From Pristiophorus japonicus (lineage: Eukaryota): a stretch of 64,000 nucleotides of DNA. The number at the start of each line of letters is the position of its first letter. Within the stretch, counting starts at the first letter, position 1. Where the stretch lies: the NCBI RefSeq assembly GCF_044704955.1, contig NC_091993.1:620001-684000 (forward strand), written 5' to 3'. The notes beneath the pieces were generated by a model. That model was given only the letters and a program-made list of their open reading frames with translations. It was not told the origin of the DNA and made no database searches. Made by a program: the position numbers and the translations under genes. This document shows, piece after piece, positions 1 through 64,000 of this stretch.

Positions 1-900
1 GAATCTCAGAGAGTTGATGGTCTGCATTTGGTGGCATGACATTTGGCTGAGCCATGGAAGATATTGTCCCTCCAAGCAACAGGAATTCTTGAAGAGTTAC
101 TTTAACTGCACAGTAAAAGTGAGCAGCATTGCTACAGTTCCCCACCACTGAATATGTAGACGGAGCTCATTTTCTTTTTGTGTATCTTCTGTGCAACCGT
201 ATAATTAATTCCTGTGGAATTGCAGGAGAGGCTGGCGTTTCAGCACCTGAGTAACGAGCTGAGACCTTGTTTGATCAGGGCCTTGCTTTGGTTGACTGTG
301 TTGCTGGGGCCTGTGCTGGATGGAGAGACCTGGGGGATTGGGTAAGCCGTCTCCATCAACAGGGGCGGGGTGATTCGCGGCAGGTGTGCTTGACTCAGCC
401 AAGGCGGCAGGTCTGTTCTTGATTTTGCCATGCATTTAATCCGGGCTTTACATGGTTTATGGGGGCGGTGGGGGGGCTTCTTTCTTCAAACGAGAGTAAG
501 GGAGCTCCTGTTTGTTAATCTGCTTTTTGCTGCTGGATGGAATGTGAATCATGCAGGTGTTGGTGGTAAAAACACCGATAATTGCCCCGGCATGACAGTG
601 AAGCTAAGACCGAGCTGAACAGTGTTGAAAGCCGAGGTTTTCTGTGGTAATTTCAGATGCCATTTTGGCTGCAAATTCAGAAAATGTAAGATTAGTTTTT
701 GCTTGATTTTTTTTTGAAGTTTCAGATGTATGTCCTCAGTCTAAATCTTTTCAATAAAATTAGGGGTTAAAGATCAGAAGAATGAAAGGGAGGTTGATTG
801 TGAAGCGTGGAATAATTCTTTCAATAAGCAGTTGTCAGCTAGATATGACTATTGTGGTAATTAGTGGACAAAAGTTTAATCCATTCGTATGACAACCTTT

Positions 901-1026
901 AACATAGAATTATGTGGATTTTACGGCTCAAACAGACCATTCGGCCCAGCTGGTCTGTGCTGGCCCTCATTCTCCAAACCAGCCTCCTCCCACTTTACTT
1001 CATCTCACCCTATCAGCATATCCTTC
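901..1026 (-). mobile_element. CR1 LINE 3' end fragment (old)
   Basis: catagaat...gaccattcggccc is the reverse complement of the CR1 3' UTR/tail; it appears to resume after the RTE insert at about 1238. Confidence 0.6.
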
Positions 1027-1230
1027 ACAGAGAAACAGTACAACCAGCGGAAGCACAAACAGCGGAAGGAGCGTACGACAAACCAAGCGCCTCACCCACC
1101 CGACCCTCCAACCACCGTCTGCCCCACCTGTGACCGAGACTGTGGGTCCCACATTGGTCTCATCAGTCACTGTAGAACCCATGTTAGTGTGGAAGCAAGT
1201 AATCCTCGGCTCCGAGGGACTGCCTGAGAA
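1027..1230 (+). mobile_element. RTE-clade LINE 3' end with C-terminal C2H2 zinc finger
   Basis: RKERT...CPTCDRDCGSHIGLISHCRTH followed by the tail gtggaagcaagt.atcctc...gagggactgcct; homologous to 18220, 42690 and 55815. Confidence 0.8.
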
Positions 1231-1332
1231 TACGAAGATATCCTCCTGTTCCTTTCTCCCTTATGTATTTATCTAGCTTCTCCTTGAAATACATCTTTCT
1301 CTCCACTGCTTTGAAATATTCAGCAGTCTGTG

Positions 1333-1757
1333 GGGCCTCTACTCATTGGAATTCAGAAGAATGAGAGGTGATCTTATTGAAACGTATAAGATTATGAGGG
1401 GGCTCGACAAGGTGGATGCAGAGAGGATGTTTCCACTGATGGGGGAGACTAGAACTAGAGGGCATGATCTTAGAATAAGGGGCTGCCCATTTAAAACAGA
1501 TGAGGAGAAATTTATTCTCTGAGGATTGTAAATCTGTGGAATTCACTGCCTCAGAGAGCTGTGGAAGCTGGGACATTAAATAAATTTAAGACAGAGATAC
1601 TCAGTTTCTTAACCGATGAGGGGATAAGGGGTTATGGGGAGTGGGCAGGGAAGTGGAGCTGAGTCCATGATCGGATCAGCCATGATCGTATTAAATGGCG
1701 GAGCAGGCTCGAGGGGCCATATGGCCTACTCTTGCTCCTATTTCTTACGTTCTTATT
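1333..1757 (+). mobile_element. CR1 LINE 5'-truncated 3' end
   Basis: Encodes LYSLEFRRMRGDLIETYKI...WNSLP; CR1 3' UTR and ttcttat tail. Confidence 0.9.
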
Positions 1758-2198
1758 TTAAAATGGATTATGACCAACACTCTGGAGATCCCGTGCTGCT
1801 GGCTCACTGGCTTTTAAGAGGAATGTATTAAATGGGTCGTGCAGCCCATTAAAGGGGCTGCGTGGTCCCAGAAAAACATTTGAAGGAACATTGGTTCCAA
1901 CTGCCGCTTGGATAACAGGCACAAGTGTATGCAAGTGTAATTACCGGCTCATTTCTTGCAGAATCGGTGAAGTGCATCGAATTGAGAGCACAAGTGCACA
2001 TCCAGCTCATTAATGGTCCCACCAACTGCTGAAGCAGTTGTATATTTGTATGCTTGATTTTCTGCAATGATTGGACAAACAATCTCTTAACCGTACATGT
2101 CATTCCTGATCAAAATTCGAGGTGAATGGCCATGCACAGGAACCTGCCGAGTCGCGTTCTTGTGCAGCTGCTCACAGTTGCCATGTGCTAACCGCATT

Positions 2199-2771
2199 GG
2201 TGTTCTCACGCAGGTCGAGGCCATAAAAGGAGTGGTGGTGTGCAGCCTGGGAGCAGCGTGGAGGCCCCTACCTGCGAGAGAACACCAGCGGCAGGGGGCC
2301 ATAAGAGTAGCAGCGTGGGGGCCACTCCAGGGAGCAGTGCAAGCTGGGGCAGCAGGGCGACGGCAGCGAAGAGTGACGTCATCAAGGTCCAGGTCGGTGA
2401 TTGGAGCGTGGGGAGGTACAGCGAGAGACTGGGGGAATGTGATCGGGGCCCAGGGGAGGCGTGAGTCCGGGGCCAGGGGTCCAGGGGCAGCACGGGCCAG
2501 CCCAATGTGTGCGCACTTGGTCCAGTCGTCTTGGATAACCCTTGCCACTGGACCAAGACCTCGCTCTGTCAAGCCCGTGTGGTGGCTGGTGTGCAACGGT
2601 CACCCCACGTTAACAAAATCCACGCACAGGCATCTTCCACCCTTCAGGATGTAGTTCGGGATCTGGAATATTAGGTCCTTCATTGAAACACCTGTGAACA
2701 CGTCTTTTTTTGCCGTGGAAGCAAGTCATCCTCGCTTCGAGGGACTGCCTATGATGATGATGATGATGATG
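2199..2771 (+). mobile_element. Non-autonomous RTE-tailed retroelement, one of the two longest copies
   Basis: RTE 3' terminus plus (ATG)n tail; TSD aaccgca (2190-2196 / 2772-2778); five other copies in the window. Confidence 0.8.
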
Positions 2772-4278
2772 AACCGCACTAAACGTTCCGAGGATCAAGT
2801 TATTTTATCCACTCTCCCCGAGGAATCGCCCATTCAGGATGCTACGTGGCTATGAGGGCCAGCATCGCAGTCGGCACATCTCAGTCAGCGGTTCGTCCTG
2901 TGAGCCGATTGTGCAGCGACAGACTTACTGTCAGCCTGTGTGACAGCCCTTTTCTTGTTTCAAAGGCTGTGTCACTGTGTTGCATCTTTTCACTAATTAT
3001 CCATCAAGATCAGGATGTCTCAGGAGACTCGTGCACTAACTTGGCAAACTAGCTGACAGCATTTGTTGACGCAAAATGGCTGATTATCATTACACAAATC
3101 GTGGGAGCTAGTCATTAAATTCCTCACATCTGACCGATATCGGGGTGGAGATTTTAACCCCCACACCAGGCGGAAACATCAATGGGCCTACATCCCATCT
3201 CTGGGCACTTCATTGCTGACATTACATGTTTCGGAAAGGACACGAAACCTGCTCTTACTGTGGGCCGCTCCATCTCCTCACCTTCAATGTGAGGTTTCAC
3301 CATGAACACCATGACTTACTTCCCCAGTGATTCAGGTGCTGGCTTCCTTAAGTGATCACTATGACAACCTGCCTCCGTACTCTTCCTAGGTGTACGACTT
3401 CACCATGGATGATAGTATCAGCCCCTACTCTCGCGCCAAGGGGACAGTGAAAGGCTGCCAAACAGAACTAGGCTGAGTGGGTTTGGGAAATGATGGAATA
3501 AACTAGCTTAACTGCTGGGCTGACTGCAGTGCTAATAGCTGTTTTTGCAGATCTTGCATTCTGCAAGAACAATGTAGTATTAAGTGTCTTTGTACAAGCT
3601 ATGATGTGCACTAGCAAACGTTGAATATTCACTAAGCTGGTGGCTGGGACAAGTTAAAATGGAGCAGAGAACTTACCCACTGGAATCGTGTTCTAATCTG
3701 GCCGACTGCAATTCTAAATTGTTGGTGGCAAGGACCCCCGGCCTGGAGCTGGGGGGTCCTTCTGTGAATATGAAGACCGGGCTTCAGCACCATCATTGGG
3801 GCCTGACTGCAATATAAACCCGAGGGCTGAGCGGGCAGGAAAGCGAGTCTTTTTATTGTGGGCCAGGAGAAGCAGGAGTTCTCCGTTTCCCATGGGGAAG
3901 ACTTGGGTCACCCGTGACCACAACCCCTGGTGGAGACCCTTCCCGATCGCTTGCCTTAGTGCAGGGGGTTCGGTCTCTCTGTTCTCTGACAGAAACCTCC
4001 TGCCTCCACAGTGAATGTGCACTTTTAGCCAGTGCAGTACGGGCAGCTTGCATCTGTTGTATATTTTATTGAAATAGCCTCAAGCGTCCTTTTTATAATT
4101 AAGTCCATCTTCGAGTGTCGAGTTTGCTAACTTCGATCATGTGCTACTGAACCCAAACCTCACCCAGGGACACGTTCATCCTTCGGCATATGCGTGCAAA
4201 GTACATCAGGCCGGGATGAAGTAATTGTTCAGAGGGTGGTCAGGAGCACATGTGGTGATGCTTAGTTCTTAACCTTGT

Positions 4279-4735
4279 GTAAGCTGTGGCTCAGTGGGTA
4301 ACACATTTGCCTCTGAGTCAGAAGGTTGTGGGTTCAAGTTTCACTCTAGAGACCCGAGCACAAAAATCTAGGCTGACACTTCAGTGCAGTGCTGCACTGT
4401 CGGAGGTAACGTCTTTTGGATGAGAGGTTAAACTGAGGCCTTGTCTGCCTTTTCCAGGTGGATGTAAAAGATCTCACGGCCATTATTTCAAGAAGAGTAG
4501 GGGGAATTCTCCCTGGTGTCTTGGCCAATATTTATCCCTCAATCAACATAACAAAAAAACAGATGATCTGGTCATTATCACATTGCTGTTTGTGGGAGCT
4601 TGCTGTGCGCAAATTGGCTGCTGTGTTTCCCACATTACAACAGTGACTACACTCCAAAAGTACTTCATTGGCTGTAAAGCACTTTGAGGCGTCCGGTGGT
4701 CGTGAAAGGCGCTATATAAATCCAAGTCTTTCTTT
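4279..4735 (+). mobile_element. DeuSINE (SacSINE1/AmnSINE1-like): tRNA-derived head, Deu domain, L2-like tail
   Basis: A box tggctcagtggg, B box ggttcaagt; Deu core ggtgtcttggccaatatttatccctcaa; tail ggcgctatataaat. Confidence 0.85.
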
Positions 4736-4990
4736 GCTCAATGTGAAATGCCATCTCACTATCCCCACCCCCGTTAGTTTAATGCTGTTTCAGTCATATA
4801 TTCAGTACTTAATGGAATGCTAAACTGTCCAAATGTATGATTTGTGAGGTTGGGACTGAGATGTGACCAAGTGTTGTCATGGAAGTTGCATCATGTTCAA
4901 GCAGCATGAAAAACGATCCTATTTCTGTGGTCATGTAGAATGAATTAAATTACAAAAGCCTTGGGGAATTGTAATATTTTTTTACATTTG

Positions 4991-5305
4991 AAAGAAATAA
5001 CTTGTATCTATACGGCACTTTGCATGACTGCGGGACGTCTCAAAGCGCTTTGCAGCCTTGAAGTACTTCTGAAGTGTAGTCACTGTTGTAATGTGGGAAA
5101 TGCGGCAGCCAATTTGCACACAGCAAGCTCCCACAAACAGCAATGTGATAATGACCGGATAATCTGTTATAACAATGTCAGTTGAGGGATAAATATTGGC
5201 CAGAACACCAGGGAGAACCCCCCCTGCTCTTCGAAATAGTGCCGTGGGATCTTTTACGTCCACCTGAGAGAGCAGATGGGGCAATCGTTTAGTGCTGCAC
5301 TGGAG
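4991..5305 (-). mobile_element. DeuSINE, partial
   Basis: Reverse complement of the Deu core and tail. Confidence 0.8.
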
Positions 5306-5653
5306 TGGTAAGTTTAAACAATACAAATGCCAAAAATAAATGACACGACAAAAATGTATATCCACTTTATATTTTGTAATTATTTTGTTCTGTTACGTGG
5401 TTGTTAGTGACTGCTGAGTGTGGTCATTTATTTCAACGGGATAAAAATTATGTCTGACCGTTACTCCAAAAAATGTTCTCCATGAGCCGCCATTTCTCAA
5501 AGTACTACACACCTATGTAATAATTACACGGGATCATTGTCCGAGTGTTAGCTGGTTATAAGGGATAGCCTTCTACATTGCATTACTCAAGCACGTTTGG
5601 GAGTATGGGAGTGGTATCTGTTGTCATGCTCATGGGTTAATTCGCCCCACCAT

Positions 5654-5810
5654 CAATGTTCCCGTTAGGCTGGAGGTCCCGCGCAGGCAACTTGCCGGCT
5701 TTCCAATCGATAAACCCCACAAGCGCAGAGATTGGAATGGTCCGCGCAGCCCCTTAAAGGGTCCGCGCAGCCCCTTAAAGGGGCCACGCACCCAAAAACA
5801 GAGAACATTG
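5654..5810. mobile_element. hAT-like MITE
   Basis: TIR caatgttccc / gagaacattg; internal tandem duplication of ggtccgcgcagccccttaaag; TSD degenerate. Confidence 0.6.
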
Positions 5811-5857
5811 CCAGCCACAGCATGTAATCTCCTGGGAGATGTAAAAAAGTAAGAAAC

Positions 5858-6661
5858 TGTAATATATCCACCTGTGAGTATGCTCACAGGATTGTTCAGC
5901 TGTTGCCGCCTGTATTTTTTGTGGACTGGAGGAGTCTGTGTTCCGTGTGTTTTTTCAGTGTGTGCGGTTGCAGCCCCTATTCCATTATTTGAAGGGGCTG
6001 CTCCTCAAATTCTGGTTGCACTTCAGTCCCACACTCCTGATCTTTGGGCACCCTGTGCGGGGGGGAGCGGGCAGGTCGGAAGGCCTCCTCGTAGGACTGC
6101 TCCTGGGCCTGACCAAAGGGGCCATCAGCCGGTCCAGGCAGCGGGTGGTCGAGGGGGTCGTACAGCCCAACTGCCTGCCTCTCTTCCGCGGTTACATCCG
6201 AGCCAGGGTGTCCCTGGAGATGGAGCACACGGTGTCCACCGGTACGCTCGCGGCCTTCTGAGAGAGGTGGGCGCGGAAGGGACTGGAGTCATCATTTCAA
6301 TAGGGAAGAACATTTTAATTAAATTTGATTTGTCAAGGTTCCCTTTAATGTTAGTTAATTTGTGGGGGTTTTTTGTGCCCTTACAAGAGGCGGCACTTGA
6401 ATTAACGTTCTATCAAAATAGTTGTAGAGCTGTTGCCTTGTGAGTGGCTTAGCCAGTCATGTGATGTTCACAAGACTCAATAAAACCCCAGCCAGTTGGG
6501 TCTAGGTCATCCATGATGAGGTATGCAGTTGTGAGCCTAGTGGATGAACTGGTAATGTGTAGTGTGATTGTTAAACCTTTGTTAATAAACCAACTAGTTC
6601 TTAATAGCAATGTGTTGCTATGAATTCTTAAGCAAAGGACCCATGAAGCAAATACATTACA
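5858..6661 (+). mobile_element. Solo-LTR-like element (TGTAAT...ATTACA), copy A, carrying a Tx1 insertion
   Basis: 6-bp terminal inverted repeats, two AATAAA; homologous to 33441, 48859 and 50256. Confidence 0.75.
5908..6422 (+). mobile_element. Tx1-clade LINE 3' end (ORF2 C-terminus plus 3' UTR)
   Basis: CIFCGLEESVF..F.QCVRLQPLFHYLKGLLLKFWLHFSPTLLIFGHPV resembles the Xenopus Tx1 ORF2 C-terminus; 15-bp TSD, 13/15 identical (5893-5907 / 6423-6437). Confidence 0.85.
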
Positions 6662-7035
6662 AAATCCAGGACCAATAAGGGAAATAAAACTCTGGAAAAT
6701 TCCTCTCCGATCCCCTCAGGCGATTAAAACTAGTCCAGGAGATCACGGCGTGCATGCGCCATCTATAAAACCATTTACCTTCTGTAAGATGCAATCTCTG
6801 TCCTTGAAAGTATTAATTTCAGATTTAGACATTTTAATGTGTCTAGCGTGTGGAGTGAGTAATGTTCATGTCATTTTTTTATTACTCCATATCTGCTTTG
6901 TCTCTGGAATGTGATCGACGCTTTGTTCAAGAAATAAGGAAGTGTATTTAATAGAGGCCCTAAATCCTGACAGAAAGCTGCTTTGTCCCTAAGCAGAACC
7001 AAGGATTGTTGTCTAGGTACTGAGTGAATACTAAA

Positions 7036-7690
7036 GAGGTCGAAGCTCCGTTTGTATCGCCACCTGTTAGCGCCTGGGGGAGGGGCGGCTAACGAGCAGC
7101 TGAGCACTTACTGTCGGCGGGGAGCGGGTTCCTCGGCTCACGAGAAATTTAGTTGGGCGGTGGGGGCGGCATCTAGAGACGCGGCTGCATGCTCTACCGC
7201 CACCCGTGTGGTGAGGTCATCGAGCGTGCAACGCCCCCTTCGCCACGGTTACGAATTAGGTGAGTACGGTGGCCTTACCGGCAAGCATCCGTACCGCCTG
7301 AGAAAGTTGGCGGTACATCGGGGATCCCGGGCTGTACCGTCCCGAAATCAAGGTAAGTTGCTAAACTTCAATGTATGTATTGATGGCCCTAGTGGGGAAG
7401 GCTGGGAGTGGGCCAGAAGGTTTTGGTAACTTCCCTGACCCACACCCACGCTTTTTTTCCCAGTTTTTTCAACTCGCGTGCCGGCAGCTGACCGCGGGGG
7501 AATTCGGTCGGCCTCCTGAGCTCCCGCCCCATGGGCCCCCGAGGGATGAGTGTGCAACATCACTTTTAGTGCTGCTCGCTCATCTTTTGGGCGGTAAAAC
7601 TGAATTTGGCAGTTTGAGGTGGTGATTACCGCCTGGCGGTAAAATCACCATTCAGGCAGTGTCCAAAACGGCTGGACCGAATTTCACTCC
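7036..7690. mobile_element. GC-rich Harbinger-type MITE (degenerate termini)
   Basis: CpG-rich block with repeated accgcc/ggcggt motifs; ends gaatttcactcc|taa; related to 36350-36897. Confidence 0.5.
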
Positions 7691-8431
7691 TAAATATTTT
7701 ATACACTCGTCTTCTCAAACGGTACGTAGAGTCCAAAATGGAGAAATCCTTTATCTTGACGCGCTGCTCACTTTCCATTGAAACAAGCCTTGTCCACAGG
7801 CTGTAGAGCGCTTGAACCCAGCACCATAGTTGTCTTACAACTTGGGATAACTGACAACTTTCCGACAAGCAAGACAATAACATTTTAGCTTCACAACAGG
7901 GAGCTATGTGGAGTAGGTAATTAAATGGTTTGATTGTTAAAGCATGTACCTCAGTTAATCCACCCAAGGTCTCAGTGTTAAGCTGTACAGTCAGTCAGGT
8001 CTCCACATGTAAGGGCTCGATCAGGATGCATCATGTTTGGCTTTATAACAGCTCCCTCCCTTTAGCCTCGTACCTGAGAATTCAATTCAATCAAAAGACG
8101 GTGAAAGAGCATTGGGGCGTCATCATTCAACTTAATTGGCAAAATGGATTTAGTGAAGTGACACACACTTTTAATTGAATAATTGACCCGAGGGCTGGAA
8201 GGAAGGAAATGCTGCTGTAAGCTGGATGGAGATAACTGGAAGGTGCATCGGAAAAGATGTGTTAGTGCAGCTCCAAACCAGCTGGCAAAACCGCTGAGGT
8301 AGTCTTGGGGATCACAAAGAAAGCAGATGACTTTTTTTTGAAGTGCTTGGCAATCTTGGAGAGCAATGTCTTCAAGAGCAGAAATGTCAATGTCCTTTGA
8401 CCCTTTGAAGGATAAAGTTGAAAGAGATCAG

Positions 8432-9020
8432 GGGCTGGTTTTTTGGCTTTTAGGATTTTGGGGCGTTAATGGTGTCAGTGCGATCCTGTACCGCCCGGGA
8501 ACAGTTTACGCCTCAGTCAGCAAAATTGGGCAGCTGGGCCCTGAGTGTGGGGCGGATTGCTGAGGGAGACGTTACACACCTCTCGTAAGGCACTGGGCCA
8601 GCTGAGTATGCGAAAATCCCGAGCTAAACAGCCGGCCTGGGAGTGCTGAAAGAGCTGCCTGGGGAGAAAAAAAACTGGGGAAAAGCACCAAAAACATTCT
8701 CAATACCTAACTCACGCCACCGTAACATAAATCGCAAAAAACCCCACAATTACACTTACCTGAGGCCAATTACTTACCTCAGTGCGGCCGCTACAGTTCA
8801 GACCACCCGCCTTCACAGGCGTTCCCAGCAGGAGGCGCTGCGGGGCACTACGGGTCGGGCGGGAGTCGCAACCAGGGGCATTGCACACCGGCTCGCCTCT
8901 TCCGGGCGGTATTGCCGAAACCGGGCCCCAAAAACACCGGCGGGGTGCTGGAAGCTGAAGAGCCCATTGCCGCCCCTCTAGGGTGAAAGCGGAGACGTAC
9001 AACAGCGGAATATCCAGCCC
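8432..9020. mobile_element. Harbinger-type MITE (gggctgg TIR family)
   Basis: gggctggttttttgg ... cggaatatccagccc; homologous to 25108-25682. Confidence 0.65.
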
Positions 9021-9021
9021 G

Positions 9022-9280
9022 TAGACTCCAGAGACAATCTCGGCTGACGCTGTCAGAGGTGCCACTTTCTGATGAGGTGTTAAACTGAGGCCCCCTCAGG
9101 CAGACGTAACAGATCTCCTGGAGAAAAGCAGGGCTGTTCTCCCCGGTGTCCTGGCCAATAGTTATGCCTCAACCAATTCCTAAAACAGATTATCCGGTCA
9201 TTATCTCATTGCTGCTTGTGGGATCTTGCTGTGCGCAAATTGGCTGCTGTGTTTCCTACATTACAACAGGGACTACACTT
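9022..9280 (+). mobile_element. DeuSINE, partial
   Basis: Deu core ggtgtcctggccaata...ttgctgtgcgcaaattggctgc. Confidence 0.75.
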
Positions 9281-9854
9281 AATTTCTAATTTAAAAAAAA
9301 ATTTGTGGCCTAATTGTGAATGGGAGAGCATTGGAAGCCTGTGAGACCCTCAAAGGCACCTCATAATATCAAAACCCACATGGGAATCCTGGAGTGATTT
9401 AGAAATTCAGAAAACTGCAAGTGTGTTAAAGCCCATGGTACTATGAACCACATCATTAACATATAATAGCCATTGGTGTTTTAATGGTGTACCTGGTTCC
9501 TTGCTGATTACATTGAGACCACCATTACCCACTACGGGGAATATCACCCATGTCTGTTACATGACAGGAAAGGGAGATTCAACAGTATTACTGTATTCTA
9601 ATAGAGAGTTCTTCCCATAAAGTTCTTTAGGAAATGAAAGGAACAAGAAATCTTCTTGGGGAATAATGCACTAGCCTTTGCAGAGAAATAGCACACGCTG
9701 TATACTGTATAATGTATAATGTACTTGAAGTATGGCTTAAAATTAATAGTTAAAATTGATTTAATGAGATTCATTGAACGCCAAGAAATATTGTTCTTTA
9801 ATTCAGTGTATACCAAACATATGATACACTAACTGAGACAATGGTGAATATAAA

Positions 9855-10325
9855 AACATAAGAAATAAGAGCAAGGGTAGGCCATTGAATACATTCAAGG
9901 ACTGAGCATCCACAGCTCTCTGGGGTAGAGAATCCCAAAGATTCACTGTGCTCAGAGAAGAAATTTTTTCGGATCTGAGTCCTAAATGGTCGCCCCCCCC
10001 CCCAGTTTTCTGAGACTGTAGAACCTGGTTCTAGACGCCCCAGCAATCTACCATGTGAAGTCTCTTACAAATTTTATATGTTTCAATGAGATCACCTCTT
10101 ATTCTTCTAAACTCTAGAGAATATAGGCCTAGTCTACTCGATCTCTCCTCATAGGGCAATCCCCTCATCCCAGGAACCAGTCAAGTGGACCTTTGTTGCA
10201 TTCCCTCTAAGGCAAGTACTCCAGGTGTGGTCTCACCAAGGCCCTGTATAATTGCAGGAAGACTTCCTTACTCTTATACGCCAGTCCTTTTATAATAAAG
10301 GGCAGCGTACCATTTGTTTGCTGTA
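9855..10325 (-). mobile_element. CR1 fragments
   Basis: LYRALVRPHLEY on the minus strand; cataagaaatag-type tail. Confidence 0.8.
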
Positions 10326-10453
10326 CTTTTAGCAATGACAGCAGTAAAATTGGAAGCTTCAAAGAGCAAAGTACAAAGCTTTGATTCTGCAATCTTTAAT
10401 GGCAGTCAACAAATTAGAAAGCAGGAAGAATGTAACTGTTGACCCTTATTAAT

Positions 10454-10972
10454 AACAACAACAAATTGCATTTGTATAGCGCCTTCAATGTAATAACACA
10501 TCCCGAGGCTTTTCATGGGAACGTCAGATAAAAAAAATGACACCATGCCAAAGAAGGAGACATTAGGACAGGTACCCAAAAGCTTTGTTAAAGAGAGAGG
10601 TTTTAAGGAGCATCTTCAAGGAGGAAAGCAAGGTGGAAAGGTTTAGGAAGGGAATTTCAGAGGATAGGGCCAACACAGCTGAAGGCACGGCGGCCAATGG
10701 AGAAGCGATGGAAGTCAGGGGTGCACCAGAGGCCAGAATTGGAGGTACACAGAGTTCTCAGAGGGTTGCAGGGCTGGAGGAGTTTCAGGGATAGGGATAG
10801 GCAATGCCATGGAGAGATTCGAACACGAGAATGCTAAATCTGAGCCGTTGATGGACTGGGACCAACGTAGGTCAGCGAGCACAAGGGTGATGAGCGAGCC
10901 GGATTTGTTGTGAGTTAGGATGCGGCCAGAGAGTTTTGGATGAGCTGAAGTTTGTGGAGGATGAGCGGCCAG
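10454..10972 (-). mobile_element. L2 LINE 3' region
   Basis: caacaacaaattgcatttgtatagcgcc tail; reverse complement of the L2 pieces at about 35000 and 47750. Confidence 0.7.
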
Positions 10973-11536
10973 GAAAATATTATTAAATTCTGGATGTACT
11001 TTGCTTCAGTCAGATAATTTGGTGTAAAATTGCTCAATGACGATGTTGCCGACAGTGATATATTCTTACGACATCACTAAGAAACACACTACACAAGATG
11101 GCTCCAATACAGAAAAATATGTCATCATGTGACCTTGCCACATGACCCTTTTATTATTTACACCAGTAGTTGCATTACCACAGTAGTCCACTAGGTGAAG
11201 CTCTATTACGCCGACGGACATGAACCTTTCTCCGTTGTGCATCCGCAGTAAATGGAAGGCTGCTCGAATCGAGGTGATTTGTTTTTCCCAGGTAACAGAA
11301 GTTTTCAAGTGGCTGCACAATTCACGTGATCAAGCCGCTATCTGAGAGGCAAGCGCCTGAACAGAAACATATTGTTCTGTGCTTTGTGATGGAGCTTTGT
11401 ACATTTGTTTTCAACAGGTCAATCTTTTGTTTACTCTATCCAAGCAGGAAAAAAATCCCAATTCGTGTTGTTGTTTTCAGAAATTCATGTGCAAAATTGA
11501 AGTATGATCACACCAGATTATTGTTCAGTGTAATAT

Positions 11537-11710
11537 GAGGGCTAATTTTACAAAATTAAGACTTTATAGTGGGAAATCGCAGGCAAGCTCCCCATGGTTT
11601 TCTGTCCATTAAAATGAACAGCCAGAAAATCACAGGCAGCCAGGCTATGATTTCCTGATGTGAGCCTTCAAAGAGTGCGGCTCCACACAGGGTTCGTGAA
11701 ATCAACCCTC
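11537..11710. mobile_element. Short palindromic MITE
   Basis: TIR gagggctaattttac / gtgaaatcaaccctc (12/15); internal dyad around ccattaaaatgaac. Confidence 0.55.
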
Positions 11711-12294
11711 TTGGGAAAGGACGAGTCGATGGTTTGTGTCGTGTCTTTGAACCCTAGGCTCTCAGCTCTCGGTGGCACAGCAGATCATAGCTCCTAAACT
11801 CCCCCACAACTCCCTCAGTGATTAGATCACAATTTCTGCTAGCTTGTTGGGTAATGGGAAAGAGACACAAATCTGCCTCTAGTCTGGGAGTGGTAGATGG
11901 GAACAATACACGAGGGAGGAGAAATAAAGATTTTTTTTAAGAACTAGAGCCAATAATTTAGTTGAAACCAAATGCTGCATCAAGATGGTGAGGGAATGAA
12001 TGAAAACTGCAGCTGGGCTTCACCTTACTTCGAGGAGTTTTGGCACTAACCATTTGTTGAATAGAATCTGCATAGAAGGTGTCCTGTATTATTTCAAAGT
12101 GCTTGTATCAGCTGTAGTTGGTTTAACTTGAGTGAACATGAAAGGTAATTTGATCATTTTGGCACTCGTGGCATTGTGATGTTCTGTGACACATGTGGAG
12201 GCTCACTATTCACATGAATTGGTATTTTAGATACTTGAACTCGTGCAAAGTCAGTCTAGATAGCATCAACAAAAGCACTCCAGTTTTTAAAAAT

Positions 12295-12808
12295 TCATTT
12301 GGCGGGAAGTGGGCGTCGCTCCAAGGCCGGAATTTATTGCCCATCCCTAATTGCCCCTTGAGAAGGTGGTGGTGAGCTGCCTTCTTGAACCGCTGCAGTC
12401 CGTGTGGTGAAGGTGCTTCCACAGTGCAGTTAGGGAGGGAGTTCCAGGATTTTGACCCAGTGACGATGAAGGAGAGGTGGTGTGTGACTTGGAGGGGAAC
12501 GTGGAGGTGATGGTGTTCCCATGCGCCTGCTGCCCTTGTCCTTCTAGGGGGTAGAGGTCGCGGGTTTGAGAGTTGCTGCAGTGCATCTTGTAGATGGTGC
12601 ACACTGCAGCCACGGTGCGCCGGTGGTGGAGGGAGTGAGTGTTGAAGGTGGTGGATGGGGTTACATTCAAGCAGCTGCTTTGTCCTGGATGGTGTCGAGC
12701 TTCTTGTGTTGTTGGAGATGCACTCATTCAGGCAAGTGGAGAGTGTTCCATCACACTCCTGACTTGTAGATGGTGGAAAGGCTTTGGGGAGTCAGGAGGT
12801 GAGTTACT
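12295..12808 (-). mobile_element. Second CR1-clade LINE family, 3' end
   Basis: KSWNSLPN...GLQRFKKAAHHHLLKG on the minus strand. Confidence 0.7.
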
Positions 12809-12922
12809 TTGGAAAGGAGGCGCTCCTTCAAAGCAACACATCGGTGCGAGGCATTGGGGGAGATCGGAGTAGTGCAAAGGGAAATTCAGGTGTGATTTCC
12901 TCACCAGACTTGTGCACTTATG

Positions 12923-14397
12923 GGGCCCAAGTTTCGGGCAGCGCCTAGAACGGCGCAGCCCCGACCTGGACGCCCGTTTTTCGCGCCACAAAGTGCGCCT
13001 AAAAAAAACTTATGTATTCTCCGGCTCCCTCCTGGTCCTCTGGAGTCGGGCGCGGCGCAGCATGAGCTGTAGGGGGCGGGCCAGGTCCCTGCGCCGAAAA
13101 CAGTGCCGGGACATCTGCACATGCGCGCTACAGTGGGTGCGCATGTGCAGTAGCTCCACACGCCCAAAACTGTGTGGGAGGGGCCCGAAGCATGCAGCCC
13201 CTAGCCCTGGCCCAATGGCCTCACTGGGGCTGTGTGAATAAGGCTCCTCCCACGGCCAGCTCCTGCTTCCTCCCGACCCGACTCGACTCCCGCTTCCCCC
13301 CTCGCCCCCGGACTGGACCCGACTCGACTCCCGCTTCCCCCCCCGCCCCCGGACCGGACCCGACCCGACCCGACCTGACCCAACGCCACCTACCTGTAAA
13401 TCTGATGCTGGGGAGGGGCCCTGCCCGAAGTCTTGGGCCCGGCCCGTTCAGCCTCCCCGCCCCCCCCCCCGCCCCTTCTCCTTTCCCTCCCCCCCTTCTC
13501 CTTTCCCCCCTTCTCCTGTCCCCCCCTTCTCCTTCCCCCCCCTTCTCCTTCCCCTTCTCCCCCTCCTTCTCTTTCCCCTTCTCCTCCTCCCCCCCTTCCC
13601 CTTCTCCTTCTCCCCCCTCCTTTCCCTTCTCCTCCTCCCCCCCTTCCCCTTCTCCTCCTCCCCCCCTTCCCCTTCTCCTCCTCCCCCCCTTCCCTCCCTC
13701 CCCCTCTGCCTCCGTCCCTCATCTCTCCCTCCCTCCCCTCCCCCTGCACCCCCTCTCTCCCTCTACCCCCCTCTTCCTCCTCCCCTCGCTGTCAGAAACA
13801 CAGACACTGACAGACAGAGAATGAGAGACACACAGATAGACAGAGAGATAGAGACACTGACAGAGACACACTGGGGGGTGCGGGGGGCATCCCAGCATGC
13901 TGTTGGAGGGCTCCCGGTGCTGCAGTCGGTAAGTAGAAAATCTTTTATTTATTGATTTAAAAAAAAAATTATTTCTTATTAATTTTTTTTGATTGATTTA
14001 TTGGTTGATTTATTGATGTATTTATCATTTATTATTGATGATGGCTCTTTATTTGTAAAACTGAAGTGTTTAATGTTTGTAAACTTCCCTTTAAACCCCT
14101 CCCCCCATTCCCTACGCCTGATTTTCAAAAGTGTAGACAAGATTTTTTCGAGCGTACAAAAATCTTCACTTACTCCATTCTAAGTTAGTTTGGAGTAAGT
14201 TTTCACCGCCGAAACTTTGAAAACAAGCGTAAGTGGCCGGACACGCCCCCTTTTGGAAAAAAAATTCTGTTCCAAAGTGAAACTGTTCTAACTGACTAGA
14301 ACTGGAGCAAACTAAATGCCGAGAATTTGAATTTCTAAGATACTCCGTTCTACAGTTTCCAAAAAAACAGGAGCAACTGAGGCCGACACTTGGGCCC
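12923..14397. mobile_element. Harbinger-type MITE, about 1.5 kb
   Basis: TIR gggcccaagtttcgg / ccgacacttgggccc; flanks atg/ttg; internal pyrimidine tract. Confidence 0.75.
13450..13790. repeat. Polypyrimidine (C/T) low-complexity tract
   Basis: About 340 nt of almost only C/T (ccccttctcc units). Confidence 0.95.
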
Positions 14398-14400
14398 TTG

Positions 14401-14770
14401 GTGTCAGCCTTGGCCGAGTGGGTAGCACTCTCGCCTGAGTCAGATGAATGTGGGTTGAAGTCCCCACTCTAGAAACGTGAGCACATAATCTGGGTTGACA
14501 TTTCGGTGCAGTGCTTGCGGGGGGTGAGGGGGCAGGGTGCTGCACTGTCGGAGGTGCCGTCTTTTGGATGAAACGTTAAACTGAGACTCCATTTGCCCTC
14601 TCAGGTCGGTGCAAATGATCCCACAGTACTGTTTGAAGAAGAGCATGGGCGTTCTCCTGGTGTCCTGGCCAGTTGACCACTCAACCAACAGCACTGAAAG
14701 CAGAGATTATCTGGGCGATTGTCTCAGTGTTGTGTGTGGGATCTTGCTGTGTGTGTAATTGGCTATCTCG
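14401..14770 (+). mobile_element. DeuSINE
   Basis: tRNA-like head plus Deu core. Confidence 0.75.
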
Positions 14771-14784
14771 ATTTATTCTCAGGG

Positions 14785-15060
14785 AGTGGGTGACACTGCC
14801 AAGGCTGGCATAGATTACCCATCTGACTGGCTTGCTCAGCCACTTAGAGGGCAGTTAAGAGATAACCGCATTGGTGTGGAGCTGAAGTCACGTATAGGTT
14901 AGACCAGGTAAGGGCGGCCGGTTTCCTTCTCATTAGTGAACCACTTGGATTTTTATAGCTTCATGGTCATTGTTACTGTATTTTGAGCTCAAATTCTCAG
15001 TTACCATGGTGTGGTACAAGTACACGCCTTGGATTATATACCAGTAACATAATCACACTG
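14785..15060 (-). mobile_element. Degenerate SINE with CR1-type tail
   Basis: gagggcagttaagag..accgcattggtgtgga...cattagtgaacca motif; start resembles 12310-12345. Confidence 0.45.
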
Positions 15061-16157
15061 CTACATACCCCAATATTACATCTGCAGCTACACTTCAAAA
15101 GTACTTCATTAGCTGTGAAACCCTTTGCGACATTCTGAGGATGTGAACGGAACTGATATAAATGCAAGTTCTTCAAAATCAAAGATGCCATTTTAATCTT
15201 TCCAGAGCTCATTGTCTCTCCTCATTCTGAGGTTATCCAAAATGAGGACTTTTGTGTGACCAGAATTTTATTTAAATGCGATTCAAAACAAAGACTTTAA
15301 ATAAACAGGGGTCAGTATTTATAAAACGAGGGCAGAAAGCTCACCAGATCAGAAGCTACGAACAGTCCTTCTACAGACAAAGAGCTGGAAAGTGGGATTA
15401 GACTGGATAGCTCTTGGTCGGCCGGCGCGGACACAATGGACCAACATGGCCTCCTTCCGCGCTGCACATTTCTATGATTCTATGAACTGTCGACAGAATT
15501 CCTCGCTAACTCACATGCGTCTTCACATGAAAGCGATCATATTTGTGACAAGAAACCTTCATGTGCACATTCCATAGCGGTAGTGTAGCTTCCATCACTG
15601 CCTCATATCGAGATCTGCCTCGTGTACAGATGTCCCCGCACTGATAACGTACGCTGGCGCCCACAGAGCTAGACTTCATGCCAAAAGGAAGAGATAATCA
15701 GTTTTCTCTTTGGAACGGCTGTGCACTGAACGATGAATGACGACTTGTGCAGAAGGGAACGAGGTCCAACTGCAACCGATGGCTTTTGATAAAATCTTCA
15801 GCTTGTAATCGGGCGAGATGCTCCGGATTGCGAGCTGGTGCAGCGGAGTCCACTTAACCTGATCAGAGGACTTGGAGAAGCCTCATACGGAGGCATTGTT
15901 CTCTCTAACTTTGGCCTCGTTCTGTTTGAAGTTCACTGCTGTTGAATGTTCGGTGGAATGGTGGAGTCACCAATGCATGTCGAGAACATGTAATCAGATG
16001 TCCCAGGATAGGGGGCTGTGTGCACGGGTAACCAAGATGAAAGGAGCAGAAATTTCTCACCTGCGCCGAGATAAAGACTTAGGTTACCGAACAAGAAAGT
16101 TCAACATCTGTTTTAAAAAATAAAGTTAACATTAATGGAACACTCTGGGTGAGGCTC

Positions 16158-16327
16158 CATAGAAACATAGAAACTAGGTGCAGGAGTAGGCCATTCGGCC
16201 CTTCGAGCCTGCACCACCATTCAATAAGATCATGGCTGATCATTCACCTCAGTACCCCTTTCCTGCTTTCTCTCCATACCCCTTGATCCCTTTAGCCATA
16301 AGGGCCACATCTAACTCCCTCTTGAAT
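16158..16327 (-). mobile_element. CR1 3' end
   Basis: catagaaacatagaaa tail; near-identical to 24520-24696 in reverse. Confidence 0.9.
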
Positions 16328-16560
16328 GCCTTGTAGACTATAACAGAAATTTTTGAAAAGAGGTGAAATTGAGGAAGAAGTTTACTGGTGGGAATCAGCA
16401 GTTTTGAAATGTGCAATTTCTGAGAGTCCATTTCCATTCGTGAGTTCATAATTACAGCCAGGCTTCCTTCCATTTTTTTTGAAGGAAGAATTTTAACCGA
16501 GTGTATTATTACCTTTGATTTATGTTTCCCAGAATCTCCAGTCTGAACAGCTTTCGAAGC

Positions 16561-16905
16561 TTAGAATCGTCGCAGCATACAGCGCAGAAACAGGCTATTC
16601 GGCCCATCGGGCCTGTGCTGGCTCTCTGAAAGAGCTGTCCAATTAGTCCCACACCCTCTGCTTCTTCCCCATAGCAAATGCAAATAGTATATATCCACTT
16701 CCCTTTGGAGAGTTACCGTTGAATCTGCCTCCACCACCCTTTCAGGCAGTGCGTTCTAGATCATAACAATTCACTGAGTAAAAATCTTTCTCCTCATCTT
16801 CCTTCCTACTTTATCTTATATCTGTGTCCTCAGGTTACTGACCCTCGTGCCAGTGAAAACCGTTTCACTCCATCTACTCAATCAAAGTTCATAATTTTGA
16901 ACATA
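16561..16905 (-). mobile_element. Old CR1 3' fragment
   Basis: Reverse complement of a CR1 3' region like 57770-58020. Confidence 0.65.
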
Positions 16906-17400
16906 TTCCTGTAATATTCTCAAAATCCAACTGGAACATAATCACTGAAGGGCTTTCACTTTCTGTTAAACTATTTCCAAAATGACATTCCTTTGTTTAT
17001 TTGTACAATAAAGTTTTACATTTATTTTGGAAGTTCAGAAGGTAGATCCATTTTTCCAATTACATCATTATTAGCTTGTTAAAAACACAGTGCTTTACAG
17101 AGTAGTGTAGTCATTGTATGTTTTTCAGGAGAATATACTACGGAGGTGGGGGAGAGAGGGGAAGGGGAGATGCGAGGGGGGAGGGGGTGATGGGTGGGGG
17201 GACATCGATTTTGACCTTTGGGTGTAGGTCGGCTGCTCGTTCTGGCAGCAAAGAGCCCCCCCCCAACCTGCCATTTTGTGGCCCCGGCCTCATTTGAATC
17301 TGGCAGGTGAGTTGCTGGGTGCCCACCAGGCCTCTCTCTGGATTGATGCCTCAGGATTGGGCTGGGACAGTTGTCAGTGATGTACATTGTGGGACCATAA

Positions 17401-17798
17401 CCCAGGTCAGTGATTGGAGAGTGGGCAGGTACAGCAGGAGCGGCGAGAGATTGTAGTGCGACGTGATCGGGGCCCAGGAGAGGCATGGGGCCCAGGGGCA
17501 GTACGGCCCAGCCCACACTGCGATATGTGTGTGCACTAGGTCCGTGCAGCAGAGCTGATCTCCAGTCGCCTTGGCTAATCCATGCTACTGGACCAAGACC
17601 TAGCTCGTCAAGCCCATGTGGTGGCTGGTGTGCAACGGCCAACACACGTTAAAAAAATCCACGCACAGGCATCTTCCACCCTTCAACATGTAGTTCAGGA
17701 TCTGGAATATTAGATTCTTCATTGAAACACCTATGAACTCATCCCATTTTGACGTGGAAGCAAGTCATCCTTGATACGAGGGACCACCTAAGAATAAG
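17401..17798 (+). mobile_element. Non-autonomous RTE-tailed element
   Basis: Aligns to 2388-2760; tail aagaataag. Confidence 0.8.
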
Positions 17799-18219
17799 AC
17801 AGTGTAGGAGGGGGGCGGGGAGGGGGTTATCGATCACGAAGGGCGGGGATCCCGGGGCGGCAGCGGTCCAGATTATTTATGACGGCCCCGGAGGTACTCT
17901 AAGGTCCACAAATGTAATTGGACACTGGCCTTCGGCAGTCCTCTTCGATCCCATTGCCCGTGGAGCTGGTCGGAGTGTACAGGGCACAGGCGGCAGAAGT
18001 CAATGGGGGGGGGGGGAGAATTGGACGTGGTATAAAATGGGCCGCTGACTCGCTGCCTCCCTGCTTCTCGCCCAGTCGGAACAGTTAAGATCCATTCCCA
18101 CGTCTTCGACACTATTGCTCTGTGGGGTTGTGCTGTGACACTTACGAGTTGGAGTCTTGCTCTCATGGCTTCCAGGACGGAAATCTAAGTTGCCTTGGGA
18201 CCTTAGGCTGAACACCATA

Positions 18220-18472
18220 TCATCATAGGCAGTCCCTCGGAATCAAGGAAGACTTGCTTCCACTCTTAAAATCAGTCCTCAGGTGGCTGAACAGTCCAAT
18301 ACGAGAGCCACAGTCTCTGTCACAGGTGGGGCAGATAGTCGTTGAGGGAAAGGGTGGGTGGGACTGGTTTGCCGCACGCTCTTTCCGCTGTCCGCTTGAT
18401 TTCGGCTCGCTCTCGGCAATGAGACTGGAGGTGCACTTCCTCCACTTAGGGTGGTCTTTGGCCAGGGACTGA
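18220..18472 (-). mobile_element. RTE LINE 3' end
   Basis: CPTCDRDCGSRIGLFSHLRT; tail catcataggcagtccc. Confidence 0.8.
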
Positions 18473-18574
18473 GGCATACGAAAACATGGGCATTACGCTA
18501 AACATCATATAGAATGACACTGACAGTACAGGAACAGGCCATTCGGCCCCACTGCTCGATGTCAGTGTTTATCA

Positions 18575-18954
18575 GTGATCTCATTGAAACATACAAAATT
18601 CTTACAGGGCTTGACAGGTAGATGCAGGGAGGATGTTTCCTCTGGCTGGGGAGTCTAGAACCAGGGGTCTCAGGATAAGGGGTCGGCCATTTAGGACTGA
18701 GATGAGGAGAAACTTCTTCACTCAGAGGGTGGTGAATCTTTGGAATTCTCTGCACCAGAGGGCTGTGGAGGCTCAGTCTTTGAGTATATTTAAGACAGAG
18801 ATCGATAGATTTTTGGATATTAAGGGAATCAAGGGATATGGGGATTGTGCAGGGAAGTGGAGTTGAGGTAGAAGACCAGCCACGATCTCATTGAATGGCG
18901 GAGCAGGCTCAAGGGGCCGAATGGCCTACTTCTGCTCCGATTTCTTATGTTCTT
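18575..18954 (+). mobile_element. CR1 3' end
   Basis: MFPLAGESRTRG...RRNFFTQRVVNLWNSL; ttcttatgttctt tail. Confidence 0.9.
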
Positions 18955-20119
18955 GTACTCTACAGGAGCCTCCTCCCATTCTAACTACCTCTTCGCACCC
19001 TGCCCCCTTCTCTCCCACCCCCCCCTCGTGTATGCATCAAGTCTCCCCTTAAATACATCAGTGCCACCTGCTCCAACCACTCCACGTGACAGCGAGTTCC
19101 ACATTCTCATCACTCTCTGTGTCACTTGTTCCAACTGGCATAGGTGTTGCTTCACTCATGTTTGTGCAGGATGGGTGAAGATGCTTCATGATAACACGGT
19201 GTTGCACCTTCTCAGCACAGCCGCTCCAGTATTCAGCCGTCAGGGAAGGGGGGTATTCGCAAAGATGGTGCAGTTTGGATGATTTTGAGTGGCACCTTTC
19301 TGTATTTGGTTGGATGTGGAGGTTGGGAAAGATTATTTCTAAACTTTCCTCCGTACTTGCTCTGCTATCTGCTGGCCTGTACCTTGCTCTCAGTACAGGT
19401 ACCTTCTTCGCACTTTCTGTGAAGATTGATGACATGGAGATAAAGGCAACATTTAAAGCTCGAGGTGTAGTTCTTAAACATATGAGGGCCGAAATTGCCC
19501 TCCGCCCCAAATGGGCAGATAATTAATGTTACATGAATATTCTCCGCCCCATGGATTCCCCATAGAGGGAAATTTTGATTTGTTGGGGCGGTATTTGGGG
19601 GTGGAAATGCGTCGGGTGCGGGGAGGGGGGAGGGGGGGGAGGCGGGCTGTGTCACTGACGCTTGGCAATGTCTCCCCCTTTCAGTTAAAGGGGAGGGCCG
19701 CTGAGAGCTCTGCAGCCACTTTAGTGGCACTCAGTGGACCACCAGGGTGGGCTTTGGCAGGGCGTGCCCGGCCGAACCTGTGGCCGCCATTGTTGGGCTG
19801 ACTTTAGAGTCGGCCGACAATTAAAACAAAATGACGGCCTTGGCAGAGCGCCCTCCCCTTTAAGGGCGGACACGCTACACAGCTACAGGCAGCTTCCCGC
19901 CAGGAAAGGCTGTCGGGGCACCGGCCGGCAGCTGCTCCCTTCCCGCGGGGCAATTTCCCTCACGGGGCAGAAAAGGGGTCAGCCAGCGCCGGGTGCGAAG
20001 GGGTCGGCACGTGTCCGATGGGGCGCGCCAGAGACCCATCTCCTCCACCCCCTGGCCTAGGGGCAATTTGGGTCGGGTCAGACCATCTGCCTGCTTCCAG
20101 TCGGAAAGACCTTACTGTC

Positions 20120-20491
20120 GGGAGCTCGGAGCAGCGCGAGTCCGGGGTCGGCGAGAGGCCTATAAAGGCCAGCGGGAGCTCGGAGCAGTCAGTCGAGGAG
20201 GCGGGAGCTCGGAGCAGCGCGAGTCCGGGGTCGGCGAGAGGCCTATAAAGGCCAGCGGGAGCTCGGAGCAGTCAGTCGAGGAGGCGGGAGCTCGGAGCAG
20301 CGCGAGTCCGGGGTCGGCGAGAGGCCTATAAAGGCCAGCGGGAGCTCGGAGCAGTCAGTCGAGGAGGCGGGAGCTCGGAGCAGCGCGAGTCCGGGGTCGG
20401 CGAGAGGCCTATAAAGGCCAGCGGGAGCTCGGAGCAGTCAGTCGAGGAGGCGGGAGCTCGGAGCAGCGCGAGTCCGGGGTCGGCGAGAGGC
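20120..20491 (+). repeat. 83-bp tandem monomers (about 4.5 copies) in the CR1 5' UTR
   Basis: Units start at 20120, 20203, 20286, 20369 and 20452; each full unit contains ggcctataaaggcc. Confidence 0.95.
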
Positions 20492-20531
20492 GTGCCGGTG
20501 CAGCTACAGGGAGAAGGCAAAAAAACAAAGG

Positions 20532-20573
20532 TGACGTCACAGCCTAGGGGGTAAGTGATTGGCTGGTGATTGG
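20532..20573 (+). promoter_or_regulatory. CRE (TGACGTCA) plus two inverted CCAAT boxes; putative internal Pol II promoter
   Basis: TGACGTCA at 20532; GTGATTGG at 20555 and 20566; function inferred. Confidence 0.5.
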
Positions 20574-20658
20574 TGAGTAGTTTTTCTTTTTCTTCTTATA
20601 TTGGTCAGTAACTTTTAACATTGTTATTACCAGTTTAAGTGTATCTAAGGGTTAAGAC

Positions 20659-21606
20659 ATGGCAGGAGAGCTCGGTCGGGTGTTATGCTCCTCCTGTACC
20701 ATGTGGGAACTCAGGGACACTTCCGGTGTCCCTGACGACTACGTGTGCGGGAAGTGTATCCGCCTCCAGCTCCTGACGGTCCGCGTTACGGAATTGGAGC
20801 TGAGGGTGGATTCACTCTGGAGCATCCACGATGCTGAGAATGACGTGAGTATCACGTGTAGTGAGTTGGTCTTACCGCAGGGAAAGGGTCCACAGCCAGA
20901 TAGGGAATGGAAGACCAGCAGGAAGAGTAGAGCAAGGAAGGTAGTGCAGGGGTCCCCTGCGGTCATCCCCCTGCAAAACAGATACACCGCTTTGGGTACT
21001 GTTGAGGGGAATGACTCATCAGGGGAGGGCAGCAGCAGCCAAGTTCATGGCACCGTGGCTGGCTCTGCTGCACAGGAGGGCAAGAAAAAGAGTGGGAGAG
21101 CGATAGTGATAGGGGATTCAATTGTGAGGGGAATAGATAGGCGTTTCTGCGGCCGCAACCGAGACTCCAGGATGGTATGTTGCCTCCCTGGTGCAAGGGT
21201 CAAGGATGTCTCGGAGCGGGTGCAGGACATTCTGAAATGGGAGGGAGAACAGCCAGTTGTCGTGGTGCACATTGGTACCAACGACATAGGCAAAAAAAGG
21301 GATGAGGTCCTACGAAACGAATTTAAGGAGCTAGGAGCTAAATTAAAAAGTAGGACCTCAAAAGTAGTAATCTCGGGATTGCTACCAGTGCCACGTGATA
21401 GTCAGAGTAGGAATCGCAGGATAGCGCAGATGAATACGTGGCTTGAGCAGTGGTGCAGCAGGGAGGGATTCAAATTCCTGGGGCATTGGGACCGGTTCTG
21501 GGGGAGGTGGGACCAGTACAAACCGGACGGTCTGCACCTGGGCAGGACTGGAACCAATGTCCTCGGGGGAGTGTTTGCTAGTGCTGTTGGGGAGGATTTA
21601 AACTAA
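20659..21606 (+). CDS. CR1 ORF1p: zinc finger/leucine zipper plus SGNH esterase
   Basis: CSSC...CGKC; LELRVDSL; IGDSIVR, PGA, HIGTND and DGLH blocks. Confidence 0.93.
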   Translation: MAGELGRVLCSSCTMWELRDTSGVPDDYVCGKCIRLQLLTVRVTELELRVDSLWSIHDAENDVSITCSELVLPQGKGPQPDREWKTSRKSRARKVVQGSPAVIPLQNRYTALGTVEGNDSSGEGSSSQVHGTVAGSAAQEGKKKSGRAIVIGDSIVRGIDRRFCGRNRDSRMVCCLPGARVKDVSERVQDILKWEGEQPVVVVHIGTNDIGKKRDEVLRNEFKELGAKLKSRTSKVVISGLLPVPRDSQSRNRRIAQMNTWLEQWCSREGFKFLGHWDRFWGRWDQYKPDGLHLGRTGTNVLGGVFASAVGEDLN

Positions 21607-24590
21607 TATGGCAGGGGGATGGGAACCAATGCAGGGAGACAGAGGGAAACAAAAAGGAGCCAAAAGCAAAAGACAGAAAGGAGAGGAGGAAAAGTGTAGG
21701 GCAGAGAAACCCAAGGCAAAGAACAAAAAGGGCCACTGTACAGCAAAATTCTAAAAGGACAAAGGGTGTTAATAAAACAAGCCTGAAGGCTTTGTGTCTT
21801 AATGCAAGGAGTATCCGCAATAAGGTGGATGAATTAATTGTGCAAATAGATGTTAACAAATATGATGTGATTGGGATTACGGAGACGTGGCTCCAGGATG
21901 ATCAGGGCTGGGAACTCAACATTCAGGGGTATTCAACATTCAGGAAGGATAGAATAAAAGGAAAAGGAGGTGGGGTAGCATTGCTGGTTAAAGAGGAGAT
22001 TAATGCAATAGTTAGGAAAGACATTAGCTTGGATGATGTGGAATCTATATGGGTAGAGCTGCAGAACACCAAAGGGCAAAAAACGTTAGTAGGAGTTGTG
22101 TACAGACCTCCAAACAGTAATAGGGATGTTGGGGAGGGCATCAAACAGGAAATTAGGGGTGCATGCAATAAAGGTGTAGCAGTTATAATGGGTGACTTTA
22201 ATATGCACATAGATTGGGCTAGCCAAACTGGAAGCAATACGGTGGAGGAGGATTTCCTGGAGTGCATAAGGGATGGTTTTCTAGACCAATATGTTGAGGA
22301 ACCAACTAGGGGGGAGGCCATCTTAGACTGGGTGTTGTGTAATGAGAGAGGATTAATTAGCAATCTCATTGTGCGAGGCCCCTTGGGGAAGAGTGACCAT
22401 AATATGGTGGAATTCTGCATTAGGATGGAGAATGAAACAGTAAATTCAGAGACCATGGTCCAGAACTTAAAGAAGGGTAACTTTGAAGGTATGAGGCGAG
22501 AATTGGCTAGGATAGATTGGCGAATGATACTTAGGGGGTTGACTGTGGATGGGCAATGGCAGACATTTAGAGACCGCATGGATGAAGTACAACAATTGTA
22601 CATTCCTGTCTGGCGTAAAAATAAAAAGGGGAAGGTGGCTCAACCGTGGCTATCTAGGGAAATCAGGGATAGTATTAAAGCCAAGGAAGTGGCATACAAA
22701 TTGGCCAGAAATAGCAGCGAACCTGGGGACTGGGAGAAATTTAGAACTCAGCAGAGGAGGACAAAGGGTTTGATTAGGACAGGGAAAATGGAGTACGAGA
22801 AGAAGCTTGCAGGGAACATTAAGGCGGATTGCAAAAGTTTCTATAGGTATGTAAAGAGAAAAAGGTTGGTGAAGACAAACGTAGGTCCCCTGCAGTCAGA
22901 ATCAGGGGAAGTCATAACGGGGAACAAAGAAATGGCGGATCAATTGAACAAGTACTTTGGTTCGGTATTCACTAAGGAGGATACAAACAACCTTCCGGAT
23001 ATAAAAGGGGTCAGAGGGTCTAGTAAGGAAGAGGAACTGAGGGAAATCTTTATTAGTCGGGAAATTGTGTTGGGGAAATTGATGGGATTGAAGGCAGATA
23101 AATCCCCAGGGCCTGATGGCCTGCATCCTAGAGTACTTAAGGAGGTGGCCTTGGAAATAGCGGATGCATTGACAGTCATTTTCCAACATTCCATTGACTC
23201 TGGATCAGTTCCTATGGAGTGGAGGGTAGCCAATGTAACCCCACTTTTTAAAAAAGGAGGGAGAGAGAAAACAGGGAATTATAGACCGGTCAGCCTGACC
23301 TCAGTAGTGGGTAAAATGATGGAATCAATTATTAAGGATGTCATAGCAGTGCATCTGGAAAATGGTGACATGATAGGTCCAAGTCAGCATGGATTTGTGA
23401 AAGGGAAATCATGCTTGACAAATCTTCTGGAATTTTTTGAGGATGTTTCCAGTAAAGTGGACAAAGGAGAACCAGTTGATGTGGTATATTTGGACTTTCA
23501 GAAGGCTTTCGACAAGGTCCCACACAAGAGATTAATGTGCAAAGTTAAAGCACATGGGATTGGGGGTAGTGTGCTGACGTGGATTGAGAACTGGTTGTCA
23601 GACAGGAAGCAAAGAGTAGGAGTAAACGGGTACTTTTCAGAATGGCAGGCAGTGACTAGTGGAGTGCCGCAAGGTTCTGTGCTGGGGCCCCAGCTGTTTA
23701 CATTGTACATTAATGATTTAGACGAGGGGATTAAATGCAGTATCTCCAAATTTGCGGATGATACTAAGTTGGGTGGCAGTGTGAGCTGCGAGGAGGATGC
23801 TATTAGGCTGCAGAGTGACTTGGATAGGTTAGGTGAGTGGGCAAATGCATGGCAGATGAAGTATAATGTGGATAAATGTGAGGTTATCCACTTTGGTGGT
23901 AAAAACAGAGAGACAGACTATTATCTGAATGGTGACAGATTAGGAAAAGGGAAGGTGCAACGAGACCTGGGTGTCATGGTACATCAGTCATTGAAGGTTG
24001 GCATGCAGGTACAGCAGGCGGTTAAGAAAGCAAATGGCATGTTGGCCTTCATAGCGAGGGGATTTGAATACAGGGGCAGGGAGGTGTTGCTACAGTTGTA
24101 CAGGGCCTTGGTGAGGCCACACCTGGAGTATTGTGTACAGTTTTGGTCTCCTAACTTGAGGAAGGACATTCTTGCTATTGAGGGAGTGCAGCGAAGGTTC
24201 ACCAGACTGATTCCCGGGATGGCGGGACTGACCTATCAAGAAAGATTGGATCAATTGGGCTTGTATTCACTGGAGTTCAGAAGAATGAGAGGGGACCTCA
24301 TAGAAACGTTTAAAATTCTGACGGGTTTAGACAGGTTAGATGCAGAAAGAATGTTCCCAATGTTGGGGAAGTCCAGAACCAGGGGTCACAGTCTGAGGAT
24401 AAGGGGTAAGCCATTTAGGACCGAGATGAGGAGAAACTTCTTCACCCAGAGAGTGGTGAACCTGTGGAATTCTCTACCACAGAAAGTAGTTGAGGCCAAT
24501 TCACTAAATATATTCAAAAGGGAGTTAGATGAAGTCCTTACTACTCGGGGGATCAAGGGTTATGGCGAGAAAGCAGGAAGGGGGTACTGA
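21582..24590 (+). CDS. CR1 ORF2p: AP endonuclease plus reverse transcriptase (frame open from 21582; first ATG at 22188)
   Basis: CLNARS, ITETW, YRPP, GDFN, SDH; YRPVSLTS, QHGF, DFQKAFD, GVPQGSVLGP, FADD. Confidence 0.95.
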   Translation, partial: CCWGGFKLIWQGDGNQCRETEGNKKEPKAKDRKERRKSVGQRNPRQRTKRATVQQNSKRTKGVNKTSLKALCLNARSIRNKVDELIVQIDVNKYDVIGITETWLQDDQGWELNIQGYSTFRKDRIKGKGGGVALLVKEEINAIVRKDISLDDVESIWVELQNTKGQKTLVGVVYRPPNSNRDVGEGIKQEIRGACNKGVAVIMGDFNMHIDWASQTGSNTVEEDFLECIRDGFLDQYVEEPTRGEAILDWVLCNERGLISNLIVRGPLGKSDHNMVEFCIRMENETVNSETMVQNLKKGNFEGMRRELARIDWRMILRGLTVDGQWQTFRDRMDEVQQLYIPVWRKNKKGKVAQPWLSREIRDSIKAKEVAYKLARNSSEPGDWEKFRTQQRRTKGLIRTGKMEYEKKLAGNIKADCKSFYRYVKRKRLVKTNVGPLQSESGEVITGNKEMADQLNKYFGSVFTKEDTNNLPDIKGVRGSSKEEELREIFISREIVLGKLMGLKADKSPGPDGLHPRVLKEVALEIADALTVIFQHSIDSGSVPMEWRVANVTPLFKKGGREKTGNYRPVSLTSVVGKMMESIIKDVIAVHLENGDMIGPSQHGFVKGKSCLTNLLEFFEDVSSKVDKGEPVDVVYLDFQKAFDKVPHKRLMCKVKAHGIGGSVLTWIENWLSDRKQRVGVNGYFSEWQAVTSGVPQGSVLGPQLFTLYINDLDEGIKCSISKFADDTKLGGSVSCEEDAIRLQSDLDRLGEWANAWQMKYNVDKCEVIHFGGKNRETDYYLNGDRLGKGKVQRDLGVMVHQSLKVGMQVQQAVKKANGMLAFIARGFEYRGREVLLQLYRALVRPHLEYCVQFWSPNLRKDILAIEGVQRRFTRLIPGMAGLTYQERLDQLGLYSLEFRRMRGDLIETFKILTGLDRLDAERMFPMLGKSRTRGHSLRIRGKPFRTEMRRNFFTQRVVNLWNSLPQKVVEANSLNIFKRELDEVLTTRGIKGYGEKAGRGY

Positions 24591-25107
24591 AGTTTCATGT
24601 TCAGCCATGAACTCATTGAATGGCGGTGCAGGCTAGAAGGGCTGAATGGCCTGCTCCTGCACCTATTTTCTATGTTTCTATGTTTCTATGTTTCTATGTC
24701 CCGTTAGCAACTCTTAGAGGCGGTAATGAACCTTTAACGAGGGGGCAATTTCGGCCTCTTGGTCTTACGTTATACTTGTAGAATGTTTTTGAACCTTGAA
24801 GGAAGTGGTTGATTTTGAGGTTCTGGAGAAAGTCCAGGAGTCCTGGAGTTTGTTTGGAAAGTCATGATCTTGTCCTTCAGGTGCCAGCTTCTGAACCTGA
24901 TTGCTACAATCAGTTCCACGAGTTCTGTGTTGTATCACGGGCCCACGTGAGACCTTCACAGGTCCCCAGTGACGGTGGGGAATCTGGAGGCTGAGTGACC
25001 CAGAAGTGTTTAGGCACCAGACCGCCAGCAACAACCTAACGGAAGACGTGAGCACCGTATTCAGGCTGATAGTGGTCGTCCAATCACAGGGAGCTTCTGG
25101 ACACTTT

Positions 25108-25682
25108 GGCTGGATTGTAGGCTTTCCTGTTTTCGGGACAAAAACGGAGGTGGGGCAGGAAAATTACCAGCCGGGAATAGTTTGCGCTTTGGTAAGGAAG
25201 TTTGGGCATCTGGGCCCTGCGTCAGGGGGCGCAGTGCGAAGGGAAGTGTTGTACACCTCTCGTGGCAGTAGGGTGGGAAATCCCTGAGCTAAAGAGCCAG
25301 GTCATGTGCGCTCCAAGAGGCCTGGGGGAGGGGTGGAGAAAACCCCCCCCACAAAAACATTCCCAAAACATTGTCCATGCCGCCACAACACAACTCGCTA
25401 AAAAAATTCAAAGAACAAACACTCGCGCTTACCTTCGGAGTACTTTAGCTCCCTCTCTGCCACCGGCGATGCCGGACCGCACTGATTTCCCAGGCGGTCA
25501 TTGAGGGTGCACTTCCGGGCGGACGGATCGGGAAAAAGGCCAAACTCCCGCCGGTGTCACACCGAGAGGCATTGCACAACTGACGCAGCTCTTCCCGGCG
25601 GAGGGTGCGGGAGACCTGAACGCCGCCTTTCACACTGCTCCGGGACGCAACCCCGAGCGCAAAGCACCGGAAAATCCAGCCC
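25108..25682. mobile_element. Harbinger-type MITE (gggctgg family)
   Basis: ggctggatt ... aatccagccc, flanked by ttt/ttt; homologous to 8432-9020. Confidence 0.65.
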
Positions 25683-25978
25683 TTTGAATCTCCTCTTGGG
25701 TCTGAACAATAGATTGATTGGGAATTTCAATTTTATCCCTGGCCATGTATTTTGGGAGAGGCCATGTTCAAGGCTAAATTCTTTGCCTAATAGGATTTTG
25801 CCTGAAGTTAACGACACAATCTTCCCCAGAATTTGGAATTTTGCTGATGATTGAAAGGCATTCATCATCTGTTTCTTGCCCTTAGGATGTTAGCCATGTA
25901 TTGTGGATAAAGTAATCTAAATCAAAGGTGTCTGTTAACGTGTCTATCTTCTGAAGTGTTTGAAAGGTCAAGGTCTCA

Positions 25979-27142
25979 TTTGACAAGGTGCCACATAAAA
26001 GGTTACTGCACAAGATAAAAGTTCACGGGATTGGGGGTAATATATTAACATGGATAGAGGATTGGCTAACTAACAGAAAACAGAGAATCAGGATAAATGG
26101 GTTATTTTCTGGTTGGCAAACAGTGACTAGTGGGTGCCACAGGGATCGTTGCTGGGTCCTCAACTATTTACAATCTATATTAATGACTTGGATGAAGAGA
26201 CCGAGTGTACTGTAGCCAAGTTTGCTGATGATACAAAGATGGATGGGAAAGCAAGTTGTGAGGAGGACAAAAAATCTGCAAAGGGATATAGACAGGCTAA
26301 GTGAGTGGCAAAAATTTGGCAGATGGAGTATAATGTGAGAAAAATGTGACATTATCCAATTTGGCAGAAAAAGTAGAAAAGCAAATTATAATTTAAATGG
26401 AGAAAAATTGCAAAGTGCTGCAGTACAGAGGGACCTGGGGGTCCTTGTGCATGAAACACAAAGTTAGTATGCAGGCACAGCAAGTAATCAGGAAGGCAAA
26501 TGGAATGTTGGCCTTTATTGAAAGGGGATAGAGTATAAAAGCAGAGAAGTCCTGCTGCAACTATACAGGTATTGGTGAGGCCACACCTGGAATACTGCGT
26601 ACAGTTTTGGTCTCCGTATTTAAGGAAGGATACACTTGCATTGGAGGCTGTTCAGAGAAGGTTCACTTGGTTGATTCTGGAGATGAGGGAGTTGACTTAT
26701 GAAAATAGGTTGAGTAGGTTGGGCCTATACACATTGGAGTTCAGAAGAATGAGAGATGATTTTATCGAAACATATAAGATAATGAGGGGGCTCGACAAGG
26801 TGGATGCAGAGAGGATATTTCCACTCATAGGGGAAACTAAAACTAGGGGACATAATTTCAGAATAAGGGGCCACCCATTTAAAACTGATATGAGGAGGAA
26901 TTTCTTCTCTCAGAGGGTTGTAAATCTATGGAATTCTCTGCCCCAGAGAGCTGTGGAAGCTGGGTCATTGAATATATTTAAGGCGGAGATAGACAGATTT
27001 TTGAGCAATAAAGGAGTAAAGGGTTATGGGGAGCGGCAGGGAAGTGAAGCTGAGTCCATAATCGGATCAGCCATGATCTTATTAAATGGTGGAGCAGGAT
27101 CGAGGGGCCGAATGGCCGACTCCTGCTCCTATTTCTTATGTT
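25979..27142 (+). mobile_element. 5'-truncated, frameshifted CR1 (RT region to 3' end)
   Basis: FDKVPHKRLL..., KFADDTK, RPHLEYCVQFW; 3' tail. Confidence 0.92.
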
Positions 27143-27421
27143 CTGGTAGCAGTAGGATTTTTTCTTGTTGGCCACCTTGCGTCATATCACTCTGAGGCAA
27201 ATAAATATTCCTTCGTGTGCCTGATGACATAATACTTTTACATTCTTGACTTTGCTCTACAACATCCTGAAGCTCTTTGGAGGTTTTGTTGGAGACCCCA
27301 GAATATCTTCTTGTCTCCTGATAAACTTTTTTTTGCCAAAACACACAAACATACAAAAAGGTTGGGCGGGAAAGACCAGCCAATCCATTCAGCTTGCTCC
27401 ACACAGTTATGATGTCATAAC

Positions 27422-27427
27422 GTCAGC

Positions 27428-27458
<31 letters not shown>

Positions 27459-27878
27459 GGTCAGAAGGTTGTAGGTTCAAGTCCCACTCCAGGGACATTA
27501 GCACAAATATCTAGGCTGACATCCCAGTGCAGTGCTGAGAGAACGCTGCACTGTCGGAGGTGCTGTCTTTTGGATGAGATGTTAAACCTGTCTGTTCTCT
27601 CAGGTGGATGTAAACGATCCCATTGCACTATTTTGAAGAAGATCAGCGGAGTTATCCCTGGTGTCCTGGCCAATATTTATTCCTCAATCAACATAACAAA
27701 AACGGATTATCTGGTCATTATCACACTACAGTTTGTGGGAGCTTGCTGTGTGCAAATTGGCTGCTGCGTTTCACTACATTACAACAGTGATTACACTTCA
27801 AAAGTACTTCATTGGCTGTAAAGCGCTTTGAGATGTCTGGTGGACGTGATAGGCGCTATATAAATCCAAGTCTTTCTT
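27422..27878 (+). mobile_element. DeuSINE, full length
   Basis: Head with A/B boxes, Deu core and tail. Confidence 0.88.
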
Positions 27879-28240
27879 TAAGCATGATGATTCCCAACAT
27901 TCCCCGACCCGCCACCAGCCATGTAATCTCCTGGAGAGACCAAAATAATACAATGGCCAAATTAGGGAACACAAAATCTGGGAAATTCCTCTCCGACCAA
28001 CTTAAGCGATCAAAACTCGGCCAGGACATCAGATTGACCATGATTTATATTTTTTAGTATTCCACCTATCCCTTTTCAGCTGTGCTTTCCGCCCGAGCCA
28101 AGAACCAATCCAGCTCTCAAAAGAGGGCTTGCAGCAAATCAGCACTCAGCACATGACCTGGCAACGTGTCCCATTGGTCTACCGTCCTGACATCATCTCC
28201 TGACACCTGACCTAGGTCTGCCCTTTGTGTAACTTATACG

Positions 28241-28360
28241 GCCTACGGCCACACTAGTCTGAAAACGCCCGATCTCGTCTGATCTCGGAAACTAAGCAGA
28301 GTCAGGCCTGGTTAGCATTTGAAGGTGAGACCGCCTGGGAATACCAGGTGCAGTAGGCTT
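28241..28360 (+). pseudogene. 5S rRNA retrocopy
   Basis: 120-nt gcctacggcc...cagtaggctt; box C mutated (tttgaaggtgag); no T4 terminator; 12-bp TSD tgtaacttatac. Confidence 0.92.
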
Positions 28361-29010
28361 GCTCCAAAAGAGTTGTAACTTATACACGTGACCCCCCGCC
28401 CGGTCTTCTCTGACCTACTTCAATGAAAAAAGGGCGGGGTGTGCAGTTTTAAGGAAGGGCGGGATTGATGTGGTTGGTGGGGTCAGAGGTAGACGGGCGG
28501 CGAGGGAGATTTTAACCGCCAGGCCTCATCCACACGATTGGCGTCTGCATAATTGCTTTCTCAGCAACTCCACTTATCTGAATAATATTTGGGGGGTTGA
28601 CACTGAAATTATTACTTCAGATAAAAGACTTCGATGAAGATAACTGAACTTCACTGAGGTTTTCAAGAGAAGATGAATGAAGTGCTTGCTCACGTGTTGT
28701 AGATTATGGAAGAGGCTACTTGTCAGTTAATGCTGTTAAGGGAAATTACGCATTCATCTTCCATCCAAGAACAGGATATGAATTCAGGTCGGATAAACTC
28801 CCACTGCAAACACTCGGCTGACCCACAGGAACATTGTGTCTCTGCATAACACGCTGGGTGATTGGTGTTTGTGATCATTCGGCTGGCAAATATTGTTTTA
28901 ACATTTTCTCTTTGTGTGAACAGCAGAAATAAAGCAGGAGATAAATAGTACTGTCTGTTGGGAGTTCCTTCCACAATTCGTGCACCTGGTAACGGTGTGA
29001 CCGAATTATG

Positions 29011-29302
29011 CGGTGTGACTGCGATATGTGTGGGCACTGGGTCCGTGCAGCAGAGCAGGTCTCCAGTCGTCCTGGGTAATCCTTGCCACTGGACCGAGAC
29101 CTAGCTCTGTCAACGTGTGGTGGCTGGTGTGCAACGGTCACCCCACGTTAAAACAATCCACACACGGGCATCTTCCACCCTTCAACATGTAGTTCGGGAT
29201 CTGGAATATTAGGTCCTTCATTGAAACACCTGTGAACTCATCCCTTTTTGGCGTGGAAGCAAGTCATCCTCGATACGAGGGACCGCCTATGATGATGATG
29301 AA
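29011..29302 (+). mobile_element. Non-autonomous RTE-tailed element, 5'-truncated
   Basis: 12-bp TSD gaccgaattatg (28999-29010 / 29303-29314); (ATG)n tail. Confidence 0.88.
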
Positions 29303-29486
29303 GACCGAATTATGAAAGTCTATCCCAAGAGTGACGGAATGCATCATCCACTCCGCACCAAAGAGAAATTCTTCTCACACTCTGGCCACTTCGTTCCTCT
29401 CAGAACAGTGGGACATTGCTGTAATCTGACTGTTCTGGTAAACTTTATATCCTGCAAGCATTAAAAGGATCCATCGTACAAGCAGG

Positions 29487-29541
29487 ATGTGTTACAACAA
29501 TTGGATCCTTGTTGTAATTGGATCCAATTGTTGTAACACAT
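29487..29541. repeat. Perfect 22-bp inverted repeat with 11-nt spacer
   Basis: atgtgttacaacaattggatcc / ggatccaattgttgtaacacat. Confidence 0.95.
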
Positions 29542-29978
29542 TTATATAATGTTTTTCATGACCCCAGGATGCCCCAAAGCGCTTTACAGCCAATGAACTA
29601 TTTTTCAAGTACAGTCACACTGTTGTAATGTAGGAAACGTGTAGCCGGTTTGTGCACAGAAAGCTCTCATAAACAGCAATGTGATAATGACAAGATAATC
29701 TGTATTTTTAGTGATTTTGTGGGAAAAATATTGGCCGTGACACTTGGGAAAACCTCCTTGCTCTTCTTGAAATATTGCTGTGGGTTCTCACGCGAGAGGA
29801 CAGACGGGGCCTCAGTTTAACATCGCATCCAAAACACAGCAACTCCAACAGTGTAGCACTCCCTCCGTACTGCAGTGTCAGCTTAGATTTTGTGATTAAG
29901 TCCCCAGAGTGGGATTTGAACCCACAACCTTCTGATCCAGAGGCGAGAGTGCCGCCTCTGATCCATGGTGACACCGAC
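29542..29978 (-). mobile_element. DeuSINE
   Basis: Reverse-complement tail, core and head. Confidence 0.8.
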
Positions 29979-30020
29979 AGTCTTTCAACACATAAGGAGG
30001 CCATTTGGCTCTACGTCAAG

Positions 30021-30350
30021 TGTCAGCTTGACTCAGTTGGCAGCACTCCCACTCTGAGATGTGAGCGTAGAATCTAGGCTGACATTTCAGTGCAGTACTC
30101 AGGGAGCGCTGCGTTGTCGGAGATGCTGTGTGTCAGAAGAGACGCTAAAATGAGGTCCCGTCTGCTTATTCAATTGGTCATTTGGCACTGTTAAAATAAT
30201 TACAGGTTCTCCCAACCCCCAAAAGCATATTAACTTCCATTCATCTCATTTGCTGTTTGCAGGACCTTGCTGTGCACTCAGGGCTGCATTTCAAGAGTAA
30301 TTAATTGGTTTAGAGGCCTGTTGAGATGTTGAAAGAATGCAGGTTCTTTC
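30021..30350 (+). mobile_element. Degenerate DeuSINE-like SINE
   Basis: gtcagcttgactcagttggcagcactc head; tgcagtactcagggagcgctgc. Confidence 0.6.
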
Positions 30351-30703
30351 CGTGGTGCCTGTGCTCGCTCCGCATTAGAGTTATCTGCTTCTAGTCGGAT
30401 TTTCCTGCTGTTTCCCCATACTCTTTAATATTATTTTCCTGCGGACTCACATTGCGGGTAACACTTTGTTATTGGCTGGTTTATAGTTTCAGGTTTATTG
30501 GGCGACTTCATGCTATTCTGGTCCTTTTCCAGATATAAGTTCACAGAGGATGAAATGGACAGTTTGGAATATGTTTTTCTTTCATTTGATGCTAGCTTTT
30601 TATTCTATTCTTTGTAAGAATGCATGTGTTGCTGGAGCAACAGCGAGCCTGGGATCTTTTGAAGAGACACGCGGGTGAGAGTTCTTGGCCAAACCGTGGG
30701 CCC

Positions 30704-31132
30704 CCCCGACCTGTGTGAGAACACCATCGCAGGTCGGGGCTATAAATAAAGCTGGAGCGCTGGGCCCTGGAACATTGTGGCGGAGGTGCGGCGAATGAGG
30801 GTACGGAGCCCAGAAGAGCCGAGGGCCCAGGGACAGCACGGGCCCAGCCCACACTGCGATATGTGTGTGTACTAGGTCCGTGCAGGAGAGCAGGTCTCCA
30901 GTCGTCCTGGTTCAACCCTTGCCACTGGATAAAGGCCTAGCTCTGTCAATGTCAAGCCCGTGTGGTGGCTGATGTGCAACGGTCACAACACGTTAAAAAA
31001 AATCCACACACAGGCATCTTCCACCCCCTCAACTGGAGTTCAGGACTGGAACATCGGGTCCTTCATTGAAACATCTGTGAACTCTTGTGGAAGCAAGTCA
31101 TCCTCATTCGAGGGACTGCCTATGATAATGAT
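30704..31132 (+). mobile_element. Non-autonomous RTE-tailed element with 5' hairpin and TATA
   Basis: ccccgacctg...caggtcgggg ctataaa; core and tail as in the 2199 copy. Confidence 0.8.
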
Positions 31133-31492
31133 GGTCATTAAATTCCTGTAAGGTGCCTTGGTACACACGATGTCCTTCCAGAGATCAGGGGTCAGACCTA
31201 CAGGAGGGTACAAGCCTGGAACACTGACTGACCGGCTGTGTGTTCCTAGACTTTCCTCTTCCCCATTCTTTCTCCCGAGGTTCCTTTCTTGCATAATCCG
31301 CTGTCGGGAGCATCAACAAACGTTGTCAGCTTTAGTCACATTTGGCTTGTAACTGTGTTGAAAAGGCATTTAAAGCTAACTTGTGCCAACTTCTGCAGCC
31401 CTTGACTTCACGCATACAACACCAACTTACATTTATACGGCGCCCTTAACATAGTAAAATGTCCCAAGGTACTTACCAAGTCAGGTGACTGG

Positions 31493-32016
31493 TCACCACA
31501 TTACAGGAAAGATGTGATTGCACTGGAAAGGGTACAGAGGGGATTTACAACAAGGTTGCCTGGACTGGAGAATTTTGGCTATGAGGAAAGATTGGACAGG
31601 CTGGGTCTGTTTTCTTTGGAACAGAGGAGGCTGAGGGGAAACCTGATTGAGGTGTATAAAATTATGAGGGGCCTGGATAGCGTGGATAGGAAAGACCTGT
31701 TTCCCTTGGCACAGGAGGCAACAACCAGAGAATATAGATTTAAAGTAATTGGGGGGGTTTAGAGGCGATATGAGGGGAAATTTCTCCACCTAGAGGGTAA
31801 TGGGGGTCTGAAACTCACTGCCTGAAAGGGTGGTAGAGGAAGTAACCCTTACCACGTTTAAAAAATACTTGGATACGGACTTAAAGTGCCGTATAAAGGG
31901 CTACGGACCAAGAGCTGGAAAGTGGGATTAGGCTGGATAGCTCTTGGTCAGCCGGCACGGATACAATGGGCCGAAATGGCCTCCTTCCACGCTGTAAATT
32001 TCTGTGATTCTATGAT
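31493..32016 (+). mobile_element. CR1 3' fragment inserted in an L2 tail
   Basis: LERVQRGFT...LGLFSLEQRRLRG; ttctatg tail; minus-strand L2 pieces on both sides. Confidence 0.85.
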
Positions 32017-32737
32017 TGTATGACCAAAAGCTTGATCAAAGAGGTAGGTTTAATGGAGCATCTTAAAGGAGGAGAGAGTGTTTGAGAGGCAGAGAGTGTT
32101 AGGGAGGGAGTTCCAGAGCTTAAATGGGAAAAAAAAAACAATGCATTTACAATCTGACCGTGATGTTGGAGCAGATTTAGTCACCGGTGTTTGTAACAGG
32201 AACAAAGCATCCACAGTTTTATTCGAATGTTTAACAGCATGGGTGGAAGGCCGTGTCATACTGATGGAGAGAAAGGTGGAGACATATGAGGCATTGTGAG
32301 GAAAGGTCCAATCGTTATACTACTATTGATTTGTCTTTATATTGCAGTAATAGCAATCTTTAGCCTTGGCATGTGAAGTTTGTGTCAATTTAATGGACCA
32401 CTGGGCTATTGAGCCAATGCTGACCTTAAAGCAACGCTCAGTTTAATCACTTCAGTAAACCATATTAAAAGACAATGCATACATTTCAGAGAACTTCAAG
32501 CAGTTGACAACAAGTGCAGGAAAAAAAGCAATTAGTTCTGCAAAGTAAAATGGAATGAAAGACAGACAGATGTACAATGTTAAAATTTCACTTGGTGGAA
32601 CAAGGATGAACCTATAGAAAGATAACAATGTAGGGGAGCTGTACCGGTCTATGCAAAAATAACTTGTTAAAACTAAAGTTATTGATAAAAGATAAGTCAG
32701 CTAAATTCTCCTTATATGAAGTTGTATTAAAAAAAAT

Positions 32738-33187
32738 GTATATAGTGTCTTTCACGACCAGCGGACGAGTCAAAAGCGCTTTACAGCCAATGAAGTACTT
32801 TTGGAGTGTAGCCACTGTTGTAATGTGGGAAACGCAGCAGCCAATTTGTGCACAGCAAGCTCCCACACACAGCAATGTGATAATGACCAGATAATCTGTT
32901 TTTGTTATGTTGACTGAGGGATAAATATTGGGCAGGCCACTGGGGATAACTCCCCTGCTCTTCTTTGAGATAATGCCATGGGATCTTTTACGTCCATTTG
33001 AGAGAGCAGACGGGGCCTCGGTTTAATGTCTGATCAGAAAGATGGCACCTCCGACAGTGCAGCACTCCCTCAGCACTGCACTGCGGTGTCAGCCTAGATT
33101 TTTGTATTCAAGTCCCTGGAGTCGGACATGAACCCGCAACATTCTGACTCCGAGGTGAGTGTGCTGCACACTGAGCCACAGCTGACA
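32738..33187 (-). mobile_element. DeuSINE, near full length
   Basis: Reverse complement of 4279-4735. Confidence 0.88.
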
Positions 33188-33440
33188 CGTATACATAATT
33201 GTACAATGCATTTCACTTTACAAACAGCCCATTTAACTTTTATATAACTGTATAATGTAGAATCGTGTGGATTGTCACATGGAAGAAGTATAAACATTGG
33301 CTGTTTGTAATGAATATTTGGAGTTGTAAAGGCCGAAGAAAAGCCTGAGCTCAGGACCGTAACACATTGGAATCCCCAACCAGCCATCGTTGGGGCTTGG
33401 TTGTAAGCACAGTGAAACCTTTACAAATGGACACCCTCAT

Positions 33441-33719
33441 TGTAATGTATTTGCTTCATGGGTTCTTTGCTTAAGAATTCATAGCAACACATTGCTATTA
33501 AGAACGAGTTGGTTTATTAGCAAAAGGTTTAACAATCACACTACACATTACCAGTTCTTCCACCAGGCTCACAAGCACATGTCTCATCGTGGATCCTCCG
33601 AGCCCAACTGGCTGGGGTTTTATTGAGTCTTGTGAACATCACGTGACCGGCTTAGCCACTCCCAACTCTACAGCCACACACACCTGTGTGCATACTCACA
33701 GGTGGACGTGTGCATTACA
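33441..33719 (-). mobile_element. Solo-LTR-like element, copy B (no Tx1)
   Basis: tgtaat...attaca; reverse complement of copy A without its insert. Confidence 0.8.
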
Positions 33720-33938
33720 GCCGCCAATGTAGCAGGTCCCAGGGTCAGGATACCCCTGCCTCGACGGAAAAGGATCCCGGGCAATGACCTGGGAAACCCC
33801 AACAAACAGAAAATAAAACTGAAATCACATCTTGCTGACAGGACTCCGGAATTAGGCACAATCTGAGTTGAGGGTGAAAACAGGAAGGAGCTCTGCAGGA
33901 GGTAATGCCAATCCGTGGATATTTAGCTCATCCGGTTT

Positions 33939-34461
33939 ACATAGAAACATAGAAAATAGGTGCAGGAGTAGGCCATTCGGCCCTTCGAGCCTGCACCACC
34001 ATTCAATATGATCATGGCTGATCATGCAACTTCAGTACCCCATTCCTGCTTTCTCTCCAAAGCCCTTGATCCCTTTAGCCGTAAGGGCCACATCTAACTC
34101 CCTTTTGAATATATCTAACGAACTGGTCTCAACAACTTTCTGCGGTAGAGAATTCCACAGGTTCACAATTCTCTGAGTAAAGAAGTTTCTCCTCATCTCG
34201 GTCCTAAATGGCTTACACCTTATCCTAAGACTGTGACCCCTGGTTCTAGACATCCCCAACATCGGGAACATTCTTCCTGCATCTAACCTGTCCAATCCTG
34301 TCAGAATTTTATATGTTTCTATGAGATCCCCTCTCATTCTTCTAAATTCCAGTGATTATAAGCCTAGTCGATCCAGTCTTTCTTCATATGTCAGTCCTGC
34401 CATCCCGGGAATCAGTCTGGTGAACCTTCGCTGCACTCCCTCAATAGCAAGAACGTCCTTA
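33939..34461 (-). mobile_element. CR1 3' end, same subfamily as the full-length copy
   Basis: MRGDLIETYKILTGLDRLDAGRMFPML; catagaaa tail. Confidence 0.92.
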
Positions 34462-34994
34462 CTGTATGTACAAAGTCCATTTTGAAAATAAGCACAGCTG
34501 CAAATACCTGATGCAAGTCCCTTCGGTTTCCCTAAGGGCTTCACTGTATTTTAAGTATATGTTTACATACTGTTACAAATATTGTATGCTCAAAAAACCT
34601 GTGACATCTGATATTCAGTGTCTGAGCAAAAAACTTTATTGATTTGAGGAGTAAATTATAAATAAGACCACCAGATCCTCTAACAGCACAATGGCCGGAT
34701 TCACTCACTGTCACTGTGGCTGAACAAGTAACCTGAGCTTCCCAGAGGACCAGTGCCTGCACAGACTCTAGCTCAGCGAGGAAATTGTTGTTGAGGTCTG
34801 TCATTAGGGAGGCAGAGTCTACCAGTTTCAGACAAAGCCATTGAGGCCCCAACTTCTATCCCACAGGATGCTCCCAGTGAACCATAAGTTCACAAGACAG
34901 TTGCAGATGAGGAAGATCTTTTGCCCCATCTCAGCTCATCTGCAACCTGCAGTTCTCCCAGCACAGCCCTCCAACTGCTTCTTGAATGAATCCG

Positions 34995-35600
34995 CAGCAT
35001 AACTAAGACCGCCTGTTCCCACCTCCGTAACATCGCCCGTCTCCGCCCTTGCCTCAGCTCGTCCACTGTTGAAGCCCTCGTCCATGCCTTTGTTACCTCT
35101 AGACTTGACTATCCCAATGCACCCTTGGCCGGCCTCCTACATTCTACCCCAAGTAAACTAGAGGTCATCGAAACCTCGACTGCCCGTGTTCTAACTCGCA
35201 CCAAGTCCCGTTCACCCATCACCCCTGCGCTCACTGACCTACACTGGCTCTGTAACAATACATCCCAAGGCGCTCCACAGGAGTATTATGACAAAACATT
35301 TGACACCATGCCACCTAGGGAGAAATTAGGGCAGATGCTTGGTCAAAGAGTTAGGTTTTAAGGAGCGTCTTAAAGGAGGAAAGTGAGGTAGATTGACTTT
35401 CGGTTAAACAATGCCACAATTTCAAAATTCTCATCCTTATTTTCAAATCCCTCCCTTCAAACCCCTCCCTATCTTTGTAACCTCCTCCAGCCTCACAACC
35501 CCCCGAGATATCTACGTTCCTCTAATTCTGCCTTCTTGAGCATTCCTGATTATAATCACTCAACCATTGGTGGCCCTGCTAAACCTCTCCGCCTCTCACT
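34995..35600 (+). mobile_element. L2 ORF2 C-terminal region, with an inverted L2 piece at about 35250-35392
   Basis: HLRNIARLRPCLS...LVHAFVTSRLDY..., SPITPALTDLHWL. Confidence 0.8.
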
Positions 35601-36349
35601 CTACCGATCGGACAATTTGGAAGGTGTGACTGGAGGCTTTACTTTCTCCCATTGTTGCATAAAACTGCAGGCACTAAAGTGAGCTGTTGCTCTTTGAGTC
35701 TCGGTTACTGATCTTCCAAACAAGTCACATTTGGTTGTTTTTAAAAGCTTTCCTCAAAGGAACTTTCTGATGCAGGCCCGCCTGTTATGTTGACTGAAGA
35801 TTTATTTTATTCGTGAATGGTTGCAACTAGATTTTTTGAGATGTGATGGGGGATGTTCCTTGTGAATGCGGGAACTCACTTTATTCGAGCATTCCTGGTA
35901 GGGTTTGGAAATAAAATGGGGAGTAGGGTTGGAGTGGTGATGAGTTTAAGAGAAACTAGACTGAGATTCACACTCAAAATTACAGCAGGCACCAGAATAG
36001 CAGAAAACACACCAAGTCAGGTGTCCAAAATAAACCTTTCCAGGGAGGGTGGAGGAACTTTCTCCTAAACATCCCCCAACCCCCTCGAAAATAAATCACA
36101 TGCCTTCAGCACTCATGTTACTCCCCCCCCCATCCCCCCACCTATCTCTCAGGCATTTACACACGCACCACTGCTGTCATGTCTGTTTGTGCACTGCGAT
36201 AATTGCAAGAATATGTTCAATCTAACTCCTTATCTTCATGTGCCACAAGCCTGTATTCAGAGGCTTTTTTGAGGCGGTGTCATCTTGTTTTGAAGCTGTT
36301 AGCCAGCTCTTGCTTCTTTCCGAGGTTAGTATGGGACTGAACAGTCTAG

Positions 36350-36897
36350 GGGGTTGAAGTTCGGTCCCACCGTTTTTGAGGGGGTGACATGGGCTGAGTG
36401 CTGATTTTAACGCCAGGCGGGAGGTACCGCCTCAAACAGCCAAATTCAGTTTTGCCCCAAAGATGAGAGAGCAGCACTAAAAGTGGCATTGCACACTCAT
36501 CCTCTGGCACCAACGGGGCGGGAGCTCAGGAGGCCGACCGAATGTCCCCACGATCGGCTGCCGGCACGCACACCTCCTCACTGGTCCCATTACTACCTAA
36601 TCCTAAAAAAAACCAAATATAAACATTTACCTTGGTCCCTGGACACTCTCGCCCCAGGATCCCCGATGTCCCGGCAGCTTTCCCAGGCTGTACGGACACC
36701 TGCCGGTATGACCACCGTACTCACCTGATTACCCAACCGCGGCGGCTCGATGATGTCACCACGTGGCGTCTTGGCGTCACCACCACCACCCAACTACATT
36801 TGGCGTGAGCCGAGGTATCCACACCCCGCCGACGGTAAGCCCTTAGCCGCCCCTCTCCAGCGGTAACCGGTGGCGTTAGAAAACAAATTTTGACCCC
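36350..36897. mobile_element. Harbinger-type MITE
   Basis: tag|ggggttgaagtt ... aattttgacccc|taa. Confidence 0.6.
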
Positions 36898-37239
36898 TAA
36901 GTATTTTATTTCCCAGTCTTTTCCTTGTGACCTATTGGTGATCCTGTCTCAAGCTCATCGTCAATCTACTCCGTAGAGCCTGTCTCTGGGCGGCTGATCG
37001 ATTCAAGTGGTGATGTACTCTGTGTGTGAGTATGCAGTGTGTACTATGACGCAGGTTCTTGATATCAGGAAGCACCTTCCTGGTTTGAGGTACCAAGTGA
37101 TGGGCTTCATCACGTGAGCTACCGGTTTCACCTACCTTGTTTTGCTGTTGGAGGAGAAGACGGACCATTATTAATGAGTATAGATAACAATATTGCTACT
37201 GCACTGTCATTGCATCCTAACTTCTGTTTAATCGTTATC

Positions 37240-37567
37240 GAGGGTGAGGGCCCAGGGGCAGCACGGACCAGCCCACACTGCGATATGTGTGCGCACTAGG
37301 TCCGTGCAGCAGAGCAGGTCTCCAGTCGTCTTGGGTAATCCTTGCCACTGGACCAAGACCTAACTCTGTCAAGCCCGTGTGGTGGCTGGTGTGCAATGGC
37401 CACCACACGTTAAAAAAATCTACGCACAGGCATCTTCCACCCTTCAACATGTAGTTCTGGACCTGGAATATTAGGTCCTTCATTGAAACACCTGTGAACT
37501 AACTCATCCCTTTTTGGAGTGGAATCAAGTCTTCCTCGCTTTGAGGGACTGCCTATGATGATGATGA
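37240..37567 (+). mobile_element. Non-autonomous RTE-tailed element
   Basis: TSD taatcgtt(a/g)tc (37229-37239 / 37568-37578). Confidence 0.88.
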
Positions 37568-37587
37568 TAATCGTTGTCATCAAAACA

Positions 37588-37860
37588 AAAGGACTTGCAC
37601 TTATAGGGAGTCAAGGGTTATGGGGAGCGGGCAGGGAAGTGGAGCTGAGCCCAAGATCAGATCAGCCATGATCTTATTGAATGGCGGAGCAGGCTCGAGG
37701 GGCCAAATGGCCGACTCCTGCTCCTATTTCTTATCTTCTTATGTATAGCGCTTTCACAACCTCAGGACGTCCCAAAACGCTTTACAAACACTGAAGTACT
37801 TTTAATGTGTAGTCGCTGTTATAATGTAGGAAACGTGGCAACCAATTTGCACACAGCAAG
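37588..37860 (-). mobile_element. DeuSINE tail interrupted by a plus-strand CR1 3' end (37607-37743)
   Basis: TSD tatag at 37602-37606 and 37744-37748. Confidence 0.8.
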
Positions 37861-37899
37861 GCCTGTACTGCATTCATCAGTTGTCAAAACCTCCTGCTA

Positions 37900-38155
37900 T
37901 TACATGTAGAACGTCCTGAAACCAGAAACCTCGGGACTGAGGCCATTCTGTTTTTTGGGTTTTTCCGGATATCGGAGAAGAAATCCGAGGGGAGTACGTG
38001 GGTCAGGTGGGTGTCGGTTCGGGTCACATGTGGGTCGAGGTCATGGAGCATCCCGAAAGGCTCGGGAACAGGTTCGTATTTGTGCCATTTTAAAAAAAAA
38101 TGTCTGGTTTTCGGAACAGATTTCCAGATTTCGGACGCCGATTCCTGCGACCTGC
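37900..38155. mobile_element. Possible Tc1/pogo-like MITE remnant
   Basis: Repeated tccgga/ttcgga motifs; only one terminus recognisable. Confidence 0.3.
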
Positions 38156-39631
38156 CCAATGTCTGCCTGTCGTGTTAAATTTTCCTTTACTAGTTTGAAC
38201 CCGTGTCCCCTTGTCCAACTCACGCAATGTACTTTAGCTCTGAGTTGTAAACAAGTGCTGCAAGAATCCCCGGCTTAAGGTAGACGGACAAACCGGTTGG
38301 AAAGACAGACGCTTAGATCTATATCAAAATGTCACTGCGGGATAATGGACATATCTCCAGATTAAAGAACGTTAAGCAAACAGAAAACTAAGATCCATCA
38401 GTGTCGTGTTTCAAGTACTGCACAGTTTTTGCGTTCCTTTATCATTAAATGCTTATTTTGGCACAAAGAGGATTCATTACTGCTTAACTTATTGAATTGG
38501 GTATTTGGATTTTGCTCGTGACCTTTTATCAAGTAAAGAGTGAAAATCTGACTTTATTGCGTAATATTTATTTGTGATGCGTATTATGGCTTTGGGGAAA
38601 CTCTCAAAACGAAACTTCATGTCAAAAAATGTGCAAGTGGTTCATCCAGTCAGATAGCGCAAGGTTAGTTGTGTAAAGTCCTGGAAATGTGTCAAGATAC
38701 AACATGAAGCTGTGCTAACTGGGTCACAGAATCCCTGGCACAGAGCGTTTCGGTCGTTTCTTTAAGTGACACCACGTGTGTGACACTGGCATTATCTCAG
38801 TAAAAGCCGGGTTGAATTTAATTACACCGACACATCGCCAAAGTCACAATTACCCTCAGCAGCATTGCCAGCAGGAATTTCAGGCTTGCAAACCCGAAAT
38901 TACTGCCATCTAATCCAGGAGCGCGGAAAATGGAGGCATCCATGACAGACGACATCCTTGGAAAGGTACAAAAAGATAGTTATTCTGAAAATGACGGCCT
39001 GCCCATATGTCTGAAAACCATTGTTGGTGCCTTCTGGATTTGGGATCTACCTACAGGAGGACTTGAAAGCCTGCAATTCCTGATAGCTGTGCTTTTTAAC
39101 CAGTGCTTTCTTTCAACAGCCCTCCTTAACTTATAACTTATCCCAGGAATGATGCCAACAGTGTGCCTCCTCTTGAACTTTCTTTGAACCGGGAGAATCT
39201 GTCTTTTGTTTTTCCTCTTTTTTTCCCAAACCATCTCTTTCAAATAAATAAAAAAAGCACTTCCATTTAACGTGGAACAGGGGGAGGCCATTCAGCCCAT
39301 GAGCCTGTTCCGCTATTCAATTGGAGTGCATAGCTGATCTTTATCTTAACCCCATTTTCCTGCCTTGGTTGTGTAACACTTAATACTCTCGCCTCTCAAT
39401 TTCATTCTTGAAATTTTCAATTGCCCCCCCAGCCTCAACTGCTTATTGGGAGAGAGAGAGCTCCTGATTTTCACTAGCCATTGTGTAAAGACAGCTTCCT
39501 GACATCACCCCTGAATGGTCTAGCACTAATCTCTAGGTTATGACCCCTTATTCTGGACTCCCCACAAGAGGAATGTTTCTCTCTATTAACTCCTTTAATC
39601 ACCTTTAACAATCACCCATTAATCTTCTATA

Positions 39632-41478
39632 AACATAAGAATTCGGAACAGGAGTAGGCCATTTAGCCCCTCGAGCCTGCTCCGCCATTCAACAAGATCA
39701 TGGCTGATCTGGCCGTGGACTCAGCTCCACTTACCCGCCCGCTCCCCATAACCCTTAATTCCCTTATTGGTTAAAAATCTATCTATCTGTGACTTGAATA
39801 CATTCAATGAGCTAGCCTCAACTGCTTCCTTGGGCAGAGAATTCCACAGATTCACAACCCTCTGGGAGAAGAAATTCCTTCTCAACTCGGTTTTAAATTG
39901 GCTCCCCCGTATTTTGAGGTTGTGCCCCCTAGTTCTAGTCTCCCCGACCAGTGGAAACAACCTCTCTGCCTCTATCTTGTCTATCCCTTTCATTATTTTA
40001 AATGTTTCTATAAGATCACCCCTCATCCTTCTGAACTCCAACAAGTAAAGACCCAGTCTACTCAATCTATCATCAGAAGGTAACCCCCTCATCTCCGGAA
40101 TCAGCCGAGTGAATCGTCTCTGTACCCCCTCCAAAGCTAGTATATCCTTCCTTAAGTAAGGTGACCAAAACTGCACGCAGTACTCCAGGTGCGGCCTCAC
40201 CAATACCCTGTACAGTTGCAGCAGGACCTCCCTGCTTTTGTACTCCATCCCTCTCGCAATGAAGGCCAACATTCCATTCGCCTTCCTGATTACCTGCTGC
40301 ACCTGCAAACTAACTTTGCAAACTAACTTTTTGGGATTCATGCACAAGGACCCCCAGGTCCCTCTGCACCACAGCATGTTGTAATTTCTCCCCCTTCAAA
40401 TAATATTCCCTTTTACTGTTTTTTTTCCCAAGGTGGATGACCTCACACTTTCCGACATTGTATTCCATCTGCCAAGCCTTAGCCCATTCGCTTAACCTAT
40501 CTAAATCTCTTTGCAGCCTCTCTGTGTCCTCTACACAACCCGCTTTCCCACTAATCTTAGTGTCATCTGCAAATTTTGTTACACTACACTCTGTCCCCTC
40601 TTCCAGGTCATCTATGTATATTGTAAACAGTTGTGGTCCCAGCACTGATCCCTGTGGCACACTACTAACCACCGATTTCCAACCCGAAAAGGACCCATTT
40701 ATCCCGACTCTCTGCTTTCTGTTAGCCAGCCAATTCTCGATCCATGCTAATACATTTCCTCTGACTCCACGTATCTCTATCTTCTGCAATAACCTTTTGT
40801 GTGGCACCTTATCGAATGCCTTTTGGAAATCTAAATACACCACATCCATCGGTACACCTCTATCCACCATGCTCGTTATATCCTCAAAGAACTCCAGTAA
40901 ATTAGTTGAACATGATTTCCCCTTCATGAATCCATGTTGCGTCTGCTTGATTGCACTATTCCTATCTAGATGTCCCGCTATTTCTTCCTTAATGATAGCT
41001 TCAAGCATTTTCCCCACTACAGATGTTAAACTAACCGGCCTATAGTTACCTGCCTTTTGCCTGCCCCCTTTTTTAAACAGAGGCGTTACATTAGCTGCTT
41101 TCCAATCCGCTGGTATATCCCCAGAGTCCAGAGAATTTTGGTAGATTATAACGAATGCATCTGCTATAACTTCCGCCATCTCTTTTAATACCCTGGGATG
41201 CATTTCATCAGGACATGGGGACCTGTCTACCTTGAGTCCCATTAGCCTGTCCAGCACTACCCCCCTAGTGATAGTGATTGTCTCAAGGTCCTCCCTTCCC
41301 ACATTCCTGTGACCAGCAATTTTTGGCATGGTTTTTGTGTCTTCCACTGTGAAAACCGAAGCAAAATAATTGTTTAAGGTCTCAGCCATTTCCACATTTC
41401 CCATTATTAAATCCTCCTGCTCATCTTCTAAGGGACCAACATTTACTTTAGTCACTCTTTTCCGTTTTATATATCGGT
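39632..41478 (-). mobile_element. 5'-truncated CR1 (RT domain to 3' end) nested in an older CR1
   Basis: RT motifs in ORFs 40310-41491 and 39721-40377; frameshift from a tandem duplication of tgcaaactaactt near 40304-40330; older CR1 at about 39280-39630 and 42155-42335. Confidence 0.93.
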
Positions 41479-41511
41479 AAAAGGAATACAAGTTTTAAGG
41501 GGGGAAACTGT

Positions 41512-42150
41512 GGGGCACAAATTACTTTGCGACCGGGCGCGGCACCGCTAACGACTCCCGCTAAATTCGGCGGGAGTTTAATGGCGGTGCTACGGCATTG
41601 TGCCCCGATCACCTGCGCTCAGAGATCATGACGTCATTGCCCCATTAGCGCCCCGGACCCTAAGTTGGGTATTGTCCCCTGAAGTTGCGCGGGGCGACAA
41701 CAGCGACAGCTTCAGGGGGACGCGCAGGGCGGGCGGCCGCGAGCGGGGTGAAGTTTAAAGGGGAGGTGGCCGGCTGCTCCTGAAAAAAACGCCCGCTTTT
41801 CTTTTCCGCACCGGCGGCGATTTGGACGCGGGATCGGTGCTGCGATCGCTCGGCCCGGTTCTCTCTGCTTGAGTGCCGGGCCGATCACGTGGATCCCTCA
41901 CTCCTCGGAGGTCCGGGTAGGTGGGTTCCCAATATACAGAGTACGCAACTTGGGCCCTTGCCTTTAATTCAGGGCAGAGCCCCTCCTGCGAGGCAGGGCT
42001 ACACGGCCCAGTGCTTAGCACTGCCGCGCGCCCCGCTCCCGCCCCAGACAGGACGTGGAGCGCTTGAATTAGCTTCTGCGCCTGGCGCAGAGTCTCACGC
42101 CTCACGAGTCTCATCGCCCCCAAACGGGGCGCTCCCAAATTTCTAGGCCC
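41512..42150. mobile_element. GC-rich Harbinger-type MITE
   Basis: ggggcacaaatt ... aatttctaggccc; CpG-rich. Confidence 0.55.
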
Positions 42151-42337
42151 TGGCCTCTGCAACCTGTCCTCATTATCTAACCCTTATAGCACCGGTAACA
42201 TTCTGGTGAATCTGCTCTGCATCCCCTGAAAAGCCAATATAGCCTTCCTGATGGGCAGTGCCCAGAACTGAACGCAGTGCTCCAGATTGGATCTAACCAG
42301 AGCTGTATATAACTGTAACGTAACTTCTACCTCTTTG

Positions 42338-42553
42338 TATTTGCATTTGTATAGTGCCTTTCACGTCCTCAGCTCGTGAAGTTGTTTTGAAGTGTAGTCA
42401 CTGTTCTAACGTAGGAAACACGGCGGCCATTTTGCGCACAGCAAGGTCCCACAAACAGCAATGAGATAATGACCAGATAATCTGCTTTAGTGATGTTGGT
42501 TGAGGGATAAATATGGGACAGGACATTGGGGATAACTCTTCTTCGAATGGTGC
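42338..42553 (-). mobile_element. DeuSINE 3' half
   Basis: Reverse-complement tail and core. Confidence 0.75.
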
Positions 42554-42689
42554 CTAACAACACGTTGCCTACGGTTTCTACACGAGGTGAGGTTTTTCTT
42601 TGACTTCATTTGTCCCTCTCGCGCCCTTGTGTATCCCAAGAGTTTGATCAGAACACTGGTAACATCACCACTGCACCACCACACCTAAC

Positions 42690-42901
42690 ACTGGAGGAAG
42701 TGTATCCGGGAGGGCGCTGAGCACCTCGAGTCTCATCGCCGAGAGCATGCAGAAACCAAGCGCAGGCAGCAGAAGGAGCGTGCGGCAAACCAGTCCCACC
42801 CACTCTTTCCCTCAACCACTGTCTGTCCCACCTGTGACAGAGACTGTAATTCCTGTATTGGACTGTTCAGTCACCTGAGAACTCACTTTTAGACTGGAAG
42901 C
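42690..42901 (+). mobile_element. RTE LINE 3' end
   Basis: KERAANQSHP...CPTCDRDCNSCIGLFSHLRTHF. Confidence 0.8.
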
Positions 42902-43584
42902 GGAAAGATCCCCCCTCTCCCCAAAACTGAAGTGAGCTGACCGACTTTGGAAAAGCCAACCCTGCGTGGATCTGAATTCACCGAGTCTGCCTCGGTTTGG
43001 ACCTGGAAATATGTGGAAGCTTATCTGAATCTTCGCAAGTATGAAGTGATCTCGAGATGTTACATTTCCAGGAGGTCTTGTAGATATTTTGCATAGTTTG
43101 AAAGGGACAGGATACGCTGCAGGAGGCAGGCCCATGAAAGAGGCACAGCTGACATTTGGGTTTACAGTCAGATTTTAGCGTCCTTTCTAAGATATTCTCT
43201 TTATAGGTCTCATGGCACTGAATTTTATTTAGTTTAATGAGATTCCATGACAGGTGTAGGATGCCAGTGCAGCCTATTGTGGGCGGCTAGCTGTTGCTGC
43301 ACAGTGGACTAGCAAGCCAGCGTTCTGTGGTGGGATAGCACAGCTGGAAATAACTGCAGCATAGAATCCAGTCATCGGAGAAACAGCGAAACGAACTGCC
43401 AGAATCTACCAACTCCACCGGATATATTTATGTAAATGTATTACTTCAGGATTAACGGGGTCTTAGTATGTGTTCATGCAGCTTCATTATGTATCCATCA
43501 TCTCACTCCACTGCCTCCGAATTGTCCGACTGTTTGTTCATTTCCAGTTTTGAATGGGCAGCACTTTCCTCCAGCGACACATTT

Positions 43585-45205
43585 TGAGGACCGAGCTTTG
43601 TGCTTCAGCCCTCGCCACAAGCTCTGCAACTCGCCATCGACTCCATCCCCTTCCCCGGCCATGGCCCCAATTTGGACCCGACTGTTCGCCACCCTGGCAT
43701 CCTGTTCAACTCCTGAGCTGGGCTTCTGGTCCCACATCTTCTCCACCTGCCGCCTCAGGCCTTACCTTAGACTCTCCGCTGCTGAAACTCAACCAAGCCT
43801 TTGTCACCTCTAGGCCCGACTGTTCTAGTGCTCCCCTAACCGGCCTCCCCAACCGGCCCTCCGTATATTTTCTTCATCTCTGCTGCCTGTATTCGATTTC
43901 GTACCGAGTCACCCCCTGGTGATTGGCAGATGATCCAAAGGCGACATGAGGAAAACTTTTTTTACGCAGTGAATGGTCATGACCTGTACAGGATATTGGT
44001 GAGGCCACACCTGGAGTACTGCATACAGTTTTGGTCTCCATATTTAAGGAAGGATAGCATTGGAGGCTGTTCAGAGAAGGTTCATTCGGTTGATTCCGGA
44101 GATGAGGGGGTTGACTTATGAAGATCGGTTGAGTAGGTTGGACCTCTACTCATTGGAGTTCAGAAGAATGAGAGGTGATCTTATTGAAACATATAAGATA
44201 ATGAGGGGGCTTGACAAGGTGAATGCAGAGAGGATATTTCCACTCATAGAGGAAACTAAATCTATGGGACATAGGTCTCAGAATAAGGGGCCGCCCATTT
44301 AAAACTGAGATGAGGAGAAATTTCTTCTGAGGGTTGTAAATCTGTGGAATTCTCTGCCCCAGAGAGTTGTGGGGGCTGGGTCATTGAATATATTTAAGGC
44401 GGAGATAGACAGATTTTTGAGCGATAAGGGAGTAAAGAAGTTATGGGGAGCGGGCAGTGAAGTGGAACTGAGTCCATGATCAAATCAGCCATGATCTTAT
44501 TGAATGGTGGAGCAGGCTCGAGGGGCCTAATGGCCTACTCCTGCTCCTATTTCTTATGTTCTTATGAGAGAGTGGTGGAGGCCGATCCAATCGTGGCTTT
44601 CAAAAGGGAATTGGATAAGTACCTGAAGAAAGAAAAATTTCAGGGCTACAGGACAAGGGAGGGGGAGGGGGAGCTGAAGTGGTCTTGCAGAGAGCTGGCA
44701 CGGGCTGGATGGGCCGATTGGCCTCTTTCTGTGCTGTGTCTATTCAGTGATTCTGTACTTGCTGACCTACATTGGCTCCCGGTTCCCCCAATGCTTCAAA
44801 TTAAAAATTCTCATCGTGTGTCTAAATCCTTTACTGGTGTCACCCCTCTCTATCTCTGTAACCTTCTCCAGCCCTACAACTGTGTGTGTGTGTGTGTGTG
44901 TCCCGCGCCCTACAGAACACTCCGCTCTTCATACCCTGGCCTCCTGTGCAGCCCCCTTCCCTTTGAAGCACCATTTGCAGCCGTGCCTTCAGCTGTCGAG
45001 GCCCGCTCTTTGACGGTCCTTCCCCTAAACCCCCTTGCCTCTCCACTGCTTCCTCCTTTTAAGACCCTCCTTAAAGCCAACATCTTTAACCAAGCTTGTG
45101 GTCACCCCTCTGAACAACTTTGCCTTGGGTGCGGAGTCCATTTTATGATTACGTCTCTGAGAAACATTTTGGGATGTTTTACTATGGAAACGGCAAGTTT
45201 TTGTT
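43585..45205 (+). mobile_element. L2 fragment containing an old CR1 (about 43918-44752), which contains a younger CR1 (about 43984-44566)
   Basis: L2 AFVTSR.D...LADLHWLPV interrupted by CR1 motifs; (TG)n at about 44881. Confidence 0.75.
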
Positions 45206-46621
45206 GATTAACTCAAGCATTCAGCTTGATACATTTTCTTTGATTGCTAATTATTTCGAAACTCTCTTGTCGTGATACACAGATGACGTTTGACCATACT
45301 CCTAGTTTACTTTGCGATGTGAGATCACCTGCGCTGTTGTTTTCCAGGCAACGTGAGGAATGAGTCAAATAAAATCTCTGCCGAAGAATGAAGCTGAGCA
45401 GGGCCCTCTGAACATGTTACAAGAGAAGCAATAAAGAATGTTCTAGCCCATGTGCGTGCTTTTCTTGGCTTGTTTTATGCCTGAACCCAAAGGATTTGAA
45501 GATCTGTAGATTAACTGCATTATGATAAGAGTTGGCCAACGCTTACTCACAGCATGTTACGATAAGGTTTGGACCCATTCCTATTTGGAGATTAGCTCTG
45601 AGGTGTGGTGAGTCTGACACACGAGCATACACAGCGCTATATTATCATGTTTTCCACCAGCGGCGCGTCCTGTATCGGCTAAAGTGACAAATTACCTGAA
45701 CGTGCAGAAACAGAGCAAGTTCTCTTTATGCAAATGGATTTATTCAAAGTGGAGGTGCTTGGGAGTGGGCATTAACGGTTGTTGCTAAGAAGCTGTGCAA
45801 TATTATACCACTGGCAAACAAGGTCAGGCAGGTAATTCAAGCAGTCAGCCATGCCAGTTGGAATAGTGAGTAGGAACTTATAGCAGTTGTTTGCTCTGTT
45901 AGTGATGGTTGATTTTTTTAATCATTGTGGACTGTAAATGCTCAGTGCCAGGCATCTCTCAAGCAATGTAAATTGATTCTGTGGTAAACACAATACCCAT
46001 TTGCATCCGACCTTTGAACTATTAGTAGTGTGACTTAGATGGTCTTGTCCTGTGAGATGCAGGATATGTTCATGTTTGTCTTTAGTGCACAGTGTTTGCA
46101 CCTGCTGTAGGTGCAAGTGTTAAAGAATGTTAAGTGAGCATCGTGCGAGAAATGTTATTTTTAATTGGATTCACTCATCTTCTCTGTAAGGTATCGGGAT
46201 AGATCTTCAACTTGTACCCCGGGCGAGAATAGCGTTGTGGATCGGGAACCCATCGTAGGTTCATAGCCACTGATTCTGTTTTTAATTTAGTTAGACAGAA
46301 TAGTCGGAGGGGGCCGCCAGATTGGCTATGGAGAGTTAGTTGCTGGAGCACAAAATGTTCTGCTAAAGGAGGTGGTTAAAGCCAAGGGCACTGCATCATT
46401 TGAGGGGAGATTGGATAAATGTTTGCAGTGGAGGGCGATTAAGGTCGACTAATCAACAAGTATTATGCCCGGTTGGAACATTGAAAATCTGGCCCCTTGT
46501 CTTGCAGGAGTTTTCTCTCTGTGTGTGAAACAGTTCGGGGTCGCACAATTCAATCCAGCCACTCCCGCCGATCTCACTGCGGTCTCTGGTGTGGGTACAG
46601 TAGTGATTCTACTCTAAAGGG

Positions 46622-47008
46622 AAGAAAGACTTGGATTTATATAGCGCCTTTCACGACCACCGGATGTCTCAAAGTGCTTTACAGCCAATGAAGTACTTTT
46701 GAAGTGTAGTCACTGCTGTAATGTGGGAAATGCAGCAGCCAAATTGCGCACAGCAAGCTCCCACAAACAGCAATGTGATAACCTGTTTTTTTGTTATGTG
46801 ATTGAGGGAGAAATATGGGCCAGGATACCGGGAATAACTCCCCTGCTCTTCTTCTTAAATAGTTCCATGGGATCTTTTACATCCACTTCAGAGGGCAGAC
46901 AGGGCCTCAATTTAACGTCTCATCCGAAAGACGGCACCTCTGACAGTGCAGCGCTCCCTCAACACTGCACTGGAATGCCAGCCTGGATTTTTTTGTGCTC
47001 AACTCCCT
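46622..47008 (-). mobile_element. DeuSINE
   Basis: Reverse-complement tail and core; an opposite-orientation tail lies at 47297-47393. Confidence 0.82.
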
Positions 47009-47749
47009 GTACAATGGGTGGATGGGCAGGATCATGCAATCCTCCGGGCCCTACAAGGAAAGTCTGGTCCCTGCTGTTCCAGGCACACCCCACCATCCGC
47101 GGGACCCTTGCATAACCCCCACTCCCGGATATAACCTTGCAGCTGGCAGCCTTCTCTTGGCCCCAATCCTCGTTCTCCGCCCCCCTGCCACCGGTCCAGT
47201 GATGAAATTCTCCCAGTGTCTCTGACAAAGACCCCCAATGCACATTGTGGCCCATTCCCGTTGGGGGTTAAAAGCCTTCCCCGCAGTTTGCGGTCTTACA
47301 ACAGTGGCTACACTTCAAATGTACTTCATTGGCTGCAAAGCGCTTTGAAGCGTCCGGTGGTCATGAAAGGCGCTATAAAAATGCAAGTCTTTATCTCCCC
47401 CCTCCCCCCCCGCCACCGCCATCCATCAGAGAGCAGAGGAGAGAGAAGTGTCCAGGTGGGATACAGTCAAAAGCCCAACAACAAGACATGGGTTAGCCTC
47501 TTTCAGCCCTCCCCACAAGAGTCCAGTCCGCACTGGCTCTCACTGATTTATATTTTTGCAGATAAATCTCAGAACATTTCCGATAAAACCTTGTAACTTG
47601 TCGACTGCAGTTTAAAAAGAAACAAACTGTGAGTGATATTTTGGGGAAGGAAACAGTATTGAAAATCGGGGAAAATGTAAAAACCCGGTGAAAAGCACCG
47701 CTCCCTGTGAGACTGTAAGGCACAGTCGCTGCATTGTGCTGCATGACTA

Positions 47750-48078
47750 GTCCCTCCATGGACCCATCCCCTTCCTATCGCTCCAACCTTCTCCAGCCCT
47801 ACAACCCTCCGAGATAGCTGTGCTCCTCTGATTCTGGCCTCTGGCACATCCCTGTAGCTTCAGCTGCCAAGGCCCAAAACTCTGGAATTCCCTCCCTAAA
47901 CCTCCTCGCCTCACTCCTTCTCTCTACTCTTTTAAGACTACCTCTTTGACCAAGCTTTTGGTCATCTGGCCATGTATCTCCTTGTGCAGCTTGGCGGCAA
48001 ATTTTGTTTGATTATGCTCCTGTGAGCACCTCGGAACGTTTTGTTACGTTTAAGATGCTATATAAATACAAGTTGTTG
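47750..48078 (+). mobile_element. L2 3' end
   Basis: ctccagccctacaaccctcc...tggaattccctccctaaacc...gctatataaatacaagttgttg. Confidence 0.75.
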
Positions 48079-48858
48079 GTGGTGAATGAAGTACAGCATT
48101 TTGTCATGGATGATTAACTCGAATTGAATCCCGATAATGCACAAAACTAACTTGCCAAGCAATGTTCCACTTGTATCGGGGTCACACTCGGTTCAGGGCC
48201 CCTGTACAATGGGGGCAAGTTGGGAATTGATGCGATTGGATCAGAATGATGCACGGACCACGGATGAGTTGGCCCAGCCTTGTTCGGTATGAATAAGAAC
48301 AAAATGTGGCTTCAAGCAGTTCATGTGGAAAGTGCCGGTGATTGTGACTACTGTGCAAAAATCAAGGTGGCTCATTTACGCTCGATTTCTCTTCCTGTTT
48401 TCCCACCTTAAGGGTTAACGTTCAAGTCTTCAGCACAATTGGGCTGATTAAAGGGAAGAAGTGAGACTGAGGAGTGCAGCTTGCTCACCTGGAGCTGGAG
48501 GGAATCGTTTAATGAACGACTTGGGTAAGTGTTTTGTTTCTGTTGTGGTGATGTTTTATTGTGTTGGTGCAGAGAGAGAATTCACTCAAGCTGTACACCC
48601 AGTAATGCAGCTGTTTTTGCAGATTTATTCATTTACTGACTCTTTCTGGGATTGGCTTAACGTTAGTGGGTGCTACAATCTTTATGCAGACCTTTTCTGT
48701 CACAATAGCAAACATTGTGAGATTTAAATTATGACCATTTAATGAACGTGATCCAAAAGACAGGTTACATAAACTTGGCTTGAATTCCCTTGAGTTTAGA
48801 AGATCGAGAGGCGATCTGATCGAGGTGTGTTAAAATGTTAAAGGATTCGATAGGTTAG

Positions 48859-49681
48859 TGTAATGTGTGCACCAGTGAGGTTGCTCACCGGTTGGTAGAG
48901 CTGTTGCCCACCATGTGGGGGCTGCCTGTCTTTTACCAGGAACTTCTGCGGTCTGGAGGAGTCCGTGTTCCACGTGTGTGTGCAGTGTATGAGGTTGCAG
49001 CACCTCTTCCAATATCTGAAGGGGCTGCTCCTCAATTTCTGGTTGCACTTCAGTCCCACGCTCCTGATCTTTGGGCACCCTGTGCGGAGGGGAGCGGGCA
49101 GGTCGGAAGGCCTCCTCGTAGGCCTGCTCCTGGCCAAGATGGACATTAACCGGTCCAGGCAGCGGGCGGTCGAGGGGGTCGTTCAGCCCGACTGCCTGCC
49201 TCTCTTCCGCGGTTACATCCGAGCCAGGGTGTCCCTGGAGATGGAGCACGCGGTGTCCACCGGTACGCTCGCGGCCTTCCGCGAGAGGTGGGCGCCGGAG
49301 GGACTGGAGTGCATCATCACCCCCGGCAACCAAATTTAAATTTGATCCTTAATGTCTAAAGTTTAATTTGTTTAAGTTTGTCGGTTTTAGTGCCCCTTTA
49401 ATAAGGGGACACTTGTATTAATGTTTCAACTTAAAATAGTTGTAGAGCTGTTGAGTTGGGAGTGGCTCAGCCAGTCACGTGATGTTCACAAGACTCAATA
49501 AAACCCCAGTCAGTTGGGTTCGGGGGATCCACGATGAGGCAGGTGGTTGTGAGCCTGGTGGGTGAACTGGTAATGTGTAGTGTGATTGTTAAACCTTTCG
49601 CTAATAAACCCAATTAGTTCTTAATAGCAATGTGTTAGTATGAATTCTTAAGCAAAGAACCCATGAAGCAAATACAATACA
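48859..49681 (+). mobile_element. Solo-LTR-like element, copy C, carrying a Tx1 insertion
   Basis: tgtaat...aataca; homologous to copies A, B and D. Confidence 0.78.
48909..49440 (+). mobile_element. Tx1-clade LINE 3' end
   Basis: FCGLEESVFHVCVQC (CCHC-like)...AFRERWAPEGLECII; TSD (g/t)gtagagctgttg (48894-48906 / 49441-49453). Confidence 0.87.
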
Positions 49682-50255
49682 GGTAGTTACAGATAAACGA
49701 TTTCCTTTGGTAGGGGAATCAAGAACCAGGGAATTTAATCTTAAAATTAGAGCCAGGCCATTTAGGAGGAAAATCGGGAAGAACTTTTTCACACCATGGG
49801 GAGTAGGAATCTGGAACTCTCTCCCCCAAAAGGCTGTGGAGGCTGGAGGGAGGTGTCCATTTGAGCTCTCAAAACTGAGATCGATAAATTTTTTGTTGGT
49901 AAGGGAATGAAAGAATGAGCAGCTATGGCAGCTAAATGGAGCTGAGGTGCACATGATCTCATTGAATGGTGGACCAGGTTCGAGGGGCTGAATGGCCTCC
50001 TCCGGTTCCTGTCTCTGGTCCTTTGAGCAAACAGTTCTGACAGTACCATACAAACGTGCTCCTCAGAAACTCCATGTTTATCAGTGAACTATTCGTGTAA
50101 TAGCGGTACCTGTGTACACTGATTACACTGTAGATATGCAGTACTCCTGTGTGTTTTAACGCGCGTAGTCCATAACTGTTAAATACCTAGTTGGATAAGT
50201 GGCATTCCAACAGATCAATGGAAGCATGTGGAGCTTCAGTTCCAGTCTTGGCGAG

Positions 50256-50512
50256 TGTAATGTATGCACCTGGTGAGCATGCTCACAGCTGGGAGTGGCT
50301 TAGCCAGTCATGTGATGTTCACAAGACTCAATAAAACCCCAGCCAGTTGGGTTCGGGGGATCCACGGTGAGGCAGCTGGTTGTAAGCCTGGTGGATGAAC
50401 TAGTAATGTGTAGTGTGATTGTTAAACCTTTGTTAATAAATCAAATAGTTCTTAAGAGCAATGTGTTGCTATGAATTCTTAAGCAAACCACCCATGAAGC
50501 AAATACATTGCA
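50256..50512 (+). mobile_element. Solo-LTR-like element, copy D (no Tx1, target deleted)
   Basis: tgtaat...attgca. Confidence 0.8.
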
Positions 50513-51403
50513 GCTCGTATTCAGACTTGCCAATCCATCCCTCTTGCTCAGCCTGTTGGACAAGCACTGTGTGGGTAGCGAGGAGTTCCAATTACAAAGA
50601 AGGAGAAAAAACAGGTAATAGCACAGCTGGCTCCAGCCTGGCATTGACAGCAGGGCACATGTTAAACCACCCTCTTGGTTGAGTAAGGAACCGTGATACT
50701 GAGAGGCGTGAATGGAGGCGTAAAGAGGAGAAATGGAGAATGGCAAAATATCAATATCAACAAGATAGAGAAGGTCAGATGAGGAGGTCAGCAGGAGTTG
50801 TCCCCTCGACCACCATAGGTTGGGGCTAGACTTTCCACTTCACATCGCCCATCCAAGGCCCATCTATCGCCCAAAACGGACCTCTATCGCCCATTTTGAG
50901 CAAAAAGTGGAAACTAGGCCCAAAACATCGCCGGAAAAACAGGTGCCTAAGTTTCCACTTTGATCGCCAAGATGAGAGCCCACACAAGGCGATCCCAAGT
51001 TTCAGTACCTAGCATGCACTTCGCTAGGCCGATGCAAGGCCCAAAGAGTGCTGAGAAATAGTTGCTTTTGCTGGGCCTAAGAGAAGGCAATGGGCACTAC
51101 GGACAACATTTTGAACTTCAGAGGCAGGGTGGAGGATTAGTTGTGAGTTATTTAGAGAGTTAATTTAAAGATAATTGTACTCAGAATATTGGGACAGGGA
51201 ATATAAATTGGTATTATCAAGTTATTTTTGGTACATAGCTTTTATATATTGAAATTATTTTGTAAATAGCTTTTACATAGTGAAGTTATTTACTGATATT
51301 GTTGGGGCCTAGCAAACTGACTGGTATATAGCGTAGAGTGCAGTGATTAGAGAGTATAGAGTAGAGAGATTATTAAAATTAGTGAAAGTAATTATCGATA
51401 GTG

Positions 51404-52591
51404 ATGGGGCCTAAGCTTTCCCTGCCTTTACTTGTAACTGTTCACACACTGGTTACTGAAAGGATCAATCGAAGAGGTGGCAGAGTAATGCGTAGACGGA
51501 GACAGAAGAGGAAACCGTACAGCCAATGAAGGTACTTGGAAAAGCAATCTTACCTGAACATGTCTGAAAATGCTTGTCTTCGGAGGCTGCGATTCCGGAA
51601 GGAGGGCATGGATGAGATATGTCAACTTGTCAAGCCTTTCAACACCATCAGAACCGCACTGTCCATTGAGGTGAAGGTTGCTGCTGCCCTAGCCTTCTAC
51701 GCATCGGGATCTTTTCAGGCTTCAGCTGGCGACATCTGCCATATCTCTCAGCACGCTATACACTGCTGCATTCGACAGGTGACTTTACGCTCGCAGGATG
51801 GACTTTATACGCTTCCCAGTGACCAGGGAGGCACAGACCGGGAGGGCTTTGGGTTTCTCGAGAATAGCAGACTTCCCCAAGGTGCAGGGAGCAATAGACT
51901 GCACGCACATTGCCCTGAAAGCATCCTTAAAGAACGCGGAGGTGTTTCGTAACAGAAAGGGGTTCCACTCACTAAATGTGCAGCTTGTTGTCGACCACAA
52001 TCAAACAATTTTAACAGTGAATGCTACATTTCCTGGCAGCATTCATGATGTGCACATCTTATGTTTGTCAATCAGCCAGAAGGTCACGGTTGGATGCTGG
52101 GGGATAAAGGATATGGCCTTGCCAGTTGGCTCATGACCCCTCTTCGTAATCCCGTCACTGAAGCACAGAAACTGTTTAATGAAAGTCACATAGCGACTCG
52201 CAACATCGTTGAAAAGACAATTGGAGTCCTAAAGCAGCGCTTCAGCTGCCTGGATCATACGGGAGGCAGCCTACAGTACCACCCTGACCAGGTAGCAGAG
52301 TTTATTGTGGTGTGTTGCATGCTGCATAACCTAGCCAAAAAGAGAGGACAAATAATGCCAGATCATGCTGCAGGTCCACCTCCAAAAGGAGATGAGACAG
52401 AAGAGGCAGCCGGTGAGGATGAAGAGGAAGAACAGGCGGGAGAGGACACGGGCGAGGACATAGGGGAGCGCAATCAGCCTGGCCATCTAGCTCCGGTACC
52501 ACCACACCTCTCCCGAAGACCAGTAGCCAGTGGCAGTTACACGGCCGCTAAGCTTTTGCGTCAGCAGCTCATTAATAAACGCTTCGCGTGA
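51404..52591 (+). pseudogene. Harbinger DDE transposase (HARBI1-like) with a premature stop and two frameshifts
   Basis: RLRFRKE, AIDCTH, NRKGFHSLNVQ, PGSIHD, LGDKGY, RNIVEKTIGVLKQRF, CCMLHN. Confidence 0.92.
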
Positions 52592-53030
52592 ACTATTAAT
52601 TGTGGATATTCAAATGTTCAGTTACTGTTAGGGTTAATCAAAAGTTTCATTTGCGTGGGGTTTCCTTGTTGTCTTGCCTCACTGGTTTATCATCTGACTT
52701 AGTTTAAGTAAAGTTTAAAGTACTGGCATAGTAAAGGTACTGGTATAATAACAATAAACAAACAAATATGCATGAAAAACTGTACGTTTGAAAACTAATG
52801 TAACTAAGAGAGAAGGCACAAAAGTTGTTGAATAATTTTTTTTTTCATTAGCAAAGATAGAATTTTTTAAATTAACTAATGAACAACACCCTCCCTCCAA
52901 CCCCCCGCTCCCCCCCCACCCCCCCGCCCCGCAGCATCCCACCCTTCCCTCAAATCCCCAAAACATAAAGAAATTGAACATTTAAGTAACAATAACATTT
53001 ATGGAACTATTGAGAAGCACTCCCCCCTCC

Positions 53031-54711
53031 CTACCTGCGGCCACGTTTCCCTCCAGATCCTGTCCCACCCCGTGTTCGCACCCCACCTGCCCGTTTTGGT
53101 CTACGCAGACAGACACGAATGCGTTGTGCAGTTTGTGATGACAAGATTTCCTGCCGTGGTGGAGGTGACGGAGCGGAAGCAGAAGCCTCCGGCTCCACTT
53201 CCGAGTCAGGAGGAACTGTGTCCTCCGTACTCGCTCGTGCGCTTTGGGGTCTCGCTGCGAGTGGACATGACACCTTGGGGTGCAGCGTGTGTCCAGCCAG
53301 CAACGCATGCCGTAGGGCAGTTCCCTAATCGCCTGCAACGTCTCCCGAGCAGTCTGTGACTGCTCAGAAGACCAGCTGGAGAAGTGCGTGCAGAACTCGC
53401 TCCAGGTTGTGGAGAACTGGTTCCAATTTGATGAGAAACCCGCGAACTCCTGGATAAGGTTGAGACCGATCGCGACCGTCTCCTTGCACAGGGATAGTAA
53501 GCTCTCCGTCTGGTCCTCTGTGGTAGGCGATTGCATAGCGTGCTGACTGGACCTCCGTAGGGTCGGCGTGCAATGTCACACGCCTTGGTGTCACCACCTG
53601 CACACCGCTTGGTCCCGGTGCCTCATCCATCTCAACCGAGGTGGCCGCAGGCCCACACAAAAAACATTTCTTCCTCCTCCTCCTCCTCCTCCTGTCTGCA
53701 GTAGCTCCTCCTCTGGCTCTTCCTCCTGCGAAGTTCCTGAAGGTTCAGTGCTCCATGGACACTTGTTGACCTTTGAAAGACAAATGAAATTTATTAACAA
53801 TGTTTAAAAATTCAAATCAATACATCTCAATTTTTCAAGAACTCAAAACATTACAATGCTTTCCATTACCCCATATGCACAAACGATCACCAGGCCTAAC
53901 ATGACCTCATTCGAAGATCAATAGTACATCTCAATTATATATCAAATTACATTATAATTGCATAACATTACATGCGTAACTAAGATATATGTAGTATTTA
54001 CTATTGATTCACAAATTGCACAATGCACAGTTCTCATTACTCACGTGACTCAAGGGTGGGTTCGGCCACACCACGGGTTGTGACTGAATGGCTTTCTGGC
54101 CCCACCAAGGCCACCGCAAGCTCCTCGTAAGCACTTAAAGACTGGAGCATGGCACAGCCCCCGCCCGTCCTGCGTTGCTCGCGGTGGCTGATAGATATCT
54201 TCGTCTGTAAATGATAAGGTAACATTGCACGGCATAAGCAAATGGATTTGGCAATAAACATTTAAGACTGACAGATTTAAATGTTCAATTACAAATTTGC
54301 ATTACATTGCATAGGAATACAATATTTCATACCATAACATTCAACTTTATGCTGGGGTACATAAATTTATTCATAATTTAGTTATGTTTAAAAATTACGA
54401 AATAACATTGCAGATTCTAGTTACAATTTCCATACATCATTAAATAATATATATGGATGATTTCAAATATAAATTTCAACTTTGGCAGCCGCCAGTAGGC
54501 TGTTCCATCTTTTGTGGCACTGGTTCGGTGTCCGGGCTTCATTTGATGCCGATGTGACCATGTCGGCAATCTCTGCCCAAATCCTCCGATAGGCACAGGG
54601 TGGAGGTTTCCCAGGCCCACTCCGTGTCAGATCCTCCCACCTCGTGCTGACTATATTCACCAGGGCCTCATTGGCCTCCTCGCTGAAGGGCTTGGCCCTT
54701 CACCTTTCCAT
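53031..54711 (-). pseudogene. Harbinger Myb/SANT (trihelix-like) DNA-binding gene; exons about 54711-54481, 54204-54045 and 53770-53031
   Basis: PFSEEANEALV...W...IWAEIA...RTPNQCHKRWNSL; RRTGGG; acceptors ttacag and ttcaaag, donor gtgagt; TGA at codon 4. Confidence 0.8.
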
Positions 54712-55814
54712 TGATCCCTCCACTTTCAAAGAATAAAATGCTGCTGATAAATTTTTAAATTAAATTCTAAGTAGTATTATCACTGCACTTAACAGTATTT
54801 AAAATTTGTTCAAATGCAAAAATAATTTGAAATGTGTGTAATATTATCAGATAAATTCAACCAATCCAGAAACTCCTTCCTCCTTTCTCCTCTCTCTCTC
54901 CCCGACCCTCACAGAGCTTCTGAGTATGTGTGATGACCCCTGACCTCTCAAAACACGGCAAAGAAAATCAACCTTAAAAAAAAATCAAGTTACACATGCG
55001 CAGTATAGCGTTGCTAGGGAAGCTTTTTTTTTCATTCATTTCCATTTTCTTTGGGCGATCGTGAGATTGCCGTAAAATCAGATCACCCATTTGACATCGC
55101 CGGGGTAAGGCCGAGTGGAAAATCGCCCCAAAAAATGGGCCTTGTGCCGCCGATCAGCACGGGCGATATGTCCCACATCGCTGGAACAAGGCCCACTTTT
55201 TGGGGCCTTAGCCACCTAGTGGAAAGTCTAGCCCTTGGTGTAAGAGCTGCAGAAACCTCCGCTATTTGGCGATTAGGTTCTTTTTCTCCAGAGTTTCAGT
55301 GAACGAGTGAGAGAACCATTGCGGAAATTGCCTGTCTAGATGTTTACAGGCTGCATGGGACGATCGTGTAATTGTGGAAATACACTTTTCTTCTTGAAGT
55401 AATGAATTGTAGAATCGCTGCAGGTATGTAATTCCTCCACAGAATGGATGATGGTGTATGTTCTGCTCGCAGTGTAAATGATCAGCCTGTATCGAGGAGA
55501 CCCAAATCTATTCTCAGTGAGTGGAAGCGAGAATACAGATCATTTAGAAGGGCAGAATAAGCGTAAAACGGGTACAACGTGGACCAATTTTGGGGATCAA
55601 CACCTTGTGCCCGAAGGACACCTTGAAAGACATCCAATCGAATAGATCATTTTTCAGGCGTCCAGGGTGGTTGTCTAAAGTGGGCATTAGGCGCCGCCTT
55701 ATGCTATTGTGGGGCCTTATACTTGTTTTAGGACCCATCTGGGAAATTGGGCTGTCCTGGTTGGAGTAGGTACCGGGCCTGCTCTGCTCATGGTTCGCAG
55801 GAGTGGGTGACTCT

Positions 55815-56098
55815 TGGGAATCCCCACCGACTCTTGGGAATCCCTGGCCCAAGATCGCTCAAAGTGGAGGAGAAGCATCCGGGAAGGCGCCGAACACCTC
55901 GAATCTCTTCGCCGGGAGCACACTGAAGCCAAGTACAAACAGCGGAAGGAGCGTACGACAACCCAAGCCCCCACCCACCCGTCCCTCCGACCACCGTCTG
56001 CCCCACCTGTGACAGAGTCTGTAGGTCCCACATTGGGCTCATCTGTCACCTTAGAACTCGTTTTAGTGTGGGAGCAAGTCATCCTCGACTCCGGGGGA
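55815..56098 (+). mobile_element. RTE LINE 3' end
   Basis: WESLAQDRSKWRRSIREGAEHLE...RKER; RTE tail. Confidence 0.82.
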
Positions 56099-56258
56099 CG
56101 GGGAAACAGTGCACAAACCGGGCACTCTGATTCCCTCACTCAGACTCCCGCTGGCCACTCCAGTTGGGCGACGCTCTGCCGGGAGAGCTACATCGGAAAG
56201 TTTACCCCCCAAAAAAGTAGTTTCAGATTGATGTGGAGGTAGGAGGAGATGGAGTGTT

Positions 56259-56948
56259 GCTCCACAGCACTCCCGGGGCCAACAGCACTCACGAGGCCCA
56301 CCTCCCGAGGCCCAAAGCACTCTCTAGACACACAGCACTCCCAGGACCCCTCCCTGGCCTATCTCCCGGGGCCAACAGCACTCACGAGGCCCACCTCCCA
56401 AGGCCCAAAGCACTCTCTAGACACACAGCACTCCCAGGACCCCTCCCTGGCCTATCTCCCGAGGCCCACAGCACTCTCTAGGCCCATAGCACTCCCGGGG
56501 CCAACAGCACTCACGAGGCCCACCTCTCGAGGCCCACAGCACTCCTGAGACCCACCTCCCAAGGCCCACAGCACTCCCGGGGCCAACAGCACTCACGAGG
56601 CCCACCTCTCGAGGCCCAAAGCACTCACGAGGCCCACCTCCCGGGGCCAACAGCACTCCTGAGACCCACCTCCCAAGGCCCAAAGCACCCTCTAGACACA
56701 CAGCACTCCCAGGGCCCACGGTGCTCTCGAGGCCCACAGCACTCCCAGGGCCCACGGTGCTCTCGAGGCCCACAGCACTCCCAGGGCCCACCTCCCAAGG
56801 CCCACACCGCACTCTAGGCCCACAGCACTCCCAGGACCCCTCCCTGGCCTATCTCCCGAGGCCCACAGCACTCTCTAGGCCCATAGCACTCCCAGGGCCC
56901 ACCTCCCAAGGCCCACCTCCCGAGGCCCACAGTATTCCCGAGGCCCAC
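56259..56948. repeat. Minisatellite of ggcccacagcactcc / gaggcccacctcc subunits
   Basis: Mixed 14-18-bp units with a longer block duplicated (caggacccctccctggcctatctccc three times). Confidence 0.9.
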
Positions 56949-57394
56949 TGCTGGCCTGCGATCGCCCACTACCTGTTCTCCATCCCTCTCCTCTCCCAGC
57001 ACTTCGCTGAGAGCCGCTGCCGGCAAGGCAGGTGGCCCACATTCGGATCGCTCGACATGTGTGAACTGCCTCTGTAGACGGGACAGGTCCCGGCAGCTCG
57101 TCTGGACTATTAAGTCAAGACCTCTTCCAAAAACAGGCCCAAACCAATTACCCCCCACCTAGCAAGTCTACAACAGTCACGTGTAGGCTTGATTCCTGAG
57201 TTGAGAATACACTAGTCAGTGAAAAAATGACCATGGAGAGCAGGTTTAATACTGTGGTAAATGCCTTATTTACCAGAAATCTTCCACTGCCAGCAGTAAG
57301 CACTTGCTTTACATATTTAAATACACATTTGTTATCTGTGTCAGCCTTGGCTCAATGGTAGCACTCTTGCCCCTGAGTCTGAAGGTTTGAAGGT

Positions 57395-58025
57395 GACGGG
57401 TTAAGTTGAGAAGGTTGTTAAAAAGAATATGGGATCCTTAACTTTATAAATAAAAGGCTTAGAGTGCAAAAGAAAGGAAGTTATGGGCAACCTTTATGAA
57501 CCATTGGTCGACCTCAGCTGGAGTATTGTGTCCAATTCTGGTCACCACACATTAGGGAGAGGGTGCAGGGGGGATTGATACCAGGGATGAGGGTCTTTAG
57601 TTATGTGGAGAGATGGGAGAAGCTGGGATTGTTCTCCTTAGAGCAGAGAAGGTTAAGGGGAGATTTAATAGAGGTGATTAAAATCATGAATGGTTTTGAT
57701 AGACTAAATAAAGAGAAACTCTTTCCACTGGCAGAAGTCAGTAACCAGAGGACACAGATTTAAGGTCATTGGCAAAAGAGCCAGAGGTGAGATGAGGAGA
57801 ATATTTTTACGCAGCGAGTTGTTATGATTTGGAACGCGCTGTCTGAAAGGGCGGTGGGAGCAGATTCAGTAGTAACTTGCAAAAGGGAATTGGATATACT
57901 CTTGAAAAGGAAGAATTTGCAGGGCGATGGAGAAAGAGCAGGGGAGTGGGAATAATTGGATAGCTCTTTCATAGAGCCGGCACAGACACGATGGGCCAAA
58001 TGGCCTCCTGTGCTGTAAGATTCTG
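57395..58025 (+). mobile_element. Old CR1 3' fragment, preceded by a SINE head at about 57339-57385
   Basis: LGLFSLEQRRLRGDLIEV. Confidence 0.8.
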
Positions 58026-58165
58026 GGCTTCTGTTGTTGTAAAAAGTGAAATGGTTCACTCATGTTCTTCAGGGTTGTGAAGCTGCCCAGTCTGGATACA
58101 AGCGACGCCAGTCCCACATTATGTGGTTGACCATAATAATCCTGTGAAGTGCCTTGGGGCGTTTG

Positions 58166-60201
58166 GGATGAACGTCAACAATTGTACATCCCTGTCTGGC
58201 GTAAAAATAAAATGGGGAAGGTGGCTCAACCATGGCTAACAAGGGAAATTAAGAATAGTGTTAACTCCAAGGAAGAGGCATATAAATTGGCCAAAAAAAG
58301 CAGCAAACCTGAGGACTGGGAAAAATTTAGAATTCAGCAGAGGAGGACAAAGGGTTTATTTAGGAGGGAGGAAATAGAATATGAGAGTAAGCTTGCAGGG
58401 AGCATAAAAACTGACTGCAAAAGCTTCTACAGATACGTGAAGGAAAAAAGATTAGTGAAGACAAATGTGGGTTCCTTGCAGTCAGAATCAGGTGAATTTA
58501 TAATGGGGAACAAAGAAATGGCAGACCAATTGAACAAATACTTTGGTTCTGCCTTCATTAAGGAAGACACAAATAACCTTCTGAAAATACTAGGGGACCG
58601 AGGGTCGAGCGAGAAGGAGGAACTGAAGGAAATCCTTATTAGTCAGCAAATTGTGTTAGGAAAATTGATGGGATTGAAGGCTGATAAATCCCCAGGTGCC
58701 TGATAGTCTGCATCCCAGAATATTTCAGGAAGTGGCCCTAGAAATAATGGATGCATTGGTGGTCATTTTCTAACATTCTATAGACCCTGGATCAGTTCCT
58801 ATGGTCTGGAGGGTAGCTAATGTAACCCCACTTTTTTAAAAAGGAGGGAAAGAGAAAACAGGGAATTATAGACCGGTCAGCCTGACATCGATGGTGGGGA
58901 AAATGCTGGAATCAATTATTAAAGATGTAATAGCAGCGCATTTGGAAAGCAGTGACAGGATCGGTCCAAGTCAGCATGGATTTATGAAAGGGAAATCATG
59001 CTTGACAAATCTTCTCGAATTCTTTGAGGATGTAACTAGTAGAGTGGACAAGGGAGAACCAGTGGATGTGGTGTATTTAGACTTTCAAAAGGCTTTTGAC
59101 AAGGTCTCACACAAGAGATCAGTGTGCAAAATTAAAGTACATGGTATTGGGGGTAATATACTGACATAGATAGAGAACTGATTGGCAGACAGGAAGCAAA
59201 GAGTCGGGATAAACGGGTCCTTTTCAGAATGGCAGGCAGTAACTAGTGGGGTACCGCAAGGTTCAGTGCTGGGACCCCAGCTATTTACAATATACATTAA
59301 TGATTTAGACGAAGGAATTGAATTTAATACCTCCAAGTTTGCAGATGACACTAAGCTGGGTGGCGGTGTGAACTGTGAGGAGGATGCTAAGAGGCTGCAG
59401 GGTGACTTGAACAGGTTAGGTGAGTGGGCAAATGCATGGCAGATGCGGTATAATGTAGATAAATGTGAGGTTATCCACTTTGGTGGTAAAAACAGGAAGG
59501 CAGGTTATTATCTGAATGGTGACAGATTACTAAAAGGGGAGGTGCAACGAGACGTGGGTGTCATGGTACATCAGTCATTGAAGGTTGGCATGCAGCCACA
59601 GCAGGCGGTGAAGAAGGCAAATGGCATGTTGGCCTTCATAGCGAGAGGATTTGAGTATAGGAGCAGGGAGGTCATACTGCAGTTGTACAGGGCCTTGGTG
59701 AGACCACACTTTGAATATTGTGTATAGTTTTGATCTCCTAATCTGAGGAAGGACATTCTTGCTATTGAGGGAGTGCAGCGAAGGTTCACCAGACTGATTC
59801 CCGGGATGGCAGGACTGACATATGAAGAAAAACTGGATCGACTGGGCTTATATTCAATGGAATTTAGAAGAATGAGAGGGGATCTCATAGAAACATATAA
59901 AATTCTGACGGGATTGGACAGGTTAGATGCAGGAAGAATGTTGCCGATGTTGGGGAAGTCCAGAACTAGGGATTAGCCATTTAGGACCGAGATGAGGAGA
60001 AACTTCTTCACTCAGAGTTGTGAACCTGTGGAATTCTCTACCACAGAAAGTTGTTGAGGCCAGTTCGTTAGATATATTCAAAAGGGTGTTAGATATGGCC
60101 CTTATGGCTAAAGGGATCAAGGGGTATGGAGAGAAAGCAGGAAAGGGCTACTGAGGTGCATGATCAACCATGGCCTACTCCTGCACCTATTTTCTATGTT
60201 T
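58166..60201 (+). mobile_element. 5'-truncated decayed CR1, same subfamily as the full-length copy
   Basis: Collinear with ORF2 from about 22582; multiple stops and frameshifts; ttctatgttt tail. Confidence 0.93.
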
Positions 60202-60261
60202 CACTACGTTAAGAATGCTATATAAATACAAGTTGTTGTTGTAGTTGTTGAAAAACGCCAC

Positions 60262-60630
60262 GCTGGTCGCCGATTGGAGTGTGGGCAGGAACTGTGGTGG
60301 GGCCCAGGTACAGCGGTGAATGTCCGGGGCAGAGGTGTGGAGAGAGATCGGGGCTCAGGAGCAATGTGATCGGGGCCCAGGAGAGGCGAGGGCCCAGGGG
60401 CAGCACGGGCCAGCCCACACTGCGATATGTGTGCGCACTAGGTCTGTGCAGCAGAGTTGGGTAATCCTTGCCACTGGACCCAGACCAAGCTCTGCCAAGC
60501 CCGTGTGGTGGCTGGTGTGCAACGGCCACCAAACGTTAAAAGAATCGACGCACAGGCATCTTCCACCCTTCAACATGTAGTTCTGGATCTGGAATATCAG
60601 GTCCTCATCGAAACACCTGTGAACTCATCC
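60262..60630 (+). mobile_element. Non-autonomous RTE-tailed element lacking its tail, fused to an internal CR1 piece (60631-60760)
   Basis: Core as in the other copies; followed by DWEVFKSQQRMTKKMIKKGKIDYESKLARNIKTDSK. Confidence 0.75.
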
Positions 60631-61764
60631 CGAGTGGGAGGACAGAAGATTGGGAAGTGTTTAAAAGCCAACAAAGAATGACTAAAAAAATGATTAAGAA
60701 AGGGAAGATAGACTATGAAAGTAAACTAGCACGAAATATAAAAACAGATAGCAAGAGTTACAAGGAACCGCCTAAAAAGGAGGAGGTTGACACTTAATGC
60801 TCTCAGGGTACCTGGTGATGAGTGATAACTATTGCCTTGGCAGCATCACCCACATCCCAAGAATAAATAAAAATGAAAGACTTGTCAAATGTCACCCTTT
60901 AGGATGGACAAATCTTCATATTATTGAAAAATATAACCCACTTTGATATATGTCACTGTCAAAAAATAGGCTCTAAATATTTAAATGGGTTTATGATCTG
61001 TATCAGAAATGTCACTCTATCATTTCCCCAGTGTCAACACCTCTGAATATAGCTCAGGACATAGAACACAGTGATACATAATGTAATGCTAATTTGCATC
61101 CATCCTACAAAGGCTAAATTACTCAGTCGAACAAAATGCAAAACTAAACCAATTATACCCCTGGCCTGCTTAACACCATTAGTCCGAAGTGTAAATAAGA
61201 TTATTTTTCCTGTAACACTTTTAGAATGAAGTGTTCGAGGAGCAGAGTAACTTGTCGTGCAACTCCAACCTTTAATCTTCAGTTGTTATCTGTTATGTAG
61301 TTCTCCATGAGTCCAATTAAAAGCACTCAGCACATACTTTTCACTGTATCAAAGAGTACAACTCAACTCAAATCCATAATAAGATATAATGAGTGACAGT
61401 GCACTTTATATATTCAACGACACAGCACCTAAGTTGTCTCCAAATTGATCCCGACATGAATAATTCACCTGTAATAGACACCTTCTCAGTTATTATGACT
61501 TTATTGAGCCCTATTATGTACCACAACTAATCCAAGATTTATTTATAACAAGGAGCCGCAATTTAAACCCCACCAGAATCTGAGGCTGGGAAATATTTAT
61601 TGTATAATCTCCAAGGGAATTCCCGACGATAGAGTCTTTTTTTGACAGTTTGCTTTTTTTTGCAATTTTTTTTGGTAGGAACTTTTTTAGCATGGAATAT
61701 GGAAGGAATGCATGCAGGACATTTGAGGGAGGAAGGTTAGGAGGATTGGTTAAACAGACTTGAG

Positions 61765-62100
61765 CTGAGGGAGCGCTGCACTGTCAGAGGTACCGTCTTT
61801 CGGATGAGATGTTAAAATAAGGCCCCGTCTGCCCTCTCAGGTGGCCGTAAAAGATTCCATGGCACTATTTCAAAGAGCAGGGGTGTTATCCCAGGTGTCC
61901 CGGCCAATATTTCTCCCTCAATCGACATAACAAAAAAACAAATTATCTGGTCGTTATCACATTACGGTTTGTGGGAGTTTGGTTGCCGAATTTCCCACAT
62001 TACAACGGTGACTACATTCCAAAAAGTACTTTATTGGCTGCAAAGTGCTATGGGATGCCCTGAGGCTGTGAAAGGCGCTATATAAATGCAAGTTCTTTCT
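61765..62100 (+). mobile_element. DeuSINE (headless)
   Basis: Deu core plus tail. Confidence 0.82.
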
Positions 62101-62617
62101 GTTTAGAAAGGTTGTGCCAGAGAGTTTGCAGGCCAACGTTGAGAGGGATCATCTATCAGATGAGAAGCATTTCATCGTTACGTGTATCCATTGCTTCATT
62201 AATGAATTGATGAAAGTCCTCAAACTTTAATGGTAATAGCCTTGAAATATATTTTTTACCGGAGGGCTCCAGTTTAGGAATTAGCGGCCCTGGTGCAGAG
62301 TTTCGTACAGCAGTAACGTGTGCTGGGAGCAGAACACGAGACACCGCCATTAAAACCCTCGCAACTCTTCTGGAAAATCTTGCGGGTCACAAAACACTCG
62401 AACTCCCGCTGGTCAGTCCGGGCTGGTGATGCTCCACGCTATATTGGAAAATTTACCCCGGCATCACTGGGGATTCCGGAAAATAGTAAGTTTCCTGGAT
62501 ATTTTTAAATCCTTTACTGCAATAAGCATGGGACTGGAATCCAATTGAAACGGTTCAATTAATTAGTAGGACATTTTTTCAGTGGGATCTTTTTCTTCGT
62601 GAGCAATGATGAAGGTG

Positions 62618-62948
62618 AAGATGAGATTTAATAGAGGTGTTCAAAATCATACAGGTTTTGATAGAGTAAAACTGTTTCCACTGGCAGAAGGGTCGGTAAC
62701 CAGAGGATGCAGATTTAAGATAACTGGCAAAAGAATCGAGGGAGATGAGAATTTATTTTACGCAGCGAGTTGTGATCTGGAATGCGCTGCCAGAAAGGAT
62801 GGTGGCAGATTCAGTCATAACTTTCAAAAGGGAATTGGATGAAAAGGAAAAATTTCTATGGGGAAATAGCGGGGGATAATTTAGATAACTCTTTCAAAGA
62901 GCCAGCACAGGTACAATGGGCCCAAAGGCCACCTCCTATGCTGTAAAA
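62618..62948 (+). mobile_element. Old CR1 3' fragment
   Basis: GFDRVKLFPLAEGSVTRG; 3' UTR. Confidence 0.7.
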
Positions 62949-63532
62949 TTGCATCGGTGCCAACCAATGAGATCAGACAGCTATAGACCCGATTTAAATA
63001 GGGTAAAGTCACTGATGCTGGTGATCTCTAACATTGTCTTTGACTCTTGCCCCGAGTGGCAATGCGAGATTGGTGAACTCATCTGTATAATGCAACATCA
63101 CTTAATGGTTAAAGAATGAATTCTGTGGGACTGAGTCTTGCTTGAATGTGTGGGGCCCTCTGCCTGGTGATGCCCTGCGGCCTAACGCTAACGGAAATAG
63201 GGGTGTCCGACGTCAATAAGACCATTTTTGCACTAGCGCTGTCCATGGTAGAAATTGCAATGCAGGAGGAGGAGGCTATTCAGTGTCGGTGGGGTAGGGG
63301 GGGAAGAGTGACATTACCAAGCTGGTGCTCAGTCTGTGGTGACAGCCGGTGATGTCGTGGGCGGGGGCGCAGTGAGACATTTAACGGCCAAAGTTCTCCC
63401 TGGCAGCAGTGCCTTGGAGATTCGTGCCCCATTCCAGGAGACACAGGAGAGCAGGAGTGCTCTTCCAGGATCCACAGATCCGACCTGGGCCTCTCCGACC
63501 CCTCCAATCAATGGGCACCAACCACCTCCGAC

Positions 63533-63643
63533 CAAGGGATATGGGGAGCGAGCGGGAAAGTGGAGTTGGGGTTGACGATCAGCCATGCTCTTATTGAATA
63601 GCGGAGCAGGCCCAACTCCTGCTCCTATTTCTTATGTTCTCAT
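63533..63643 (+). mobile_element. Short CR1 3' end within a GC-rich MITE-like region
   Basis: KGYGERAGKWS; ttcttatgttct. Confidence 0.75.
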
Positions 63644-64000
63644 GACCTCCAACCAACCTACCTTCAGCTCGGGAGGGCGGCTGGGCCGTGGGATATCGCC
63701 GCGGCCCAGATCGAGCGCGTAGCCCTGGAATGCTCGGACTCAGGCTGCAGCCCGCCATCCCAGTGTCCCTGAGACTCGACCCTCACAATGGGCCTGGGTC
63801 TCCCGACCGGAAGCCTCCCAGTGTATTCTGCTGGCCAGCTGCCCGAAGCCCCCTCTGTGGGAGTGGGTGGGATCGGCCCCCGTGACTTTGAGGCCCTCAA
63901 ATTAATTCACGTTCATTTAATGTTAAATTACAGAGCTTAATACCTCGCCGAAATACTTGAAAATCACGCATTGCGTGATATTTAACTGATATTTAACACG

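Follow-up and report, generated by a model that had tools for sequence, protein, structure and literature searches.

A Tx1L-lineage LINE inserts repeatedly at one site of a probable solo LTR in Pristiophorus japonicus and has likely moved on to CR1-type LINEs

Described Tx1 elements and the LINE of Pristiophorus

Among described systems, Tx1L of Xenopus laevis (UniRef YTX2, P0039) closely resembles the LINE reported here. The two ORF2 proteins (1,299 aa here vs. 1,308 aa in Tx1L) are 49% identical overall and 64% identical in the reverse transcriptase (RT), whereas RT identity to most teleost relatives is ~50%. Both have an APE endonuclease, and both occupy a fixed site inside another transposon, as the available parts of two papers describe for Tx1L (PMC1950540, PMC4494074). 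The host of Tx1L, however, is the piggyBac-type Tx1D, whereas the hosts here are an LTR-like repeat and CR1-type LINEs. Further, the hairpin loop of our element is 3 residues shorter, and several targets are used within one young lineage.

Crocodilian Tx1 families offer a second comparison. According to the available text of Kojima 2015 (PMC4494074), Tx1-8_Crp and Tx1-4_AMi prefer LTR retrotransposons; together with Tx1-Mar and Tx1-9_AMi, the preferences cover LTR, Mariner or Harbinger elements, which resembles the LTR targeting in Pristiophorus. The same text reports two unrelated sites in one host, tandem insertions that sandwich a target-site duplication (TSD; SINEU-3) and the exclusion of hitchhiking by 5'-truncated copies, all of which have likenesses here. 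By contrast, the crocodilian families are old (85-87% identical to consensus) and cluster with Keno, and the covered parts of the text mention neither a LINE as target nor a relic of a former target nor arrays with polar growth. Targeting of LTRs is thus ordinary for the Tx1 clade, having already been reported in crocodilians (PMC4494074). The parts of PMC6719617, PMC4640811 and PMC3747384 that were available contain only Tx1L, Keno and general statements. A full-text literature search, as far as the accessible text went, returned no shark Tx1 target study, no LINE-targeting Tx1 family and no target relic; absence from print is not established by this, because Repbase and most subscription papers lay outside the search. 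What appears to be new is a likely change of target over a short sequence distance that left a 5' fossil, the targeting of one LINE by another, arrays that grow with polarity and are probably self-templated, and the existence of intact copies, with which direct tests become possible.

Keno, the Tx1 element that targets U2 snRNA, shares with our element its clade and a precise 3' junction, and U2 contains TGTAGTATCTGTT, which resembles the LTR target. This likeness is at chance level, however (911 of 2,000 shuffles score as high), and a U2/Keno ancestry of the target was rejected on this ground. No insertion of the present lineage was seen beside U2 in the U2 locus examined, and the flanks of our element are not U2. 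At G000:C1003 and L091, U2 genes in a tandem array with a period of ~770 bp were seen, as were fragmented U2 copies next to an intact one.

The initial annotation of this DNA, made from truncated copies, had proposed recovering a full-length Tx1. A protein search from the window fragment (the window being the whole 64,000-nt stretch analysed) indeed reached intact copies, 7.2 kb long, in which the ORF1 frame has 703 codons and the ORF2 frame 1,306, and many copies proved full-length with open ORFs. ORF2 contains APE, RT and zf-RVT domains (PF03372 E=5.5e-10 and PF00078 E=8.4e-38 in intact copy L116), and it matches L1-EN and the LTx chimera in an endonuclease comparison. The zf-CCHC match of ORF1 is weak (E=0.0043, below the curated cut-off); Pfam gave no match on the window's short ORF2 pieces, and Rfam none in the host repeat or the intact Tx1 element. 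By similarity, we assign the LINE to the Tx1 clade and, within it, to the Tx1L lineage. The named close protein relatives come from cartilaginous fishes. One other relative, P0033 from Acipenser sinensis, carries a contamination flag at its source; its RT is 71% identical to that of the Pristiophorus element, above the frog or turtle relatives, and the likeness may reflect contamination or horizontal transfer.

Insertion at one site of a 274-bp repeat

The window holds four TGTAAT...ATTACA copies of a host repeat, all at the places given by the initial annotation, along with two empty targets in CR1-type LINEs (Table 1). As claimed there, copies A and C have a common Tx1 3' end at the same place and in the same orientation, and the dyad is real, ending 2 nt upstream of the site. 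Other claims stood in part. The duplication, given as 13-15 bp, is 13 bp; the extra CC is present in A and absent in C. Target deletions had been reported for both empty copies. Copy D has indeed lost its target, and the missing ~18 nt are bounded by two AG dinucleotides; copy B, which has no matching 5-bp TSD, aligns with the intact site ungapped, with 6 substitutions in 32 nt. Both A and C start within ~10 nt of the CxFC-coding region, as noted, but at no single common junction: on the 7,193-nt intact copy, the 5' junction of A lies near position 6531, and that of C joins a 40-nt ORF2 piece from position 5812 to position 6540. The LINE in copy A belongs to an old, short-UTR class and is 87% identical to L116.

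Table 1. Features of the window (positions count from its first nucleotide)
Feature	Position	Strand	Remarks
Copy A, whole	5858-6661		host repeat split by Tx1 3' end
Copy A, 5' arm of 274-bp host repeat (likely solo LTR)	5858..5892	+	dyad at 5871-5890
Copy A, upstream copy of 13-bp target duplication	5893..5905	+	2 mismatches vs. downstream copy
Copy A, 5'-truncated Tx1L-lineage LINE	5906..6422	+	ORF2 end and short 3' UTR; tail AAAATAGT
Copy A, downstream target duplication	6423..6435	+	TGTAGAGCTGTTG
Copy A, 3' part of host repeat	6436..6661	+	two AATAAA motifs; ends ATTACA
Copy B, empty host repeat, 279 bp	33441..33719	-	target 33668-33680: 4 substitutions, no deletion
Copy C, whole	48859-49681	+	host repeat split by Tx1 3' end
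Copy C, 5' arm of host repeat	48859..48893	+	5-bp TSD GTTAG/GGTAG
Copy C, upstream target duplication	48894..48906	+	1 mismatch vs. downstream copy
Copy C, 5'-truncated Tx1	48907..49440	+	tail AAAATAGT; own 5' junction
Copy C, downstream duplication (49441-49453) and 3' part of host repeat	49441..49681	+	
Copy D, empty host repeat	50256..50512	+	~18 nt including whole target deleted between 50288 and 50289
Empty CR1a site TTCATGCACAAGGA	40337..40350	+	antisense inside CR1-type LINE at 39628-41494
Second empty CR1a-type target	about 26442-26455	-	inside another CR1-type LINE copy

The window contains several other repeats. An apparently young CR1-type LINE at 20656-24590 (+) encodes a GDSL esterase in ORF1 (316 codons) and EN-RT in an open ORF2 of 1,002 codons, and a perfect 83-bp tandem repeat (20119-20491) lies just upstream of it. 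Broken DDE_Tnp_4 transposase pieces, which we take to be Harbinger-like, occupy the plus strand at 51530-53575, with a 197-codon frame on the opposite strand. A degenerate minisatellite is found at 56262-56957.

The host repeat is likely a solo LTR, judging from its ends, flanks and motifs. Complete empty copies are mostly 272-275 bp long; they start with TGTAATGTAT and end with its reverse complement, giving TG..CA ends and a terminal 10-bp inverted repeat, and they carry two AATAAA motifs on the same strand. When lengths from 3 to 7 were compared, the flanks matched as a 5-bp duplication only. The mean identity of the 5-bp TSDs was 0.69 vs. 0.30 +/- 0.04 for shuffled flanks (n=30 loci with both ends, a set that includes L031, which pairs the left end of copy C with the right end of copy D) and 0.75 vs. 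0.30 in 15 of 20 position-ordered empty copies; 17/30 and 11/15 host copies, respectively, matched at 4 or 5 of 5 positions. This combination of TG..CA ends, 5-bp TSDs and a pair of AATAAA motifs on one strand is characteristic of LTRs of the Gypsy or BEL type. A piggyBac-type target duplication is TTAA; the TSDs here are variable 5-bp sequences, which sets the repeat apart from a host like Tx1D. No copies among L001-L060 had flanks in common that would point to an internal region, and because no such region was found, we can only infer the LTR label.

The evidence for targeting comes from searches of the 5.9-Gb genome. The initial annotation had suggested tabulating Tx1 3' flanks; they are non-random, with the target motif following 28 of the 30 best matches of the copy A 3' end (A included). 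A sample free of 3'-flank bias was drawn with an ORF2 30-mer that had 5,073 exact matches (control, 0) and misses the youngest subfamily. Of thirty units taken in chromosome order, 22 ended at the LTR motif, two of these being units of the same array; a CR1 site accounted for 1, other sites for 6, and 1 could not be read. Host-repeat sequence was present in the fetched flank of 19 of the 22. The six other sites all start with TG, five of them with TGT, and at least five have an upstream duplication; preference for the LTR site is therefore strong, not absolute. A pattern joining tail, target and LTR had 2,664 exact matches in the genome and its reversed control none, which excludes chance. With the same downstream 25 nt, exact patterns found these 2,664 occupied sites vs. 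1,033 empty intact ones, an occupancy of ~72% among exact-match (that is, well-preserved) sites. Kojima 2015 used a threshold of more than 20% of flanks of one sequence type; the proportions here are 22/30 and 28/30 for the LTR site and 20/20 for the CR1a site described below.

These insertions are independent events. They lie behind CAGGTT with 13-bp duplications and are often 5'-truncated: among 65 candidate occupied 5' junctions, 44 could be mapped to the element, at 37 distinct positions, the other 21 being mostly chance motif matches, full-length 5' ends or 3'-UTR-only inserts. (Duplicate loci, namely L061-L090 and several of L151-L180, were left out of the junction, array and divergence counts, and L181-L210 out of the latter two.) In one locus, L232, a whole 7.2-kb element cleanly splits one host copy. 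Contigs from a second study of the same organism contain target-to-Tx1 joints at several Tx1 positions. Two other organisms carry relatives of both elements; none of their contigs spans the junction by 31 nt on each side, and no RNA source was among the matches listed. We are practically certain, therefore, that this Tx1-clade LINE has entered one site of the host repeat many times over, in independent events.

This result bears on several proposals. The initial annotation envisaged a Tx1 family specialised on an LTR. Repeated targeting of the repeat is borne out; exclusivity is not, given a second LTR site, the element's own 5' UTR, occasional unique sites and, in the younger subfamilies, two CR1 sites. 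Loss of the target as an escape from insertion, also put forward there, finds no support in view of the undeleted copy B, the 1,033 exact intact empty sites and a comparison of 30 host copies, 11 of them empty, in which D alone had a deletion. Nor does the dyad stand out as the recognised feature: it could not be told apart from the six bases before the nick, and the CR1, self and unique sites, inspected by eye, are without one.

Two alternatives concern the nature of the host and its insert. The alternative already raised in the initial annotation is that one ancestral LTR-Tx1 composite was amplified, here by the LTR element's own machinery. The similar starts of copies A and C and the shortness of most Tx1 copies speak for it. 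The wide spread of 5' junctions nevertheless refutes it; the junction of C differs from that of A, several Tx1 age classes sit at the same LTR site, full-length inserts exist and intact empty sites abound, so that we give the composite almost no credence. The other alternative places the host among the non-autonomous DNA transposons, with terminal inverted repeats of 10 bp flanked by 5-bp TSDs; this would affect the target's label only. Its inverted-repeat ends and uniform 274-bp length would suit such an element, as would the failure to find an internal region, a recurrent primer-binding site (PBS; none among the 100 listed of 720 PBS-pattern matches) or a polypurine tract (27 purine-run matches, with no common upstream region in the 12 examined). 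Against this stand the Gypsy/BEL-like combination of features and the coverage of the PBS search, 100 of 720 matches. We consider the transposon label improbable and retain that of a likely solo LTR.

Sites in CR1-type LINEs and head-to-tail arrays

Two CR1-type LINE families, named CR1 here from their anatomy (APE-RT ORF2, esterase ORF1), are host to younger subfamilies, which differ by 2-5% and lie antisense at homologous positions. Of 150 matches, 20 copies with intact frames were fetched, and every one ends in AAAAGAGT, followed by TTCATGCACAAGG or a close variant. This CR1a site has a 14-bp duplication, and 6,088 exact CR1a junctions occur genome-wide. The flanking sequence corresponds to ORF2 of a CR1-type LINE in antisense, and its other strand reads QRDLGILVHE; it is 96% identical to window positions 40337-40541, and a related CR1-type LINE in the window has the GDSL ORF1 and EN-RT ORF2. 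Truncated copies, whose 5' ends differ from one another, occur in this CR1 context as well and are therefore not passengers. In another CR1 family, the corresponding position, TCTGTGGACAAGCA, is the site of a slightly older subfamily, CR1b.

Some older copies use yet other sites. One is a second site in the host repeat, GTGGA^TGAACTGG (L211, L309, L316, L321, L324 and L325, with a duplication in L321). Another is a self site just before the element's own ORF1, GTGGG^TGTAGCCC (L238, L305, L315 and L320), which has TGTAG in common with the LTR target. At a non-CR1 site, L138 has three tandem units, each repeating the same ~125-nt foreign filler at its 5' junction.

Copies are stacked head to tail, adjacent units being separated by a single target copy. 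Among RT matches, runs reach ~10 positions at 7.2-kb spacing, and both ends of one run were fetched. Such runs were seen at G000:C1:213.77-213.84 Mb, C1:144.99-145.05 Mb, C1:210.46-210.51 Mb and C1:240.94-241.01 Mb; most of the matches in them have open 1,306-codon frames, and each run is a head-to-tail array of intact Tx1 elements within one CR1 copy. In LTR-site arrays, the younger class lies upstream in 14 of 14 informative pairs (21 ties), and the LTR-proximal tails are of the old type in 89 of the first 100. New copies therefore seem to enter mainly the upstream duplication, which keeps the LTR-side flank; growth at the downstream duplication is at odds with the upstream position of the younger units.

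Array neighbours also resemble each other at their 5' ends. A 5' end was common within 6 nt to 37 of 71 truncated neighbours (25 of 40 loci) vs. 1.6% of units from different loci. Rare alleles common to neighbours are found at 19.8/kb in the first 30 bp vs. 0.6 for other copies, and sharing then falls to ~2/kb. The simplest reading of these patterns is that a new cDNA may anneal to the resident neighbour and be finished from it. Gilbert and colleagues, in 2002 and 2005, are said to have described chimeric L1 insertions completed on a resident L1, with the cDNA annealing to the homologous copy and giving a duplication. Those events are reported as rare and as seen in cultured cells, whereas about half of the neighbouring pairs are concerned here, and the site is regenerated by each insertion.

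Direction of the likely switch and the endonuclease

The 5' ends of full-length copies suggest the order in which targets were used. At the LTR site, such copies start with GAGGCGTGGCC directly after the duplicated target. At the CR1b site, the copy's own duplication is followed by GGTGGAGCTGTTG and then by GAGGCGTGGCC, and we read this GGTGGAGCTGTTG as the LTR target carried along. The relic matches at 11-12 of 13 positions in 20 of 23 CR1b junctions, most of them retrieved by a relic-seeking pattern; unselected CR1b copies show GGTGGAGCTGTTG or GGTGGAGCTTTG, more changed. In CR1a copies, the relic is further decayed and one base shorter. Two observations on these 5' ends may be added. The CR1-site copies (e.g. 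L116:1120-1145) begin with CCAAT and then a GGCGTGGC-like box, which may be an internal promoter derived in part from the old target. An extra G precedes the target copy in the full-length 5' junctions of L182, L183, L199 and L331, and not in L329, L330 and L332; it is possibly a reverse-transcribed cap.

Divergence from the class majority, measured over 320 nt of ORF2, averages 6.4% (n=28) in the short-UTR old LTR class, to which copies A and C are assigned by tail and UTR length, 6.6% (n=10) in the other old LTR class and 4.2% (n=22) in the young LTR class. It is 2.6% (n=8) for CR1b and 1.3% (n=52) for CR1a, the CR1a value being lowered by a search that favoured intact copies. Distances between classes rise stepwise, from 1.6 to 5.6%. 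The fall in divergence from LTR to CR1b to CR1a therefore points to a stepwise switch in that order, which we regard as likely.

The endonuclease seems to have barely changed across this switch. Among 45 endonuclease copies, those of young LTR-site and CR1b-site elements show no fixed difference and are intermixed in the tree; CR1a endonucleases fall together on one side of a branch (rough support, 83/88), and C67S is present in 28 of 28. Our candidates are C67S and two changes at the hairpin loop or next to it, R196V and I201V. Residue 196 falls within this hairpin, between the equivalents of L1 T192 and S202, and the loop has been linked to target selectivity (PMC1950540, in the part available). 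R196 occurs in 4 of 9 LTR-site vs. 0 of 36 CR1-site copies of the 45-copy set. In a direct test, 40 of 157 R196 copies were taken, 13 of which had no readable 3' end; the 27 readable ones were at the main LTR site (15), the second LTR site (4), their own element (3), elsewhere (3) and at CR1 sites (2). The last two rule out R196 as a strict marker of the LTR site, and R196V and I201V appear to track the switch without defining it. Because of these two copies, the switch may not lie in the endonuclease alone; C-terminal residues 1098, 1102, 1124 and 1195 also shift at the switch.

Three rival accounts have to be weighed against a stepwise switch and neighbour-finished arrays. Targeting may be set mainly by RNA-DNA homology or by a domain other than the endonuclease, with the RNA 5' end matching the LTR target and helping to finish insertions. 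The near-identity of young LTR-site and CR1b-site endonucleases, the target 13-mer at the start of full-length elements and the C-terminal shifts all agree with this; 5'-truncated copies without that RNA end nonetheless keep the exact 3' junction, and the isolated endonuclease of Tx1L nicks little besides its own target (PMC1950540, in the part available). We therefore find this account doubtful. A single enzyme of broad specificity might also have served throughout, with no stepwise switch, the apparent order reflecting when each host family was abundant while LTR sites filled. High occupancy of exact LTR sites would fit, as would the off-target sites and a 3'-UTR type found at both LTR and CR1b sites (L132 and L191/L205). 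Yet 1,033 intact LTR sites stand empty and none of 20 intact young copies is at one, and the CR1a copies are set apart by their branch and by C67S, so that a broad enzyme strikes us as improbable. Equally hard to favour is an origin of the arrays without neighbour-finished new insertions, in which the 13-bp repeats served for unequal crossover or tandem duplication and 3' gene conversion came afterwards. It would explain why neighbours have common 5' junctions and why some rare alleles are common along the whole length (2/kb beyond 300 bp vs. 0.2). But array neighbours are only 91-95% identical, their 3' UTR classes differ in strict polarity (14/14), and the rare alleles that they have in common are concentrated about tenfold in the first 30 bp.

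Our preferred account is thus one of independent insertions of a Tx1L-lineage LINE at a preferred repeat site, likely by a sequence-selective endonuclease and target-primed reverse transcription, the lineage having likely moved later to homologous sites in two CR1-type families; as a whole, we hold it to be very probable. The ORF2 APE endonuclease would cut at CAGGTT^TGTAG on the bottom strand and, 13 bp beyond this point, on the top strand, and target-primed reverse transcription would copy the element at the nick. The duplication would recreate the site, and mainly its upstream copy, which keeps the LTR-side flank, would be reused, so that arrays grow leftward. New cDNA would often anneal to the resident neighbour and be completed from it, copying the neighbour's 5' junction. 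An enzyme relaxed toward sites sharing G-rich/GG-N-W^T could have taken up CAGGGA^TCTGTG and then GGGA^TTCATG in CR1 copies. The old target would have been carried along at the RNA 5' end while specificity relaxed and then re-tightened onto the CR1 sites.

We lean, with less assurance, toward a fuller version of this history. One Tx1 lineage would have switched target twice within ~5% divergence, from an LTR-like repeat to CR1 family b and on to CR1 family a, becoming a LINE parasitic on a fixed site of another LINE. Only two or three endonuclease substitutions would have been involved (R196V and I201V at the specificity hairpin, then C67S), and the old target would persist as a 5' fossil. Polar, self-templated arrays would record the order of subfamilies like strata, including intact 7.2-kb arrays that are probably still active.

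Target changes of site-specific LINEs are usually inferred from families too distant to map the cause. Here, the LTR-site and CR1-site subfamilies are only 2-5% apart and have intact ORFs, and the residues or domains that redirect insertion are therefore testable by a few swaps. This bears on the long-standing question of what determines the specificity of APE endonucleases, and on retargeting retrotransposons for gene insertion. The ordered arrays provide an internal clock for the succession of subfamilies. With ~70% of one repeat family's exact-match sites and thousands of copies of a second LINE occupied, the parasitism of one transposon on another becomes measurable in this genome.

What the first reader, a model, noticed from the sequence alone, without database searches (positions are those of the whole stretch)
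21582..21650. U-UUA-AAC slippery heptamer plus G-quadruplex-like motif joining CR1 ORF1 to an ATG-less ORF2 start
Seen: ORF1 ends gaT TTA AAC TAA (heptamer 21597-21603, in X XXY YYZ phase). ORF2 is the -1 frame, open from 21582. Its first ATG (22188, MGDFN) lies deep inside the endonuclease, after the CLNARS and ITETW motifs. Ten nt downstream is GGGGG-at-GGG-aaccaatgca-GGG-agacaga-GGG (21614-21646). Known: UUUAAAC is the canonical coronavirus -1 frameshift site, and RNA G4s can stimulate -1 shifting in reporters. LINE ORF2 expression is usually attributed to reinitiation. Inference: programmed -1 frameshifting gives an esterase-APE-RT fusion with a basic linker.
Basis: partly seen in the sequence, partly recalled or inferred. 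Interest (0 to 1): 0.75.

Follow-up and report, generated by a model that had tools for sequence, protein, structure and literature searches.

The report
Conserved frameshift signal in CR1 retrotransposons
An intact shark CR1 jumping gene ends its first gene on a seven-letter 'slippery' site that is kept across vertebrate CR1 families, which suggests that its copying enzyme is made when the ribosome slips back one base, as in retroviruses, and not by the restart used by other LINEs.

Summary
A full-length, intact CR1 LINE has T TTA AAC (21597-21603) in X XXY YYZ phase directly before the ORF1 stop. ORF2 is the -1 frame, and its first ATG lies after 13 of 22 invariant endonuclease residues. The signal is conserved: 42 of 46 esterase ORF1s of the CR1 clade end in Leu-Asn-stop. 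The heptamer plus stop marks 18 ORF1 ends in published consensus rows (sharks to crocodilians) and a 34%-identical locus; synonymous alternatives were not seen there. The main variant in the best-matching run, G_UUA_AAC, is a known viral shift site. Best reading: programmed -1 frameshifting gives a 1310-aa fusion (0.7; not measured). The four-tract G-quadruplex is not conserved; only a short G motif about 10 nt downstream is. Real rival: stop-start reinitiation, since some families have UAAUG (3 of 18 rows; 84% in one run). Ten library searches found no paper proposing frameshifting for CR1, but the 1997-2003 primary CR1 papers were not readable. The scan noted a similar reading on other DNA before (e1-7814081, e1-7350016).

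The parts
20119..20491 (+). 5' UTR array, 4.5 identical 83-bp units, each with a TATAAA
   Evidence: sequence
20492..20658 (+). rest of the 5' UTR; no ATG in 20100-20658; donor-like GT[AG]AG at 20551 and 20573
20659..21606 (+). ORF1, 315 aa: Cys-rich N-terminus plus SGNH/GDSL esterase, ending Leu-Asn-stop
   Evidence: (PF13472, E 4e-14)
20964..20974 (+). 11-nt exact complement of 21611-21621 inside ORF1; possible long-range partner, unproven
   Evidence: pair probability 0.96-0.98 in a fold of 20900-21700; absent at the matching site of L001
21597..21603 (+). slippery heptamer U_UUA_AAC
21604..21608 (+). ORF1 stop UAA, overlapping AUA in the ORF2 frame (UAAUA; UAAUG in some relatives)
21614..21623 (+). 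conserved G motif (G tracts 1 and 2), 10 nt after the heptamer; candidate stimulator
21634..21646 (+). G tracts 3 and 4 of the proposed quadruplex; not conserved
21603..21794 (+). 64-codon purine-rich basic linker in the ORF2 frame (20 K+R, no ATG)
21582..24590 (+). ORF2 frame: apurinic-type endonuclease plus reverse transcriptase; first ATG at 22188
24663..24699 (+). 8-bp tandem 3' tail, 4.8 copies

Best explanation
CR1 ORF2 is made by programmed -1 ribosomal frameshifting. SHOWN: the anatomy, the frame relation and the conservation. INFERRED: ribosomes start at the ORF1 ATG (20659). Most stop at UAA 21604 and release a 35-kDa esterase ORF1p. A minority, with tRNA-Leu on UUA and tRNA-Asn on AAC, slip back one base onto UUU/AAA and read on. 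They give a 1310-aa, 148-kDa ORF1-linker-endonuclease-RT fusion with the junction ...GEDLN-LIWQGDGN. SPECULATIVE: the pause comes from the adjacent stop and a short G-rich linear motif about 10 nt downstream (protein-bound or base-paired), not from a pseudoknot or a three-tier quadruplex, so the efficiency may be only a few per cent.
For: (1) Protein ends: 47 of 64 ORF1 homologues reaching the C-terminus end in LN. In a tree built without the last 14 columns, 42 of 46 members of the clade holding this element's closest relative end in LN, and 0 of 7 in the clade holding the catfish and cyprinid proteins. Named LN-enders include rays, a chimaera, a sturgeon entry, a lizard and a swallow. (2) The residue before LN takes 10 identities in 52 non-redundant sequences but is never E, Q, K, M or W, the residues without a T-ending codon (0 of 52; background 15%; P 2e-4 if rows were independent). 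(3) DNA: L001 (34% ORF1 identity) has the heptamer, TAG, a -1 frame open into the endonuclease and no Met before its NARS motif. In PMC13343379 Suppl. Table 2, 17 of 23 TTTAAACTA hits lie at ORF1 ends (16 CR1 rows, 1 row labelled Crack), plus 1 with TGA. None of 26 hits to ten alternative-motif terms was at an ORF1 end (5, 21). With an upstream esterase motif as anchor, 4 of 5 rows have heptamer plus stop. (4): nearby third-codon positions vary widely, but no variant is listed at 21598-21606. The one common heptamer change, T21597G, gives G_UUA_AAC, which fits the G_UU(A) exception named for equine arteritis virus in PMC5009743. (5) Four database proteins read ...FKL... across the ORF1 end, two of them on into the NARS motif (P0038, P0267; P0061, P0156). 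(6) 13 of 22 invariant endonuclease columns lie before the first Met, including the positions aligned to the first Asn and the Glu-Thr motif of LINE-1 endonuclease. (7) Distant esterase ORF1s end QGN or SKN, compatible with G_GGA_AAC and A_AAA_AAC (9 of 10 GN-enders have Q before).
Against: Nothing was measured. No strong 3' structure exists (MFE -7.8 against shuffled -4.7 +/- 2.3), Rfam has no relevant match, and L001 is almost unstructured (-2.5). The non-canonical G_UUA_AAC holds 65% of contig depth in run X1 and the one contig of X13, so the strict XXX rule fails in the best-matching run. UAAUG with an in-frame AUG occurs in 3 of 18 consensus rows and at 84% (X16), 11% (X14) and 0.25% (X1) of depth. 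Three of the database ORF2s have internal Met in the linker (P0264, P0266, P0270). 53 of 93 variant rows were hidden. Consensus rows were found mostly by searching for the motif, only the first 400 letters of each row were visible, and the rows are gappy, so their frame could not be checked. Sequences are related, so counts are not independent. No DNA was obtained for the GN/KN enders. One anchor-found row (EubMac_CR1-1) lacks one A and the stop. A search of longer proteins found no clean in-frame full-length CR1 fusion among 6 hits (weak).
Confidence: 0.7

Rival explanations
1. Termination-reinitiation. Ribosomes stop at the ORF1 stop and restart in the -1 frame on the overlapping codon (AUG in UAAUG families, AUA here, any codon elsewhere), giving a separate ORF2p of about 995 aa, as for SART1 (UAAUG) and LINE-1 (AUG-independent). 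The heptamer would be a restart signal or a relic. It may also run alongside frameshifting in UAAUG families.
For: UAAUG in 3 of 18 consensus rows and at 84% depth in X16; this element has UAAUA. SART1 coupling at UAAUG is cited in PMC2699510. PMC5009743 describes AUG-independent initiation for mammalian LINE ORF2. A UGGGA pentamer lies 75-96 nt before the heptamer or stop in the window (21508) and L001 (1051); its role as a calicivirus restart motif is recalled.
Against: The codon after the stop is free: 11 of 18 rows have TAG and 1 TGA, which cannot form UAAUG, and T21607A at 38% depth in X14 removes both AUA and AUG. Reinitiation does not predict fixed synonymous positions in exactly the seven slippery bases, nor swaps to other slippery-compatible endings. 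UGGGA is a Trp codon plus GA in a conserved motif.
Confidence: 0.18
2. Frameshifting occurs, and the stimulator is an RNA G-quadruplex of the four tracts at 21614-21646.
For: The motif is there, 10 nt downstream; G4Hunter 1.33. PMC5009743 says G4s stimulate frameshifting in synthetic constructs and that natural use was unknown but anticipated in 2016.
Against: 0 of 17 assessable consensus rows and not L001 show four G3 tracts with loops of 12 nt or less (read by eye). Depth in X14 and X16 collapses after 21624. The G4 fold gains only 0.4 kcal/mol. A two-tier G4 from tracts 1 and 2 is not excluded.
Confidence: 0.08
3. ORF2 is made from a spliced or internally started RNA, or from transcripts in which RNA polymerase adds a base at TTTAAA.
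For: Donor-like GT[AG]AG sites exist at 20551, 20573, 20845, 20861 and 21124.
Against: No YAG in 21540-21800 has more than 9 pyrimidines in the 18 nt before it, and the linker is 76% purine. No AUG lies in the 5' UTR or the linker. None of the 15 listed joints is in X16 (17 hidden; X16 is only guessed to be RNA). Runs of three are short for polymerase slippage (established knowledge).
Confidence: 0.06
4. The constraint is on the protein (a C-terminal Leu-Asn of the esterase), and the DNA motif is a by-product.
For: Leu and Asn are invariant in alignment A1.
Against: It does not explain fixed TTA and AAC codons and a T before them (0.014 per family by codon use), and it leaves ORF2 without a start. 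A clade of related esterases ends otherwise.
Confidence: 0.04

Closest known systems
Vertebrate CR1 LINEs with esterase ORF1 (type IV; PMC4120745, PMC13343379, PMC3905857, passages read)
   Same: Esterase ORF1, APE + RT ORF2, 8-bp tandem tail; about 4.6 kb.
   Different: Term searches of these three texts for 'frameshift' gave 0 hits; the passages seen treat ORF1p and ORF2p as separate proteins.
Heptamer-type -1 frameshifting of retroviruses and nidoviruses (PMC5009743, passages read)
   Same: U_UUA_AAC is listed among the most shifty heptamers; G_UU(A) is the equine arteritis virus exception; a structural ORF is joined to a polymerase ORF.
   Different: No pseudoknot or strong hairpin 5-9 nt downstream; the host is an APE-type LINE; activity not measured.
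Protein-stimulated or linear-motif frameshifting of arteriviruses and cardioviruses (PMC5009743)
   Same: Longer spacer (10 nt here; 11-14 nt there) and a short unstructured downstream motif.
   Different: The motif is G-rich here; no stimulating protein is identified.
SART1 UAAUG coupling (cited in PMC2699510) and LINE-1 ORF2 reinitiation (described in PMC5009743)
   Same: Bicistronic LINE RNA; ORF2 in the -1 frame overlapping the stop in UAAUG families.
   Different: No AUG here; most CR1 rows seen cannot form UAAUG; a slippery heptamer is conserved.
Penelope-like elements with an ORF1 separated by a frameshift and pseudoknot (PMC8557442, Fig. 1 legend); Dictyostelium TRE5-A with overlapping ORFs (PMC5633606)
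   Same: Non-LTR-type retroelements with a frame break between ORF1 and the RT.
   Different: Other clades; the TRE5-A review does not mention frameshifting.

Membership tests
CR1 LINE with esterase ORF1 | ORF1 with SGNH esterase | tested here: met
CR1 LINE with esterase ORF1 | ORF2 with APE endonuclease and RT | tested here: met
CR1 LINE with esterase ORF1 | 3' end of short tandem repeats, no poly(A) | tested here: met
CR1 LINE with esterase ORF1 | RT groups with the CR1 clade | not tested
   No RT tree built; assignment rests on ORF1 relatives and on visible likeness to rows labelled CR1 in PMC13343379
Canonical -1 programmed frameshift signal | X XXY YYZ heptamer in phase, -1 frame open | tested here: met
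Canonical -1 programmed frameshift signal | Heptamer conserved at synonymous positions | tested here: met
   the first base is G in a major subfamily of run X1
Canonical -1 programmed frameshift signal | Stable stem-loop or pseudoknot 5-9 nt downstream | tested here: not met
   (ViennaRNA does not model pseudoknots, but the 3' sequence has almost no pyrimidines to pair with)
Canonical -1 programmed frameshift signal | Measured heptamer-dependent transframe product | not testable with these tools
   needs reporter, proteomics or ribosome profiling
G-quadruplex-stimulated frameshift | Four G3 tracts conserved after the shift site | tested here: not met
UAAUG termination-reinitiation (SART1 type) | AUG overlapping the upstream stop | tested here: not met
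   window has UAAUA; met in some relatives
UAAUG termination-reinitiation (SART1 type) | Downstream product is separate and depends on termination at the junction | not testable with these tools
   needs reporter

The most novel reading that the evidence does not exclude
Esterase-type CR1 LINEs across jawed vertebrates, and more distant esterase-bearing relatives that use other slippery heptamers, make their RT only as a Gag-Pol-like ORF1-ORF2 fusion. The -1 frameshift is driven by the adjacent stop and an unstructured G motif, with no pseudoknot, and has been kept since before sharks and bony vertebrates split.
Probability: 0.45. Interest if true: 0.8.

Novelty: new variant of a known kind. 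Interest (0 to 1): 0.66.

Why it matters
CR1 is the main LINE of birds, crocodilians, turtles and snakes (PMC4316615 abstract) and fills this shark window. How its ORF2 is made without a usable AUG was not addressed in any paper I could read. A frameshift would put CR1 apart from LINE-1 and SART1. It would give the RT an attached esterase and a self-association domain, which offers a way to load it into ORF1p particles at a set ratio. It would also mean that gene models starting ORF2 at an internal Met lack much of the endonuclease, and it would add a natural vertebrate -1 signal without a classical RNA stimulator. A cassette of under 200 nt tests it.

Tried and rejected
No whole genome is held. 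The window has no second CR1 copy reaching the junction. Viral-contig scans found no relatives. The genome-contig scan gave 2 weak bacterial esterase loci, the metagenome scan 1 useful locus of 5, and plasmid and phage tblastn nothing. No RNA holder was listed among the runs. A single-sequence PDB search was blank; the profile worked. Supplements of PMC4316615 (3 hits, the 2 shown inside ORF2; one file not searched), PMC2734521 and PMC8665684 gave no junction. PMC7528939 is not held. Long-range duplex 20964-20974 with 21611-21621: -28.9 kcal/mol, reached by 2 of 40 G-matched controls. It is absent at the matching site of L001. In related rows the C run has a local G-rich partner about 30 nt away, so I keep it only as a lead. 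The second in-phase heptamer G_GGA_AAC at 21644 was rejected as incidental: it lies in the poorly conserved linker. Near-cognate CUG 21783 and UUG 21792 just before the endonuclease are not kept in relatives as far as seen (T21773A, A21806G and neighbours vary; L001 differs) and were not pursued.
Full report
What is there. The finding lies in a full-length, intact LINE at about 20119-24700. It has an 83-bp 5' array, ORF1 at 20659-21606 (315 aa, SGNH esterase), an ORF2 frame at 21582-24590 (APE and RT) and an 8-bp tandem tail. The closest named ORF1 is a Pristiophorus japonicus entry at 97%. ORF1 ends gaT TTA AAC TAA, ORF2 is the -1 frame, and its first ATG is at 22188. Thirteen of 22 invariant endonuclease columns lie before that Met, and a profile aligns this part with the N-terminal motifs of LINE-1 endonuclease. 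A start at 22188 would therefore give a crippled enzyme (inference). Other CR1 pieces in the window are 5'-truncated and lack the junction.

Protein-level conservation. Of 120 listed ORF1 homologues, 64 align to the C-terminus, and 47 of these end in Leu-Asn at the expected place. A wider profile search added distant members. I trimmed the last 14 columns so that the ending could not steer the profile. Of 263 proteins, 152 terminate at the expected distance, and 98 remain after removing near-duplicates: 52 end in LN, 10 in GN, 2 in KN, 34 otherwise. The residue before LN has 10 identities but is never one of the five that lack a T-ending codon (0 of 52, background 15%). In a FastTree of 96 esterase domains, 42 of 46 members of the clade around this element end in LN. 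None of 7 does in the well-supported clade holding the catfish and cyprinid proteins. LN, GN, KN, EN, SN and FF-x endings are mixed in unnamed distant clades. Named LN-enders include rays, a chimaera, a sturgeon entry, Zootoca and Hirundo. Four database proteins read FKL across the ORF1 end, the -1 reading of TTT AAA CTN, and two run on into the endonuclease.

DNA-level conservation. L001, with 34% ORF1 identity, has the heptamer, TAG, a six-G run 10 nt after the heptamer, an open -1 frame and no Met before the first endonuclease motif. I searched Supplementary Table 2 of PMC13343379; only the first 400 letters of each row were visible, and I read the rows by eye. Of 23 TTTAAACTA hits, 17 are ORF1 ends, and 1 of 3 TTTAAACTGA hits is. 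The row codes point to sharks, rays, a chimaera, coelacanth, bowfin, a frog, a lizard and crocodilians (codes expanded from my own knowledge). The base before the heptamer varies and the stop varies (11 TAG, 6 TAA, 1 TGA). None of 26 hits to ten alternative terms lies at an ORF1 end. Anchoring instead on an upstream esterase motif gave 5 rows, 4 with heptamer plus stop and one low-confidence row without. These counts are not an unbiased census.

Contigs of four runs laid on 21430-21860. Third-codon positions upstream vary at up to 90% of depth, and no variant is listed at 21598-21606 (40 rows shown, 53 hidden; depth is not copy number). Two results cut against the simple model. First, T21597G holds 65% of depth in X1 and the single contig of X13 (0.08% in X14, none in X16). 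This gives G_UUA_AAC, which breaks the XXX rule but matches the G_UU(A) exception named for equine arteritis virus in PMC5009743. Second, A21608G creates UAAUG with the AUG in the ORF2 frame at 84% in X16, 11% in X14 and 0.25% in X1, and 3 of 18 consensus rows show it too. Against a general role for that codon, T21607A (38% in X14) removes it, and TAG or TGA families cannot form it.

The downstream motif. A run of four or more G starts 6-13 nt after the heptamer in 13 of 18 rows, in L001 and here, most often at 9-10 nt. Four G3 tracts with short loops appear in 0 of 17 assessable rows, and depth in X14 and X16 falls steeply after 21624. The local fold is weak and Rfam has nothing relevant. So the quadruplex as drawn is an accident of this subfamily, while tracts 1 and 2 are conserved. 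They also encode Gly-x-Gly, so a peptide constraint is not excluded; the G at a third position in several families argues for an RNA-level one. PMC5009743 gives spacers of 11-14 nt for arterivirus and cardiovirus frameshifting and notes linear stimulators, which is the nearest pattern. An 11-nt complement in ORF1 (20964-20974) pairs with the motif in a fold of this element, but it is not exceptional against controls and not general.

Mechanism. I put programmed -1 frameshifting at 0.7, restart after the stop at 0.18, altered RNA at 0.06 and protein-only constraint at 0.04; the four-tract G4 as stimulator gets 0.08 within the first. What decides it is that selection holds exactly the seven slippery bases, including synonymous ones, that the tolerated changes stay compatible with known shift sites, and that the would-be start codon is free. 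The predicted fusion is 1310 aa and 148 kDa with a 64-residue basic linker.

What is known. Ten full-text searches returned no paper that proposes frameshifting for CR1; two searches listed only 30 of 633 and 20 of 2651 papers. I saw passages of PMC5009743 (300,000 of 449,034 characters held; 'CR1' 0 hits), PMC11835228 (300,000 of 609,807 held), PMC3905857, PMC2699510, PMC8557442, PMC2734521, PMC4120745, PMC4255032, PMC5633606 and PMC5408684. For PMC13343379 I saw passages, section 15 and supplement searches. For PMC4316615 I saw the listing, the abstract start and a supplement search. For PMC8665684 I ran term searches with no hit. I could not read Haas 1997 (title seen in a reference list), Kapitonov and Jurka 2003, Kajikawa 1997 or Poulter 1999. 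I recall that the turtle CR1 and fugu Maui papers describe overlapping ORFs and may have suggested frameshifting, so the bare idea may be old; the conservation and the test are what appear new. The supplement of the bioRxiv version of the 2026 paper was not open. The scan's own notes hold similar readings for CR1 and a Penelope-like element in another cartilaginous fish (e1-7814081) and for another LINE with G_GAA_AAC-stop (e1-7350016). I saw them after stating my reading; they are unchecked and add no support.

Verdict. An ordinary CR1 element that carries a deeply conserved, probably functional -1 frameshift signal: a new variant of a known kind, interest 0.66.

Noticed in passing
window 20119-20658: 5' UTR with 4.5 identical 83-bp TATAAA-bearing units, then TGACGTCA (CRE-like, recalled), two inverted CCAAT boxes and two splice-donor-like sites; a similar layout is visible in shark-coded consensus rows.
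   Followed up: no
window 20962-21013: Possible hairpin inside ORF1 between a C run and a G run about 30 nt apart, better paired in ray-, whale-shark- and catshark-coded rows. Its C arm could pair instead with the junction G motif, which would make a switch.
   Followed up: partly
proteins P0166, P0168, P0174, P0176, P0178, P0182, P0183, P0219, P0222, P0233, P0189, P0252, P0171, P0188, P0216, P0249: Distant unnamed esterase ORF1s end in QGN, SGN, SKN or FF-x, compatible with other slippery heptamers; their DNA could not be fetched.
   Followed up: partly
window 21597 (run X1): A major subfamily carries G_UUA_AAC, matching protein P0002, which ends GEELN; a natural pair for comparing shift rates.
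   Followed up: partly
window 21644-21650: A second in-phase canonical heptamer, G_GGA_AAC, in the ORF2 frame of the linker; not conserved.
   Followed up: partly
window 25976-27142, 33939-34463, 39628-41485, 58166-60172: 5'-truncated CR1 copies of other subfamilies, 70-89% identical at the DNA level.
   Followed up: no
protein P0007: A CR1 ORF1 (62% identical) is filed in NCBI under Pseudomonas aeruginosa, most likely contamination.
   Followed up: no
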